Below the pieces are notes generated by a model that was not told the DNA's origin, made no database searches, and saw only the letters and a program-made list of their open reading frames with translations. This document shows, one piece after another, positions 1 through 64,000 of a stretch of 64,000 bases of DNA. Position 1 is the stretch's first letter. Each line of letters opens with the position of its first letter. Origin of the DNA: an uncultured delta proteobacterium (GTDB lineage: Bacteria; Desulfobacterota; Desulfuromonadia; Desulfuromonadales; BM103); NCBI GenBank assembly GCA_963715335.1, contig CAVQRZ010000005.1:1-64000 (forward strand), written 5' to 3'. A program made the position numbers and the translations under genes.

Positions 1-111
1 GATAAGCATCCGGTCATCAAGCGAATTAAAGGGCGCAAAAAGGGTGGGATAATAAACCGTGAGCGTTCCCAGCACCAGAAGCGCCGGGAGAGTCCATTGC
101 CTGACCTTCAT
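1..111 (-). CDS. 5' fragment of a membrane protein, probably a GT-C/TMTC-like glycosyltransferase of the pilin-associated xap-type cluster; runs off the window
   Basis: ATG at 111 overlaps the stop of the ABC ATPase (ATGA). Reads MKVRQWTLPALLVLGTLTVYYPTLFAPFNSLDDRMLI: a TM helix followed by the Y..L...F..DD loop typical of GT-C enzymes. Confidence 0.6.
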   Translation of the reverse strand, partial: MKVRQWTLPALLVLGTLTVYYPTLFAPFNSLDDRMLI

Positions 112-1019
112 GAGCTCCCACTTTTGACGATATCGAGGAAAAAGGCCTCCAGGTCCTTACGCCTCGGCTCCATCAGATGGATTTCACCGCCACAGGCATC
201 GATCTTGAGCACGAACCCCGAGATCTGATTGCAGGGAACGTAATACACCTGGATATCCTGCCTTGACTCGACCAGTTCGAATCCGGGACCAGGGGGGATC
301 TCAGCGGCCCTGACGTGTACTTCATAGCCCTCGATCCCGCCCTCGAGGATTTCCTGAACAGTTTTGATGGTTTGCAGACGACCGGCAACGATAATTCCGA
401 CCCGGTCACAAACAGCTTCGACGTCTGCAGTAACGTGGGTGCTAAAAAAAACCGTTTTGCCGCGCTGCTTGAGTTCGAGCATGAGCTTCTTGACGAGGGC
501 ACGTCCGAGCGGATCAAGGCCACTCATCGGTTCATCAAGGATATACAGATCAGGGTCGTGTAGCAGGGTCTGGGCCAGACCAAGCCGCTGCACCATGCCT
601 TTGCTGTAACCACGTATCGGCCGACGGGCAGCCTCTGACAAACCCATAAGGCTCAGAACACGTTCCGCCCCGGTTTTGGTTTCGGCTGCCGTCATCCCGA
701 AAATCCGTCCAACCATGTCCAGATATTCACGGGCAGTCAGGCTGTCGTAGAAAGATGGGTTTTCCGGAAGATACCCAACCTTCTGTCGGCAGGCCGAATT
801 GTCAGCGGGGAGGCCAAACAACTCCGCGCTTCCGGAGGTCGGTCGGATCTGGCCAAGAAGCGCCTTGATCGTCGTGCTTTTACCCGCGCCGTTTGGCCCC
901 AGGTAACCAATGACTTCGCCGGAAGAAATCTCCAGGTCCAGGTCAACAAGGGCTTCGATGCGACGGCCCTTTTTGGCTTTGTAAATTTTCGACAGTTTAG
1001 TCGTTTTTACAGGCAACAT
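108..1019 (-). CDS. ABC transporter ATP-binding protein (XapD-like, pilin-associated)
   Basis: Walker A GPNGAGKST, signature YSKGMVQR, Walker B YILDEP, H-loop FSTH; lies downstream of pilA as in the Geobacter xap cluster. Confidence 0.9.
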   Translation of the reverse strand: MLPVKTTKLSKIYKAKKGRRIEALVDLDLEISSGEVIGYLGPNGAGKSTTIKALLGQIRPTSGSAELFGLPADNSACRQKVGYLPENPSFYDSLTAREYLDMVGRIFGMTAAETKTGAERVLSLMGLSEAARRPIRGYSKGMVQRLGLAQTLLHDPDLYILDEPMSGLDPLGRALVKKLMLELKQRGKTVFFSTHVTADVEAVCDRVGIIVAGRLQTIKTVQEILEGGIEGYEVHVRAAEIPPGPGFELVESRQDIQVYYVPCNQISGFVLKIDACGGEIHLMEPRRKDLEAFFLDIVKSGSS

Positions 1020-1047
1020 AAGTTTGGCTCATGGAGCAATCCGGCAA

Positions 1048-1893
1048 TCACATCATCTCCGGGTTGGCAAATTTGCTGGTTGTACGAATTTTCCCTGACG
1101 GATCGATATAGAAGGTCCCTCCGTAAGGGTCATCAGGAATTTCGTCTATATAACCTGCCTGGACAAGGTCCTGCAGTTCCTCAGGCAAAAGTTGTTTTTC
1201 TGCACGATACGCTGACAACGCTTTTTCCAGAGACGTTACGGCTATCAACGCCTCCTTGCGAATCTCGTAGGTCCGTTTAACCGCCTTGTCCCTGGTGGCT
1301 TCGATCATCGTATCGAGGAACGCCAGGCCGAGGGAGGTCTGGTCCGATTCATAAAAATACCGGGCGGCCAACTTGCCATACAAGGGGTTGCCTGAGATTT
1401 CTGCGGCCCGCTGCATGTAGTGCGCAGCCTGTTCGTAGTCCTTGAGAAAATAGGCATAGTTGAATCCAGCGTAAAAGGGCAGCCAATAATCCCAGGTGCG
1501 ATATTTCATGCCGTATTCGAGCAGGAAATTGACATCCCGTGCCCGGCCAAGTTCCCAGTTGAAGGCCGCCTGGGCAAAATAGTAAGTGTCTTCATTATAA
1601 GGGTCAAGCTGGATCGCCGCCTGCAGGGTTTTGTACATATTATAGTATTCCGGACGGACAATCACGTTGGTCTGCCATTTCTCAATAATCGTGCCGAAAT
1701 AGAAAAGCACTCTCAGTATGGCAAGATCGGCAACCAGTGGAGCCTGATCGGCGACCAGGACTTGCAGGACCTTGGGGTGAGGCAAATACCCAAGCTTTAC
1801 TTCGACCGGTCGATCCTTCAGATGAACACTCAGGGCCGGCACAATCAGACAGAAGCCGAACACCAGGAAGGCGAAAAAGACCTTGCCTGTCAT
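1048..1893 (-). CDS. Membrane-anchored TPR-like protein with a C-terminal pseudopilin (GspG)-like motif
   Basis: N-terminal hydrophobic anchor, helical A/Y-rich repeats (AIQLDPY...), C-terminal LPEELQDLVQAGYIDEIPDDPYGG. Confidence 0.65.
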   Translation of the reverse strand: MTGKVFFAFLVFGFCLIVPALSVHLKDRPVEVKLGYLPHPKVLQVLVADQAPLVADLAILRVLFYFGTIIEKWQTNVIVRPEYYNMYKTLQAAIQLDPYNEDTYYFAQAAFNWELGRARDVNFLLEYGMKYRTWDYWLPFYAGFNYAYFLKDYEQAAHYMQRAAEISGNPLYGKLAARYFYESDQTSLGLAFLDTMIEATRDKAVKRTYEIRKEALIAVTSLEKALSAYRAEKQLLPEELQDLVQAGYIDEIPDDPYGGTFYIDPSGKIRTTSKFANPEMM

Positions 1894-2696
1894 GCGAGCT
1901 GTCTCCGGTTAAAAGCCCAGATCGCCAGGCCGAGGAGGATTCCGCAATAGACAAACCCATATCCGAGCGGGAAGAGAACTGTCGACACGGAGACCGGCAG
2001 GGCATAGATCGCATGAATCTTGAAATCGAAGGCACTGAAGTTCGGCAACAGGTAATAGGCCCCCTGGATAGCCTTGAGTGCGAAAGGGCTGATGTCCTGA
2101 CCGAACTCCCCGGAGACGAACTCGAAAACCTCCTGGGAGGCACTGCCACACAGGTAGATTGCCAGTGTGCCAAAGAATGGCAGGAAGAACGATGTGCTGA
2201 CCGAAGATAACAGCAGGGCAACACTGCTTAACAGAACAAACTTGAAGAAGTCGCCGACGACGGCCCAGAAAACGTTACCCCAGAGGATCGGTATCTCCGA
2301 GGGATATTGAGCTACAGAGAGATTGATGACAATGATTGCCGCGGTGGCCATTATGGCCGTGGCCATGGCAAGAAAGATGACCATGGAGACAAATTTTGCC
2401 AGGATATATGTTGAGCGATCCAGAGGCAGGGTCAGGGTCGCGGCGACATAGCGTCGATCGATATCACGGAAAATTGCCGTTGTGCCAAGCAGCAATGTCA
2501 TGGTCAGCAGGACCAGTGAGACACTCGACAAGGCCAGGGTGATCGCCAGTTCCTGAACCTGTTGCATGGAAAAAGTGCTTAAAGAGGGGACCAGCAGAAT
2601 CATGACCAGGGCCGTGCTCAGCACCGCCAGGAGAATACGATCACGCAGGGTGAAAATCAGGTTGGCCTTCACCAGGGCCATTAATTTCGATAACAT
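1890..2696 (-). CDS. ABC-2 type transporter permease (XapB-like)
   Basis: About 6 TM segments, DIDRRY...LTLPLDRSTYILAKF permease motif, FNRRQL C-terminus. Confidence 0.85.
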   Translation of the reverse strand: MLSKLMALVKANLIFTLRDRILLAVLSTALVMILLVPSLSTFSMQQVQELAITLALSSVSLVLLTMTLLLGTTAIFRDIDRRYVAATLTLPLDRSTYILAKFVSMVIFLAMATAIMATAAIIVINLSVAQYPSEIPILWGNVFWAVVGDFFKFVLLSSVALLLSSVSTSFFLPFFGTLAIYLCGSASQEVFEFVSGEFGQDISPFALKAIQGAYYLLPNFSAFDFKIHAIYALPVSVSTVLFPLGYGFVYCGILLGLAIWAFNRRQLA

Positions 2697-2708
2697 GTCG
2701 ACATCATA

Positions 2709-2748
2709 AGAAACGGGCCGACGGAAGTCAATCTTCCTGTCGGCCCGT
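2709..2748 (-). terminator. Rho-independent terminator after pilA-N/pilA-C
   Basis: Stem ACGGGCCGAC-GGAAG / CTTCC-T-GTCGGCCCGT followed by TTTCTT on the minus strand. Confidence 0.7.
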
Positions 2749-2774
2749 GTGATGCAATCAAGATACTTGGATTT

Positions 2775-3143
2775 TTACATTTTGTTCCAGCCGTTGCCGG
2801 TGGTCAGGTAGTCAGCCGAAACCGAGGTCGTGGGGGTTTCAAGGGTTGCATTGTCACCAACGTTCTTGAAGAAAATGGCTGTTGAGTCATGACCGGAAGA
2901 ATAAGCCTTGTTGCCGGTGAGGTGGTAGGTCGACAGGATGTAGCCATTGGGATTGTACTGAACGGTTACAACAACCTTGGTGGACATCCGGGAGATAGGC
3001 TGCCAGCCGGTAGTAGCACCAGCTGGCTTGGCACCTTCAAGCTGTTGCCCACCAGGCTGAGTACCAACATCTATAATCGCGGCGAAAACGCTACCCGCTG
3101 CAAGCAGCATAAAGATCGAAGTGAATACAAATATTTTTTTCAT
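2775..3143 (-). CDS. PilA-C-like secreted partner of the short pilin
   Basis: 122 aa with a Sec signal peptide (..GSVFA|A), Gly/Thr-rich beta-type sequence and AGGAG RBS; same position and similar size as G. sulfurreducens GSU1497. Confidence 0.65.
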   Translation of the reverse strand: MKKIFVFTSIFMLLAAGSVFAAIIDVGTQPGGQQLEGAKPAGATTGWQPISRMSTKVVVTVQYNPNGYILSTYHLTGNKAYSSGHDSTAIFFKNVGDNATLETPTTSVSADYLTTGNGWNKM

Positions 3144-3200
3144 TTTAATCTCCTTAAAGTTTTATCGTCATCAATTGATATATCTGGGTTTGTTTACCAA

Positions 3201-3428
3201 TTAGCTGAGTTGCAGAGTGCCCGGATACGACTGGTTGTCAGCCTGGAAGGCTTCCATACCGGTCTTGGTGTTTTTCAGGTCGCTCTGTGCGGCAGAGTTA
3301 TACGCCTTCTGACGATAAGCGGCGAACTGGGGGATGGCGATAGCGGCCAGGATGCCGATGATCGCAACAACGATCAGCAGCTCGATCAGGGTGAAACCCT
3401 TTTGGGACTTACGGAACTTCTTAAGCAT
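3201..3428 (-). CDS. pilA: Short type IVa major pilin (PilA-N / e-pilin type), 64 aa mature
   Basis: Prepilin site KG|FTLIELLIVVAIIGILAAIAIPQF; RBS AGGAG upstream of ATG 3428; an upstream in-frame ATG at 3464 lacks an RBS. Confidence 0.97.
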   Translation of the reverse strand: MLKKFRKSQKGFTLIELLIVVAIIGILAAIAIPQFAAYRQKAYNSAAQSDLKNTKTGMEAFQADNQSYPGTLQLS

Positions 3429-3505
3429 AGTCTTTCTCCTTTCGAATGTGGACGTTTTGTCCATGTAGGTTCAGCTGAAATTTTCAAATCCTGGTATCTG
3501 GTAAT

Positions 3506-3521
3506 AGCAAACGCTGTGCCA
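3506..3521 (-). promoter_or_regulatory. sigma54 -24/-12 promoter of pilA
   Basis: TGGCAC-AGCGT-TTGCT on the minus strand, matching consensus; adjacent to pilR. Confidence 0.9.
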
Positions 3522-3616
3522 ACTTTTAAAAAAAAGCCAAACCGCCTAATAACAGGGGTTTGGCTCGTGTCGCATTGCTTTTATGAGATTTTGCAACTTC
3601 ACCTTAAAGACGCAGT

Positions 3617-3644
3617 GTGACAACACGGGTGACAAAATTGGTCA
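3617..3644. promoter_or_regulatory. Putative PilR enhancer sites
   Basis: GTGACAA at 3617 and 3629 plus inverted GGTCA at 3640, about 100-120 bp upstream of the -24 box. Confidence 0.5.
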
Positions 3645-3651
3645 GCTGAGG

Positions 3652-5046
3652 TCACTCTTCCGCGTCATCATCGCCCAGGTCGTACTTGGCGAGACGATAG
3701 CGGATCGAACGGAAGGTGATGCCCAGCAGACCAGCGGCGCTCTTGCGTACGCCATCGGTCCTGGCGAGCGCCTTGATCAGGATCTCCTTCTCTATCTCGC
3801 CAAGATAAGCATCCAGGTCCATCCCCGAATCGGGGATCTCGGTCAGGGGCGTCACCGAACCGGACATCCCCGTCACCAGGTTCGGCGGCAGGCAGTCGAG
3901 CGTGATGACGTTGTCATGCCCCAGGACCATGGCCCTTTCAATGACATTTTCCAGTTCACGCACATTACCGGGCCAGCTGTAGTCGATCAGGCGCCGCATG
4001 GCATCCTCCGAGACCTTGACCCCTTTCTGCCCGGTAAAACGTTCCCAGAAAAAATCCACCATGACCGGGATGTCTTCCCTGCGCTGCCGCAGCGGCGGCA
4101 GATCAATCCGGATCACGTTGAACCGGTAATAGAGATCTTCGCGGAAGGTCCCGGCAGTTACGGCTTCTTCGAGGTGTCGGTTGGTCGCAGCCAGTACCCG
4201 CACGTCGGTTTTGATATCCTTGTTGCCGCCGACCCTGCGGAACTCGTTCTCCTGCAGCACGCGCAGCAGCTTGACCTGCATCATGGTCGGCAGCTCGCCG
4301 ATCTCATCGAGGAAGATAGTGCCGCCCGCGGCAGTTTCAAACAGGCCCGGCTTCTGCCTGATCGCCCCGGTAAAAGAGCCCTTCTCGTGGCCGAACAGTT
4401 CACTCTCGAGGAGGTTCTCCGGAATCGCTCCACAGTTGATCGGCACAAATGGCCCGTCACGTCGCTCGCTGTTGTAATGAATGGCCCGGGCGACCAGTTC
4501 TTTGCCGGTGCCTGACTCTCCCGAGATCAGGATCTTGACCGGGCTCGACGCCACCTTGCGGATCATGGTGAAAACTTCCTGCATCAGCTTCGACTTGCCG
4601 ATCAGGCCTTCGAAGGAGAACCGCTGTCCCAGGGCTTCCTTGAGGGCCAGGTTCTCTCTGCGGAGGTCACGCCTTTCCAGGGCATTTTTGACGATCAGCC
4701 GGATTTCCTCGTTCTTGAACGGCTTGGTAATATAATCGTAAGCGCCCTGCTTCATTGCCTCGACGGCTTCATCGGTCGACGAGAAGGCTGTCACCATCAA
4801 CACCACGGTTTCCGGCGTGCGGTCCTTGATATGCGCCAGCAGTTCCAGTCCGGTCATGCGCGGCATCTTGATATCGGAAATGACCAGGTCGTAACTGTGG
4901 TCTCGCAAATGCACAACCGCCTGTGCTCCGTCAGTGGCCGTGTCAACCTGATAGCCCTCCCGGTGCAACATGATGCTCAGGAAGTCACGCATGCTCTCTT
5001 CGTCATCGACGATCAGGACCCGGTACTTGTTCGATTCATCACTCAT
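3652..5046 (-). CDS. pilR: sigma54-dependent response regulator PilR
   Basis: REC domain, AAA+ (GESGTGKE, GSFTGA, WPGNVREL), Fis HTH; between pilS and pilA. Confidence 0.93.
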   Translation of the reverse strand: MSDESNKYRVLIVDDEESMRDFLSIMLHREGYQVDTATDGAQAVVHLRDHSYDLVISDIKMPRMTGLELLAHIKDRTPETVVLMVTAFSSTDEAVEAMKQGAYDYITKPFKNEEIRLIVKNALERRDLRRENLALKEALGQRFSFEGLIGKSKLMQEVFTMIRKVASSPVKILISGESGTGKELVARAIHYNSERRDGPFVPINCGAIPENLLESELFGHEKGSFTGAIRQKPGLFETAAGGTIFLDEIGELPTMMQVKLLRVLQENEFRRVGGNKDIKTDVRVLAATNRHLEEAVTAGTFREDLYYRFNVIRIDLPPLRQRREDIPVMVDFFWERFTGQKGVKVSEDAMRRLIDYSWPGNVRELENVIERAMVLGHDNVITLDCLPPNLVTGMSGSVTPLTEIPDSGMDLDAYLGEIEKEILIKALARTDGVRKSAAGLLGITFRSIRYRLAKYDLGDDDAEE

Positions 5047-5137
5047 TACGGGACAAGCTCCTTGAATATTTTTAGCGTGGTCAGCACTTTAACAGAAATC
5101 CGCACAACAATTAACCACCCTTTGTCATGCGTCATGC

Positions 5138-6814
5138 CTAGTTCCGTGTTTTTTGACCCTTCACATCTTCCGGTCCGCGTTCCGGTCTGATCAGGCCGAT
5201 CGTGAAACGGGCGCCACCGAGACTGCCCGGCTCAACAGAAATGTGGCCGCCATGGGCCTCTATATTCGCGTAGACGTTAGCCAGGCCAAGACCGGTGCCC
5301 TTGCCTTTGGTGGTAAAGAAAGGTTCAAACAGTTTGTCCAGGTCCTCTTCGGCTATTCCCGGGCCACTGTCCTCGATAATTATCTCACCTTTTGCCGCGA
5401 CGATCTGCACCCTGATTCTCCCTGATGGCTGAGCAGCCTCGCCGGCATTAATCAACAGGTTCCAAAGAACCTGGTGCATTTTCTGGGGGTCCACGTTCAT
5501 CGGAGCAGGTCCGCGGTAGGCTTTATCGACGGTCACATCTCTGAATTGACCACTGGCGCTCAGGAGGGCGATCAGTTCATCAAGCAGGGCGGCCATATCG
5601 ATTGATTGCAACTGCAATGGTGCCGGCCGGGCAAAGCCCAGGAAATCGCTCAGGAGTGCGTTCAGGCGGTCAGCCTCCTTGACGACAATCTTCATCAGGT
5701 GGCGATCCTCATCACGTACCTTCTCGTCTTCCAGCAGCAACTGTACCGAACCGCTGATTGATGCCAGGGGGTTGCGGATCTCGTGAGCGAGCCCTGAGGC
5801 CAGGCGCCCAACCGCCGCCAGGCGATCTGCACGCTTCAACTGGTCTTCAAGGGTTTTGATTTCTGTCAGATCCTGGAAGGCGATCAGCAGACCGAGACTT
5901 TTTCCTTGTCTGTCCATCACTCGACTGGCCGAATACCCGAGGGTGAGAGTTTCGGTTTCATTTTTGCGGTAAGGCATTTCTCCCCGTTCAACACCGTCCA
6001 GATATTTCGGATCAAATGCATCGAACTCGGGGAAGATCGCCTCCACAGGACGGTTGTAGACCTCCTGCAGCCGATATCCGGTAATCTTGCTGGCAGCGTT
6101 ATTGAAAGAACGGATGCGGCCAGAGATATTGACAACCATCAGACCACTGTTGATGTTGCTCAGAATCGCCTGGTTGAGGCGCTCCAGTTCGCCGTAATCG
6201 ATCTCACGCCTGGCGCGTGCTTCTTCACTTCTTTTTAAACGCTCCGCCAGCGCCCCGCTTAGCAGCGCCGTGAGGAAAAAAGCCCCGACATGCAGGAATA
6301 CTGCATAGAAAACATCGTAATGATTCAGGCTGACCGGCAGCGGCTGCCCTCTGAACTCAGGCAGGTATCCGTAGAACTGCAGATCAAGGAGACTGCCGTA
6401 AAGAATGGAAGATGCCGAAGCAACGATCAGGACTTGCGGTCGCGGGAAAAAGGCGCTGGACGCAATGATGATCAGGATGAAGAAAAAAGAGTAGAGGCTG
6501 ACAACCCCGCCGGTCATGTAAATGACCAGGATGATAAAAAGCAGGTCCCAGCATATCTGCGCGTTGATGAAGTGCCGATAGCGCTTCAGTCTGGGCAGCA
6601 GATAGAGGGAAAAAGAGGATTGCAGGATGGTTATCAGGGTAAGACATCCCAAATACCTGGCAATCGGCGAGCTTGCCCACTGTTCCTGCTGGAGGTGGTA
6701 GATAATGGTGCCGCCGAGAAACAGGCAGACAACCACCAGGCGAATCACCAGATACCAGGACAACAACATCTTGGGATTTGAATGGGAGAGCTTTTTTTCA
6801 GGGTGTCCGCTCAT
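5138..6814 (-). CDS. pilS: Sensor histidine kinase PilS
   Basis: Multi-TM N-terminus, PAS, H-box LAHEIRNPL, HATPase (DSGPG, GTGLGL). Confidence 0.9.
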
Positions 6815-6955
6815 GAATTGACCCTGAAGGGAATGAAATCAGTGGAAAGGTTCATGTTCAACGGAACGATAGCCGCCTTTATCCCCGCGACGCAATGGAA
6901 GAGGGCATGGGTCACGAGTGACAAGAGCGTGCGGCGCTGATACAGCGACAGGCAA

Positions 6956-8173
6956 TTATCCGCCAACGGCCCCGGCCAACTGGAAAATCGGCAGGTACAT
7001 GGCAATAACCAGTCCACCGACAGTGGTCCCAAGGAAAAGCATCAGCAACGGTTCCATCATGGCCGTCAGGTTGCCGACCGCATCATCAACTTCATCATCA
7101 TAAAAATCGGCTATCTTGTTAAGCATGGTATCAATCGAACCGGACTGCTCACCGACAGCAATCATCTGGCAGACCATCGGCGGGAAAACCCCTGATTTCT
7201 CGAGAGGCTCTGCGATGGTCTTGCCTTCACTGATGCTCTGGGCAACTTTGTAGATTGCATTTTCGACGATCTTGTTGCCAGCGGTTTTGGCCACAATATC
7301 AAGACCGTCCAGAATTGGCACGCCACTGGAAATCATGGTCCCAAGAGTCCGCGTGAACTTGGCGACGGCTACTTTGCGGATCAGGACACCCATGACCGGC
7401 AATTTAAGGAACAACGTATCCATGTAAAGACGCCCCTTGGACGTCTTGTAAATCCGCTTTAAAATCCAGACCATGGCAAAACAACCAACGATAATGACCA
7501 GGATATAGCTCTGGATAAAATCACTCAGAGCGATGACGATCAAAGTCGGCAACGGCAGGGTCTGACCAAAATCCGCAAACATCGCCTGAAACTGGGGGAT
7601 AACAAAAACCAGGATAACGGCAATGACCAGCACGGCAATACCGACAATCGTTGCCGGATAGGTCATGGCGCTCTTGACCTTCTTTTTGAGCTTCATGGCT
7701 TTTTCGATATAGGCAGCCAAACGGTTCAGAATCGTATCGAGGATACCACCAATTTCACCTGCCGCGACCAGGTTGACATAGAGCTCATCAAAGGCTTTGG
7801 GATGCTTTTTCAAGGCATCGGCAAAGGTCGAACCGGACTCGACATCCTCTTTGATCTGGACCAGGTTTTTCTTGAAGGTCTTGTTTTCCTGCTGTTTACC
7901 AAGGATGTCGAGACACTGCACCAGTGGCAGACCGGCGTCGATCATGGTTGCAAACTGGCGGGTAAAGACGACCAGGTCCTTGGTCGTGACTTTCGGCTCA
8001 AAACCTGGAATTTTGAGCTCCATGTCAAGGCCTTTACCTGCTTCCTTGATCTTTCCGGGCGCGATATTCTGGCTGCGGAGCTGCGACTTAACGGCATCTT
8101 CGCTGGGGGCTTCCATCACCCCTTTCATGACCTGGCCGGATCTGGTTGTCCCTTCCCAATTATATTGACCCAT
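6956..8173 (-). CDS. pilC: Type IV pilus platform protein PilC
   Basis: FTRQFATMIDAGLPL, two T2SSF domains, MYLPIF C-terminus. Confidence 0.96.
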   Translation of the reverse strand: MGQYNWEGTTRSGQVMKGVMEAPSEDAVKSQLRSQNIAPGKIKEAGKGLDMELKIPGFEPKVTTKDLVVFTRQFATMIDAGLPLVQCLDILGKQQENKTFKKNLVQIKEDVESGSTFADALKKHPKAFDELYVNLVAAGEIGGILDTILNRLAAYIEKAMKLKKKVKSAMTYPATIVGIAVLVIAVILVFVIPQFQAMFADFGQTLPLPTLIVIALSDFIQSYILVIIVGCFAMVWILKRIYKTSKGRLYMDTLFLKLPVMGVLIRKVAVAKFTRTLGTMISSGVPILDGLDIVAKTAGNKIVENAIYKVAQSISEGKTIAEPLEKSGVFPPMVCQMIAVGEQSGSIDTMLNKIADFYDDEVDDAVGNLTAMMEPLLMLFLGTTVGGLVIAMYLPIFQLAGAVGG

Positions 8174-8193
8174 AATCAACCTCGTATAACAAC

Positions 8194-8221
8194 GTGGCGC
8201 ATGACGCGTAGCGCGTGGCGC
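8194..8221. repeat. Degenerate heptamer tandem repeat (x4)
   Basis: GTGGCGC ATGACGC GTAGCGC GTGGCGC. Confidence 0.7.
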
Positions 8222-8272
8222 GATATGTGTGCACGGAACCGACTATCCCCTCAGCCCCCTGGGCCACAAACC

Positions 8273-9400
8273 CTAAGCGGGCTTCCTTGCTCCACCACCG
8301 CCTGTGGAAACGCCTCTTTTAAGGACAGCATTCGGATTGGCAATCATTTCTTTCAGCTCATCAACATCCGAAGAACGGGCCATCGCATCGTCCATCGAGA
8401 TTTTCTTTGCGTGATAGAGGGAGAAGAGGCACTGGTTCATCGTCTGCATACCGTACTTGTCCTGGCCCATCTGCATCTGCGAATAGAGTTGATGAATTTT
8501 GTCGTCACGGATCAAGGCACGAATGGCCGTGTTCGGAACCATGAGTTCAAGAGCAAGAACCCGGCCCTTGCCATCGAGGCGCGGCAGGAGTGTCTGCGAC
8601 AGGACGCCCTCGAGGACGAACGACAACTGGGTTCGGACCTGCTGCTGCTGATGAGTCGGAAAGACGTCGACGATACGGTTGACCGTCTGCACCGCACCAT
8701 TCGTGTGCAGCGTGGCAAAACAGAGGTGACCGGTTTCGGCGATCGTCAGGGCCGCCTCAATCGTCTCCAGGTCACGCAACTCGCCAAGCAGGACAATGTC
8801 CGGGTCCTGGCGAAGGATGTATTTGAGGGCATTCTTGAATGACTGGGTGTCTGAACCCACTTCGCGTTGGTTGACCAGGCATTGTTTGTGAGGATGCAGG
8901 TATTCTATCGGGTCCTCGATGGTGATAATGTGGTCGCGGCGCTCGGTATTGATCGCATCAATAATTGACGCAAGGGTGGTTGACTTTCCTGACCCTGTAG
9001 GCCCCGTAACAAGCACCAGACCGTTGGATTTATTGGTGATCGCCTTGATGACCGGTGGCAGGCCAAGCTCATCAAAGGAAAGGAACTGATAAGGGATCAG
9101 TCGAAAAACTCCGGCAAGAGCCCCGCGCTGCATGAAAATATTGCCCCGGAAACGTGCCAGGCCCTTGACGCCGAAAGAGAAGTCGAGCTCGTTGATATCC
9201 TCGAATTTACGTTTCTGCTGTTCGGTCAGGATGCTGTAACAGATATGCTTGGTATCTGCCGGCAGCAGCGAGCGCGTCTTCATCGGCGTCATTTTGCCAT
9301 TGACACGGATCTGCGGCGGCGACCCGGTGGTGATGTGAAGGTCGGATGCGCCGTTATCCACCATGGTCTTGAGCATTTGCTGGATCGAAAATTCTGACAT
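8273..9400 (-). CDS. pilT: Pilus retraction ATPase PilT
   Basis: GPTGSGKST, TIEDPIE, LRQDPD, AETGH, AIRALIR motif. Confidence 0.96.
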   Translation of the reverse strand: MSEFSIQQMLKTMVDNGASDLHITTGSPPQIRVNGKMTPMKTRSLLPADTKHICYSILTEQQKRKFEDINELDFSFGVKGLARFRGNIFMQRGALAGVFRLIPYQFLSFDELGLPPVIKAITNKSNGLVLVTGPTGSGKSTTLASIIDAINTERRDHIITIEDPIEYLHPHKQCLVNQREVGSDTQSFKNALKYILRQDPDIVLLGELRDLETIEAALTIAETGHLCFATLHTNGAVQTVNRIVDVFPTHQQQQVRTQLSFVLEGVLSQTLLPRLDGKGRVLALELMVPNTAIRALIRDDKIHQLYSQMQMGQDKYGMQTMNQCLFSLYHAKKISMDDAMARSSDVDELKEMIANPNAVLKRGVSTGGGGARKPA

Positions 9401-9465
9401 AGAACACCTTTAACTTCTGGGGGTGGAGGTTATGAGGATTTGGGGCTGACAGGCGGAAAACCATT

Positions 9466-9486
9466 TACCAGCCTCTAGCCTCTAGC
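9466..9486. repeat. Heptamer tandem repeat (x3)
   Basis: TACCAGC CTCTAGC CTCTAGC. Confidence 0.55.
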
Positions 9487-9501
9487 CTCCATTCACCGCA
9501 T

Positions 9502-11202
9502 TTAATCGTCAGCGATGGTACAGCGCAACACCTCTTCGAACGAGGTGATTTTTTCAACCATTTTGGTCAGTGCCGACTGACGCATCGTTTTGACTCCAAG
9601 ACGCATCGATTCACGCTTCAGTTCAGCCGTGTTGGCACCGGCCAGGATCAGTTCGCGGATTTCCTCGAACATCGGCATGACCTGGTAGTAGCCAACGCGT
9701 CCCTTGTAACCGGTATCGTTGCAGTTCGAGCACCCCTCGCCCTTGTAGCAGACTGTCTGATCAACCTGATCTTCAGGAATTCCGGCCTGGACCAGGGTTT
9801 CTTTGGGGATGTCTTCTTCAACCATGCACTCCTGGCAGATGCGCCGGCCAAGACGCTGTCCGGTAATCAGGTTGACCGCCGATGCGACCAGGAACGGTTC
9901 GATGCCCATGTTCAACAAGCGGTTGATCGTGCTCGGGGCATCGTTTGTATGCAGGGTAGAGAGGACGAGGTGTCCGGTCAAAGCAGCCTTGACACCGATT
10001 TCCGCGGTTTCGAAGTCGCGGATCTCACCGATCATGATGATATCCGGGTCCTGACGCAGGAAGGCGCGCAAAGCCGACGCAAAGTTGAGACCGATTTCCT
10101 CGTGCATCTGCACCTGGTTGATCCCGGCGAAGTTAAATTCTACCGGGTCTTCGGCAGTCGAAATATTTTCAGTCGGCTTATTCAGTTCGCTCAATGCAGA
10201 GTAGAGGGAAACCGTCTTGCCGGAACCGGTGGGCCCGGTGACCAGGACCATGCCGAAGGGCTTGTGGATCTGCTCCTTGAACCATTTCAGCGACTGTTGC
10301 TCGTAGCCGAGTTTGGTCATATCGAGCTGCAGGTTTGATTTATCAAGCAGTCGCAGGCAGATCTTCTCGCCAAACAGGGTCGGCAGGCAATTGACGCGGT
10401 AGTCCATGTCCTTGCCGCCAGGCAGTTTGATCTTGATGCGGCCGTCCTGCGGCAGGCGCCGCTCGGAGATGTCCATCTCCGACATGATCTTGATCCGCGA
10501 AGTCAGGGCGTTCTTCAATTTCATTGGCGGCTTCATCACTTCGTGGAGAACACCGTCAATGCGATAGCGCACCCGGAAAGACTTTTCGTAGGGTTCGACG
10601 TGAATATCGGAAGCCTTCTTCTTGATGGCATCCGTCAGAATCAGGTTGACCAGTTTGACAACCGGGGCATCTTCACTGGCCCTTGCCAGTTCGTTGGAAT
10701 CAACCTCTTCGCCTTCATCGACAACCTCGAGGTCAATATCATCGAGGTCGCCCATGACATCGTCGAAAGAAGCGCTCTGATCGTAATACTTATCGATCGC
10801 CGTCTTGATACTCGCTTCCGAAGTGACGACAACTTCGACGTTGTAGCCGGTCATAAACTTGATATCGTCAATGGCAAAAATATTGGAGGGGTCCGCCATG
10901 GCGACGATCAGGGTAGAGCCTGCACGATTAACCGGAATCAGCTGGTATTTCTGCACAACCCCGGTGGGTATCAGCTTGATGACGCTTTCATCTATTTCGA
11001 ATTCGTTGAGATTGATCGAGGGCACGCCATACTGGCGTGACAAGAAGGCGGCGAGATCCTCTTCTTTCAGGAAACCCAGTTTCGTCAGGCTGGCGCCCAG
11101 ACGACCACCGGTGGCTTTCTGTTCTTCGAGAGCCTTGGCAAGCTGTTTCTCGTCAATTAATTTATTGCGAACCAGTAGTTCGCCGAGCCGGTTAACTGCC
11201 AT
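9502..11202 (-). CDS. pilB: Pilus assembly ATPase PilB
   Basis: MshEN-type N-terminus RLGELLV..RLG, GPTGSGKT, LRQDPD, tetracysteine motif. Confidence 0.97.
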   Translation of the reverse strand: MAVNRLGELLVRNKLIDEKQLAKALEEQKATGGRLGASLTKLGFLKEEDLAAFLSRQYGVPSINLNEFEIDESVIKLIPTGVVQKYQLIPVNRAGSTLIVAMADPSNIFAIDDIKFMTGYNVEVVVTSEASIKTAIDKYYDQSASFDDVMGDLDDIDLEVVDEGEEVDSNELARASEDAPVVKLVNLILTDAIKKKASDIHVEPYEKSFRVRYRIDGVLHEVMKPPMKLKNALTSRIKIMSEMDISERRLPQDGRIKIKLPGGKDMDYRVNCLPTLFGEKICLRLLDKSNLQLDMTKLGYEQQSLKWFKEQIHKPFGMVLVTGPTGSGKTVSLYSALSELNKPTENISTAEDPVEFNFAGINQVQMHEEIGLNFASALRAFLRQDPDIIMIGEIRDFETAEIGVKAALTGHLVLSTLHTNDAPSTINRLLNMGIEPFLVASAVNLITGQRLGRRICQECMVEEDIPKETLVQAGIPEDQVDQTVCYKGEGCSNCNDTGYKGRVGYYQVMPMFEEIRELILAGANTAELKRESMRLGVKTMRQSALTKMVEKITSFEEVLRCTIADD

Positions 11203-11243
11203 AGAAAAGTGTCATCTCCCCCAAAACAAAATGTAATTTCCGC

Positions 11244-11273
11244 ATTCTAGCCAATGCGCCAGAGGACTGTCAA
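11244..11273 (-). promoter_or_regulatory. sigma70-type promoter for pilB
   Basis: TTGACA-18 bp-TAGAAT. Confidence 0.6.
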
Positions 11274-11313
11274 GCGAGATACCGTGTAACCATTTGGAAT
11301 CAAAGTTTAAATT

Positions 11314-12168
11314 TCAGCTTTTCAAGCCAAGGGCCCGGCCCATGACATGCGGCTGTGGAGCCATACCGAACCAGAGCCTGAATGCGACCTCGCCCTGACT
11401 GGCCAGCATCCCCAGGCCGTCGGCAGCGGTGAGCCCGGCCTGCCGAGCTTCCCGTATCAACGGTGTCGGTTCAGAAGCGTACACCAGATCGTATACTGCC
11501 CCGCCGGATCGGACGCACCCGGTTGCCGGAAAATCGAACGTATCTCCCTTTAAACCGACTGCAGTTGCGTTCACCAGCAGATCAACCGGCTCCGGGCAGG
11601 CAGCAGACAAAGATGACGACAGAGGAAATGAAGCAAGAGTCGTGCCTTTAAAATGTTCGGCCAGCTCCGTCATTAATGCCTGTGAACGTGCCTGGGTTCG
11701 GTTGGCAATGCCAATCCAGGCCGCACCGGACTGACAGAGCGCAACCAGGACGGCGCGACAGGCACCTCCGGCGCCCAGGAGCATGATCCTTCGACCCGAG
11801 ACTTCGACGCCAAGCTCCTGGTTCAGGGCATTCAACAGGCCCTGGCCATCCGTATTGTAGCCTTTGAGTCGCCCGTTGTTGTTGACGATGGTATTGATCG
11901 CACCGGTCAGCCGGGCATGCTCATCCAGTTCGTCGACCAGGTCACAGGCGGCCTCCTTGTGCGGGATGGTCAGGTTGACTCCGCGAATCCCCATGGCACG
12001 GATCCCGCGGACTGCGTCACATAACTGTTCCCTGGTGACATGAAACGGCACGTAGACCGCATTAAGGTTACCGGCCTGGATTGCCGCATTCTGCATTCTC
12101 GGGGACAACGTGTGTTGAATCGGGTCACCGAGGACGCCAAGCACCAAGGTCTTTCCTGTCAATTGCAT
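11314..12168 (-). CDS. aroE: Shikimate dehydrogenase
   Basis: GDPIQHTLSP, GVNLTIPHK, NTDG, GAGGA, DGLGML; start placed at MQLTGKT. Confidence 0.95.
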   Translation of the reverse strand: MQLTGKTLVLGVLGDPIQHTLSPRMQNAAIQAGNLNAVYVPFHVTREQLCDAVRGIRAMGIRGVNLTIPHKEAACDLVDELDEHARLTGAINTIVNNNGRLKGYNTDGQGLLNALNQELGVEVSGRRIMLLGAGGACRAVLVALCQSGAAWIGIANRTQARSQALMTELAEHFKGTTLASFPLSSSLSAACPEPVDLLVNATAVGLKGDTFDFPATGCVRSGGAVYDLVYASEPTPLIREARQAGLTAADGLGMLASQGEVAFRLWFGMAPQPHVMGRALGLKS

Positions 12169-12169
12169 C

Positions 12170-13159
12170 TCATGTTTCTCCGCATAGATTAGCGGGGTAA
12201 CCGCAATCAAGATATTCCCGATATTCGACCACACGAGCCACGCAGAGGAGTTCCCGGGCCAGGGCAACGTCTTTCAAAACAGCCGATTGCAGCGCTTCCA
12301 CCGTGGAAAAGCGCTGTTCGTCTCGCAACCGATCGACAAAATAGATCCGTAGACGCTCGCCATAAAGATCGCCCTTGAAATCGATCAGGTGAATTTCAAG
12401 GGTCGGCGAGCTGTTGTGAAAGGTCGGTCGACGACCGATATTGATGACCGCGTCAAAATACTTCTCGCGCCATTTTACTTTGACTGCGTAAACGCCGTCG
12501 CGCGGCAGGATCTCTTTTTCGGTGTCCAGATTGGCGGTTGGAAAACCAAGCTTACGCCCCCTGCCCTCACCGTGCACAACCTCGCCATCGAGGGTAAAAT
12601 TGCGCCCGAGGATCTTGACCGCGTCGGCAACCCGGCCTTCATTCAGGGCCTTTCGAATCATGGTTGAACTATGGGCCTGTTGCTCGGCACGGATCGGCTC
12701 GAGCACCTCAAGGGTAAAGCCATGAATTTTCGCCTGATCGGCCAGGAAAGTCGTATCACCCTGGCGATCCCGGCCGAAGGCGTAATCGTAACCGACGATC
12801 AGATGCCTGACACCCAGTTTGCCTACCAGAATCTCCCGGACAAAAGCCTCGGCCGGCATCTCGGCCAGCTGGTGATCAAAAGTCAGGACCACAAGCATGT
12901 CGATGCACGATGCGCCGAGTAGGCGGACCTTCTCTTCGGGGGTATTCAGCCGCAGAGGCGCTTTATCCGGAGCCAGGAAACGCAGCGGGTGCGGTTCAAA
13001 CGTCACCACGGCCGACGTCCCGTCCAGTTCGCGCGCCTTGTCGACGACTCTCCGGAAGATCTCGCGATGCCCGAGATGGACGCCGTCGAAGTTGCCTATC
13101 GTCAGGACAGTCCGAACCGGAGGCTCTCTTAATTTACTCAGATCCTTTATAACCTGCAT
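12170..13159 (-). CDS. ribF: Bifunctional riboflavin kinase/FAD synthetase
   Basis: GNFDGVHLGH, GRKLGFPTAN, NIGRRPT. Confidence 0.97.
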   Translation of the reverse strand: MQVIKDLSKLREPPVRTVLTIGNFDGVHLGHREIFRRVVDKARELDGTSAVVTFEPHPLRFLAPDKAPLRLNTPEEKVRLLGASCIDMLVVLTFDHQLAEMPAEAFVREILVGKLGVRHLIVGYDYAFGRDRQGDTTFLADQAKIHGFTLEVLEPIRAEQQAHSSTMIRKALNEGRVADAVKILGRNFTLDGEVVHGEGRGRKLGFPTANLDTEKEILPRDGVYAVKVKWREKYFDAVINIGRRPTFHNSSPTLEIHLIDFKGDLYGERLRIYFVDRLRDEQRFSTVEALQSAVLKDVALARELLCVARVVEYREYLDCGYPANLCGET

Positions 13160-13165
13160 AACAAT

Positions 13166-15364
13166 CTATCTGGCCTTGCGATTCGGGACCCGATCTCGCA
13201 GCCGCAGCTTTGCGCGTTTCGAAGCCCGCGTACCTTTGCCTGGCTTCTGCTCTTCAACCAGGCGAAAATCGATTTCGCGACGGTCCAGGTCGACCTTGTG
13301 CACACTGACCTGCAGAGGTGTGCCGATCGTGAACTCGCGTCGCCGGCTCGTGCCGATCAGGCGATGGCGGTCCTCCTCGTACTGGTAAAAATCGTCTTCC
13401 AGGCTGGAGACATGCACCAGTCCTTCGACAAAGATCTCCTGCAATTCGACGAAGAAGCCGAACGCCTGCACGGAGGTTATCATGCCGTGATATTTTTCGC
13501 CCACCTTATCTGCAACATACTGGCATTTTTTCAGGTTGACAATGTCACGTTCTGCCTCCATGGCCCGGCGTTCCGCAATGGAAGACCGGCTGGCAATCTC
13601 GTCTAAGGGAACGGCATCGTCGACCTTGCCTTTACTCCGACCGGGGAGCAGCCCTTTCAGGATGCGATGTACGGTAAGATCCGGATAACGGCGAATTGGC
13701 GAGGTAAAGTGACAGTAGTTATCCGCAGCCAGTCCGAAATGGCCGAGGTTGCTGGTCGAATAGTATGCCTGTGGCAGGCTGCGCAACAGGACGTGGTTGA
13801 TGACATACTCCTCGGGCTGGCCAGCAACCCGCTCGAGCAATTCCTGCAGGAGTTTCGGCGTCACTCCTGCCGCAGGAATCGATATCCCCTGGTTGAAATG
13901 TGCAATAAATTCCTGGAAAACTGCCATTTTGCCTTCGCCCGGCGCTTCGTGGACCCGGAACACCATCGGTTTGCGCTGCTGCACCAGCCAGAAGGCGACA
14001 GCCTCGTTAGCGGCCAGCATGAATTCCTCAATCAGGCGATGCGCCAGGTTGCGCTCCGCTCGGACGATATTCTCCGGCCTCCCCTGCAAATCGAGTTGAA
14101 CCTGGGTTTCCGGCAAGTCGAAGTCCAGGCTGCCACGCTGATGACGCAAGGCGACGCGGAGTTCGGCGAGCTCCCGCATAATCTCGAGGTCTTCGACCAC
14201 GCCCTGCAATGCACCACGAACCTCGGGATCTGATTCAACCAGGACAGCGGCAACCTCGGTATAGGTCAGGCGCGCCTGACTGTGAATCACCCCCTCGCAA
14301 AATCTTGTCCCGGTCCGCCGTCCCCGGGCATCAAAGTCAAGTTCGGCAGCCATTACCAGCCGGTCAACGTGCGGGTTGAGGGAACAGATACCGTTGCTCA
14401 GGGTTTCCGGCAACATAGGCAGGCAGGAGCCCGGGAAATAGACGCTGGTCCCGCGCGCCAGGGCCTCTTTGTCAATCGCACTGCCGGGGGCAACGTAATG
14501 GGCAACATCGGCAATCGCCACCGTCAGTCGATAACCCTCTGCCAACCTTTGGATGGCTACGGCGTCGTCGAAATCCTTGGCCGTCTCGCCGTCAATCGTC
14601 ATAAAGTTGAGGGAGCGCATGTCCTCGCGTCCGGCAAGATCGCTCTCCCTGACCTGCGAATCCACCTTGTCGGCCTCAGCCAGAACGGCGGTGGGAAATT
14701 CGTAGGGCAGATTAAACTGAATGGCTGCAATCCTGATTTCGACATCCGGATCAGCGGCGTTGCCGAGGACCTCCTTGATTTGTCCGACAGCACCGCGGGT
14801 ACGCCCCGGGTAACTCTCTATCTCGGCCAGCACCATCTGATCGTGGCTGGCAGTAACGTCACCCCCGGGCGGCACCAGCAGAGCGTCGCGAATACGCGGG
14901 TCCACGGGAAGGACAAAACCGACACCATGTTCCACCCGGTAGCGCCCGACGACGAGTTTGTGCGCTCTCTGCTCAACCTTGATTACGCGACCTTCAGGTC
15001 GACCGGAACGGATTGAGCGTTCCAGCCTTGCAACGACCAGGTCACCGTGCATCGCCGGCCGGATATGCCGTGCCGGGATAAAGACATCGTCGCGCCCCCC
15101 ATCTGCGGGCGAGACGAAACCGTACCCGTCCCGGTGCACACTGAGGCGGCCTACGACCAGGTTGAGCTTTCTCGGCAGGGCGAAACGGCCCCCTTTCAAC
15201 TGCACGAGAGAGCCTTCCTTGACCAGCGCTTTCAAGGTTTTACCGAGAGTTTTACGTTCACTGGCGCTCAGATCGAGGGTGTCCTGGATCTCCCCGAGGC
15301 TCAAGGGGCGGCTGGCATGCTGTCGTAGCAGGGCCAGGATGTCACTAAGGTCAAAATTACCCAT
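13166..15364 (-). CDS. rnr: Ribonuclease R
   Basis: HTH and CSD domains, TIDGETAKDFDDA, HFTSPIRRYPD, S1 domain, basic tail. Confidence 0.97.
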   Translation of the reverse strand: MGNFDLSDILALLRQHASRPLSLGEIQDTLDLSASERKTLGKTLKALVKEGSLVQLKGGRFALPRKLNLVVGRLSVHRDGYGFVSPADGGRDDVFIPARHIRPAMHGDLVVARLERSIRSGRPEGRVIKVEQRAHKLVVGRYRVEHGVGFVLPVDPRIRDALLVPPGGDVTASHDQMVLAEIESYPGRTRGAVGQIKEVLGNAADPDVEIRIAAIQFNLPYEFPTAVLAEADKVDSQVRESDLAGREDMRSLNFMTIDGETAKDFDDAVAIQRLAEGYRLTVAIADVAHYVAPGSAIDKEALARGTSVYFPGSCLPMLPETLSNGICSLNPHVDRLVMAAELDFDARGRRTGTRFCEGVIHSQARLTYTEVAAVLVESDPEVRGALQGVVEDLEIMRELAELRVALRHQRGSLDFDLPETQVQLDLQGRPENIVRAERNLAHRLIEEFMLAANEAVAFWLVQQRKPMVFRVHEAPGEGKMAVFQEFIAHFNQGISIPAAGVTPKLLQELLERVAGQPEEYVINHVLLRSLPQAYYSTSNLGHFGLAADNYCHFTSPIRRYPDLTVHRILKGLLPGRSKGKVDDAVPLDEIASRSSIAERRAMEAERDIVNLKKCQYVADKVGEKYHGMITSVQAFGFFVELQEIFVEGLVHVSSLEDDFYQYEEDRHRLIGTSRRREFTIGTPLQVSVHKVDLDRREIDFRLVEEQKPGKGTRASKRAKLRLRDRVPNRKAR

Positions 15365-15408
15365 ATCGTCTGATTACAATACCCTGAGGCCTTTCAGGCC
15401 CCTGAAAC

Positions 15409-15434
15409 AAAAACGCCCCCGCAAGCGGAGGCGT
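15409..15434 (-). terminator. Terminator of the ParM-like gene
   Basis: ACGCCTCCGC-TT-GCGGGGGCGT followed by TTTT on the minus strand. Confidence 0.75.
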
Positions 15435-15441
15435 GTGGGGA

Positions 15442-16497
15442 TTATTTTGTTGCCGTGGCTTCCGGGTCCTGTGGCGCATTGCCGCGAGCCCAGAGGTGCT
15501 GGCCGAACTTGCGATAACCGCGCACATTGTAGAGGCGCATATCCTGTTCAGGGTCGGTTTCAATAAAGACGCCGTTTAAGAGCGGTTTGAGGTGCTTTGC
15601 CAGGACTGAGCCACCCCCGCCGGTAATGATCATGGCATCAATATCCCAGTCATCGACCCAGAGCCGGTCGACTTCATTGGCTATCGACGTTGCCAGTTGA
15701 CTGAAGATCTGTTCGGTAAGGACTTTCAGATCGTATTCTTTCCCCCGGATCTTGATCGAACCGTTGTCAATCGCTTCGTAAAGCCGATAGAGTTCAACAT
15801 TGACGCCACTGCTTTCACGAAGCTTCGTGGCGATCACATTGAATGCCCTGGCGATCCCGGAATCAGTGGTACGGCTACCGCGTTCAGAGTAACGCATCTT
15901 GTCAGAAATTGTGTAATCGGAGGTGCGGAAACCGACATCGATGATACCGATTTTGTCCTTGACGAGACGCTTGTCGCCCATCTCGCCGAGATCATTGAGC
16001 ATCTGGTTAAAAAGAGAACCGAACGGCTGTGGCACAACCCTGACCTTGTTGATGCTGATTGACTTCTCTTCCCTTTTTCCGGAGGCATCAACCAGTGTGA
16101 CCTTGTGTTCACCAATCAGCAGCTTGGCCAGTTCGTCCTTGAATTCGCGGTAATAACCGATCGGCAGCCCGGTTACCAGGTTGATCGGCACAAACCCTTT
16201 GACCAGCTGTGCGGCCGCCGCCAGGGCAAAGACCTTGGCAAACTTGCTGATAAACTGCCCCTGGTCGAGGGTAAAGAAACGTACATTGCTCTGGCGTTCG
16301 GCCAGCTCACCAACAAAGTACGACTTGCCGTCAATTTCAACCTGCAGGTGGTTCTCGTCAACACCACCCGCGGCAATCATTTCTTCTCTGAACTGGATAT
16401 CGGTCGCCTCACCGAGGACAGATTTGAAAACCAGATCCCGTTTACCATCAGTCGCCTTGGTAAACCCAAAACCGATATCTATTCCCAGGATTTCCAC
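15442..16497 (-). CDS. ParM/StbA-family actin-like ATPase
   Basis: GIDIGFGFTK, VTGLP, VVPQP, IIDVGFRTSD and ITGGG actin-fold motifs. Confidence 0.88.
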   Translation of the reverse strand: MEILGIDIGFGFTKATDGKRDLVFKSVLGEATDIQFREEMIAAGGVDENHLQVEIDGKSYFVGELAERQSNVRFFTLDQGQFISKFAKVFALAAAAQLVKGFVPINLVTGLPIGYYREFKDELAKLLIGEHKVTLVDASGKREEKSISINKVRVVPQPFGSLFNQMLNDLGEMGDKRLVKDKIGIIDVGFRTSDYTISDKMRYSERGSRTTDSGIARAFNVIATKLRESSGVNVELYRLYEAIDNGSIKIRGKEYDLKVLTEQIFSQLATSIANEVDRLWVDDWDIDAMIITGGGGSVLAKHLKPLLNGVFIETDPEQDMRLYNVRGYRKFGQHLWARGNAPQDPEATATK

Positions 16498-16573
16498 TCA
16501 TTCCTCCTTGATTTCAGATGCAGCGTCTTGCAAAGGGGTCACGACCCCATGAAGTGTTGTCAGAAGTTTATCA

Positions 16574-16602
16574 ACTATAGGGAATCACATGTCGTGTTGC
16601 AA
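16574..16602 (-). promoter_or_regulatory. sigma70-type promoter of the ParM-like gene
   Basis: TTGCAA-17 bp-TATAGT. Confidence 0.6.
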
Positions 16603-16622
16603 GGGATAATGCCGCCGACAAA

Positions 16623-17270
16623 CTAAACTTTGCGGACAAAAATCTCTCTTGCCAGTTCCTCATCAACGGCAAATTCTGAATGGCCGACCTTGAAGATATA
16701 GGACGGGAAGGTTCGGGTCACCTCAAGGTCGCTTCCGGGCAGGACGCCCATGCTCATCAGTTTCTGCATTTTGCCGGCATCCGTTGCTGAGAGGTAAGCA
16801 ATTTCACCCCGTTCTCCGGCCTTGAGCTCAGTAAGAGCCACGACTCCGACATCACCTTCCTGGCGGGCCTGCTCACAGCAGGTTCCGGGGGGGATCGGTT
16901 TACCGTGCGGGCAGGTGGTTGGATGGTTCAGCAGGGTGCAGATCTTGGTGTCGACGCCATGATGCAGTAAATGCTCAAATTCACAGGCCCGTTCATCACC
17001 ACTTACCCCTTTGATATCGAGGATATCCATCATCAGGCGCTCTGCCAGTCGATGCCTTCGCACCGTCATACGGGCCTCGGTGCGGCCTTCCTTGCGCAGG
17101 TGAACACGCTCGCCACGAACCTCGACGTAAGCCAGACCGACCAGTTCGGCGAGGGCTTCGTCGTTCTGGTCAATCCGCAGGAGTTCAAAATGGGCCGCGG
17201 TTTCCCCTTTCTCCTCAGTGGCAATCCACAAGGACTCGAGGATCTCTTCCGCCTTCGGCGAAACTTTCAT
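16623..17270 (-). CDS. ideR: DtxR/IdeR-family metal-dependent regulator with C-terminal FeoA domain
   Basis: RRHRLAERLM, ACEFEH, CPHGKPIP, FeoA-like KLMSMGVLPG. Confidence 0.88.
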   Translation of the reverse strand: MKVSPKAEEILESLWIATEEKGETAAHFELLRIDQNDEALAELVGLAYVEVRGERVHLRKEGRTEARMTVRRHRLAERLMMDILDIKGVSGDERACEFEHLLHHGVDTKICTLLNHPTTCPHGKPIPPGTCCEQARQEGDVGVVALTELKAGERGEIAYLSATDAGKMQKLMSMGVLPGSDLEVTRTFPSYIFKVGHSEFAVDEELAREIFVRKV

Positions 17271-17458
17271 TCCGTACTTCCTTTCTTATCCACAGGTTTA
17301 TCACGTTTTATGAATTTTTCGAACAACTCGGGGACCGCCGGGTTCTCCTGACCGCAGTAGGGGCAATGGATTTTCCGGCAACCTCCCAGGCAGGCACCGC
17401 AACCCTTTTCCCGGAGCATGTCCGAGGTCAGCTCATGATCACAGAAAGTACATTTCAC
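17267..17458 (-). CDS. Small 7-Cys metal-binding protein (63 aa), translationally coupled to feoB and ideR
   Basis: GTG start overlaps the feoB stop (GTGA) and its stop overlaps the ideR start; MKCTFC...CGACLGGC...CPYC. Confidence 0.75.
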   Translation of the reverse strand: MKCTFCDHELTSDMLREKGCGACLGGCRKIHCPYCGQENPAVPELFEKFIKRDKPVDKKGSTE

Positions 17459-19411
17459 GACAGTATTCCTGTTACCAGCAAGACCTTGTTGAGTGACCAG
17501 CCAACCCCGAAGGCCAGGCCGGTCACAATGAAGAAAATCTGCAAAGAGGTCTTCCAGCCACGCTCCTTCTGCATCACCAGGAATTGCGCAACACACGGCA
17601 CGAACAGCGTGAGGGTTACGGCAGCAACCGTTAGCTGAACCGGATCGAGCAAGCCGTCTGTCTGCAGATCATAAAGCCCTGCCGCACCGAAATCACGGCG
17701 GAAAAACCCCAGGATGAAAGCCGCGGAAGCCTCCATAGGCAAACCGAGCATGCGCATGACCGGGTTCAAGGCATCGACCAGCCATGCCATCGCACCGGTG
17801 AGTTTGCCCGCCCAGAGCAGGACTGATGCGATCATGAAAAGCGGGAAGATCTCCAGGAAATACCACTGCATACGGGTCAATGTCTTGATGAGAACGTTCT
17901 GCATTTGCGGCAGACGCATCGGCGGGATTTCCATGTAGAACATCGGTCGCTCGCCCGGCACAATCTGGGCTGCCAGTAAGCCGACGACCAGGAAGATCCC
18001 GACCAGCGTACCGAGCCAGACCAGTAGAGCGCCGGGCACACCAGAAAGCAGTCCGAGGATGACCCCCATCTGAGCGCTGCATGGGATCGCCAGGGCCAGC
18101 AGAAGGGTCGCAATGATTCGCTCACGGGTCGATTCCAGGGTCCGGGTCACCACGGTTGCCATGGTATCGCAGCCGAAACCAAGGACCATCGGGATCACAG
18201 CCCGGCCATTCAGGCCAATATTTTTGAAAACCCGGTCAACCAGCATTGCCAGACGAGGGAAGTAGCCACTGTCCTCAATGACAGCAAAAGCGATAAAGAA
18301 GGTACCGACGATTGGCAGGATAATGGCGACAGCATATCGAACCCCCAAGGTGAAAAGTCCGTATTCACCGACCAGCAGTTCCTTCAACCAGTACCAGGGG
18401 ATATAACGCTTCGCACAGCCCGATCACCCACGGGTTGAGGTACTCTTCGAAAATCGTCCCTTCCAGAAAGTCAACGATGGTTCCGGCCCCGAAACCGCCG
18501 ACAAACTGGTAGAGGCCGAAGTAAAGGACGAGCAGCAAGAGGGGGACGCCGGTCCAGGGGTTCATCGTCCAGCGGGAAAGCCGCTCGGCAAAGCCGGGAC
18601 GGCCTCCTTCCTGTTGCGTCACAACGCCATCCAGCAACCCTTTACAGATCCGCTTGCGTTCCAGGCTGATCCGCAGGTGCAGATCGACACGCCTGGCGAA
18701 AACGATATCATTCACGACACTTTCGACACTGGCGTACTGATCACCTTCCCGATCCCGAATCCGCTGCGCAATCTCTTCATCGCGCTGCAGAAGCAGCAAG
18801 GTCAGGCAGCGTTTGTCCAGTATATATTCTCCCCGCATCAGGGCGCTGACCGCCTTGATATCTTTTTCGAGATCCGAGGCATAGGCAAACGTCGCCTGGC
18901 GCGGCAGATAATCCCTGATCGCATCGCGCAGCGCCCAGAGCCCCCTTTTCGCCCGACCGAGGGCCCCGCCAACCACCGGGACCTGCAGTTTTTCCTGCAG
19001 CAACGGGATATCAATCTGCATATTGATGCGCTCTGCCTCATCCATGATATTGACCAGCAACATCACGGGCAACCCGGCCTCAATCAGCTGCAGTGTCATC
19101 GGCAGCATCCGCTCGAGGTTGCGGGCATCGACCACGTGCAGCACAAGATGCGGCGACTCCTCCAGCAGAATCCGCCTGGCGACACTTTCTTCCTCGGTGA
19201 TCGGCAGCAGCGAGTACATCCCTGGGGTATCCAGGACTGTGTAATCCTCGGCTCCGATCTGGCAGTGCCCACGCGACACTTCGACAGAGGTTCCCGGATA
19301 ATTCGAGACGGTTGTATAGCTCCCGGTCAAGGTGTTGAAAACCACGCTTTTGCCAACGTTCGGGTTGCCAACCAGGATGATCTTCTTTTCAGCCTGCTGC
19401 TCTTTCTGCAT
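17455..19411 (-). CDS. feoB: Ferrous iron transporter FeoB, split by one apparent frameshift near 18410
   Basis: GNPNVGKS, NYPGT and DTPG G-domain in 18365..19411; EDSGY, GFGC and gate domains in 17455..18387. Removing one base gives continuous ...CERYIPWYWLKELL... Confidence 0.93.
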
Positions 19412-19478
19412 AACTGTAGGGACTACCTTCCTGCTTGTTATAGTGGCTTAGGGTTAGGATTGATTTGTGAAAAAATGA

Positions 19479-19910
19479 TTAACGACAGGATTCGCAGCAG
19501 CCGTAAAGCTCGAGTCTATGCCGTTCAATGGAAAAACCGTGTTGCCTGGCGACTTCTTCCTGAAGCTGTTCTATGCGCGGGTCTTCGAATTCAACTATCT
19601 TGCCGCAGGTCACGCAGATCAGATGGTCATGATGCTCATCAAGGTCGCTGGGTTCATAACGGGCCTGTCCATCACCGAAATGACGCTGCTCGGCAATCCC
19701 GCATTCAGCAAACAGCTTCAACGTCCTGTGAATGGTGGCGTAACCGATGCGGGGATTTTTCCTGCGCAAGCGCAGGTAAAGCTCTTCGGTAGAGAGATGT
19801 GAGCCCGCACGCAGAAATTCCTCGAGAATGGCCTCCCGCTGGCGGGTCGACTTCAGCCCCCGGCTCAAGATGTATTCTCTGAACTTGTCTTTTGTCTTTG
19901 CGCTACCCAT
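19479..19910 (-). CDS. fur: Ferric uptake regulator
   Basis: GLKSTRQR, ATIHRTL, HHDHLICVTC, C-terminal CxxC. Confidence 0.95.
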   Translation of the reverse strand: MGSAKTKDKFREYILSRGLKSTRQREAILEEFLRAGSHLSTEELYLRLRRKNPRIGYATIHRTLKLFAECGIAEQRHFGDGQARYEPSDLDEHHDHLICVTCGKIVEFEDPRIEQLQEEVARQHGFSIERHRLELYGCCESCR

Positions 19911-19919
19911 AGAGCATCC

Positions 19920-19966
19920 AATTGAAAACGGATTTCAATTTAATTTAGCTGTGCGACGGATGTCAA
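19920..19966 (-). promoter_or_regulatory. fur operon promoter with overlapping Fur-box-like palindrome
   Basis: TTGACA (19966-19961), -10 TTAAAT/TAAATT; palindrome AATTGAAA-ACGGA-TTTCAATT at 19920-19940. Confidence 0.8.
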
Positions 19967-20042
19967 GGAATTTGCGAAAAGGAATGTATGCTTGGGCAAA
20001 GAGAGGATGACGGGGTCCTGTCACGCCCCGTGCCCGACAGGT

Positions 20043-20789
20043 CTAACCTTGCAGCGGGAGGTACTGGTAGAGATACATGGTAAGCTGGCCCATCAGGTTG
20101 AACATGAGCATAATGCCAACGGCCATCAGCATCACGCCGGTACCGATTTCAACCAGCCGGATATATTTGCGGAACCGGTTAAAGGCAACCAGGAACTGGT
20201 GGAACAGCAGGCCGGAAATCAGAAAGGGGACACCCAGGCCAATCGAGTAGGCCGAGAGCAGGCCAATGCCTTCACCGATCTGCCCCGACGTTGCCGCGAT
20301 CATCAGAATCGAGGCGAGGATCGGACCGATACAGGGTGTCCAGCCGGCGGCAAAAGCAAGCCCGACGATGAATGTGCCGAAATAGCCGCTCGGCTTCTCG
20401 TGCAGCTGCACCCTTTTCTCACCGAGCAGGACGCCGAAGTGAAAAAGCCCTGTCATATGCACGCCAAACAGGAAAATCAGTAAACCGCCGATCTTCTCCA
20501 CCCACTCCAGGCCTTCACGCAGATGCGTCTGAAACTTGCTGGAGGCAATTCCGGCAATCGCCCCGAGCAGCACGAATACCACGGAAAAACCGACAATAAA
20601 ACAGAATGAGTGCAACAAGACCGTCATGCGAACCTTGGCGGTCGGATGTTCCTCGTCAAGTTGTTTAAAAGACAGCCCGGTTATATAGGTCAGATAAGAG
20701 GGGATAAGGGGCAGAACGCACGGCGAGACAAAAGAAAGGATCCCAGCCGTGAAGGCAATCCAGTAGGTTATATTGGCAGTTTGTTGCAA
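20043..20789 (-). CDS. ccdA: Cytochrome c biogenesis thiol-disulfide transporter CcdA
   Basis: SFVSPCVLPLIP and GWTPCIGPIL motifs. Confidence 0.93.
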   Translation of the reverse strand: MQQTANITYWIAFTAGILSFVSPCVLPLIPSYLTYITGLSFKQLDEEHPTAKVRMTVLLHSFCFIVGFSVVFVLLGAIAGIASSKFQTHLREGLEWVEKIGGLLIFLFGVHMTGLFHFGVLLGEKRVQLHEKPSGYFGTFIVGLAFAAGWTPCIGPILASILMIAATSGQIGEGIGLLSAYSIGLGVPFLISGLLFHQFLVAFNRFRKYIRLVEIGTGVMLMAVGIMLMFNLMGQLTMYLYQYLPLQG

Positions 20790-20793
20790 GAGG

Positions 20794-21330
20794 CTATCCC
20801 TTGGTCAAGGCCTTGAAGTAAGTGATGGTCTCGGGATGGGCCCAGTCGATAGCGCCGGTCACCTTGTCGTCTATGATACCATCTTTGGTAATGACGAAGG
20901 ACTCAGGAAACTTGTAAACCCCGTATAGTCCCTGCACAACACCCTCCTCATCGTAAAGGATGGGGAATGTATATGGGGTCTTTTCCAGAAATTCAGCGAC
21001 TAAAGATCGGCCATTTGCCTCGATATTGATTGCCAGCATGACAAAATCTTCTCCGGCCATCAGACTATTGAGCTTTTCCATAGAGGGCATTTCCGCCCGG
21101 CACGGAGGGCACCAGGTTGCCCAGAAATTCACAATGACGACCTTGCCGTGCAGGGCTGAGAGGGAAACCAGGTTGCCGTTATTGTCTGCAAGCTGGAAAT
21201 CCGGGGCAAGGTTTCCGATGGCTACCACCGCGACCGGGTCATGAGCCGGTTCTGAACTGTTCGACGTGTAAAAATAAAGCGCGCCACAGACCGCGACTAA
21301 AATCAAGACGACCAACACCGGACGGCGCAT
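20794..21330 (-). CDS. TlpA/ResA-family thiol-disulfide oxidoreductase
   Basis: Membrane anchor, APDF, VNFWATWCPPC..EMP; start placed at MRRPVLV. Confidence 0.92.
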   Translation of the reverse strand: MRRPVLVVLILVAVCGALYFYTSNSSEPAHDPVAVVAIGNLAPDFQLADNNGNLVSLSALHGKVVIVNFWATWCPPCRAEMPSMEKLNSLMAGEDFVMLAINIEANGRSLVAEFLEKTPYTFPILYDEEGVVQGLYGVYKFPESFVITKDGIIDDKVTGAIDWAHPETITYFKALTKG

Positions 21331-21473
21331 AAATAAACCCTTCGAGAACGTTTTGTTTTTATCTTGAATTGTCTTACATAGCAGAAACTGGATGTTTGTG
21401 CTCATGTAAACCCATGGCGGAGAAAATGTCAACCGGTCTGGACAACCAATTCAACTTTGGATTAAAAAACCGG

Positions 21474-21920
21474 CTACGGCTGTCGTGCGACCTTGAATAC
21501 CGACGTGAACCGAGCGTAAAGCTGGTGGTCCTCGCTTTGCAATTCACAGACACCTTCAAACTTCCTTCCTCCGGTGCCTTTCACCCGCGCATATGCGTAG
21601 ACAAGCCCGGAGACGACCGGTGCGAGGAATTCCATGGTTAACCCGGTTGTCGCGAAAGGCGTCCCGCTCGGCAGCAGGCTTTTGATCGCCATGGCGACAG
21701 CCGTATCAGCCAGGGAGGTCAAGGCACCGCCGTGCATGACCCCGCCACCGTTGGCCAGTTTTACCTTAAACGGCAGAGTAAGCAGGGCTTCTCCGCGGGC
21801 AGCACTTTCTATCTTCAGGCCGAGCAACCTCTCGAACGGAGAGTTGTCGATCCATTGCTCAAGTTCGAACTGGACAACGTCCGGCTGTCTCGCATCATCC
21901 ATATCAGCAAAAAGTTTCAT
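21474..21920 (-). CDS. PaaI-family hotdog thioesterase
   Basis: NGGGVMHGGALTSLAD motif. Confidence 0.88.
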   Translation of the reverse strand: MKLFADMDDARQPDVVQFELEQWIDNSPFERLLGLKIESAARGEALLTLPFKVKLANGGGVMHGGALTSLADTAVAMAIKSLLPSGTPFATTGLTMEFLAPVVSGLVYAYARVKGTGGRKFEGVCELQSEDHQLYARFTSVFKVARQP

Positions 21921-21935
21921 GTTCCCATCCGGTCA

Positions 21936-23291
21936 TCAGGGCAGCTCCACAATGTAACCACGGTTGCCGCGATAGATGGTAAATCTCAGCGGCACTCGGC
22001 CCAGGTGTGCTTCAACCAGGGATTCGAGCTCCTGGAGATTTCCCACAGGTTGGCCCTCAATTTCTACGAGCCGGTCCCCCGATCTTATCTCGATGCTGGC
22101 CGCCGGAGAGTCCCTCAAAACTTCGGAGACCAGCACGCCTAGCGAGTCCTCCTCGACCACGATACCGAACCGCCGCGCAAAATAGCTGAAGGCATAATCG
22201 TCAGGCAGCTCGGCGAGATTGACGACGACTTCTAGCTCATCTTCTCCGCGCAGTACAGCAAGTTTGACTTTTACCGCAGGCGGGTAGGTTCTCAGCAGCG
22301 ACAGGTACTCCGAAGCTGCATCCGTCTGGATGCCATCGACCTCGAGAATGACGTCGGCAAGCTGCAGACCTGCGCGCTCCGCAGGTGAACCGGAGTCGAT
22401 CTCCGTAATCAGGACACCGCCGGCACCCCGCGAGCGAGCCATGGTCCGGCTGATTTCACCGGGCAGGATTCCCGCATAAGCAGGCCTGACCCGACCGTGG
22501 GCAATCAGGTCTGCAACGATACGACGAACAACCTTGATGGGGATGGCGAAACCGATCCCCTGGGCCTGCTGTATGATCGCTGTGTTGATTCCGATCAGGC
22601 GACCATTTATATCCAGCAGCGGCCCGCCTGAATTACCCGGGTTGATTAGAGCGTCGGTCTGGATAAACACCGAGACCCCCCCCTGACCGTCCGGTAATCT
22701 GCGTTTCGGTGCGCTGATCACGCCGGTCGTGACTGAGTTTTCCAGGCCGAGCGGATTGCCGATCGCAATCACTGTCTCACCCAGCAAGAGGTCATCGTCA
22801 GCAGCAAAATCGAGGCTGGGCAAAGGTTCTCCGGTGACAACCCTGATAACGGCCAGGTCGGTCGCGGGATCGATCCCGACCAGCGTCGCCTCACGTTCCT
22901 TGCGCTCTCCAGGCAACGCCACGTACATCCTGGACGCCTGCTCCACGACATGTGCATTGGTGACCAGAAAACCGCGGCTGTCGATGATCGCACCCGAACC
23001 AAGGGCCTGGGTTCGATAGCTGCGCGTTGGAGCGAACTGACTGAAAAAATCATTAAAGAAAGAATCGCCGAAACCGAAGAAAGGGGTCGTCCGGCGCTGT
23101 ATGATCTGTTCCGTCCGGATATTGACCACTGCCGGGCCAGCCTTGGCAACCGTCTCCACCACTGCCGACCGCCTCTCATGAGCAGCCGCAGGCAAAGCAA
23201 TGATCAACAGAAGAATTGCTAAACCGAGGGCCCTACATCTCTCTCGCACCTCGCGCCTCGCACCTCGCACTTCATGGTTTCCTGATACCAT
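21936..23291 (-). CDS. HtrA/DegQ-family serine protease with two PDZ domains (start uncertain)
   Basis: TNAHVV, DLAV, IQTDALINPGNSGGPL, two PDZ domains. Confidence 0.93.
   Translation of the reverse strand: MVSGNHEVRGARREVRERCRALGLAILLLIIALPAAAHERRSAVVETVAKAGPAVVNIRTEQIIQRRTTPFFGFGDSFFNDFFSQFAPTRSYRTQALGSGAIIDSRGFLVTNAHVVEQASRMYVALPGERKEREATLVGIDPATDLAVIRVVTGEPLPSLDFAADDDLLLGETVIAIGNPLGLENSVTTGVISAPKRRLPDGQGGVSVFIQTDALINPGNSGGPLLDINGRLIGINTAIIQQAQGIGFAIPIKVVRRIVADLIAHGRVRPAYAGILPGEISRTMARSRGAGGVLITEIDSGSPAERAGLQLADVILEVDGIQTDAASEYLSLLRTYPPAVKVKLAVLRGEDELEVVVNLAELPDDYAFSYFARRFGIVVEEDSLGVLVSEVLRDSPAASIEIRSGDRLVEIEGQPVGNLQELESLVEAHLGRVPLRFTIYRGNRGYIVELP
23243..23270. repeat. Heptamer tandem repeat CTCGCAC (x4)
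   Basis: CTCGCAC CTCGCGC CTCGCAC CTCGCAC. Confidence 0.75.
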
Positions 23292-24660
23292 ACTTCTCCA
23301 TCCGGTAGATCAATGTGTGCCGCGGCACCTGTAAAAAAGCCGCGGCCCTGGTCTGGTTCCACTCATTGCGCTCCAGAGCCTGTATAACAGCCTCTTTTTC
23401 AATCTGCTCCAAGGAGTACCCCTCTGGAGGTAACTCAATAACCCGGCTCCTGGATATGGATGTCTGCGAGCATAATTTGGCCGGCAAGTTATGGCGTTCA
23501 ATCGTCCCGCCATGACTCAGGACAACCAGCCTTTCAACGGCATTCTGCAGTTCCCTGACATTGCCGGGCCAGGGATAGGCCACCATACAGGCCAATGCTT
23601 CTTCGCTGATATTGAGGGGAGTCCCACGGCTGAATCGCTTAAGGTAATGTCTGAGCAGAAGCGGCACATCCTCGGCGCGTTGACGCAGCGGCGGCAACTC
23701 AATCGGAATCACGGAAAGCCGGTAGAAGAGGTCTTCGCGAAACCGCCCTTCCTCTATTGCATTCTCGACGTCCTGGTTGGTTGCAGCAATGATACGAACG
23801 TCCACTGAGCGGATCTTGCCTCCCAGTGGCTCGACTTCCATCTCCTGAAGCACGCGCAGCAGCTTGGGTTGCAATTCAACAGGCATTTCGCCAACTTCAT
23901 CGAGAAACAGGGTCCCGCCATGAGCCTGCTCAAATTTTCCGGCATGGTCGCGTACCGCACCGGTAAAGGCACCGCGGACGTAGCCAAAAAGTTCGCTTTC
24001 CAGGAGATTGGCCGGGATTGCCGCGCAGTTGATAGCGACAAAAGGAGCTTTGCAACGTGGTCCCCCCTGGTGAATCGCCCGCGCTATCAACTCCTTGCCG
24101 GTGCCGCTCTCGCCGGTGATCAGCACGCTTGCCTCGGTCGGGGCGACCCTTCTGACCATATCAAAGACATTCTGCATGCCATCGGAAATGCCGATCATAT
24201 GACTGAAATCGACCTGGTGTTCCAGTTCATCGCGCAGGCGTTGATTCTCTTCCTGCAACCCGAGCAGGTTGAAGGCTTTCTCGACAACGATCACAAGTTC
24301 ATCACGGCTGAAAGGCTTGGTCAGGTAATCATAAGCCCCCTGCTTCATCGCCTCAACAGCTCTTTCAACCGAACTGTAGGCGGTGATCACGATGACAATG
24401 GTCTCGGGACGCTCAGATTTGATCTGCTGCAGGACGTCATACCCCGAGAGCCCCGGCATCTGGATGTCGGTAATCACGACCTGCGGTGAATCGGCATGGA
24501 AAGAGGCCAGGCCCTGTTTGCCGTCGGCGGCGCTAAAGACCTGAAACCCCGCAGAATGCAATGAATATTCGGTGACGCGCCGCAAGGAATCGTCATCATC
24601 GATCAAAAGGACTTTACGGGAGGATTTCTCGCCCCGGGCAGAAAGAGCTGCTTTCTTCAT
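23272..24660 (-). CDS. sigma54-dependent response regulator (ZraR/NtrC family)
   Basis: REC, GESGTGKE, GAFTGA, WPGNVREL, WNQTRAA HTH. Confidence 0.93.
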   Translation of the reverse strand: MKKAALSARGEKSSRKVLLIDDDDSLRRVTEYSLHSAGFQVFSAADGKQGLASFHADSPQVVITDIQMPGLSGYDVLQQIKSERPETIVIVITAYSSVERAVEAMKQGAYDYLTKPFSRDELVIVVEKAFNLLGLQEENQRLRDELEHQVDFSHMIGISDGMQNVFDMVRRVAPTEASVLITGESGTGKELIARAIHQGGPRCKAPFVAINCAAIPANLLESELFGYVRGAFTGAVRDHAGKFEQAHGGTLFLDEVGEMPVELQPKLLRVLQEMEVEPLGGKIRSVDVRIIAATNQDVENAIEEGRFREDLFYRLSVIPIELPPLRQRAEDVPLLLRHYLKRFSRGTPLNISEEALACMVAYPWPGNVRELQNAVERLVVLSHGGTIERHNLPAKLCSQTSISRSRVIELPPEGYSLEQIEKEAVIQALERNEWNQTRAAAFLQVPRHTLIYRMEKYGIRKP

Positions 24661-25784
24661 GATTCCATATGCTCCATTTGTCTCTGTGATCTTGGCAGGC
24701 AAACCGTAAAACAAGCCCCTTGGCCTGGCCTGCAGTCCAGAATGATGCGTCCGCCATGCCCCTGAATGATGCGTTGCGTAATGGCGAGGCCGAGACCTGT
24801 TCCGCTGTCCCGGGTTGTCACAAACGGGTTGAATATCCTCTCACGGTCCTCCGGTGCAATACCCGGTCCGCTATCATTGACAAGGACATGTACTTCATGT
24901 GGCGTTATGCGGAGAGAGACCTTGAGAGAGCCACCGTTCGGCATGGCCTGGAGAGCGTTGAGCACCAGGTTCAGTAACGCCTGTTTAATCTGCTCGCCGC
25001 GGCCAGGGATTTCGATATCATCCCCTAAATCAACGGTCACCTCGACATTGTTCCGGGCCGCCTGCTGCTGGGTCAGGTCGAGCACTTCACCAATAACATC
25101 CTGTAATACAAAACAGCCATGTTCGACCGGTTCCGGGCGGGCGAAACGCAGAAAATCCTCAAGGACCCGGTTGAGGCGATCGACCTCCCTGATCAGAATT
25201 TCTGCAAACTCCAGCTTCGGGTCATCCGGGGCAACACCATCACGCAGGATTTCCGCGGTCCCCTTGATGGAACCGAGCGGGTTGCGTATTTCATGGGCCA
25301 TCCCGGCAGATAGCTCACCTAGTGCCGAGAGCCGGTCTGCGCGACGCAGCTGTTCTTCGATCTCGATGATCTGATCGGCCTGCTCCCTGAGCTTCTGGTA
25401 GCTTCCTTCCAGAGTTTCAGCAGCTTTTTGGTAACGTATCCGCTGCTGCTGTTCGCGTTGGGCAAGAAACCCGGTAAGGCCGCCAATGACGTTGTACAGG
25501 ACAATTTCCAGGTACTGCTCCAAGGCGATAGACGGATAGTGTTGCCAATGGAAAAGCACGTGGGGCATATAAAGAAGCGACGCCAGAAGCGAGGTCAGAA
25601 TGCCACCGCGGAGAGCAAACCAGAGACCGGCGAAAACAATCGGCACATAATAGAGCCGACGGTAGATATCGTGAGCGCCAACCATCTGAGTCGTGGTCAG
25701 GTAGTGAAGGGCAGTGACCAGTAGCAACAGCCCGGCAACTATAGCAAGCCGCAGATAATGTGTCCTCCGGGTATCCGGCATCAT
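24657..25784 (-). CDS. Membrane sensor histidine kinase with His-rich intramembrane input domain
   Basis: About 4 TM helices, [27 protein letters not shown] before MMPDT. Confidence 0.9.
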   Translation of the reverse strand: MMPDTRRTHYLRLAIVAGLLLLVTALHYLTTTQMVGAHDIYRRLYYVPIVFAGLWFALRGGILTSLLASLLYMPHVLFHWQHYPSIALEQYLEIVLYNVIGGLTGFLAQREQQQRIRYQKAAETLEGSYQKLREQADQIIEIEEQLRRADRLSALGELSAGMAHEIRNPLGSIKGTAEILRDGVAPDDPKLEFAEILIREVDRLNRVLEDFLRFARPEPVEHGCFVLQDVIGEVLDLTQQQAARNNVEVTVDLGDDIEIPGRGEQIKQALLNLVLNALQAMPNGGSLKVSLRITPHEVHVLVNDSGPGIAPEDRERIFNPFVTTRDSGTGLGLAITQRIIQGHGGRIILDCRPGQGACFTVCLPRSQRQMEHMES

Positions 25785-25964
25785 ATCCTCGTGGTGAACG
25801 GAAGCCATTCCAAGCGAATAACAATCATAACAAGTGTAGAATATTATACAACAAGGAGAAATGCAAAGCCTTGACAGAGGAAACTCCAAGAAGATTTCGA
25901 TAAATCGGCTTCGAGACCACAAGGCAAGCCTGTTCGTTAGACTGTCCTGCCACATCAATGACCT

Positions 25965-26004
25965 AACAAATGTCCCGGCCCCTTCACATGGAAGGAACCG
26001 GGAC
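25965..26004 (-). terminator. Hairpin, probable terminator downstream of the secreted-protein gene
   Basis: GTCCCGG-cc-CCTTC / GAAGG-aa-CCGGGAC followed by ATTTGTT on the minus strand. Confidence 0.55.
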
Positions 26005-26069
26005 GATTGCTTGTTTATGGCCCAGATTCGTTCTACTCACGATTCTGTGCCAGTCTGTCTGTACCAGAA

Positions 26070-26381
26070 TCAGCAGTTACTGCAGATAGCATCTTTGCTC
26101 TGATCTTTATCAGCAACTGCGTCATTGGACTTTGTTGAAGAATCAAAGCGATACTCCCAATTGCCGGCTTCTGTACCTCCACGAACGAGACTGTTTTGAT
26201 CGTACTCATAATTCATCGCCGCTTTTTGTGCCGACAGCTCGGACGGGGTCAGTTGAGCATCAAAGCTGAACACGTCGATTCCGACTATCGATGGATCAGT
26301 AGTTTCGGCAAAAACCGCTCCGACAAGACCAAAAGAGAAGAAAACGACCAGTAGGCTGATAATCAATTGCTTTTTAAACAT
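26070..26381 (-). CDS. Small secreted protein with C-terminal CxxC
   Basis: Signal peptide (..GAVFA|E), GGAGG RBS, ends ICSNC. Confidence 0.8.
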   Translation of the reverse strand: MFKKQLIISLLVVFFSFGLVGAVFAETTDPSIVGIDVFSFDAQLTPSELSAQKAAMNYEYDQNSLVRGGTEAGNWEYRFDSSTKSNDAVADKDQSKDAICSNC

Positions 26382-26496
26382 GACCTGCCTCCATTCCTTT
26401 GTTGCGTGTTGAACTCTTTAAGATGGTCACTAAAGAGTCGAGGGGCTAGCCCTCTTTAATAATCAGTAAACTGTCAGACCATCTGCGGAAATACTT

Positions 26497-26512
26497 TTCA
26501 CGATGCGTGCCA
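26497..26512 (-). promoter_or_regulatory. Probable sigma54 promoter with variant -12
   Basis: TGGCAC-GCATC-GTGAA: perfect -24, imperfect -12, AT-rich upstream region. Confidence 0.55.
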
Positions 26513-26840
26513 AAACCTTTATAAAACCATAAAGCACTGTAATCTTTATTGTTTTATAAATTTCAACAAATTCAGCGCAGCAATTGTCCAAAGATTTAGG
26601 ATAAAATCACACAACAGCTGAAGATTATTCTACTAAATTTTCAAGAGTTCTCCTGATTTATTGTACGTGCACTTTACTTGATTATAAGGTTGACTATTCT
26701 GGCTTAAGGCCCATTGACAGCGAGCCTTTTGTCATATTTCAGGTCTAAGCATATGCGGTTCCTCGGGCCGGATCTCTTTTGTACTGTATTCTAAGCCCTG
26801 AATTTTGTATTCTGTCTGGCATTTAGCATAAAGGTCGCCC

Positions 26841-27785
26841 ATGAACCTCTTTACTGACATCGTCAATATTGTCCTTCCGGTTTTTTCAGTCATTGCGCTC
26901 GGTTGGCTGCTGCGTCGACTGGGATTGATCGACACGGTTTTTCTCAAACAAACCAACCGGCTGGTTTATTACGTCTGTCTGCCCCTGTTGCTCTTCTACA
27001 AAATCGGCACGGCCGATTTCTTCGCAAATTTCAATGGCCGCCTGGTCATCGGGTCGATCGCCGCCGTGACCATCACCTTCTTTGCTTCATACGCCTATGC
27101 TGTATTCAGAAATTACCCTGACAACGCGAGAGGCGTTTTCAGCCAGGGCTCGTTTCGCGGCAACATTGCCTACATCGGGCTGGCCATCACCCTGAACGCG
27201 TACGGCGAGACCGGCCTGACCCGGGCCGGCATCCTGATGGGCTTTATCGTCCCGTTTCTGAACCTTTACGCCATTTTTGCCCTGCTCTGGCCACATCGGG
27301 GAGACGGTGAGCAGCGGGGGGCCAATTTCTGGTTGCGGCAGATTGCCCTGAACCCATTGATCCTTGCTTCGTTCCTGGGTATTGCCTGGAGTTTTCTTGA
27401 ATTACCTGTCCCCCTGGTTCTTGATCGCAGCCTGAAAATTGCCACCGGGATGACGCTGCCACTGGCCCTTCTGGCAATCGGCGGGGGCTTCTCCATCGAC
27501 CGGTTACGTGGCGACCTTGCCAAAGCGATCATTGCCAGCGCGGCCAAAATCATCTTGATGCCGGTTCTCGCTGCAGCTCTCCTTGTGACCATGGGCGTAC
27601 AGGGGCTGGATCTTGGGATCGGCGTACTGATTGCCGGCACACCGGCAGCAACAGCCAACTACATCATGGCGGACCAGCTGAAAGGAGATGCGGAACTCGC
27701 CGGAACAATCGTTATGCTCTCAACCCTGCTCTCGGCTGTCACCTATACAGTCGCCCTGCTGATCCTGCGCAGCCATGGTTTGTAA
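26841..27785 (+). CDS. AEC (auxin efflux carrier) family transporter
   Basis: VLPVF..GW, LVYYVCLPLLLF, RGN..IG, NPLI, PLALLAIG. Confidence 0.9.
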   Translation: MNLFTDIVNIVLPVFSVIALGWLLRRLGLIDTVFLKQTNRLVYYVCLPLLLFYKIGTADFFANFNGRLVIGSIAAVTITFFASYAYAVFRNYPDNARGVFSQGSFRGNIAYIGLAITLNAYGETGLTRAGILMGFIVPFLNLYAIFALLWPHRGDGEQRGANFWLRQIALNPLILASFLGIAWSFLELPVPLVLDRSLKIATGMTLPLALLAIGGGFSIDRLRGDLAKAIIASAAKIILMPVLAAALLVTMGVQGLDLGIGVLIAGTPAATANYIMADQLKGDAELAGTIVMLSTLLSAVTYTVALLILRSHGL

Positions 27786-27801
27786 TCACAGGAGAGAGGA
27801 A

Positions 27802-27865
27802 AGGTCAGAAGTCAGCGGTCAGGGGGATTTTTCTTGCCTCTTTCCCCTCACCTCTCACCACTGAC
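27802..27865. repeat. Two opposed heptamer arrays
   Basis: AGGTCAG AAGTCAG CGGTCAG ... CCCTCAC CTCTCAC CACTGAC. Confidence 0.55.
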
Positions 27866-27876
27866 CACACACATCC

Positions 27877-28461
27877 ATGACCTACCAACCGTTCAACATA
27901 GGCACAAGGTTTCGCATTCTTCCCTTGGGTTGTACTACCTCCCATGATCGAATCAATCTGGTCATGCAGCGAGGAGCATTCGGTTCCGGAGAGCATGAAA
28001 CGACCAACAGTTGTCTCGAGTTCATGGAAAGAATGGTTGAACTTGATGCTGCACACGTACTCGACCTGGGTAGCGGAACCGGCATCCTTGCCATAGCGGC
28101 ACTAAAGCTCGGGGCGAAATACGCTGTCTGCGTCGACATAGAGGCCGAGGCCGTCGAAACGTCCAAGATCAACTGTGCTCTCAATGGTCTGGAGAATCAT
28201 AGTTCCCACATTAAGGGAACCTTGGATGAAATCGATGCAGCCGGTTTTGATGTCGTCCTGGCCAACATCTACGGCGACATACTGATCGACATTGCAGACA
28301 CAGTAAGCAACAAGTTGAGACCGGGGGGAATGCTGCTCTTGTCAGGGATATTGTGGGAATATAATTTTGACGTGCGCCAGGCTTATGCAAGACAGGGGTG
28401 CGAGGTCATCAAAAACCGGATGCTGGACGAGTTCAGCACGGTCCTGATGAAAAAGCTGTAA
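27877..28461 (+). CDS. PrmA-like SAM-dependent methyltransferase (catalytic domain only)
   Basis: AFGSGEHETT, VLDLGSGTGILAI, VLANI, LLSGI; only 194 aa. Confidence 0.85.
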   Translation: MTYQPFNIGTRFRILPLGCTTSHDRINLVMQRGAFGSGEHETTNSCLEFMERMVELDAAHVLDLGSGTGILAIAALKLGAKYAVCVDIEAEAVETSKINCALNGLENHSSHIKGTLDEIDAAGFDVVLANIYGDILIDIADTVSNKLRPGGMLLLSGILWEYNFDVRQAYARQGCEVIKNRMLDEFSTVLMKKL

Positions 28462-28479
28462 AAGCAGTAAGGCGCAGCA

Positions 28480-29019
28480 TCAGTCTGCTGGTGCAAACAA
28501 CAATTTACTCAGATCATAGCCTTGCTGCTGCAAACGCAGTCTGATGCCATTCATGATCTCTTCATCCAGTTTTTCCTGCCGGCTCAGAATCCACAGATAC
28601 CTGCGGCTCGGGTGACCGACCACGGCCCATTGATAGCCTGGATCCAGATCGATGATCCAGTAATCCCCCCAGAATGGCCAGAAGAAAGAGACTTCGAGCT
28701 TGGCGTTGGTATGTTTGTCAACAACGCGAGCTTTCCCGTTTACCGCCTTGACCGGTCCATCGACAGCACCTTTGCGACACTCGTTATAAACCCCGATCAA
28801 ACCGTCTTCTCGCAAGGTGTATACGGCACGGGTCGCATAGCAACCTTTCTGGAACCTGTGGGGAAAACGTGCTATCTCGTGCCAGGTCCCGGCGTAGCGC
28901 GGCAAGTCAACATCGGCGACGGTTTCCAGGGCAGGCAGGGACCTGTCCGGCACAGTACACCCGCAAAGAGTGGTAAACAACGAAACGAGACTGAAGACCA
29001 GTTTAGGGCGTGCGCTCAT
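28480..29019 (-). CDS. blc: Bacterial lipocalin lipoprotein
   Basis: Lipobox-like LCGC, DLPRYAGTWHEIAR, YLWILSR. Confidence 0.92.
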   Translation of the reverse strand: MSARPKLVFSLVSLFTTLCGCTVPDRSLPALETVADVDLPRYAGTWHEIARFPHRFQKGCYATRAVYTLREDGLIGVYNECRKGAVDGPVKAVNGKARVVDKHTNAKLEVSFFWPFWGDYWIIDLDPGYQWAVVGHPSRRYLWILSRQEKLDEEIMNGIRLRLQQQGYDLSKLLFAPAD

Positions 29020-29498
29020 GAAGGAGTTCTTTCCGTACCGAACAATTCAAGCAGCTTCTGCTTGCGATAATTGAAAATTTCATCAAGGCGCTGCCTGACC
29101 AGACCGCCGGCCAGCCAGTGCCCGGGCAGACCGAAGCCGAGCTGGTAATGCACCAGATCAGTCATTCTGACGCTACCATCAACCTCTGCAAAGTGATGTT
29201 GGTGATGCCATAAACGGTATGGCCCGCTGCGCTGTTCATCGACAAAGTAGACGGGCTCGACAACCTGGGTGATCTCGGTTGTCCACGGCACGGCAATGCC
29301 CGCTAACGGGCGCACACGATAATTGACGATCATCCCTGCATACATGCGTTCGGACAGCGGTGAAGTGACCTCAAACGCGAGATTCGCCGGCGTAATCTTT
29401 GCCAGGTTCTCCGGGCGGGAGAAAAAATTCCAGGCTTCTGACAATGTAAGTGGCAGAACCTGTTCGTATTCAAGTCTGCAGACTGGCGCAAAAACCAT
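29016..29498 (-). CDS. SRPBCC-family protein
   Basis: WNFFSRPENLAKITP, FVDEQRSGPYRLWHHQH, IFNYR. Confidence 0.88.
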   Translation of the reverse strand: MVFAPVCRLEYEQVLPLTLSEAWNFFSRPENLAKITPANLAFEVTSPLSERMYAGMIVNYRVRPLAGIAVPWTTEITQVVEPVYFVDEQRSGPYRLWHHQHHFAEVDGSVRMTDLVHYQLGFGLPGHWLAGGLVRQRLDEIFNYRKQKLLELFGTERTPS

Positions 29499-29508
29499 TT
29501 GCGCTCCC

Positions 29509-31026
29509 TCAATCTTGCTTTCCTGCAAGCAATGTGGTCGTCGGGCCAGTGATTATTTCAGCCCCGGATGCTTTGGCAATGCCTTTAAGCATGCCGACAA
29601 AAACCAGCCTGTGAAAAGGCAGGACCGAGTACCAGTATAGCAGGCCCAGCAAGCCGCGCGGTTTATAACGTGCGCATTGGCGGACTTCCGTGGTGCCATC
29701 GAAACACTCGGTAAGGATCAGTTCCAGAACAGCCTCACCGGGAAGCTTCATTTCGGCAACCAGCTTCAACCGGTGGCCGGGGTCAACGGCCAGCACTCTC
29801 CAGAAATCGAGGGCATCCCCGGCTTGTACTTCAGCCGGGTCGCGGCGACCGCGACCAAGACCCGGGCCACCGACCAGTCTGTCCATCCAGCCCCGCAGGT
29901 GCCAGAGCCAGTCGGCATAGTACCAGCCGGTCTTGCCGCCAATCCCGATCACCGCCGGCCAGAGCTTTTCGGCGGCGGCCTTGACCAGCATCCGTCGATC
30001 ATCCTTGAAAATCGTACCGCCCGCCCAGTCAGGGTCTTGCTCAGTGCTCCATTCCAGAGGTGCCACAGCCCCGGCATCGGTCCAGGACGTTTCGACCTGC
30101 TGCAGCCGTAATTTTTCCAGTGCAAACCGGATGGCCTGCCGACAATCAAGCAGGTTTTGAGGAATGACTGCCCTGATCCGGTTGTCTTTGCACAAAACCG
30201 GGTTCCGCAAACCTTCTGCCAGCGGGCGGGCCAAGGCGGCCGGTACCGGCGTAACCAGATGAATCCAGTAGGAGGAAAGTCTCGGGGTCAACACCGGCAC
30301 CGGAATGATCAGACGTTTTGTCAATCCGGCCTCCTCCGCATAAAGACGCATCAGGTCACAGTAAGTGACAACTTCCTCGGTGCCGATGTCATAAGTCTCG
30401 CCAATCGTCTCCGGACAGTCCAGGCAGGCGACCAGATAGTGCAGAACATTGCGCACGGCAATCGGCTGGCATTCGGTGAATATCCATTTCGGCGTCACCA
30501 TCACCGGCAGGCGTTCGACCAGGTAACGCAGGATTTCAAAGGAAGCGCTTCCGGAGCCGATAATCATGGCAGCCCTGAGCGTTGTGACCGGCACATTGCC
30601 GGAGCGCAGGACCTGTTCGACCTCCCGGCGCGATTTGAGATGATGGCTCAACTCGACGTGCTCTTCACCAAGCCCGGCCAGGTAGATGATGCGACCGACA
30701 TCGGCTCTTTCCGCGGCCGCCACCATATTCCTGGCAGCGATTCGATCGGCCTCGGCAAAATCTCCAACATTCCGGTTCATCGAGTGGACCAGGTAATAAA
30801 CAACCTGACATCCTGAGACCGCTCTCTCGAGAGATTCCGTGTCAAACACGTCGCCGAATGTCGTCTCGACACCCGCGTGACTGCTCCAGCGCCTGCCTTT
30901 GAGCTTGTTCAGGTTCCGACCGATCGCACGCACCTTAAACCCGGATTCAAGCAGCTTCGGCACGAGCCGGGCGCCGATGTAGCCAGTGGCCCCGAGGACG
31001 GCGACAGAAATCTGTTCTTGATTCAT
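29509..31026 (-). CDS. Atypical SDR oxidoreductase with C-terminal DUF2867-like domain (YbjT-like)
   Basis: GATGYIG, YYLVHSM, IGSGSASFE, AEMKLPG, GLLGLLYWY. Confidence 0.88.
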   Translation of the reverse strand: MNQEQISVAVLGATGYIGARLVPKLLESGFKVRAIGRNLNKLKGRRWSSHAGVETTFGDVFDTESLERAVSGCQVVYYLVHSMNRNVGDFAEADRIAARNMVAAAERADVGRIIYLAGLGEEHVELSHHLKSRREVEQVLRSGNVPVTTLRAAMIIGSGSASFEILRYLVERLPVMVTPKWIFTECQPIAVRNVLHYLVACLDCPETIGETYDIGTEEVVTYCDLMRLYAEEAGLTKRLIIPVPVLTPRLSSYWIHLVTPVPAALARPLAEGLRNPVLCKDNRIRAVIPQNLLDCRQAIRFALEKLRLQQVETSWTDAGAVAPLEWSTEQDPDWAGGTIFKDDRRMLVKAAAEKLWPAVIGIGGKTGWYYADWLWHLRGWMDRLVGGPGLGRGRRDPAEVQAGDALDFWRVLAVDPGHRLKLVAEMKLPGEAVLELILTECFDGTTEVRQCARYKPRGLLGLLYWYSVLPFHRLVFVGMLKGIAKASGAEIITGPTTTLLAGKQD

Positions 31027-31179
31027 GGATATTCACCTCACTCGCACATCCTAAACCATAAAGGCCTTTGTGGAAACACGTGAACTGTCACCGGCCTTTT
31101 TACCTTTCAATGGAGTCGGCAATCAATTAGTCTCTGTTTATACCACCAAACACTAATTATTCAAACTGGGGAGCAGACC

Positions 31180-31551
31180 ATGATCTCTGAAAAATTGCTT
31201 GAAATGCTCAAGAAGGACGGCATAGTCGCGCTTGCAACGCTTGGCAAGGATGGTCCTCATATGGTCAATACCTGGAATACTTATGTCCGCATCTCACCGG
31301 AAGGGCGTTTTCTGATTCCGGCAGGCTATATGCACAAGACAGAAGAAAACATCAAATATAACCCTGAGGTGTTAATCACAATTGCAAGCAGCAAGGTCAA
31401 AGGTTTGCACGGCGCTGGAGCCGGTTTCTTAATCAGGGGCAAAGCCGAATTTGTGACTTCCGGGCCTGATTATGACGTCCTGAAAGAGAAGTTTAGTTGG
31501 CTAAGAGCGACGGTTGCCGTTACAATTGATTCCGCCACTCAGACTTGGTGA
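31180..31551 (+). CDS. FMN-binding split-barrel protein (pyridoxamine 5'-phosphate oxidase-like)
   Basis: [29 protein letters not shown]; resembles the Desulfovibrio FMN-binding protein family. Confidence 0.85.
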
Positions 31552-31609
31552 CGTGTTCCAGTCTCAGATTAAATCACTTTTACAGCCTCTCGTTTCAAGG
31601 AGTATTATC

Positions 31610-31786
31610 ATGGATGTTACAGAAAAAGTTTTAGAAGTTATGCGCGCCGAGGGCCAGCCCCTCAATGCCGGGAAGATTGCTGAACTGGGAAATCTCGACA
31701 GAAAAGCTGTTGATAAAGCAATGGCACAATTAAAAAAGGAAGAAAAGATCGTTTCGCCGAAGCGTTGTTATTGGATTCCGGCTTAA
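31610..31786 (+). CDS. Small winged-HTH protein (58 aa)
   Basis: [48 protein letters not shown]. Confidence 0.8.
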
Positions 31787-32005
31787 ACGCAACACCGTTC
31801 TGCATCCGATTGCTGTCAAGACTTCGAATACGGCCTAACCACGTTTGATTTTCGTTGGTTAGGTCGTTCTGTATTTAGAGCCAGGACTTCCTAAAGGGAT
31901 TGTCGAAGTTCAGATTAGACTGGCAACAGTGCACTGTTTTCAACGCTGATTGCTGGTTATTAGCGCGTTGATCCGAGAATATTTTCAACCATAAAATCCA
32001 AACAC

Positions 32006-32035
32006 AAAAAAAGGGCGACCCACAGGGCCGCCCTT
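32006..32035 (-). terminator. Terminator of frdCAB
   Basis: GGGCGGCCC-TGT-GGGTCGCCC followed by T7 on the minus strand. Confidence 0.85.
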
Positions 32036-32059
32036 CAACCATTATTGGAACATGTCAGG

Positions 32060-32800
32060 TTACTTGATCAGCGCCTTCATGTATTCACGGTTTAGCTTGG
32101 CAATGAACTTGACATCCACGCCTTTCGGACAGGAAGCCTGGCACTCGTAGTGGTTGGAGCAGTTGCCAAAACCATTTTCCTTGGCTACTTCAGTCATCGC
32201 GTTGACGCGGCGCGCGGCTTCGATCTTGCCCTGCGGAAGAACCGCAAGTTGAGCGACTTTAGCGCTGGTGTACAGCATTGCCGAGCTGTTCGGACAGGAA
32301 GCAACACAGGCCCCACAACCGATGCACTCGGCGGCGTCCATGGAATAATCAGCTTCCGGCTTGCCAACCAGGATGGCATTTGCATCGGCCACGCCACCGG
32401 TGTGGCAGGAGGTATAACCGCCAGCCTGCATGATCTTCTCCAGGCTGCCACGATCAACGACCAGGTCTTTGATCACCGGGAAGGCGCGGGCCTTCCAGGG
32501 CTCGATGAAGATTTCGTCACCGTCGTTAAATTCCCGCATATGCAGCTGGCAGACCGTGGTCCGCTCCATGCCACCGTGAGGAACACCGTTGATGACTTGT
32601 GAACACATCCCGCAGATCCCTTCGCGGCAATCGTGATCGAAAGCAACGACATCCTTGCCTGCTACAGCCAAAGCCTGATTGACGTCGTCGAGCATCTCCA
32701 GAAACGACTGGTCGGGACTAACATCAGGGGCATCGATAGTCTCAAGTCGTCCTTTATCATTGGGGCCGTTCTGGCGCCATACGTGAAGTTTGAGTTTCAT
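32060..32800 (-). CDS. frdB: Succinate dehydrogenase/fumarate reductase Fe-S subunit
   Basis: CREGICGMC, CIGCGACVASC, CSNHYECQASCP. Confidence 0.96.
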   Translation of the reverse strand: MKLKLHVWRQNGPNDKGRLETIDAPDVSPDQSFLEMLDDVNQALAVAGKDVVAFDHDCREGICGMCSQVINGVPHGGMERTTVCQLHMREFNDGDEIFIEPWKARAFPVIKDLVVDRGSLEKIMQAGGYTSCHTGGVADANAILVGKPEADYSMDAAECIGCGACVASCPNSSAMLYTSAKVAQLAVLPQGKIEAARRVNAMTEVAKENGFGNCSNHYECQASCPKGVDVKFIAKLNREYMKALIK

Positions 32801-34716
32801 TATTTGTAACTCCTTACGGCAAGTTTGACATTTTCAAACTTCAAAGGCTCTTTGTGCAGTTCGGGCTCGACACCCGCGCCTTTGAATTCCCAGGCAGCGA
32901 CATAACAGAAATCCTCGTCGTTACGCATCGCTTCGCCATCTTCGGTCTGGTGCTCGGTCCGGAAGTGGCCACCGCAGGACTCCTCACGGTTGAGTGCGTC
33001 CTTGGTGAGGATTTCGGCGAATTCGATGAAGTCGGCCAGGCGACCGGCGTTCTCGAGTTCCTGGTTGAACTGCTCATTGGTGCCAACCACTTTGAGGTTG
33101 CTCCAGAATTCCTCACGGATTTCCGGGATACGCTTGAGAGCTTCCTTGAGACTGGCATCGCTACGGGCCATGCCGACGTGCTCCCACATGACCTTGCCGA
33201 GTTCACGGTGCAGCTCGGAAGGCGTTTTGCTGCCGTTGATCGAGAGCATTTTATCGATGTTGGCCTTAACTTCCTCGGCAGACTTCTTGAACTCGGCGTG
33301 GTCGGCCTTGACTTCGCCGGGTTTCACAGTCGCCAGGTAGTTGGCGATGGTGTAGGGAATAACAAAGTAGCCGTCAGCCAGACCCTGCATCAGTGCCGAG
33401 GCACCGAGACGGTTGGCGCCGTGCACGGAGAAGTTGGCTTCACCGAGAACAAACAGGCCGGGGACGTTGCTCATGCAGTTGTAATCGACCCAGAGACCGC
33501 CCATGGAATAGTGCGGCGCGGGGTAGATACGCATCGGCTGTTTGTAACCGTCTTCGGCTGTAATCTTCTCGTACATCTCGAACAAGTTGCCGTAACGCTC
33601 ACGAATCGTGTCTTCACCGAGGCGTTTGATCGAATCGGCAAAGTCGAGGTAAACACCGCGCTTGCCGGGACCGACACCACGTTCGTCGTCGCACTGCTCT
33701 TTGGCTGCACGGGAAGCGATATCACGCGGGGCCAGGTTGCCGAAGGACGGATACTTGCGTTCCAGGTAATAATCGCGGTCTTCGTCAGCAATGTCACCGG
33801 CCGGCTTCTCGCAATCTTCGACCTTCTTGGGGACCCAGCAGCGACCATCGTTACGCAGCGACTCGGACATCAGGGTCAGCTTCGACTGATGCTCGCCGTG
33901 CTGCGGGATACAGGTTGGGTGAATCTGGGTGTAGCAAGGGTTCGCCATGTAAGCGCCCTTCCTGGCGGCCTTCCAGACGGCGGTCGCACTACAACCCATA
34001 GCGTTGGTGGAAAGGTAGAAAACATTGACGTAGCCGCCGGTTGCCAGGATGACAGCATCACCCCAGTAGGGCTCGATTTCACCGGTAACCATGTTGCGGC
34101 AGGTAATCCCCCTGGCAACTCCGTCAACCACGACCAGGTCGAGCATCTCACGACGCTCATAGAGCTTGACCGTGCCGGCCTTGATCTGGCGGGACAGGGC
34201 CGAGTAGGCACCGAGCAGCAACTGCTGGCCGGTCTGACCGCGGGCGTAGAAGGTACGGGAAACCTGGGCGCCGCCGAAAGAGCGGTTGTCCAGGTAACCG
34301 GCATAATCGCGGGCGAATGGCACGCCCTGGGCGACACACTGGTCGATGATGTTGTTCGACACCTGGGCCAGACGCCAGACGTCGGCTTCACGGGCGCGGA
34401 AGTCGCCACCCTTGATGGTGTCGTAGAACAGGCGGTAGACCGAGTCACCGTCGTTCGGATAGTTCTTGGCTGCGTTGATGCCGCCCTGCGCTGCGATCGA
34501 ATGGGCGCGGCGGGCGCTATCCTGGTAGCAGAAAGCTTCAACATTGTAGCCGAGTTCACCCAGGGAAGCCGCAGCGGCACCACCGGCAAGGCCGGTTCCG
34601 ACGCAGAGGATTTTGTACTTACGTTTATTGGCAGGATTCACCAGCTTCGACTCGAAGCGGTGGCGATCCCATGAAGTTTCAATTGGTCCGGTAGGACATT
34701 TGCCATCGAGTATCAT
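32800..34716 (-). CDS. frdA: Succinate dehydrogenase/fumarate reductase flavoprotein
   Basis: [37 protein letters not shown]. Confidence 0.97.
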
Positions 34717-34728
34717 TGAGTCGACCCC

Positions 34729-35397
34729 CTATATCCTTACGCAGCCGAAGACGATCAGCAGCGGAATTGAGATGTAACCCAGTAGGAGGACAACAGCAAC
34801 CAGTTTGCTGAGTAGTCCCATGACCGGAAGTGATTTGTCATTGCTCAAGCCAATAGTCTGGAAAAAGCTCTGGAAGCCATGGCCAACGTGCAGGAAGAGA
34901 AAGCACATTGCAATAACATAGGCCGCGACAGGCAGTGCGCTCTTAAAACCCTGAACCACCATGGTGTAGACATTGACCATTTGAGTTGCTTCGTTCATCT
35001 CGTAGACCCCCATGCCGGGCACCCTAACGGTGAAGTGCAGCAGGTGGTAGATGACGAATGCCAGCAGGAGCAACCCTGAGATGATCATGGTTTCGGCGCC
35101 GAAACCGGTCTTCAGGCGTTTAACCTGGACGTTTTTCTCGGGTGTGGCTGCCTTGTTTTCCAAGGTCAGCTGGATCCCGAAAAAGATGTGAATGGCAAAA
35201 GCCGCCAGCATAACGAGCCGGAAGACCCAGACGAATGGTCCGAGACTGTGCAGCTTCTGCGCGTAAGCGTTGATTGCGTCGGCACCTACAAACAGGGACG
35301 AGTTGCCCAGCAGGTGCACACAAACAAACGCGACCAACACGATGCCGGTAACGGCCATGATGATCTTTCTGCCCACAGAACTTTGCGTCAGTTGCAT
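34729..35397 (-). CDS. frdC: Succinate dehydrogenase/fumarate reductase cytochrome b subunit
   Basis: SSVGRKIIMAVTG, HLLGN, 5 TM with heme-ligand His residues. Confidence 0.94.
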   Translation of the reverse strand: MQLTQSSVGRKIIMAVTGIVLVAFVCVHLLGNSSLFVGADAINAYAQKLHSLGPFVWVFRLVMLAAFAIHIFFGIQLTLENKAATPEKNVQVKRLKTGFGAETMIISGLLLLAFVIYHLLHFTVRVPGMGVYEMNEATQMVNVYTMVVQGFKSALPVAAYVIAMCFLFLHVGHGFQSFFQTIGLSNDKSLPVMGLLSKLVAVVLLLGYISIPLLIVFGCVRI

Positions 35398-35621
35398 GAT
35401 TTTGATCCCTTACTCAAAGTGTGTTGTGATAAAAACCCGAAATGGAGACCTGTTCAAGAACCGGCCAAGACCGGCACGACAGACACAAGCAAGACAACGC
35501 GTCTTGCCACGACCCACCGAGGAGGTCCCCGCCAACGACTTGACAAACCCATACTGATGTCCCTTGTCGCCTTGCACCGGCTCGAGGGTACTTCTCTCTC
35601 GCGACCCGGCGCACATAACAC

Positions 35622-35652
35622 TGCATACTGTATACAAGACCTCCGTATACTA
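35622..35652. promoter_or_regulatory. Tandem GTATAC operator-like sites upstream of frdCAB
   Basis: TGCATAC, TGTATACA (palindrome 35629-35636), CGTATAC. Confidence 0.55.
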
Positions 35653-35729
35653 AACACCGTTTGAAAAAAAATAAAGTAAAATTTTCCAAGAAAACGGCTT
35701 TAAGGATTTTTTCGAAAGGATGACTGAAT

Positions 35730-36326
35730 TTACGTCGGCGGAGCCGTGAGGAAGTTGACGAGTTGGTGCAGGGCCTGGCCGCGATGGCTGACCTGGTTCT
35801 TCGTATCGAGAGGCAGTTCCGCCATTGTACAGCTATAGTCGGGCAGCCAGAAAAGCGGGTCGTAACCGAAGCCACCGGCACCCCGCTCCTGCTCAAGGAT
35901 CAGGCCATCGACCCTGCCTGCAAAAAGGCGCGGCGACTGGCCCGGCATGCACATGGCCATGACGCAGCAGAACGATGCCTGGCGCTGACTTTTCGGGACT
36001 CTGGCCATTGCTTCGAGAAGTTTGCGATTATTGCTCTGATCATCGGCATCGGCGCCGGAGAAACGCGCCGAATGCACGCCCGGACGGCCCTGCAACGCAT
36101 CGACAACCAGGCCGGAATCATCAGCCAGGCAGGGCAAAGCCGTAAATTGTGCAATCGCTTGCGCTTTTTTTACTGCATTCTCCGCAAAGGTGTCGCCATC
36201 TTCCACGACCTCCGGGGCATCGGGGAAAGCTTCAAGGCCCAGGATCCTGAAGCCCTGAGACTCCAGCAGGCGACGAATCTCCTTGAGCTTGCCCGCATTC
36301 CGGGTCGCCACGACCAGCTCCATCAT
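35730..36326 (-). CDS. rdgB: XTP/dITP diphosphatase
   Basis: [25 protein letters not shown]. Confidence 0.96.
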
Positions 36327-37060
36327 GACTGGCTTCTTGCCTCGATCTGCAAACGGGTCAATTCTCGACAGCCTTCTTCAGCCAGGGACCTGAGAGCATC
36401 CAGCTCGGCGTGACTGAAAGGCTCTGCCTCCGCGGTGCCCTGCACTTCGACAAATCTGCCGTCGCCGGTCATGACAAAGTTCATGTCCACGCTGGCCTCA
36501 GAGTCCTCGACGTAGTCGAGGTCGAGCACCGCCCGGCCATCGACAATCCCGCAACTGATTGCGGCGACGCTGCCGATCAGCGGTGATTTCTGGAGCACGT
36601 TGTCAGCGAGCAACTTGTCAACAGCGTCAGCGAGTGCGATCCACGAACCGGTAATTGCTGCCGTCCGGGTGCCGCCATCAGCTTGCAGTACATCGCAGTC
36701 GACGACAATCGTGCGTTCGCCAAGAAGTTCAAAATCGACTATCGCTCGCAGCGCCCGACCGATCAGACGCTGGATCTCCATGGTGCGGCCACCGAGCTTG
36801 CCACGGGCCGCTTCCCGCGCCGAACGCGTATGGGTGGCACGGGGCAGCATGCTGTATTCAGCGGTCACCCAGCCACGCCCCTCTCCTCGCATGAAGGAAG
36901 GGACTTTCCCTTCAACAGACGCGTTGCACAGCACCCGGGTTTCACCAAAGCAGATCAGCACGGAGCCTTCGGCATAGCGGGTAAACCCCCTCTCCACCTT
37001 GAACGACCGGAGTTGGCTTGGTGCGCGACCATCATGTCGGGACAGAGAGGATGAACTCAT
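36323..37060 (-). CDS. rph: Ribonuclease PH
   Basis: [31 protein letters not shown]. Confidence 0.97.
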
Positions 37061-38136
37061 CGTGAAACTCCTGAGGATGTGGCGAAGAAAGCCTGCAGCC
37101 CTTCGAACAGGGCACGGGCAAAATCCTGTTGCCGGGCCGGGTCCTGCAATGTGATCAAATCGACACCATTGGTCAGGCTGCCCATCTCTACCAGGACACG
37201 AGGCAGGTCGCCGCGACCGAGCGGGTAAACCGGCAACTCCTTGACCTGATGGACAGCAAATCCTTTACGCTTCAACTCCTGCCGCAGAATTTCGGCAAAT
37301 TTCATACTGGAGTTCTCCTGGATCACGCCATCGGGAACGTCCCGTTCTGTCTGGGGTTGCACGTAAAGGTTGACCCCGGACGCCTCAGGAGAGAAAAAGG
37401 CCCCGGCGTGCAGCGACAGCAGCACATCGGCCTGCCCTTCGGCAACAATTTCCAGCCGACGGTCCAGATCAAGCGCATAATCACCATCGCGCGTCATGAC
37501 AACGGGTGCATCCTGATGCATCTTGAGGAGCTTTTCCAGTCGCTGGCTGACCGCCAGAGAGAGGTCTTTCTCCTTGCTGCCATCGGAGCCGAGCGAACCG
37601 GAATCTTCACCGCCGTGTGCAGGGTCAATCGAAACAACCCACTTGCTGCCATCGGCAACCGGCTCCTTTTTACGCAACAGGAAGGCGAACAACCGGTCGA
37701 GCGGATCTTCGCCGCCGGTCGGTGCAGGCGGGTTGTGGTTCCGGTAGTAGATCGGCTCGGTCAGCAACGGGGCCAATTGGCTGAGGAGGAAAACTTCCGA
37801 GACCCGCAGTTTACCATCGATAAAGCGCGGTCGATGGCTGATCGGGATGAAATTATCGCCGATTTTCAGGAATTGACTGCCCGGAGAAATAATCGCCCGG
37901 CCGTGCGGTGTGCGGATTACGTAAACATGGGCGACGGAATCCCAAGTCCCTTCCAGTTCAAGCGCGTTCAGAACATCATCGATAGAGATAAAAGCCGTCC
38001 CTTCACGAAGGTAAACATCTTCGACGATCAGCGGCTCTTTACCGGGGCGCCCGATTTCGACCAGTGCCGCGGCGTGAGAAGCGAAGACCAGCAGCAAAAG
38101 GAAGAAACTGAAGAGATGGATAGCAAAGCGGGGCAT
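37057..38136 (-). CDS. N-acetylmuramoyl-L-alanine amidase (Amidase_3)
   Basis: Signal peptide, [19 protein letters not shown]. Confidence 0.88.
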
Positions 38137-38143
38137 GGCGCAT

Positions 38144-38172
38144 TTTATACTCCAGATGGGTGAGGCTGTCAA
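38144..38172 (-). promoter_or_regulatory. sigma70 promoter directly before the amidase ATG (likely leaderless)
   Basis: TTGACA-17 bp-TATAAA, 7 nt to ATG, no SD. Confidence 0.7.
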
Positions 38173-38193
38173 CGCGGACCTGACGACTGGCAC

Positions 38194-39244
38194 CTAACGT
38201 TTGACAAGCGGTTGCGGCTCGGTATGTTCGCGCCCCAAGGCAGCCAACAGACGCCCGGCAAGTTCGTATTCCAAGGCCCCGAGACTGCCTCGCACTGCTT
38301 CGAGCGGACGGATCTGTCCACCGGCTGTCATGCTGTGACCACCGCCGGTACCGAGCCCCTTGATGATTGTCTGCATCAGGACCCCGGCGTGGGTTTCTTG
38401 CTGACTGGTCCGTAATGAAAGGACACCCTCTTCTTTGCAACAGCCCAGACCAAGGACTATCTCGACGCCTTCAACCCTCATCAGGAAGTCGGCAATTTCG
38501 GCGACGATCTCCGGGTGATCGATGAGGTAGAGGTTGAAGATCAGGGTATTGCCGTAAATCTTGGCATTCCTGAGGCCGGTCTCAAAATACTTGAAGTAGA
38601 TTCGCGATGACTTCGGCCGGGTGATCTCGTGCAGGATGCGGTTGTTGCAGAGCGGCATCAGCTTCATATAGGCGTCGCGATCAGACTTGCTCCAGTCGCG
38701 GCCCAGGTCTTCAGTCTCTGACTTGATTGCATAGAAGAGGATCGTCGCCAGCTTGGTCGCGATCTTCACTTCCTGGGCCTGAAGGTATTCGAAAAGAATA
38801 CTTGCCGAGGCGCCATATTCGGGCCGCACATCGACCCATCGGCAAGCCTGGGTCTGTGTCCTGATCTGGTGATGATCAATGACCAGATCGATTCGCCGAC
38901 CCGCCGGGTATGAGTTGTTGCCGGTTTCCGGCTGGGTGTCAACCATGCAGACCGCATTGAACGTGTCCAGGTCAAGCTCGTCTATCGATTTCGACTTGAT
39001 TTCCAGCTGCTTGGCCATTACCAGGTTTTCACGTCGCCCGATTCCGCCACCGAACGCGATCGTCGCCGTCTGACCGGTCTTGATCAGAATCAGATGTTGC
39101 AAGGCAAATGATGCGGCGAGGGCATCAGGATCAGGGTGGTCATGGGTGACGATCAGGATCGCCCCTTTGCCGCGCAGCCATTCGATGATCCCGGTCGAGA
39201 ACTCATTCTGAATGGCTCAGGTTGCAATCAGCTTTTTGGTTCAT
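38194..39244 (-). CDS. DHH/DHHA1 phosphoesterase (NrnA-like), apparent frameshift near 39210
   Basis: THDHPDPDA upstream of the listed ORF start, VDT, IDHH, GGGH. ATG at 39244 overlaps the upstream stop but is one base out of frame. Confidence 0.82.
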
Positions 39245-39708
39245 TTGTCCAAACGTTCAAAGGCAATGGCAACAGCCGCTTGCGCCGAATCGGCGGGCAG
39301 TGTCCCGGTTACGGCCTGGGCCCCTGGCAGGACGACAACCGGCTTGCCGAGTTTGAGCCCTATTGCGGTTTCCGAAAGCGTCCCGTACTCGCCTTCAACC
39401 GCTATCAGGGCTTCAGCCGTGTGGGCAATAATCACGTTGCGGGCGTGGCCCATGTTGGTCGGAACCGCTATGGTGACAAAGGGATTGGCCGATACGCCGC
39501 CCGGCCCCGGCAGGACGCCAACGACCTCACCTCCGGCCTCGAACGCTCCCCTGGCAGCAGCTTCCATGACCCCGCCGAGCCCGCCGCAAACCAGGACCGC
39601 ACCGCGCCGGGCGATTTCGCGCCCGATTGCTTCGGCCAGGACAAGCCCGTCCGGTGAAGGCTGCGAAGCGCCGATGACACCAATGATTGTTTTTCGTCGG
39701 GTTGTCAT
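39241..39708 (-). CDS. TIGR00725 / LOG-like Rossmann-fold nucleotide-binding protein
   Basis: VCGGLGGVMEAAARGA, ARN, GEYGTLSE. Confidence 0.9.
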   Translation of the reverse strand: MTTRRKTIIGVIGASQPSPDGLVLAEAIGREIARRGAVLVCGGLGGVMEAAARGAFEAGGEVVGVLPGPGGVSANPFVTIAVPTNMGHARNVIIAHTAEALIAVEGEYGTLSETAIGLKLGKPVVVLPGAQAVTGTLPADSAQAAVAIAFERLDK

Positions 39709-39789
39709 AAAAACCAAACCATCACATGGGGCAAGGATGCAACATCAGAGGACATTAAACCCCATTCCGCATGAAAACGCAAAACTTCA

Positions 39790-40204
39790 GATTTAACCAT
39801 AGACTCTGCCAGAGTTGCGAGGACTCTCCGGCCACCATCACGCTCGGAACGTCCAGAATCGTCCATGTGAGTTCGCGCGGATATTCGAGGACTCGGGAGA
39901 AGCCATAATATGCCACGCCACGTGCCCTCCGATTTCGAACAGCGAACTACTGTCCTCGAATGCACTTTTTAGCCAGTAGAGAACTGGGTAATCTTCTAGT
40001 TTGACGTCAGAATGCTTCTCGGCGTACCAACTGCTCGCATTCGCGTTGTCGTAACCCACAGGCTTGGTCCGCGGTGCCGCTGCAACGGCTTCAGCAAAGG
40101 TCGCATATACTCCCCGCACCTCATTGACCGGTTGCAGGCGATTCCGCACGCGCTCCTGCATAGCCTGAAGGATTCGTTTGGCCGTAAGAGGCTTTCCATT
40201 GAAT
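39790..40204 (-). pseudogene. Fragment of a TIGR04325-like methyltransferase, frameshifted and 3'-truncated
   Basis: RGVYATFAEA..APRTKPVGYD, DYPVLYWL, FEIGGHV; continues in another frame as GVAYYGF...WTILDVP, then loses coherence. Confidence 0.65.
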
Positions 40205-41805
40205 GATAAGAATTTGCTTCTTAAGGTTTGTGCCGACATCAATAAATTCTGTCCACATAACGGTATAATCAGACAAAAACCAACCCTTTTCAATTTTACC
40301 CAACAACCAAAACCTTGTCAAAACCAAGACCCCGGCAGGGAAAACCACTCAACACCGCAAAACCACTTGGAAGCCACCGATTTTGCACGCACTTATCCTA
40401 TACTGCCTGCTGGGTCAAGTAGCAAGCACACCCCACATGACCGTCAGTGCAGTGTGTTATCCGTTTCATCGTGACGGCCCCAGCCGTCGCGAACGCTTCA
40501 CAGACAACAACTTCGGCGGTGTCTTCCTGTTCTTTGGGAGGCGGCAGACCTTTGGGTAGACTCTCGTGCCAAAGACCGAGGTATTCAAGAATGCGGTGGA
40601 TCAGCAATGGCTCGTCGATGAAGCTGATGATCTTCATCTCGCCACCACACTTTGAACAGTCCAGCGGGTCAACTTCCCAGACCTTCTTGATGCACTCCCG
40701 CCAGGTCTTTGATGGAATTTTTTTGTGTGCTTCGGTGATTGTCAGGATTTCTGCTGCATAGATGTGGTATCAGTGTTATTTTTTTGCTGCTTTTTCTTAT
40801 GATCCCCTCTTGAGCGATTGGAATACCAGCCATAATAGCGCACCAGTTGAAAAGACCTGTCAGGGATGTGCGGGGTGATCCTGGCGATGAATTCTTCTGC
40901 GCTGAAACTTAAAGTTTCTTTTGTTCTTTCCATGCCCCAAATTCGAACGATAGATCACCGTTCCTGAATCGTCAATGTATTGTATCTTCTCCAAAGCAAA
41001 TGAACTGCAAATGATCTACTGTGCGAGCGCTTCACGGCCTTTATTGTCCTGCCGGTCTATCTTGACACCGTTGTGAATCTTGAACCCGGACATATGTCGC
41101 CACTGCATAAACTTACGGATGAAATCATCGTCGATCTTCCCCTCCTTTTTCAACATCTTCAGCGCCGCGGCACGAAACAGTTCCTGCAAAGGTTTGAGGC
41201 CGACATCGGGCATGACGTGGAAGTTGCCACTTGGCATAAAAAGGCCGTCGACCACCAGCAGGTGAAGATGTGTATGCCAGCGACCGTAGTCGCCAAACGT
41301 CTGGATGGCGGTCACCGTGCCGAGCTGGCCAGACTTGACATTGAAGACTGTCCTGAAGAGATGGAGCAGACTTCGGTTGGCGTACTAGCAGAGCCTGGTG
41401 AGCAACGCACGATCGTAGCGGAAATAGATACGCAGAATTTTCGGCAGGGTGAAAGCATTCTGGCGGTGCTGTAAGGGGGGAGAGGATTGTGCTGCCAAGT
41501 AGATTGCCGAACCACCTTATTGGCGTGACAGCTCGGGCAGAACCAGCGACCTTTGCAGCCGAATGAAGGTACTCATGGCTGCAGTCGGGGCATCGAACAC
41601 GGGCGAAACCCTCGCGCAGGTCACCACATTTCAGATAGTCGCGTAACACGTCATCGACAACCGCGAGCTTGAAACCGTAAGCCTTTTGATACTTCTGCTC
41701 GAACTCCTGTTCAGAGATTCCGTAATGCTTGTTGAGCATTTTCCACAACGGCGACTGCTGCGACTACCGGGGGTGGTAAACGGTTAAATCGTTCCCCTCC
41801 GACAT
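40205..41805 (-). mobile_element. Degenerate IS91-family (rolling-circle, Y2 HUH) element
   Basis: Fragments with Zn-binding CGDLREGFARVRCPDC, HUH motif HTHLH, Y2 motif VRYYGWYSN and C-terminal MKIISFI; in-frame TAG stops plus frameshifts; oriIS-like AAGCAAATTCTTATC at 40219-40205. Confidence 0.88.
40293..40321 (-). promoter_or_regulatory. Outward-facing promoter in the IS91 oriIS region
   Basis: TTGACA-17 bp-TAAAAT. Confidence 0.75.
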
Positions 41806-41876
41806 CTCCCCTCCACGGGATCACATAGGCCGAAAGCCCAAAGTGGCATCCGAGCCTTTCAGTTAGATTTTATTCT

Positions 41877-41900
41877 CTCGGCGTCTTTGCGCCTTTGCGT
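41877..41900. repeat. Octamer tandem repeat (x3)
   Basis: CTCGGCGT CTTTGCGC CTTTGCGT. Confidence 0.6.
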
Positions 41901-42005
41901 TAAACAGATTTTTTGACTTTCCGCGTTCCTTGCACTTCGGGCCTCGAACCTTACCCTAAACAGTTACGCTCATTTTGCCCTTGATACAGCCGCAAACAAG
42001 CCGGA

Positions 42006-44469
42006 TCACAGCCTCCTGGCATAGCCTTTCAAAAGGAGACTGTTGGTCACGACTGAAACACTGGAGAAGAGCCATAGCCAGACCTGCAAACTCGGGCTTG
42101 AGGATGATTCCGAAAGCGGGATAAAACAGTCCAGCGGCAATCGGGATGCCAATCACATTGTAGAAGAATGCCCAAAACAGGTTCTGCTTGATCTTGGCGA
42201 GGGTTTTCCGTCCCAGGCGAATGCCGCGCTCAACATCGCGGATATCACCCTTAACCAGGACGAGGTCGCCGGTCTCCTTGGCGACATCGGTCCCGCTGCC
42301 GATCGCAATACCGATATCCGCCTGAGCCAGAGCCGGCGCATCGTTGATGCCGTCGCCGACCATGCCGGTGAAAAAGCCGCGGGTCTGATAGCTGCGTACC
42401 ACGCCCTGCTTGTCGCCGGGGAGCACTTCGGCCTCAACCTCTTCAATCCCAAGCTGCCGGGCAACCGCATCAGCCACGGTCTGTCGGTCGCCGGTGATCA
42501 TGACCGTTTTCAGTCCCAACTGCTGCAGGCGGGCAATCGTATCGGCAGCATCATCCTTGAGGGTATCAGCAAGGGTCAACGCGCCGAGGATTAAGCCATC
42601 CACGGCAACGTAGATGACCGACTCGCCGCCCTCGGCCCGGCCGCTGAGGAGGAGATCAATGTTGTCGGCGGCCACCTGTTCCCGCTCCATCAGTCGCCGG
42701 TTACCGGCAAGGACAACGCGGTCATCGGACTCGCCTTTCAGACCAAGCCCGCCGATTTCTGCGACATCTCGACAGGGGGTGTAATCAACACCGTTGTCCT
42801 TGGCATATCGTCACGACAGCGCGAGCGAGGGGATGACTGCTGGCTGACTCCACTTCTGTCGCATACCTGATCAAGGCATGCCTGGCGACACCCTCTGCGC
42901 AGATCACATCCGTGACGGAAAATTCACCCCGCGTCAAGGTCCCGGTCTTGTCCAGCAACAACACCTGCAGACGGGATATGTTCTCAAGGGCAGACGCCTT
43001 TTTAAAAAGGATTCCGGCGGCAAGCCCGATCGAACTGCCGACCATGATAGCCGTCGGCGTCGCCAGGCCCAGAGCGCAAGGGCATGCAATCACCAGCACG
43101 GCAATCGCCATTTTAAACGCAAACAGGAAATCGGCGCCGACCAGAGCATACCAGGAGACGAAAGTTGCCAATGCGACCACGACTACTGCAGGCACGAACC
43201 AGTTGGAAATTCTGTCGGCCAGGCGCTGGATCGGTGCCTTGTCGCTCTGGGCGTCCTCAACCATGCGGACAATCTGTGCCAGCACCGTTTCACTGCCGAC
43301 CCGAGCTCGCCTCTATGACCAGCCGACTGCTGGTGTTGATCGTCGCCCCGGTGACCTCATCGCCGGGCTGCTTGTCCACAGGCAGAGATTCACCTGTCAC
43401 CAGCGATTCGTCAACAGCTGAGGCCCCCTCGACGACAACACCGTCCACCGGGATTTTTTGGCCGGGACGCACCACCACCCGGTCACCAACCTGCACACGA
43501 TCCGCCGGAACATCCTCTTCGCGACCATCGACCATGATCAGTGCACGATCGGCTTGCAGATGCAAGAGTGCCTTGAGGGTCTGGCTGGCCTTGCCTTTGG
43601 CCCGGGCCTCCAGCCATTTGCCGAAACGGATGAAGGTGATCAGCATGGCGCTCGTTTCGAAGAAAACACTTCACCAGACAGGCCAAAGACTTGAAAGAGC
43701 GCCAGCAGCGAGTAGCCGTACGCGGCGGTAATCCCCATGGCGACGAGGACATCCATGTTGGCCGAGCGGTTTTTCAGGGATTTCCAGGCGCTGCGATAGA
43801 AGGTCAATCCGGCAGTGAACTGGACAACCGTCGACAAAACACAGATGCAGGTAGATGGTTGCCGAACCGAATGGTGCAAACCACATTAGCGGCATGATCG
43901 GCAACGACAGGGTTGCGGCAAAGATCAGCCAATAAAGTTGGCGTGCGGCCTTCGTGCAGATCTCGTCATCTTCTGCTGCCGCCCGGTAACCAAGGTCATC
44001 GACCTTCGCGATCAGATCGGCACTTTGCACTAGGCGAGGATCATAAACGACGGAGAGCTTTTCTGCGGCAAAGTTTACCGCAAGCTGAGCATGACCCCAG
44101 GCACTTTGGCGACACCCTTTTCGATGGTTTGCGCGCAATTGGCACAGGTCATCCCCTGCATGGCAAAGGTACTCGTTCCGGTTGCTGCTTTTTTGACGGA
44201 ATGCTCGCCAGCAACGACTCTCTTCTGTATCAGCATCATCCGAGGCAATCGGGCCACAACCTGAAAGCCCGTCGCGACGACAACATCGAAAAGCTCTTCA
44301 CGGTCCGGACCGCTATCAACCACCTGAATCTTGCCCTGTTGCTCCTCTAGCGAGACCACAACCACACTCACCCCATCCATCGCCTGCAACGCTAGCGGTG
44401 ATCTTGGCAACACATTTTTGACAGCTCATGCCGTAGATACGGGATGGTGATTTCAGTGTTTGTCGTCAA
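42006..44469 (-). CDS. copA: Cu(I)-translocating P1B-1 ATPase, broken by many single-base frameshifts (sequencing error or pseudogene)
   Basis: Across frames: [47 protein letters not shown], MAxSS. Confidence 0.85.
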
Positions 44470-44931
44470 GAATCAAACCTCCGGGCAATTGATCCTCTGT
44501 TACAGGTTTCCAGAGCCAAGCCAGCAGGCAAGTCAGGAGGATTGCCAGGGCACAGTCGCAGTCCCAGCATGACAACCCCATCCCCACCCAGGACGACAAA
44601 GATCAGGACGTCTTCGATCACGGCATGGCAAGTCGCCAAAAAAAGACCCGTCAGAAACAGTTCGCGGCGATCCATCTGCCCGGCGGCGGCAGAGCGAATG
44701 ATTATCCCGGCGCCGTAGGCGATGCCGAGGAAGACCCCGGTAAAGAGCGGCAAGACTGCCGATCGTCCCAGGCCAAGGCAGCGCATGACCGGTTCCGTTC
44801 GCGAGCCGATACTGTTGAAAGATCCGCATATGCCGCAAAAGTTCAAAGATCGCCACCAGGGGAACCACGATCAGGACCAGTTTGCCACACAGCATCAATC
44901 CGCCGAGGACGGCATCAAGCAAGGCTGTCAT
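44466..44931 (-). CDS. Nucleoside-recognition (Gate) domain membrane protein, frameshifted
   Basis: MTALLDAVLGG.. in one frame continues as ..GVFLGIAYGAG..CHAVIED in another. Confidence 0.7.
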
Positions 44932-45392
44932 CCCGCCACCCCCAACCACTGCAGCCCCATCATCAGCCAGCCGGCAAGGACAGCGAGCAGAATGCGGCAG
45001 AGTGTCAGGACGCCACCGCGCGCTCCGGTGCTGCTCAGGACCCCTCCTTCAAGGACCAGGTTGTGCGCAATCCCCATCATAACGCCGCACTGCGTGACTT
45101 GCCAGGGAGTCAGGTCCAGGGGAGCCAGAACGGCGATCGCCGCATAGAGATTGATCAGGGCCGCAGCAATAAAGGCGAAGGCCGTCTCCCCGGGGAGTCC
45201 GAACAGGCCCATAAACGGCGCGCACCAATTACCCAGGTTGTCGATCAAACCGTAGGTTTTACATAAATCGACAACGATGTAGAGAGGCAGGACAAACTTG
45301 ACCATCCGGAAAGCCGTCCACCAGCCGTCGACCACACCGGTCCGTAACCGCTCGAGAAGGGGTGGAACCTGTTCTTCCTCTGTTATTTCCAT
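44928..45392 (-). CDS. Nucleoside-recognition (Gate) domain membrane protein
   Basis: APFMGLFGLPGE, NLYAAI, AHNLVLE. Confidence 0.8.
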   Translation of the reverse strand: MEITEEEQVPPLLERLRTGVVDGWWTAFRMVKFVLPLYIVVDLCKTYGLIDNLGNWCAPFMGLFGLPGETAFAFIAAALINLYAAIAVLAPLDLTPWQVTQCGVMMGIAHNLVLEGGVLSSTGARGGVLTLCRILLAVLAGWLMMGLQWLGVAG

Positions 45393-45414
45393 GTGTTAAT
45401 CGCTTTCTGTGCGG

Positions 45415-45443
45415 TTGACATCTCGGTTTACGGCCCCTATAGT
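45415..45443 (+). promoter_or_regulatory. sigma70 promoter directly before the lpxH ATG (likely leaderless)
   Basis: TTGACA-17 bp-TATAGT, 7 nt to ATG 45451, no SD. Confidence 0.75.
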
Positions 45444-45450
45444 GGCGCCT

Positions 45451-46173
45451 ATGAGAGCCATATTTCTTGCCGATGCACATTTGCGCAAACCCGGCGACCT
45501 CAATTACCGGATGCTGCTTGACTTTCTCGACGAACAGTGCGGCAGAACGGACATGCTGGTCCTGCTCGGCGATATCTTCGAGTTCTGGATCGGTAAAAGC
45601 AGCGTGATCGCCGAGCACGTCCCGTTGGTCGATGCCCTGGAGCGGCTGCATCAGTTAGGGACGAAGCTGGTGTACGTTGAAGGCAATCACGACTTCCACC
45701 TCGGGCCGGTCTTTACCCGGCGGCTTGAATGCCTGGTGTTCCCCGACGGCGGCAGCATCGATCTCGACGGCAAAAAGGTTTTTCTCGCCCATGGCGACCT
45801 GGCCAACCCCGATGACACCGGTTATCATCGGCTCCGCATGTTCTTCCGCAGCGGCCTGGTCCGTGTCCTGATCCGGACCCTGCCTAACTTCCTGTTGTTG
45901 AAGATCGCAGCCCGGGCCGGTTACGCAAGCAAAAAGAGTTATGGAGGGGGGCGCAACAGCTGGCCAGCCAGGGAGGTCCTGATTCCTTATGCCGAAAAGA
46001 TTCTCGCAACCGGTCAGCAGGCAATTGTCACCGGACACTTCCATCAACCTTTCCACGAAAGACTGGTCGATGGAGAGCTCATCGCCCTGGGTGACTGGAT
46101 CACGCAGTTCTCCTACGCCGTTTACGAAGACCATGCCTTTACCCTGACCAGCTATCAGGCGACGACGGCCTGA
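45451..46173 (+). CDS. lpxH: UDP-2,3-diacylglucosamine diphosphatase (LpxH-like)
   Basis: DAH, GDIFEFW, GNHD, HGD, GHFH, LGDW. Confidence 0.85.
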   Translation: MRAIFLADAHLRKPGDLNYRMLLDFLDEQCGRTDMLVLLGDIFEFWIGKSSVIAEHVPLVDALERLHQLGTKLVYVEGNHDFHLGPVFTRRLECLVFPDGGSIDLDGKKVFLAHGDLANPDDTGYHRLRMFFRSGLVRVLIRTLPNFLLLKIAARAGYASKKSYGGGRNSWPAREVLIPYAEKILATGQQAIVTGHFHQPFHERLVDGELIALGDWITQFSYAVYEDHAFTLTSYQATTA

Positions 46174-47552
46174 GCAGCTTCATCAAACTGGTCCTCGCCC
46201 CGGTCATCTGCCTCTTCAACCCGTAGGACCAGATCGCGCAAGGTCATCCCTTCCAGGGCTTGCATCTCCGCATCACTCAAGATCCCTGCAACTTCGGCGA
46301 CGGCGACACGCTCAGGGGTATTGCGCAGATGGCTGTAATCGTCGCCATCAGCCGCCAGACTCCTGATCACATCATGCAGCCTGATCTTCTCCAGGGCACG
46401 GGCCGGCTGATATCCCGTACCTTCAAAGTCCTGGACGGTCTCGGTAATGAATCCCAACCTGACCAGTTCATCCAGAATCTTGCGCAACAGGCGTGACGGG
46501 ACATCCACTTGCTCCACAAGGTCGTCCTTGCCCATGGCGGGCTGCCCGAGGTAGAAGCGCCGGCCAACACAAAGCAGGACCATAAGGGCAATAAATTCGA
46601 GGCTGGCAAAATTGACCTGCGCACCACGGATATCTCGCCGGATGCTGCGCAGGTTCTGGGTGGCATAGGTCATCTCCAGGCCAAGCAGTACGATCATCCA
46701 GGAGAAGTAAATCCAGACCATCAAAACCGGCAGGGCCGCCAGGGTTCCGTAAATAGCATTGTAGCGCGCCACACCGACCTGGAAGCTCAGGTAAACCCAC
46801 TGGCTGATCTGCCAGAGCGTACCGCCAAACACACCGCCGATCAACGCTGCGCGGGGGCTCACCTTGACATTCGGCATAAACAGATAGAGGCCGGCGAAGA
46901 CCAGCCACATGACCATGAACGGCAGCACCTCGAAAAGCGCGATCAGCGCTTCACCGACATACTGGTGTTCGATCAACGTCTGGACCAGTAGCTGGCTCTT
47001 GACCGTGCTGGTCATGGAGATCGCTGCGACGACAAAGATCGGGCCGATCGTCACCACCGAAAAGTAATCAGTGAAGCGCCGCAGTAGCGGGCGGGTCTCT
47101 TTGACCCCCCAAACCCGGTTGAACGTTTCTTCGATGTTGGATAGCAGGGTCAGCACGGTGATCACCAGGAAGAGCAGGCCGTAGGTGCCGAGCCGTGCGA
47201 CGTTGGTATTATTGATGTATTTTACGATGTAGGTGACCACTGTGCCACCACCGACAGCAAGCTGCTTGAGCAGCAAGGTTTCAAGCTCATTCTGGACACC
47301 GAAGCCCTTGAGGACCGCAAACATCAGGGCGAGCAGCGGCACCAGCGAGAGCAAGGTCGTAAAAGTCAGTGCGGAAGCCCGCAACATGCAGCCGTCAGCA
47401 AAAAAGCCGCGCACGACCAAAGCCATAATCTGCACCTGGTTGAGCAGAAAGGTCCGCCACCAGCCTCGGTCGGCAGCGCTCATTTCCCAGAGATCCTGTG
47501 CAAAAAAATTGCGGCTGCGGTCGATAACTGTTCGCAAAGAGCCCACTCTCAC
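46155..47552 (-). CDS. YihY/BrkB-family membrane protein with C-terminal Rrf2-like HTH
   Basis: RASALTFTTLLSLVP, IEETFNRVW, YNAIYG. Confidence 0.9.
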   Translation of the reverse strand: MRVGSLRTVIDRSRNFFAQDLWEMSAADRGWWRTFLLNQVQIMALVVRGFFADGCMLRASALTFTTLLSLVPLLALMFAVLKGFGVQNELETLLLKQLAVGGGTVVTYIVKYINNTNVARLGTYGLLFLVITVLTLLSNIEETFNRVWGVKETRPLLRRFTDYFSVVTIGPIFVVAAISMTSTVKSQLLVQTLIEHQYVGEALIALFEVLPFMVMWLVFAGLYLFMPNVKVSPRAALIGGVFGGTLWQISQWVYLSFQVGVARYNAIYGTLAALPVLMVWIYFSWMIVLLGLEMTYATQNLRSIRRDIRGAQVNFASLEFIALMVLLCVGRRFYLGQPAMGKDDLVEQVDVPSRLLRKILDELVRLGFITETVQDFEGTGYQPARALEKIRLHDVIRSLAADGDDYSHLRNTPERVAVAEVAGILSDAEMQALEGMTLRDLVLRVEEADDRGEDQFDEAAQAVVA

Positions 47553-48994
47553 CTCACGATCCCGGGATTCTCATCCAGATCGACGTTTACCACCGGCAGA
47601 CCGATCTGTTCCAGCTCCACTCTAAACTCTTCAGAGTCGCCGACCAGGACAAGCTGCTGCCTGGAGAGATCGACAAATTCCCGCGCGACCCGCTGCACAT
47701 CGGCTGCCGTAACCGCGGCAATATTGTCACGGTAGCTGGCCAGGTAGTCTCCGGGATAACCGAAGAACGTCAGGGTCATCTGCTGGTTGACCACCGCATG
47801 CGTATTCTCGAAGCCGAACACAAAAGAGTTGATCTGACTCTCTTTGGCCAACTGCAACTCGTCTTCACTGACCGGGTTGTTCCTTAATTCGGTCATGATC
47901 TCACGCGTCAGCGTGACTACCGGCACGACCGATGCGTTCTTGGTTTCCGTTCCGGCAACGAACGGCCCCGGCAAACGCCGACCGATCTGGAAGTAGGAAT
48001 AGGCGGAATAGGCCAGGCCACGATTCGATCTGATCTCCCGCATCATGCGGGAGTTGAAGCCTCCGCCGCCGAGGATGTAATTGAAGACCCGCACGGCATA
48101 CTGGTCAGGATTGTCCTTGGTCAGCCCCAGGTCCCCGATCGCCACCGTAGTCTGCGGCAGGTCCTTGGTTACAACCTGCACCAAACCCGACCCAGGCCGG
48201 ACAACGGCCGGCATGATCTGTGCCGGAACTTCGCGCTGCTCCCAGTCGCCGAAATTTTGCTGCAGCAGCTGCAGCAGCCTGTCACGATCGAAGTCGCCGG
48301 AGACGGCCATCCAGAGCTCATTCGGGGCAAAATACATCTGCTGGAACTCAACCAGGTCCTGTTGTGAAATCTCCGCCAGTGTCTCAGGGGTCGGCGAATA
48401 GCCAAGGGAGCTGTCCGGATACAGCGCGGCCATCAGCAACCGTCTGGCGATCGCTCCCGGACTGTCATTCTGTCGCCGCACCTGTTCCTGGGCCTGCAGA
48501 CGTGCCAGCTCCAGGCGCTCCGCCGCGAAGCGGGGCCGACGCAGCATGTCTGCCAGAATCGCAACGCCATGCTCCAGGTCCTGTGCACGCAACGACAGGT
48601 CCAGCTGTGAGGTGTAAGTATCCATGCTGGCGCCCAGGTTGGCCGCAAGCTGGTCCAGGAAGTCGTCCAACTCCTCCGGGGTGCGATCCCCTGCCCCACC
48701 GGTACGCCAGGTACTGCCAAAAAGGTCGGCAAAACCGGTCTTCTCTTTTGGCGTCGTGATGTCACCGGCGCCGACCAGTGCCGTAATCTGCACCAGGGGC
48801 AATTCCTTGTCTTCCTTGAGGTAGAGGCGAATACCGTTGTCCAGAACCAGGGTTTCCACCTCCGGGAGCTGGAATTTCAGCACCGGATATTGCAGTTGAT
48901 CAGGGTGGCTCGGGAGCTGGTTGGCGCATCCGGCCAAAAAAACTATGCTTACAACAAGAGACGAGAAGACGCCGATTGAATGGAAGTATCTCAT
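47549..48994 (-). CDS. M16B peptidase non-catalytic subunit (lipoprotein)
   Basis: Lipobox LAGC, lacks HxxEH, GGGGFNSR..REIR..GLAY. Confidence 0.88.
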   Translation of the reverse strand: MRYFHSIGVFSSLVVSIVFLAGCANQLPSHPDQLQYPVLKFQLPEVETLVLDNGIRLYLKEDKELPLVQITALVGAGDITTPKEKTGFADLFGSTWRTGGAGDRTPEELDDFLDQLAANLGASMDTYTSQLDLSLRAQDLEHGVAILADMLRRPRFAAERLELARLQAQEQVRRQNDSPGAIARRLLMAALYPDSSLGYSPTPETLAEISQQDLVEFQQMYFAPNELWMAVSGDFDRDRLLQLLQQNFGDWEQREVPAQIMPAVVRPGSGLVQVVTKDLPQTTVAIGDLGLTKDNPDQYAVRVFNYILGGGGFNSRMMREIRSNRGLAYSAYSYFQIGRRLPGPFVAGTETKNASVVPVVTLTREIMTELRNNPVSEDELQLAKESQINSFVFGFENTHAVVNQQMTLTFFGYPGDYLASYRDNIAAVTAADVQRVAREFVDLSRQQLVLVGDSEEFRVELEQIGLPVVNVDLDENPGIVR

Positions 48995-50490
48995 AGCGCT
49001 GCATCCTCTCTCTGCAGCACCACAACCGTGCGGTTTGATTTCGTGAAGTACCGGTTGGCAACCTGCCGGAGATCCTCCGCAGACAACTTGTCGATCTCCG
49101 CCGGGTAGGTCACCAGGTAACGCCAGTCACCGGCAAGGGATTGATAGCTGGTCAGCAGCATCGCCAGTCCGGAGTTGCTCGTCAGCTGCCGAAGCTGGTC
49201 GGTCAACAGGCGGTTTCTGACTTTGGCCAGCTCCTCTGCGCCGACCGGTTCAGTCCTGAGTTTTTCGAGTTCGGCATAAATTGCCGATTCGAGCTCTGCA
49301 ACCGTGTGCGGATGGCGCGGGATACCCTCTATAACGAAGAGGTTGGGATAACGGGAACCCGGTGCGCCATACACGGAGACGGAGGTCGCCAGCTTCTGCT
49401 CCTCGACCAGGGAGCGGTAGAGTCTCGAGGTACGGCCGCTACCAAGGACCTGGTCGATCAGGTCGAAAGCGTAATCGTCTTTGTCGGGCATGGTCGGCTT
49501 GTGCCAGGCAATCGCCAGTCTTGGCTCGGCGTCAAACACCTCGATGATTCTCTTCTCCCCGCTCTGCTCAGGCTCCACGGCGGCCACTCCGGGGGCTGGT
49601 GTGCCGGGGGCAATATCTGCGAAATAGCGCTCGACCAGAGCCACCGCATCAGCGGCCCTGACGTCGCCGACCAGAGCGATCACGGTATTGACCGGTGCGT
49701 AATATTTCTCCAGGAACCCGCGGGTTTTCTGCGGGCTGAGGTTGGCAATATCAGAATGCCAGCCGATGATCGGGTTGCGGTAAGGGTGCACTTCAAAGGC
49801 ATTGGTCACGAGGCTCTCGTAGTGCTTGCGTGCCGGGTTGGTATCGTAGGATCGGCGCCGTTCCTCCCTGATCACATCCCGTTCGGTGTAGAACTCGCGC
49901 AGGACCGGGTTTTTCATCCGGTCCGACTCGATCATGGCCCAGAGCTCCAGCTTGTTGGACGGCAGAGAGATCAGGTATGTGGTCAGGTCCTTGCTGGTGA
50001 AGGCGTTGTAGCCGACGCCGCCATTTTCCGAGTAGAGGTTTGAGAAAACGTCCTTGACCACGTACTGCTTGTGTTCTGTCTGCAGGTCGGCCAGTTGCTT
50101 TTCCAGCGCGGCAACCTCCGCTGGATCGACATCGCTCTGCAATCGCAGGGCATCGAGCCGGCTGCCGACCCGTTCAATCTCTTCGAGTAAAGGTTTCTCT
50201 TTCGCGTAGTCCGTCGTGCCGAGAGTCCGGGTGCCCTTGAACAACATATGTTCCAGCAGGTGTGCCACTCCACGGGTCTCACTGGTCTCGTGTACCGAGC
50301 CAACCCCGAGGGTGATGTAGGCCGAGACGATCGGCGTATCATGACGCTCAACCACGAGCAAGGTGAGTCCGTTGCCAAACCGGTGTTCAAACACCTTATC
50401 CTCAAGTGTTGTGCTACCGAGAGCCATTCCCGGCAAGCAGAGCAGGAGTATGCTGAATATCACTACAAACGATCGATTCATTTTATTCAT
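48991..50490 (-). CDS. M16B zinc peptidase catalytic subunit
   Basis: Signal peptide, GVAHLLEHMLFKGT, NAFTS, EERR. Confidence 0.92.
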   Translation of the reverse strand: MNKMNRSFVVIFSILLLCLPGMALGSTTLEDKVFEHRFGNGLTLLVVERHDTPIVSAYITLGVGSVHETSETRGVAHLLEHMLFKGTRTLGTTDYAKEKPLLEEIERVGSRLDALRLQSDVDPAEVAALEKQLADLQTEHKQYVVKDVFSNLYSENGGVGYNAFTSKDLTTYLISLPSNKLELWAMIESDRMKNPVLREFYTERDVIREERRRSYDTNPARKHYESLVTNAFEVHPYRNPIIGWHSDIANLSPQKTRGFLEKYYAPVNTVIALVGDVRAADAVALVERYFADIAPGTPAPGVAAVEPEQSGEKRIIEVFDAEPRLAIAWHKPTMPDKDDYAFDLIDQVLGSGRTSRLYRSLVEEQKLATSVSVYGAPGSRYPNLFVIEGIPRHPHTVAELESAIYAELEKLRTEPVGAEELAKVRNRLLTDQLRQLTSNSGLAMLLTSYQSLAGDWRYLVTYPAEIDKLSAEDLRQVANRYFTKSNRTVVVLQREDAAL

Positions 50491-50606
50491 TATCCTTACG
50501 TAAGGGAGTTGTCAATTTATGCTGCCCAATCCATTATAACCATGACGCGGCGATCGGTCGAGGTAGACATCTATTTTTTTAGATGTTTCATAATTCTTGA
50601 AAAATA

Positions 50607-52874
50607 TTAACAAAATCCCTGCGACGCGGCAACCGCGGCCTGCCCGAGGGCCAGGCCGCCGTCATTGGGGGGCACCAGGGAGTGGGTAAGAACTGTGAGC
50701 CCTGATTTCTCCAGGCGGGGGACCACCATCTCCGTCAAGAGACGGTTCTGGAAAACCCCGCCCGACAGGACTATCAGATTCAGACCGGTCCGTTGCTGCA
50801 ATTCGGCGCAGACCTCTGCAATCATCATGGCCAGGGTAAGGTGGAAACGGCCGGCAAGCTGATCTGCACCGACACCCGACAGATGGTCTTTAACAATCGA
50901 TTCGATCATCTGCGCCGGATCACAGATAATTTGATCATTCTGGTCTGATAACCGGTAAGGGTAGACAGTTGATTGACCCGGATCGGCGAGCATTTCCAGT
51001 TCCATCGCCGCCTGCCCTTCAAAGGAGACCACCTGGCGCAGGCCGATTATCGCCGCAACCGCGTCAAACAGCCGACCGCAACTCGAGGTAAGGGGCGCGT
51101 TGATCCCCCTGTCCATCGCCTGGGAAACCAGGTGCAACTCGTTTTCGGCAATCCCGGCAAAACACTTCAGCTCGTCGGGGATTTCGCCGAAAACCGACTG
51201 CAGGTAACTCAGCGCCATACGCCAGGGCTGCCTGGTCGCCAGGTCACCACCAGGCATCGGCTGGTAGCGAAGATGACCAAGGCGTTGATACTCCTTCAGG
51301 TCGCCGACCAGGAACTCCCCGCCCCAGATATGACCATCGGCGCCGTAACCGATCCCGTCGAAAATAATCCCGATGGCAGGCTCGCGAATGCCATGTTCTG
51401 CCAGGCAACTGGCCAGATGTGCGTGATGATGCTGTACGGCGACCGAGGGCAGCCCGCTCTCTTCCAGGGCATAGCGTGTCGAATAGTAGTCGGGATGCAG
51501 ATCGTGAGCGACCCGCTGCGGCACGACCTCGAGCAACCTCTGCAAGTGGCTGATCGTAGTCCGGAAAGATTCATAGACCTCGAGGTTTTTCAGGTCGCCG
51601 ACATGCTGGCTTAAAAAGGCACGATCGCCGCGGGTCAGGCAAACGGTATTCTTCAGCTCCGCGCCGACAGCCAGGACTGGACAGCTGTCTCCGGACAAGG
51701 CCACGCCCCGCGGGACAAATCCGCGTGAACGGCGCAGCAACAACGGCCGGTTTGCCATGACCCGGGCAATCGAGTCGTCGGTGCGGGTATAAATCCGCCG
51801 GTTGTGGCACAAAAATGCATCGGCAATCGTCGCCAGACGCTGCAACGCTTCATGATCCTCAAAAGCAATCGGCTCATCGCAGAGATTGGCGCTGGTCATG
51901 ACCAGGGCTTTAAAATCCTGCAGAAGCATATGATGCAACGGCGTGTACGGCAGCATTATGCCAAAGCAACGGTTACCTGGTGCGATATTTTCGGCAAGTC
52001 CGTGGCCGGGTCGTTTCCCCAGCAACACGATCGGTCGCTCAATGCCCTGCAGCAGGCGTGCTTCATCAGACCCAACGACAGCCAGCTCCCTCACCGCGTC
52101 AAGATCCTTTGCCATCAGGGCAAAAGGCTTCTCATCACGCTGTTTGCGCCGCCGCAGCTCGGCAACGGCAGCCTGGTTGAAAGCGTCCACGGCAAGGTGA
52201 TAACCGCCCAGCCCCTTGATTGCGACAATCTGCCCGGCGCCGAGACGGTGAATCGCGTCCTCCAGGGGATCGACGCAATCGAGGGTTGAGCCATCCAGGG
52301 CAACCAGCCGCAGCCGCGGGCCGCAGGCCGGGCAGGCGTTCGGCTGGGCGTGGAATCGACGAGACGTCGGGTCGTCATACTCCGCCTGGCAATCGGCACA
52401 CAACGGGAAATCCGCCATGGTGGTCAGCGCTCGATCGTAGGGGATGCCGGTGACTATCGTATATCGCGGCCCGCAGTTGGTACAGTTGATAAAAGGATAA
52501 CGATACCGTCGATCGGCTGGATCCAGGAGCTCGGCGAGGCAGTCGTCGCAGACAAAGGTGTCGGGCGCAACCTGGGCTCGACGGCTCTGATCGACGGCGC
52601 TCTGGAGAATTCGGAAACCGGCATCACCCCGTGTCGGGGTCTTTTCTATATCGATCGATTGAATCGTGGCCAGGGGGGGCTTTTCATCGCGCACGGCAGC
52701 AACGAACTGTTGCAGGAGGTTTTCTCCCCCTTCCACTTCTATGGTCACACCACGGCTGTCGTTGCACACCGAACCGGCCAGGCCGAAACGTTCTGCCAAC
52801 AGATAGACAAAGGGCCGGAAGCCGACCCCCTGGACGATCCCCTCAACAGCTATTTTATAGCGCAAATACTCCAC
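50607..52874 (-). CDS. hypF: [NiFe]-hydrogenase maturation carbamoyltransferase
   Basis: GIVQGVGFRPF, two Zn fingers, QHHHAH, PPNDGGLALGQ. Confidence 0.97.
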   Translation of the reverse strand: MEYLRYKIAVEGIVQGVGFRPFVYLLAERFGLAGSVCNDSRGVTIEVEGGENLLQQFVAAVRDEKPPLATIQSIDIEKTPTRGDAGFRILQSAVDQSRRAQVAPDTFVCDDCLAELLDPADRRYRYPFINCTNCGPRYTIVTGIPYDRALTTMADFPLCADCQAEYDDPTSRRFHAQPNACPACGPRLRLVALDGSTLDCVDPLEDAIHRLGAGQIVAIKGLGGYHLAVDAFNQAAVAELRRRKQRDEKPFALMAKDLDAVRELAVVGSDEARLLQGIERPIVLLGKRPGHGLAENIAPGNRCFGIMLPYTPLHHMLLQDFKALVMTSANLCDEPIAFEDHEALQRLATIADAFLCHNRRIYTRTDDSIARVMANRPLLLRRSRGFVPRGVALSGDSCPVLAVGAELKNTVCLTRGDRAFLSQHVGDLKNLEVYESFRTTISHLQRLLEVVPQRVAHDLHPDYYSTRYALEESGLPSVAVQHHHAHLASCLAEHGIREPAIGIIFDGIGYGADGHIWGGEFLVGDLKEYQRLGHLRYQPMPGGDLATRQPWRMALSYLQSVFGEIPDELKCFAGIAENELHLVSQAMDRGINAPLTSSCGRLFDAVAAIIGLRQVVSFEGQAAMELEMLADPGQSTVYPYRLSDQNDQIICDPAQMIESIVKDHLSGVGADQLAGRFHLTLAMMIAEVCAELQQRTGLNLIVLSGGVFQNRLLTEMVVPRLEKSGLTVLTHSLVPPNDGGLALGQAAVAASQGFC

Positions 52875-53025
52875 AGGATGAGGATAACGGAAATAACCGG
52901 GAAATGCAGTTTGAAAATCAGGGGATGGTCATGAATATGTTGAGTTTCCCGGGTAATTTGAGAATTAATTATGCATGAGATTGAAGACCCTTTTCCCGTG
53001 GCTGAAACAGCCCTTCAATTAATTC

Positions 53026-53135
53026 AAAAAAAAGCCCCACGGTTCAGGAGGTAGAGAACCGTGGGGCAAATATTTCTTTTTAGGAGGTTTTGAAGAAGTT
53101 GTCTCTGGCCTGCCTGCCACAGCAGGCCTTTGATG
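53026..53135 (-). ncRNA. Candidate small RNA: 5' hairpin, anti-SD motif and intrinsic terminator (5' end uncertain)
   Basis: GGCCTGC/GCAGGCC hairpin at 53108-53129; ACCTCCT at 53088-53082; perfect 12-bp stem GCCCCACGGTTC with loop TCTACCTCCT followed by T8; no credible CDS ends here. Confidence 0.5.
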
Positions 53136-53406
53136 ATTGTTACTCTATCGAAGATATCAAAGGGAATAAACGTGGAGACTCGTATAATATCGATCGTAAC
53201 CTCACAAAACCCTACTGTGCATAACCACACTAAATCAATTGGTTCTGTTCGTTAATTGAGCTGATTTGAATCAAAAACAGAGCCTTCTGGTGTGCCCTTG
53301 TTCTTATTTTACGTTAATAATAGAGATTCGCCCCCTGTGTCAGCGTAGTTGTCGCCTGTAACTGAACTCAACAAGATTGGGGGCAGTCAAACTTACAGAG
53401 GCGCAT

Positions 53407-53485
53407 AATTCTTACCGAGCCAGACAAATGGGCAAGCCACCCGTTTAAGGTGGACAAGCTTTTCAGAGCCGCTCTCTATAACGAC
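53407..53485 (+). repeat. Cassette-boundary repeat copy 1 (5' half clear, 3' half degenerate)
   Basis: AATTCTTACC-GAG-CCAGACAAATGGGCAAGCCACCCGTTTAAGGTGGAC aligns with copies 2 and 5. Confidence 0.6.
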
Positions 53486-53589
53486 AGACAGAGGGGAGGA
53501 TTCAGTGGATTGTTGTTTCAGCGATGTTGTTGTCTCTGGTAAAATTCAAATACTTATTACTCCCCTCTGCGAAAAGGAAGGGTTCCTTT

Positions 53590-54006
53590 ATGCACAAGCA
53601 CTTATGGATTGGCCTGTTGGCTGTAGCATCGTTGTCACAACCGTCGATGGCTCCAGCCGTCGAAATTATAAAACCTGGGCTGTGGGAAATCATTACTAGC
53701 ATTGAGATCCCCGGGATACCATTTCAACAACCACCACAGACAGTGCGACATTGCGTCACTCCGCAGGAAGCTAAAGAACCTGAAAAATATCTGCCGCTAG
53801 GAAAAGACTGTAAGATCATCGACCTCAGGGCCTCTGCGACCAAGGTCAACTGGAAAGGGGAGTGCACCGGAGAGATCTCAGGCAAGGGCGAGGGGGAGGT
53901 CGAATACAAGAGTGATTCATCCTACGAAGGGATAACTAAGATTCAGACCCAAGGACTGATCTTTAACATGAAACACAAAGGGACGCGGGTCGGGGAATGT
54001 CCCTAA
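53590..54006 (+). CDS. Secreted DUF3617-like protein
   Basis: Signal peptide, KPGLWEI, conserved Cys residues, C-terminal GTRVGEC. Confidence 0.8.
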   Translation: MHKHLWIGLLAVASLSQPSMAPAVEIIKPGLWEIITSIEIPGIPFQQPPQTVRHCVTPQEAKEPEKYLPLGKDCKIIDLRASATKVNWKGECTGEISGKGEGEVEYKSDSSYEGITKIQTQGLIFNMKHKGTRVGECP

Positions 54007-54030
54007 GTTGGGCTTACAGATTATTAAATC

Positions 54031-54132
54031 TCCTGACAAATAGGAAAAGGTCACCCGTTTCAAGATGGCTTTCATCACGTGTATTGAAGAGCTTCCCAAT
54101 TGTCTCTATCAATAAGAAACTGTTTTTCGTCT
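54031..54132 (+). repeat. Cassette-boundary repeat copy 2
   Basis: TCCTGACAAATAGGAAAAGGTCACCCGTTTCAAGATGGC..GTGTATTGAAGAGC..TGTCTCTATCAATAA..GTTTTTCGTCT. Confidence 0.8.
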
Positions 54133-54237
54133 TATAACCAGGGGGTTATGGGATTCGCCAAGAATATGGCAAGACTGTCTGGTGAATCTTGAAGAGTTTA
54201 TTTTTCGTAAAACATTTCCCTGACGGCTTGATTAACC

Positions 54238-55119
54238 ATGAATCCTCCATTTCCTGACCTTGGTCCCAAGATGTCCCGTCAAGCCGTTGGCTGGCTTGCT
54301 GTTTTCGGCTCAGCCTTTTTTTTCTATCTGGCCACTCTTATCATTCGTTGGTCTGCGAATCATGTAACCATTGGTTCTGCATATTTTGTTTTTGCACGCT
54401 TTCTGCTCGGCTTCGTCGTCGTTTCCGTATCCATGGTTGTGCAGAAGCAAAAGTTGCAACCCAAAAGATCCCATTTTCTTGTCGGCCGAATGGTAGCAAA
54501 TACCGTTGCTGTGTTCTGCTTTTACAAAGCAGTAGAGATGGGGGCGTTGGCTGAGGCCAATATCCTTAATATGACTTATCCTCTTTTTGTTGCGGTTTTC
54601 TCGTGGTTTTTTCTTAAGGGTCAACGCGACTTGTTCTCATCGATGATTGTCATGCTGGCCTTTGTCGGCGTCTGGTTGGTCCTTGCGCCGGGCGGCATCA
54701 GCTTCAGCCAAGCAAATCTGTGGGGTCTCGGCTCCGGGATAACAGCTGCAGTTGCGGTTCTTTACCTCAATATAAGCAGGCGCTACCACGACTCGCAGAC
54801 CATCTTGTTTTTTATGTTTGGGCCAGGCATGGTGATGATCCTGATATTCTTTCACAACGCCATCTTTTTGCCGAATGGCGAGGAGTTATTTTATCTGCTC
54901 AGCTGTTCGGTTGCTGGTGTGCTTGGTCAGTATTTATTCACTTATGGGTTTCTCTATGTCACTGCCGTGGAAGGCTCCATTATCTCTTCCAGTCGGATAC
55001 TGCTGGCAGCCCTGTTTGGACCATTATTAGTAGCAGACCCGGTACTGACAGTTTCAGGTTGGTGTGGAGCGTTGCTTATCTTTACTGCCAATGCGGCACT
55101 TGCTTTAAGGAGAGCTTGA
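54238..55119 (+). CDS. DMT/EamA-family transporter
   Basis: About 10 TM in two repeats, FARF, EANILNMTYPLFV, GQYLFT. Confidence 0.9.
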   Translation: MNPPFPDLGPKMSRQAVGWLAVFGSAFFFYLATLIIRWSANHVTIGSAYFVFARFLLGFVVVSVSMVVQKQKLQPKRSHFLVGRMVANTVAVFCFYKAVEMGALAEANILNMTYPLFVAVFSWFFLKGQRDLFSSMIVMLAFVGVWLVLAPGGISFSQANLWGLGSGITAAVAVLYLNISRRYHDSQTILFFMFGPGMVMILIFFHNAIFLPNGEELFYLLSCSVAGVLGQYLFTYGFLYVTAVEGSIISSSRILLAALFGPLLVADPVLTVSGWCGALLIFTANAALALRRA

Positions 55120-55149
55120 ACACGCCCGTTTTCGTCCTGGCAGTGGTGA
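55119..55149 (+). repeat. Cassette-boundary repeat copy 3 (3' segment only)
   Basis: AACACGCCCGTTTTCGTCCTGGCAGTGGTGA vs copy 5 AACACGCCGGTTTTTCTATCGGCAGTTGTGA. Confidence 0.65.
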
Positions 55150-55445
55150 TCAGTAAGAAAATGTTTGCTCATCGTTACGTGATTATTGAAATTACATAGG
55201 TCGCTAATTTAGTCACGAGTGCATGGAGTTAACTCGAAAATGATATTAACATTGCGTTGACTTGAGTGTCCGTGATAAAGACCCTTATCTTAAACGTTTG
55301 TGCAGAGATAGTTTGTTGGACTAGATTAAATGTTAATCAGTCACGAATATGCCACGCAAACTTTTTACGGTTGCGTGTTTTTTATTTTTCAGCAGTTATG
55401 GTTGCACAACCAAGAGCGTTCTCACAGGGGGACAAGGAGGTAAAA

Positions 55446-55646
55446 ATGGCTGAAGGTACTGTAAAGTGGTTCAACGATGCAAAAGGTTTTGGGTTTATCG
55501 AGCAGGACAACGGACCGGATGTGTTCGTACACTTCTCTGAAGTCCAAGGCGACGGTTTCAAATCTCTTGCAGAGGGAGACAGAGTGAGTTTTGATGTGAC
55601 TAATGGCCAGAAAGGCCCTCAGTCGTCAAATGTACGCAAAATTTAA
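55446..55646 (+). CDS. Cold-shock protein (CspA family)
   Basis: [32 protein letters not shown]. Confidence 0.97.
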
Positions 55647-55669
55647 GGTATGTATTTATCTTGATAAGC

Positions 55670-55702
55670 AAAAAAGCCTCGCGGGTTTCCGTGGGGCTTT
55701 TT
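55670..55702 (+). terminator. Terminator of csp (potentially bidirectional)
   Basis: AAAAAAGCCTCGCGG-GTTT-CCGTGGGGCTTTTT. Confidence 0.85.
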
Positions 55703-55706
55703 ATTG

Positions 55707-55818
55707 CCCTGATACCTAAAAAATAAATCGCCCTCGGTTTCCCGGTGGCCATGTTTTTGTGTATTAAAGAGCGTCCTGGTTTGCTCAATCAATGACAAGC
55801 GCGTTTTTGTCTCGGCAG
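55707..55818 (+). repeat. Cassette-boundary repeat copy 4
   Basis: CCCTGATA..CGCCCTCGGTTTCCCGGTGGCCAT..GTGTATTAAAGAGCGTCC..CTCAATCAATGACAAGC..GTTTTTGTCTCGGCAG. Confidence 0.78.
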
Positions 55819-56005
55819 GATTGACAAATAAAAACGGTTCACGGTTACCCATGAGCCGTTTGTTTAGTTGGTAATATCAACGAGACAATTTATTCTTTCC
55901 TTCGCCAACTGCAGGGCCATTCTGCCATGTTCCTTCAAACTCTGTTAAGCTGTAACGACTTTAGTACGTAATCAGTATCCTAACAGCGAAACAGAGGAGG
56001 AAATT

Positions 56006-56110
56006 ATGGGCAAGGGCATGGATAGCAAGAAGTCGGAAAAAAAGGCTCCAGCTAAAAGCATGAAAGAAAAAAAGGCGGACAAAAAGGCCAAAAAGGCCGA
56101 GAAAAAGTAG
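56006..56110 (+). CDS. Small Lys-rich basic peptide (34 aa), below the ORF-track cutoff
   Basis: GAGGAGG RBS; MGKGMDSKKSEKKAPAKSMKEKKADKKAKKAEKK. Confidence 0.75.
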   Translation: MGKGMDSKKSEKKAPAKSMKEKKADKKAKKAEKK

Positions 56111-56260
56111 TCAGTGATGCGCGAGAGAGGCTTGGGTTAGAGGACACTCAAAAAAGCCCCTCTATATTGAGAGTCTCCGGCTTCGGGGACCACATAAGGA
56201 GGTAGCCTACGCCAATAAATGGATAAAAGTTAGCGACGTCATGATGTTCGAGTCAGTAGA

Positions 56261-56387
56261 AATTCCTATTTATCCTGACAATTAGTAATAAGGCCACCCG
56301 TTTCCAGGTGGCCATCATTTTGTGGATTGACGAACGTCCGAAATGTCTCTCTCAATAACACGCCGGTTTTTCTATCGGCAGTTGTGA
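56261..56387 (+). repeat. Cassette-boundary repeat copy 5 (most complete)
   Basis: AATTCCTATTTATCCTGACAATTAG..GGCCACCCGTTTCCAGGTGGCCAT..GTGGATTGACGAACGTCC..TGTCTCTCTCAATAACACGCCGGTTTTTCTATCGGCAGTTGTGA. Confidence 0.82.
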
Positions 56388-56424
56388 GTTTATAGAGCAA
56401 CTCACTTCTCTACCAAGATAATAT

Positions 56425-57000
56425 TCAACCCTTTTTACCAGAAACACTCTTGATTCTGACTGGTCCTTGCTTCTCCGGACGTTTACCAATTTTATCGCGA
56501 TAATATTCCTCCAGAATTATGAAATCTGCATCAATATCACCGCTAGGTTCCAACATACGATCTATACCAATCCGTTTACTTGGATAGTCTATATACGCCA
56601 GAGCAATCGGTACGCCAGTTGCCAGGGCAATACGGTAAAAACCTTCTTTCCATTGTTTTGTCAGACTACGTGTCCCCTCCGGAGCGATTGCCATGACGAA
56701 TTGGTCGCGGCTCATAAAAATATCGATCACTTTTTTAAGAAAGCCGGTACTTCCCTGTCGGTCTACCGGGATGCCACCAATCGCCCTCATAATTGGCCCG
56801 AGCGGCCCCTTAAATAAGGTGTCTTTGCCAACCCAGTTAAAACGCAAGCCGCAAGCCCACATTCCCAGAAGCCCAAGAGGAAAATCCCAATTGCTGGTAT
56901 GCGGAGCACCGATCAGTACGAACTTGTCCCGAGGGGGAAGAGAGAAAGAGACCTGCCAGCCGAATGTCTTGAGTAGAGTCGTCGCGATAATTCTGAGCAT
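56425..57000 (-). CDS. Lysophospholipid (PlsC-like) acyltransferase
   Basis: APHTSNWD (HxxxxD), GGIPVDR, APEGTR. Confidence 0.92.
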   Translation of the reverse strand: MLRIIATTLLKTFGWQVSFSLPPRDKFVLIGAPHTSNWDFPLGLLGMWACGLRFNWVGKDTLFKGPLGPIMRAIGGIPVDRQGSTGFLKKVIDIFMSRDQFVMAIAPEGTRSLTKQWKEGFYRIALATGVPIALAYIDYPSKRIGIDRMLEPSGDIDADFIILEEYYRDKIGKRPEKQGPVRIKSVSGKKG

Positions 57001-57012
57001 AGGGTCGTATTC

Positions 57013-57124
57013 TATCCGACGAAGAAGAAAATGGCCACTCGGGGTTGATCCAGATGGCCATGATTGTTTTGATTTGGGTGCGTCTTAAATCTCTCCATTA
57101 ACAACACGCAGGTTTTCGTCTCAG
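57013..57124 (+). repeat. Cassette-boundary repeat copy 6 (diverged)
   Basis: TATCCGAC..ATGGCCACTCGG..TCCAGATGGCCAT..GCGTCTTAAATCTCTCCATTAACAACACGCAGGTTTTCGTCTCAG. Confidence 0.7.
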
Positions 57125-57468
57125 ATGTCTTGGTCCTGACACACACCCTGGAGTGATTCAGCGGAGTATCTATTAAGAAAGTCAGACAACAGTGTGGCTG
57201 GAATCGCAATGATAGATTGTTTCACTTCTGAGTGTGTCTCATGATTCTCTAAACTCTATTCTTAACAAGAGATGCCAAACTCCCTATTTTCATGTAGCGT
57301 CAAAGATCAGGCTAATCTTCAAGGGGAGAAGAATGGCCTGGGCGGCTTAAACAAATCCGAGGAAAAGGTCTCTTGGAACAGATATAAAGGACGGACGAAT
57401 CGACGCACCTGACTTGGCAAAGAGTGTGATTGCTTTTGCGTCAATGAATTTAGCACGTATTTAAGAGA

Positions 57469-58857
57469 TTACGAGCCTTCGGCCAAATTATATTTCTCCA
57501 TTTTGTAGCGCAAGGTTCCTCGTGGCAAATTGAGAAGGCGTGCCGTTTTCGCAACATTGCCACCGGTAATCACGACCGCCTGTGAGATCAGCTCCTTTTC
57601 CAGTCGACCGACGATCTCTTCGAACAGTACACCTTCCGGCGGAATCTGGTAGTCAAAGGAAGCCTCTGCCTTCGGTTTGCCTCCCCAGATCTCCCTCGGC
57701 AGGCAGTCCGGCGTGATCGTTTCCTGGTTATGCATGATACAGATGCGCTCTACTACGTTGCGTAGCTCACGTACGTTACCCGGCCAGTGGTACCGCATCA
57801 GAAGGTCGAGGGCCGGGCGTGAAACTTCCCGCACATTCTTGTGGAACGCCTTGCTGAAATGTTTGAGGAAGAAATCCAGCAGGGGCGGAAGATCTTCGCG
57901 ACGGTCTCGCAACGGCGCAACATGGATAGGGAACACGTTGAGCCGGTAGAACAGGTCCTCACGAAAATTCTTTCGTTCAATAGCCTCTTTCAATTCAAGG
58001 TTGGTGGCAGCCACAACACGGACATCAATATCAATATTCCTGCTCCCGCCCAGTCGACGGATTTTACGGTCTTCAAGTACCCTGAGCAGCTTAACCTGAA
58101 GATTCATGTCCATTTCACCGATCTCATCGAGAAAGATCGTGCCGCCGTTTGCCTCTTCAAAGAGACCGATTTTACGGTTTTTGGCATCGGTGAAAGCACC
58201 CCGCTCGTGGCCAAACAGTTCTGTTTCGAGAAGGTTGAACGGCAGGGAGCCACAGTTTATTTCGATGAAAGGTTTGCCATTGCGAGGGGACAACTGGTGG
58301 ATTGACTTGGCAACCAGTTCCTTGCCTGTCCCCGACTCACCGGTAATCAGGACCGTTGATGTCTCATGCTTGGCAACTTCCCGAATTTGTCGGTAGACCT
58401 GGGTCAGATGTGCACTGGAGCCGATCATGGTGTTGCTGCCCGGTAAATCCTTAGCCTGCGACCCTCGCCGCAATTGACGGACTTCACGACGCAGGTTCTG
58501 GGTCTCCAGGGCCAGTCGGACAATCAGGCGGATGGCATCTGCCTTGAATGGCTTTTTGATGTAATCGTATGCACCCATTTTCAGCGCTTCAACAGCACTC
58601 TCTACCGTGCCGTAACCGGTAATGATAATAACCAGGATTCCCGGATCGATCTCACGCAGGGCACGCAAGACATCCAGACCGCTCTGGGCACCAAGATTCA
58701 GATCGAGCAGGACCAGGTCGATATCCGAATCGCTGACCTCCCTGATAGCATCGTCACCATTATCTGTGGAGAGGGGATGATAACCATCTTCCTCGAGAAT
58801 TCTTTCCAGGTTTTCGCGGATGAAGGCCTCGTCGTCCACGATCAGGATACGTTCCAT
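57469..58857 (-). CDS. sigma54-dependent response regulator (NtrC/AtoC family)
   Basis: REC, GESGTGKE, GAFTDA, WPGNVREL, HTH; start placed at MERILIV. Confidence 0.93.
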   Translation of the reverse strand: MERILIVDDEAFIRENLERILEEDGYHPLSTDNGDDAIREVSDSDIDLVLLDLNLGAQSGLDVLRALREIDPGILVIIITGYGTVESAVEALKMGAYDYIKKPFKADAIRLIVRLALETQNLRREVRQLRRGSQAKDLPGSNTMIGSSAHLTQVYRQIREVAKHETSTVLITGESGTGKELVAKSIHQLSPRNGKPFIEINCGSLPFNLLETELFGHERGAFTDAKNRKIGLFEEANGGTIFLDEIGEMDMNLQVKLLRVLEDRKIRRLGGSRNIDIDVRVVAATNLELKEAIERKNFREDLFYRLNVFPIHVAPLRDRREDLPPLLDFFLKHFSKAFHKNVREVSRPALDLLMRYHWPGNVRELRNVVERICIMHNQETITPDCLPREIWGGKPKAEASFDYQIPPEGVLFEEIVGRLEKELISQAVVITGGNVAKTARLLNLPRGTLRYKMEKYNLAEGS

Positions 58858-59001
58858 GCTGAACCTCTCTGACTTGTCTCTGCGTAATCGACAGGAGCGT
58901 ATTTTAGTGACAAGCTGGATTTGTGGCAACAAGAATGGCCAGAAATGGCCACTTAATTTATTGGCTGCCGGTTTTCTGTTGGGAAGACTCTGACTGGGTG
59001 G

Positions 59002-61500
59002 CTAATTTTGACCGCCATCGGGAAGATATATCTTGAATTCGGCGCCTTTCCCTTCGCTACTCTTAACCTCGATACGACCACCATGACCGGCAATGATTGT
59101 GTGGGTAATCGAGAGACCCAGCCCGGTTCCCTCCCCCTTTGTCGTATAAAAAGGTTCGAAGATCAATTCGAGACGGTCGGCAGGGACTCCGTGTCCCGTG
59201 TCACGGATTGTCACCCAAGCGCCATCTTCTGTACGTTGGGCAGAAAGCCACAAATCTCCCTCGCCGGGCATCGCTTCAAGGGCATTGGTCAACAGATTTA
59301 AAATGGCCTGTTTGAGGCGGCCACTGTCCATCTGAGGATGCGGCAACTGTTCAGGGACATCGTCATGGAGGCGGACCCCCTGCTTCTGGAACTGCTTGCC
59401 GATCAGGAAAAGCGTATCACGGAGGACTTCCGCGAGGTCGCCGGGAGCAAGTCGAGCATCCGGCGGTGATGCAAAATTCAGCAGTTCATTAACCAGCCCA
59501 TCAAGACGCTCAATCTCCTCCAGTGCTCTTTGGATCAGGCCCTGGTCTTCCGGGTTTGCCAACATGCGGTCGTGCAGTTCGTCGAGCAAAAGACTGATGC
59601 CGGTCAAAGGGTTGCGCACTTCGTGGGCGATCCCGGCAGAGAGTCGGCCAAGCGAAGCGAGTCGCTCGAAGCGCGCCATACGCTTCCTGAAGTTGACGCG
59701 CTCGGTCAAGTCCTCTATCGTCAGGATGTGCCGACCTTCCCCGCCAGATGAGAGCGGGTGGAGGACCAACCTGTAGGTCAGCGAGCGCCCTCCCCTTTCC
59801 AGCGTGACGTATTCACTCCAGCGCCCTACTTCCGGGCTTTTCGATACAGCATCGAGCAGTTCGGGGAAATCGTTGAGGATCTCATTGAGAGGTAAATGGC
59901 CCGATTGTGCCGCATCAACTTGCAGAATCCTGCGTGCAACACCATTTAAAGAAGTCACAAGCTGGCTGCTGTCGAGAGTCAGGATACCTACATCCACGTT
60001 CTCCACGATCGTCTGCTTGAAATCTCTCTCCTGCTTGATTTGCTTGCGCGATCGGCGCAATACGGCAAGCGCCTTGAGCAATCTTTCGCGCCGTTCACCC
60101 AGCTGCCTGGCCATGATGTTGAATGCCGCAGCCAGCTCCGCGACCTCAACCGGGCTGTTAATTTCAACCTGCGTCCCAAGCTTGCCACGAGACATCTCCT
60201 GGGTTCCGGCGATCAGGGTGGACAAGGGGCTGGTGATGTTATGGGAAAGGCGGTACGCAACGTAAACGACCAGCAGAGCGGTCAACCCGATCATCACCCA
60301 GGCACCGGTCAAAAAAGCATTGTAGAGCCTGCGGATATCTATTGAAGCGGCTTCGGCTATTTTGTGAAACTGACCGACCTCTGCGCCAATCGTGATCCCG
60401 CCAAAGACGCCCTTTTCCGCGTAGGAACCAGAGTCATAAAAAATTGGAGCGAAAGCCATGATCTTCTTTGAGCCACCCACATTGGTGACATCAAGCACCC
60501 CCGATTTACCTTCGAGCACCGACTGGTTGACCACCGGGTAGTTCGGATGAATAAAGGCCGCCTCGTGTAAATTGTACGGAATAGTCCCCCTGTCGATGTC
60601 CTCAGGAGAAGATTCTTCAGTATAGGGGGCAACCAGGTGGCCCTGTTTATCCAGACCACGGATATCCCAGAACTTGGGGTGAGTAATGATCCAGCCTTCA
60701 TCATCGAACATGAAAGCGTAGTTGCCGCTCTCGTAAGATGGAAAGACAACAAAGTTCTCTTCTGCGGGGGTGATGTGCTGGGTAAATTCCATCAGGTGGC
60801 GATGATCGAGCGATAACACGACCACGCCCTGCAGCAATCCGTTTTCAGCAAAGACCGGCTGCGCAAAACGGATAACTCCTTCGTATGTGGCCCCCTCGAT
60901 CGCTTCCGCTGGGGTCGCCGCATCAAGGAGCTGTTCCTGTTTACTCACATGCCATCCTGTAACATGTGAGACATAAATCCGGCCTTGCGGCAATTGCCTG
61001 GCTGCGTTGAAATACGTTTCCGTCAGGTAGGTGGTGTTTTGCGGATTTGACACGTCGCGAAGGTCCTCGGCGACGGCCCCTCCAACGATGCGCAATCTCT
61101 CCACACCGTCAGCACCTACGAAGGCAATTTCCTTGTAGAGGCGCATGGATGGCCGTTCTTCGCGCGGCTCTTCATTGGTCCCGGCACGAACCCACACCGG
61201 GCGACGGTGACTCTCACTGAACCAGGTATAAGTAGTCGCATCAACCGGCAATTGTGCAAGGGCAGCGAGATCACTTTCAATCTGACGCAGGAAGGTCCGC
61301 ACCTCGTCCGCGACCATAACCGCCCGCAGTTCGAGGGTGTCAGCGGCCTGTTCGTCAAGGGCACTAATCGCACTGGTACGCAATAGCCGTTCGACGGTGT
61401 CAAGACTCTGGCCGGCAAAAATCGCCAGGAGAATCAGCGGCAAGAGGGTCAATCCGCAGCAAACGTAGAGGACTTTTCGATGGAAGGATAAGCGCAACAT
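59002..61500 (-). CDS. Sensor histidine kinase (large periplasmic Cache-like domain, HAMP, PAS)
   Basis: Two TM flanking a ~360 aa periplasmic region, HAMP, IAHEVRNPL, DTGHG, GTGLGL. Confidence 0.92.
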   Translation of the reverse strand: MLRLSFHRKVLYVCCGLTLLPLILLAIFAGQSLDTVERLLRTSAISALDEQAADTLELRAVMVADEVRTFLRQIESDLAALAQLPVDATTYTWFSESHRRPVWVRAGTNEEPREERPSMRLYKEIAFVGADGVERLRIVGGAVAEDLRDVSNPQNTTYLTETYFNAARQLPQGRIYVSHVTGWHVSKQEQLLDAATPAEAIEGATYEGVIRFAQPVFAENGLLQGVVVLSLDHRHLMEFTQHITPAEENFVVFPSYESGNYAFMFDDEGWIITHPKFWDIRGLDKQGHLVAPYTEESSPEDIDRGTIPYNLHEAAFIHPNYPVVNQSVLEGKSGVLDVTNVGGSKKIMAFAPIFYDSGSYAEKGVFGGITIGAEVGQFHKIAEAASIDIRRLYNAFLTGAWVMIGLTALLVVYVAYRLSHNITSPLSTLIAGTQEMSRGKLGTQVEINSPVEVAELAAAFNIMARQLGERRERLLKALAVLRRSRKQIKQERDFKQTIVENVDVGILTLDSSQLVTSLNGVARRILQVDAAQSGHLPLNEILNDFPELLDAVSKSPEVGRWSEYVTLERGGRSLTYRLVLHPLSSGGEGRHILTIEDLTERVNFRKRMARFERLASLGRLSAGIAHEVRNPLTGISLLLDELHDRMLANPEDQGLIQRALEEIERLDGLVNELLNFASPPDARLAPGDLAEVLRDTLFLIGKQFQKQGVRLHDDVPEQLPHPQMDSGRLKQAILNLLTNALEAMPGEGDLWLSAQRTEDGAWVTIRDTGHGVPADRLELIFEPFYTTKGEGTGLGLSITHTIIAGHGGRIEVKSSEGKGAEFKIYLPDGGQN

Positions 61501-61506
61501 GGCGGC

Positions 61507-61515
61507 AGTATAGCA
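61507..61515 (-). promoter_or_regulatory. Extended -10 promoter directly before the kinase ATG (likely leaderless)
   Basis: TG-C-TATACT, 6 nt to ATG, no SD. Confidence 0.6.
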
Positions 61516-61558
61516 GTTGGCAGAACGAAACGGATAGCCGGATATTGTGGCGGAGAGT

Positions 61559-61795
61559 TTAATTCATCAGGCGCGATGAACGCGGTATCTTTCTTGAGCG
61601 AATTGCAAGCGGCAACAGGTCCTGGTGCCTGACCAAGACCTCCTCAAAGCTGACCCCGTCACTGATAATCACATCCTGCGGGCTGAATACCGTGCGCGCA
61701 AAATGGCTGCCATCCGGACGGCTGAACACTTCAATCAGATATTTCCGCCCCTCGAAATCGCAGGTCAGTTGATGAACCAGTTCAATGTTATCCAT
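61559..61795 (-). CDS. Hypothetical protein (78 aa)
   Basis: Protein-like composition, co-oriented with neighbours; start placed at MDNIELV. Confidence 0.55.
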   Translation of the reverse strand: MDNIELVHQLTCDFEGRKYLIEVFSRPDGSHFARTVFSPQDVIISDGVSFEEVLVRHQDLLPLAIRSRKIPRSSRLMN

Positions 61796-61955
61796 AGCCG
61801 CCCACATCACACGCACAAGTTTGTCATGTATATGGCAGATACAGGAGCAAGCTTCGGGCCAAACGGGAAATGGCTCAATCTTGCCGTTGAAACAAGGAGA
61901 CCTGCCCAAAAAACGTTAAAACGCGGGGGAGTATGCAGGAAAATGACGGAAACAG

Positions 61956-62924
61956 CTAGTGATTGCGGCTGATGATGTAATCCGCAAGCCGGAGCATGGC
62001 CTCTTTGGCCGGGCAATCGGAAAAACCGGAGAGATGCGCTTTGGCCGATTCGATCAGAACCTTTGCCCGTTCGCGGGTGTAGCCGATACCATCGTAGGAG
62101 TGAATCAGGTTGATGACGTACTGCAAGTCCTCATCCGGCAGGACTTCCTGTTCGACGATGGCTGCAATCTTCCGACGTTCCTCGCTTGTACAGTTTTTCA
62201 GGGTGTGTATGAGAGGCAGGGTTACTTTACCTTCCAGCAGGTCATGGCCGCACTCTTTGCCGAACTCTGCCTGGTCGGCGACATAATCCAGCGCATCATC
62301 CATAAACTGGAAAGCGATGCCAAGATCCATCCCATAGGCGGCCAGAGCTTCCTCCTCTGCCGGGGAGCAGTCACCCAGGATTGCGCCACTGCGGCTCGCA
62401 GCGGAAAGCAGGACAGCCGTCTTGTTTCGCACGACTTCAATATAGTGATCTTCGTCAAGCTCGACGTCGCTGGTACTGATTAGCTGCTGCACCTCGCCTT
62501 CGGCCATCTGGGTTGTGGCGTCAGAGAGAGTCCGCAGGACATCAAGATTTCCTTCACGCACCATGATCGAGAAAGACTTGGCAAAGAGGAAATCTCCGAC
62601 CAGGACACTGGCTTCGTTGCCCCAGACTGCGTTCGCGGAATCCTGGCCACGTCGCAAAACCGCGCTATCGACGACATCATCATGCAGCAGGGTCGCCGTA
62701 TGGATAAACTCAACCACGCTGGCCAACCCGATATGCGCGCTGCCCTGATATCCGGACAGTTGCGCACTGAGCAGCAACATCATCGGCCGCACACGCTTGC
62801 CACCACTGGCAAGCACGTATTCACCAACCTTGCGGATCAAAGGCACACGCGAGGTCAGATCCTCGCGAAACTGCTCCTCGACGCGACGAATGTCATCATT
62901 CAGCAATTTAAGGACAAAATCCAT
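61956..62924 (-). CDS. ispB: Octaprenyl/polyprenyl diphosphate synthase
   Basis: GGKRVRP, LLHDDVVD..RRG, FQFMDD, DLLEGKVTLP. Confidence 0.95.
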   Translation of the reverse strand: MDFVLKLLNDDIRRVEEQFREDLTSRVPLIRKVGEYVLASGGKRVRPMMLLLSAQLSGYQGSAHIGLASVVEFIHTATLLHDDVVDSAVLRRGQDSANAVWGNEASVLVGDFLFAKSFSIMVREGNLDVLRTLSDATTQMAEGEVQQLISTSDVELDEDHYIEVVRNKTAVLLSAASRSGAILGDCSPAEEEALAAYGMDLGIAFQFMDDALDYVADQAEFGKECGHDLLEGKVTLPLIHTLKNCTSEERRKIAAIVEQEVLPDEDLQYVINLIHSYDGIGYTRERAKVLIESAKAHLSGFSDCPAKEAMLRLADYIISRNH

Positions 62925-63185
62925 AATTATGGGAATCCGGAGGGAAAATTATCGCCCATCCTAATGAATTCTCGCGAAACATGTCAAAGCTTTTTTACCT
63001 GATCCAGCAAAGGCTGTGAAACCGTTGGTTGCGCTCGGGCCAGTTGGTCCTTCAATGCCATGATTTGACATCTCCGGGCTTCGAGTACCGGCGACAAGGA
63101 ACTGGTTTTGGCCGCCCTCCCTTAATGATTAAATGCATGGCAAACAACATCACGCAAGGCAAAAGCATTATTTTTTGCACGGGTA

Positions 63186-63214
63186 TTGACAAGGGCCTGA
63201 AGCTTACGTATAAA
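63186..63214 (+). promoter_or_regulatory. sigma70 promoter of the cco operon
   Basis: TTGACA-17 bp-TATAAA. Confidence 0.7.
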
Positions 63215-63306
63215 TGTTACCGTTTTTGTCTTGTTTAATTAGCCCTTGACAATCATCTGCCCAAACCTACACATTGGAACAAATTAACATGCATTCAGGA
63301 GGTGCC

Positions 63307-64000
63307 ATGGAGAGCCATAGCTACAATTACGCCATTGTGCGCAGCTTTGTCACGTGGAGCGTGATTTGGGGGCTGGTCGCAGTGCTGGTGGGGGTTATTG
63401 TCTCCTTCCAGATGATCGACCCTGACCTCAACTTTCCGCCTTACCTGACTTTCGGCCGCTTACGCCCGATCCACACCAATGCGGGGATCTATGGCTGGGG
63501 AGTGGGAGTCATTTTCGCGACTTTCTTCTACATAGTCCAGCGGCTCTGCAAGGTGCCTCTCTGGAGTGACAAACTGGCAAAATTCCAGCTCTGGTTTTTC
63601 AATGCGACCATCATTGCCTCGGCTGTCACACTGTTGCTTGGGGTACACCACTTCCAAGGAATACCATGAGATGGAATGGCCGATCGATGTCATGATCATC
63701 ATCCTCTGGGTTGCCTTCGCCATCAACATCATCATGACCATCCTTAAGCGCAAGGACGAGCAGATGTACATCTCGCTCTGGTACATGATGGCGGCTATCA
63801 TCGGCGTAGCCATACTTTTTGTGACCAATTCGGCAGCGGTCCCAGTCTCCTTGTTCAAATCGTACTCGGCCTACGCCGGCACCAACGACGCCAACGTCCA
63901 CTGGTGGTTCGGCCACAATGCCGTGGCCATGGCGTTGACGGCACCGCCTTTGGCGATGTTTTACTACTTTCTGCCAAAATCGACCGGCGTGCCGATCTAC
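63307..64000 (+). CDS. ccoN: cbb3-type cytochrome c oxidase subunit I; partial, with an apparent +1 frameshift in GGGG 63640-63643
   Basis: AGGAGG RBS; FGRLRPIHTN. Removing one G gives GYTTSKEYHEMEWPID..YISLWY..WWFGHNAV..YYFLPK. Confidence 0.93.

Follow-up and report, generated by a model that had tools for sequence, protein, structure and literature searches.

The window, a stretch of 64,000 nucleotides from an uncultured delta proteobacterium (genome G000), holds an array of genes and repeats between hypF on the left and an NtrC-like regulator with a histidine kinase on the right (Table 1). Gene calls and family assignments bear out what an earlier note had read from the letters: the genes follow one another as DUF3617, EamA, cold-shock protein, a 34-aa basic peptide and an acyltransferase on the minus strand, each interval contains one gene, and the block is AT-richer than its flanks (GC 45.8%, against 59.4% in hypF and 54.0% in the two-component pair). 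The peptide matches no family in Pfam or NCBIfam; it is conserved in G002, G003 and G006, and we therefore regard it as a real gene. The cspA-like leader of the cold-shock module scores 47.5 bits in Rfam, under the cut-off of 78. Two further elements were found left of R1. Family B is common to the window and G002 at the hypF/NtrC locus and has eight copies in G000, four of them within 14 nt of the array's repeat; in relatives it is a module itself, lying between 26-bp sites. Family C is single in G000, and copies 94-97% identical to it occur elsewhere in G002.

Table 1. Features of the array and its flanks (positions in the window; central dinucleotides of sites in brackets)
Feature	Position	Strand
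hypF, conserved left flank	50607..52874	-
Family B, second repeat: hairpins with CCUCCU loop and terminator, sRNA-like	53022..53234	-
Lone 26-bp site (GT), weak (score 7.0)	53301..53326	+
Family C, 59-bp element between two sites	53331..53389	
R1: site A 53409-53434 (CA) and hairpin; sites M and B decayed	53409..53487	+
DUF3617 gene; same module at other loci in G002, G015	53524..54006	+
R2: site A 54021-54046 (CT), hairpin, site M 54093-54118 (TC), site B 54129-54154 (GG)	54021..54154	+
EamA-like transporter gene	54238..55119	+
R3, right end only: site B 55134-55159 (GT)	55119..55159	+
Cold-shock module: cspA-like leader, csp gene 55446-55646, own terminator	55243..55703	+
R4: site A 55697-55722 (CT), site M 55773-55798 (TC), site B 55809-55834 (TT)	55697..55834	+
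34-aa lysine-rich peptide gene	56006..56110	+
R5: site A 56263-56288 (CT), hairpin, site M 56336-56361 (TC), site B 56372-56397 (GT, low score)	56263..56397	+
Acyltransferase gene; end 28 nt from R5 site B	56425..57000	-
R6: site A 57004-57029 (CC, decayed), site M 57082-57107 (TC), site B 57118-57143 (TT, decayed)	57004..57143	+
NtrC-like regulator, conserved right flank	57469..58857	-

Six repeat copies had been counted by eye. Four are full (R2, R4, R5 and R6) and align with one another at 59-72% identity, all six pairs outscoring all 200 shuffles; R3 is a right-end fragment (profile match at E 2e-7), and R1, the weakest copy, is a left part that the profile misses, which beats 300 shuffles against two of the four full copies and whose 26-bp site scores 13.5. 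The best-kept copy is R5, with a hairpin that is terminator-like on the minus strand. The earlier note's length of ~110-130 bp did not stand, the repeat measuring ~135 bp (about 130). Nor is the repeat confined to the array: it has 43 matches in G000 at E<=1e-3, 18 of them near full length, compared with none in the reversed genome used as a control. As the note had stated, the attC boxes RYYYAAC...GTTRRRY are lacking, on either strand of all 176 repeat copies checked, and the search of Rfam returned no family for the repeat. A structured RNA was rejected, since only R5 folds significantly (z = -3.5; the other four copies range from -1.6 to +0.7), and a protein-coding remnant was dropped by eye on account of 11-nt and 6-7-nt indels.

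The repeat consists of three palindromic sites of 12+2+12 bp, named A, M and B, arranged around a terminator hairpin and centred on CT (128 of 148 A sites), TC (185 of 236 M sites) and GT (195 of 212 B sites). Sites M and B are 36 bp apart in 177 of 197 cases, and the A-M spacing clusters at 65-67, 72 and 76-78 bp. Arm symmetry is maximal at a 2-bp centre for sites A and B; no clear peak of this kind is seen for site M, which counts against the explanation that we prefer. Palindromic arms around a matching 2-bp overlap, as in the site of a small serine recombinase, are thus present, more weakly so at site M.

Across the family the repeat occurs in 38 of 44 genomes, and the arrays of a single genome can comprise at least 69 sites, one relative carrying 69 copies in 179 kb. 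Neighbouring repeats are co-oriented in 171 of 172 pairs, 90 of 171 intervals (median 1.2 kb) hold one gene, and genes end at the hairpin side of the repeat in 121 of 168 cases; by eye, repeat orientation does not track GC skew consistently, and a replichore bias was discarded. The cargo, dozens of modules at many loci per genome, consists mostly of signalling, transport and stress genes and can bring its own leader and terminator. At the hypF/NtrC locus the closest relatives lack the whole block, genes as well as repeats, and the genes of the block are found in relatives at other loci, often ending at repeats; modules 95-99% identical occupy different neighbourhoods. The difference in gene content expected by the earlier note is thereby seen, and its reading of a non-integron accretion site acted on in trans is supported both by these relatives and by the lack of attC boxes, of an Rfam match and of any integron integrase or serine recombinase in G000; we infer that genes were captured at this array. 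A genome-wide scatter of the MITE or REP kind with no cassette turnover, which the note had named as contrary evidence, is half present: the repeat is scattered, but the scatter is accompanied by module turnover, so the repeat is not a plain REP or MITE.

Evidence for recombination comes from the positions where homology between loci ends. In 28 of 142 ends (19.7%) a site is hit in both partners and in register, against 2.6% expected for random positions, and the central dinucleotide is the same in 24 of these 28, against 0.26 expected if sites were paired at random; several of the 28 share one module or site and are not all independent. Such on-site ends with matching dinucleotides are the signature of serine recombination. 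In 11 of the 28 the first difference on the unshared arm, read by eye, lies 1 nt away from the centre, and in another 5 it lies 2 nt away, on both sides, which rules against an overlap of 6-8 bp. Cargo genes change neighbours at site centres, junctions occur at all three site types (CT, TC and GT), left arms of different site classes swap where the centre matches (L066/L080 and L152/G000:C10), and lone sites with no remaining repeat also act as junctions (L152 against G000:C10 and C6).

Several observations weigh on the other side. The remaining 114 of the 142 ends lie off sites, many of them probably ordinary synteny ends or the work of other mobile elements, and the centres mismatch in 4 of the 28 on-site ends. 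Homologous recombination or gene conversion is also at work, since some breaks are located in the hairpin or in the spacer. Within the window, the right border of the DUF3617 module is ~8 nt left of the centre, which is CT here and GT in G002 and G015; for the EamA, basic peptide and acyltransferase genes the match to relatives spans the gene only; and the left border of the csp module, which also occurs at other loci in G002 and G006, sits in G002 70 nt inside the module. A search for empty sites gave mostly trivial repeat-to-repeat matches and one semi-informative case, in which an empty CT site is matched by a module of 694 bp that runs from CT to CC. On L083, the contigs of four metagenome sets gave high depth over the repeats and many inter-repeat joints, as expected of any repeat; no circle was seen in these contigs, which are uninformative for this purpose.

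The search for a co-occurring recombinase that the earlier note had proposed led to one clade of small serine recombinases of ~190 aa, encoded inside the same element, with a CT site upstream and a hairpin-(TC)-GT end downstream. The repeat follows the gene within 150 nt at 14 of 18 loci, every copy there on the strand of the gene; 70 other recombinase loci, of which 69 lie outside the clade, all lack it. Among 43 clade loci examined, 32 have a scoring site, and in 22 of these the best one upstream is CT. With a weight matrix derived from the repeats alone, sites are detected upstream of 9 of 68 unrelated resolvases, compared with 1.9% of random windows. The clade has an SH-aLRT support of 100 in a quick tree; L152 was not included in the labelled group despite its repeat. 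Catalytic motifs are intact, the YARVS and KLDRLAR motifs and a C-terminal helix-turn-helix are present, and the best PDB matches are a DNA invertase and gamma-delta resolvase. The idea of a naturally activated enzyme was abandoned, as the residues M and R at the gamma-delta R2 and E56 positions are common to most controls, a sharing partly explained by a search pattern that required the M; only Tyr101 (gamma-delta 103), seen in none of 70 controls, is specific to the clade, and it is kept as a lead. Neither the three-site anatomy nor the enzyme figured in the earlier account.

The recombinase gene is itself a movable module within arrays, in up to four copies in G011, and the clade also occurs as solitary copies in other families. 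G000 has no serine recombinase, so the array in the window is likely an older orphan. Counting against the link are G000, G001, G004 and G010, which have 15-33 repeats yet no PF00239 match, G055, which has the recombinase and no repeat at E<=1e-6, and a sister subclade with no arrays near the gene and one further copy at 5 of 24 loci; the prediction that sister-clade recombinases have arrays of their own failed (0 of 24 loci). Tyrosine recombinases, Y1 HUH transposases and Tn3 transposases were considered and none tracks the repeat: Y1 HUH genes are present in two of five genomes and in G000 are not beside repeats, and Tn3 transposase is found in none of the five.

We consider it quite probable that the repeat is a three-site element whose modules break at the site centres, and that one clade of serine recombinases cuts and rejoins these sites to excise, insert and swap genes; we infer the activity of the recombinase, integration and gene capture from the junctions and the clade described above. 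The repeat would be the recombinase element minus its gene. Like centres would recombine with like only, which would give up to three separate channels and force a single orientation. A circle of one gene and one repeat would be excised between two like sites and could re-enter at any like site, so that arrays would grow, and new genes would be captured through pairing between a repeat site and a chance site on the far side of an adjacent chromosomal gene; such capture would account for cargo that has a leader and a terminator of its own.

If the sites belonged to a recombinase that trims arrays in the manner of a resolvase, with no capture or insertion, arrays would have to accumulate via homologous recombination between repeats and incoming DNA. 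This is unlikely in our judgement: three subsites in ~130 bp do resemble a Tn3-type res (114 bp, with sites of 28, 34 and 25 bp, in the part of PMC2602789 concerned with it), some breaks are in the hairpin and no integration product was observed, but the junctions lie at three sites instead of a single crossover site and at lone sites as well, there is no Tn3 transposase, and nearly identical modules stand in different neighbourhoods. The repeat might instead be a miniature non-autonomous transposon of a recombinase-only element, inserting beside gene ends and forming arrays at hot spots. The CT and GT boundaries of the clade and its solitary copies elsewhere, the dispersal in G000 and the gene ends at the hairpin side all agree with such an element. 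We nevertheless hold it to be decidedly improbable, since unlike centres should block one-step excision (a core-mismatch effect covered in part of PMC4513852), no empty site joining a CT-left to a GT-right flank was found among 1335 sites, a search of limited power, and cargo genes change neighbours at centres while the closest relative lacks genes and repeats alike.

A tyrosine recombinase, be it XerCD of the host, which acts on pdif modules, or an integron integrase acting in trans, could be invoked for the gene-then-site layout, which is cassette-like; G000 has only two tyrosine recombinases, ~300 aa and XerC/D-sized, and G002 carries a true integron integrase. With an overlap of at most 2 bp and not 6-8, no attC boxes, no repeat within 18 kb around the G002 integrase and a specific tie to the serine clade, this is very hard to sustain. 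The strong hairpin with its U tract on the minus strand and the folding of R5 suggest that the repeat is a terminator or small RNA present in many copies and retained for its role in expression; the weak folding of the other copies and the empty Rfam search speak against it, and fixed spacing, conserved central dinucleotides and junctions would be left unexplained, which makes it a most improbable account of the repeat. Termination is probably a real but secondary function.

Small serine recombinases are regarded as tightly regulated resolvases or invertases. We give an even chance to the wider proposal that the recombinase-built arrays are a third kind of bacterial gene cassette, in which a 190-aa serine recombinase, released from the restriction to resolution, takes up, stores and shuffles single genes in arrays of superintegron size through three dinucleotide channels. 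If true, the arrays would be a natural form of recombinase-mediated cassette exchange in which the recombinase gene rides as one of its own cassettes, and they would add a route of accessory-gene gain to integrons, pdif modules and SCC. Integron-finding tools would miss such arrays, which may account for much of the gene-content variation in this sediment Desulfuromonadales family. Genome engineering could also make good use of so small a recombinase, given three natural sites that do not cross-react, and the system, one small protein and 26-bp sites, is directly testable. Our literature search, whose scope stopped short of Geobacter/Pelobacter supplementary repeat tables and most subscription papers, found no description of such a system.

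Integrons build cassette arrays with IntI, attI and attC, and integrase-less attC clusters exist. The arrays described here share with them the length and co-orientation, mostly one gene per interval, genes usually ending at the site, and orphan arrays; they differ in i) double-stranded palindromic 26-bp sites in place of attC boxes, ii) a serine and not a tyrosine enzyme, with no IntI linked to an array in G000 or around the G002 IntI, and iii) a movable enzyme gene inside arrays, cargo with its own leader and terminator, and many loci per genome. The pdif/dif modules of Acinetobacter (XerCD), as presented in part of PMC12907356, likewise form rows of small modules with short sites of alternating types, also on chromosomes; pdif sites are 11+6+11, alternating C/D and D/C, whereas ours are 12+2+12, co-oriented, distinguished by the central dinucleotide and served by a dedicated mobile recombinase. 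Tandem staphylococcal SCC cassettes also use serine recombinases (CcrAB/CcrC), and cassettes that lack an enzyme of their own are excised in trans, either one at a time or jointly (excerpts of PMC11470126). According to the same excerpts, SCC has large serine recombinases and defence-rich cassettes of 17-48 kb at one chromosomal locus; here a 190-aa enzyme, far under the Ccr cut-offs, goes with a median interval of 1.2 kb, many loci and signalling, transport and stress cargo. The enzyme belongs to the family of Tn3/gamma-delta resolvase and the Gin/Hin invertases, with 26-bp sites as in hix (parts of PMC2602789 and PMC4513852) and, in Tn3 res, three subsites in about 120 bp. Wild-type Tn3 resolvase, in the part of PMC2602789 that treats it, resolves only, with no integration, which counts against the recombinase-built arrays that we favour. 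The present system differs from Tn3 res in having no transposase and junctions at all three subsites rather than at site I only with sites II and III as accessories, and from both Tn3 and Gin/Hin in its direct rather than inverted repeats, a gene between subsites and tens of copies per genome.

The array between hypF and the NtrC-like gene in the window is real. Its layout, as described in the earlier note from sequence alone, was borne out on re-examination, with a single gene in each interval (DUF3617, EamA, csp, a 34-aa peptide conserved in the relatives G002, G003 and G006, and an acyltransferase) and with an AT-rich composition (GC content of 45.8% in the block vs 54-59% in the flanks). 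Of the six repeat copies proposed, R2, R4, R5 and R6 are full, whereas R3 is a right end only and R1 a weak left part. The full copies have pairwise identities of 59-72%, and every pair outscores all 200 shuffled controls. The reported lack of attC boxes holds for the wider collection (0 of 176 repeat copies have them), and the repeat matches no family in an Rfam search.

Based on 310 unique copies, the repeat contains three 26-bp sites, each comprised of two central bases between 12-bp arms. The centre is CT in 128/148 A sites, TC in 185/236 M sites and GT in 195/212 B sites; it coincides with the peak of arm symmetry for A and B, which is not clear for M. The M-B distance is 36 bp in 177 of 197 copies, whereas the A-M distance varies, mainly by an indel of 11 bp, close to one turn of the helix. 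Sites A and M enclose a hairpin whose U tract is on the minus strand. The repeat runs from CT to GT, and gene modules mostly from GT to CT.

The earlier note would have counted a repeat scattered genome-wide without cassette turnover against its reading; the repeat is in fact scattered, and the locus itself shows turnover. The genome of the window, G000, has 43 matches (18 near full length; none in a reversed-genome control), a count possibly inflated by its 6.9% contamination, as some near-duplicate gene runs may stem from a second strain. A sequence-only model detects the repeat in 38 of 44 family genomes, with at least 68 matches in four of them. In an order-wide sample it occurs in 24/27 family genomes and in 14/123 genomes from other families, each of which has only 1 to 3 copies. 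Loci picked because they hold repeats contain 69 copies in 179 kb (G011) and 55 copies in 175 kb (G024). Adjacent repeats are co-oriented in 171 of 172 pairs, the sole switch coinciding with a split IS5-like transposase, a near copy of which is found beside a repeat in G000. The interval between repeats has a median of 1.2 kb and holds one called gene in 90/171 cases, and the gene beside the right end of the repeat aims into it in 121/168 cases. Among the 75 of 146 listed array ORFs taken for a Pfam scan, the names include kinases, response regulators, glyoxalases, LysR, OsmC, MsrA and transporters, with no defence family seen by name; 28 have no Pfam family, and some of these may be miscalled. 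One array module in G011 carries a pentameric ligand-gated ion-channel-like gene.

A hypF match exists in 38 relatives, and the neighbourhood of the gene was obtained for 20 of them (in one the contig ends too early, and four have no NtrC-like gene after hypF). Gene content here differs from that in the window: neither the block nor the repeat was found between the two genes in these 20 relatives. In G002, where hypF and NtrC are 91% and 97% identical to the window, the common flanks extend up to window position 53231 and from about 57478, with ~290 unrelated bases between, and the DUF3617, csp and basic-peptide genes occupy three other places in the genome. A row of four modules on one G002 contig (C15) corresponds to four different contigs in G000, with repeats at several joints. 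In other genera (L036-L050) the interval holds different genes without the repeat, so the spot is variable by more than one route.

Breakpoints were located by comparing the examined loci and G000, a homology end being the limit of a match with 90% identity or more across 300 bp. Of 142 ends, 28, not mutually independent, coincide with a site in each of the two partners and in the same register, with one arm common and the other unlike; 19.7% of ends are near a site vs 2.6% of random positions. The centre is the same in 24 of these 28 (0.26 expected), and by eye the partners begin to differ 1 nt away from the centre in 11 cases and 2 nt away in 5, with examples to either side. Serine recombinases use a 2-bp overlap. 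Such positions are consistent with this overlap and not with one of 6-8 bp. According to PMC4513852, a core mismatch blocks ligation. The other 114 ends lie elsewhere and are unclassified; some breaks lie within the hairpin.

A PF00239 search gave matches in 28 of 44 genomes. In many of the 30 loci obtained, a ~190-aa recombinase gene stops directly before the hairpin-M-B part and has a CT site 70-100 nt upstream. Near-identical copies at different places diverge exactly at this CT and at the TC centre, so the repeat is likely the recombinase element minus its gene. The repeat follows the gene in 14/18 loci of one set and is absent from all of 70 further recombinase loci, of which 69 lie outside the clade. 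This clade is well supported in the tree. A database search at E<=1e-40 gives 715 relatives (one from Geoalkalibacter halelectricus), the named ones called only 'recombinase family' or 'Pin-like'; the closest PDB entries are DNA invertase and gamma-delta resolvase. In a sister subclade the upstream CT and the downstream GT are retained while M is mostly missing, and no arrays were seen near its genes. An invariant tyrosine at residue 101 (gamma-delta resolvase position 103; compare PMC2602789) is preceded by a hydrophobic residue and lies near known activating mutations; of 70 control loci from outside the named subclades, none has this tyrosine apart from L183, a clade member. A recurring ~65-80-bp spacer, seemingly from CT site to CT site and often ahead of site A, may be a second short module that acts as linker or promoter. 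A Tn3 transposase was looked for in five genomes and is absent from all of them.

The earlier note saw no recombinase beside the array; for the serine type this extends to the whole genome, as G000 has neither a PF00239 nor a tblastn match; G001, G004 and G010 also lack PF00239 matches, and several copies in other genomes are broken. Compared with G002 and G006, the csp module of the window terminates at site A, and its site B is also present in G006. The right border of DUF3617 is ~8 nt off a site centre and the centre differs; matches of EamA, the basic peptide and the acyltransferase to relatives are confined to the gene itself. The window probably holds a decayed, orphan array. Even so, G000 carries at two places (C10, with a glucose/sorbosone dehydrogenase-like gene, and C6) a 1.3-kb module that is bounded by GT and CT sites and is 97.6-98.9% identical to locus L152, so exchange at such sites has been recent in this lineage or its donors. 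Two further elements lie nearby. Family B, with no convincing Rfam match, has 8 copies in G000 and is often a module between 26-bp sites; family C recurs with 88-97% identity at a number of unlinked positions in G002 and G004.

Coordinates of individual features in the window, in G000 and in loci of relatives
Feature	Location	Remarks
Family B	window 53022-53234	sRNA-like; CCUCCU (anti-Shine-Dalgarno-like) loop and terminator
Family B, other copies	G000:C15:11900; C28:15963; L071:8886-9103; L070:476-727	
Family C	window 53331-53389	59 bp, flanked by two sites
Recombinase with residue-101 tyrosine	L120:1489-2058	
Recurring spacer	G000:C22:46075-46140	also upstream of recombinase in L099, L101, L102, L120
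Orientation switch	L068:9300-10700 (G011:C2)	
Near copy of IS5-like transposase	G000:C5:211346	
Ion-channel-like gene	L067:1775-2794 (G011:C2)	
1.3-kb module	L152:8611-9901	
Integron integrase	L074:7765-8736 (G002:C10)	TIGR02249, 483 bits; small downstream genes, no repeat
Y1 HUH (RAYT-like) genes, 216 aa	G000:C10:40073-40402; C9:68347-68679	neither adjoins repeat
Near-duplicate gene runs	G000:C15:12000-25000 / C28:16000-29000; C24 / C5:180000; C18 end / C27	

Taken together, the sequence comparisons give good support to a site-specific module system, and the strong association with the repeat points to the small serine recombinase clade as its putative enzyme. Most likely, the recombinase would pair sites of like centre. 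CT, TC and GT are non-palindromic and match each other in neither direction, and we propose that this enforces co-orientation and creates separate channels. A circle of gene plus repeat could be excised and then inserted at any site of like centre, and one module could be exchanged for another by two crossovers; the step of this proposal with the least support is gene capture by way of chance sites.

Such arrays were not found described in the literature searched, which included passages of PMC3543383. Small serine recombinases serve as defence markers in PMC13552941, which does not use the words res site, integron or repeat. The canonical integrase in G002 places an integron and the repeat system in one genome. 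The array works like an integron or a pdif array (PMC12907356), and it has in common with tandem SCC cassettes (PMC11470126) the logic of action in trans, but it does not pass the tests that define integron, pdif or SCC systems.
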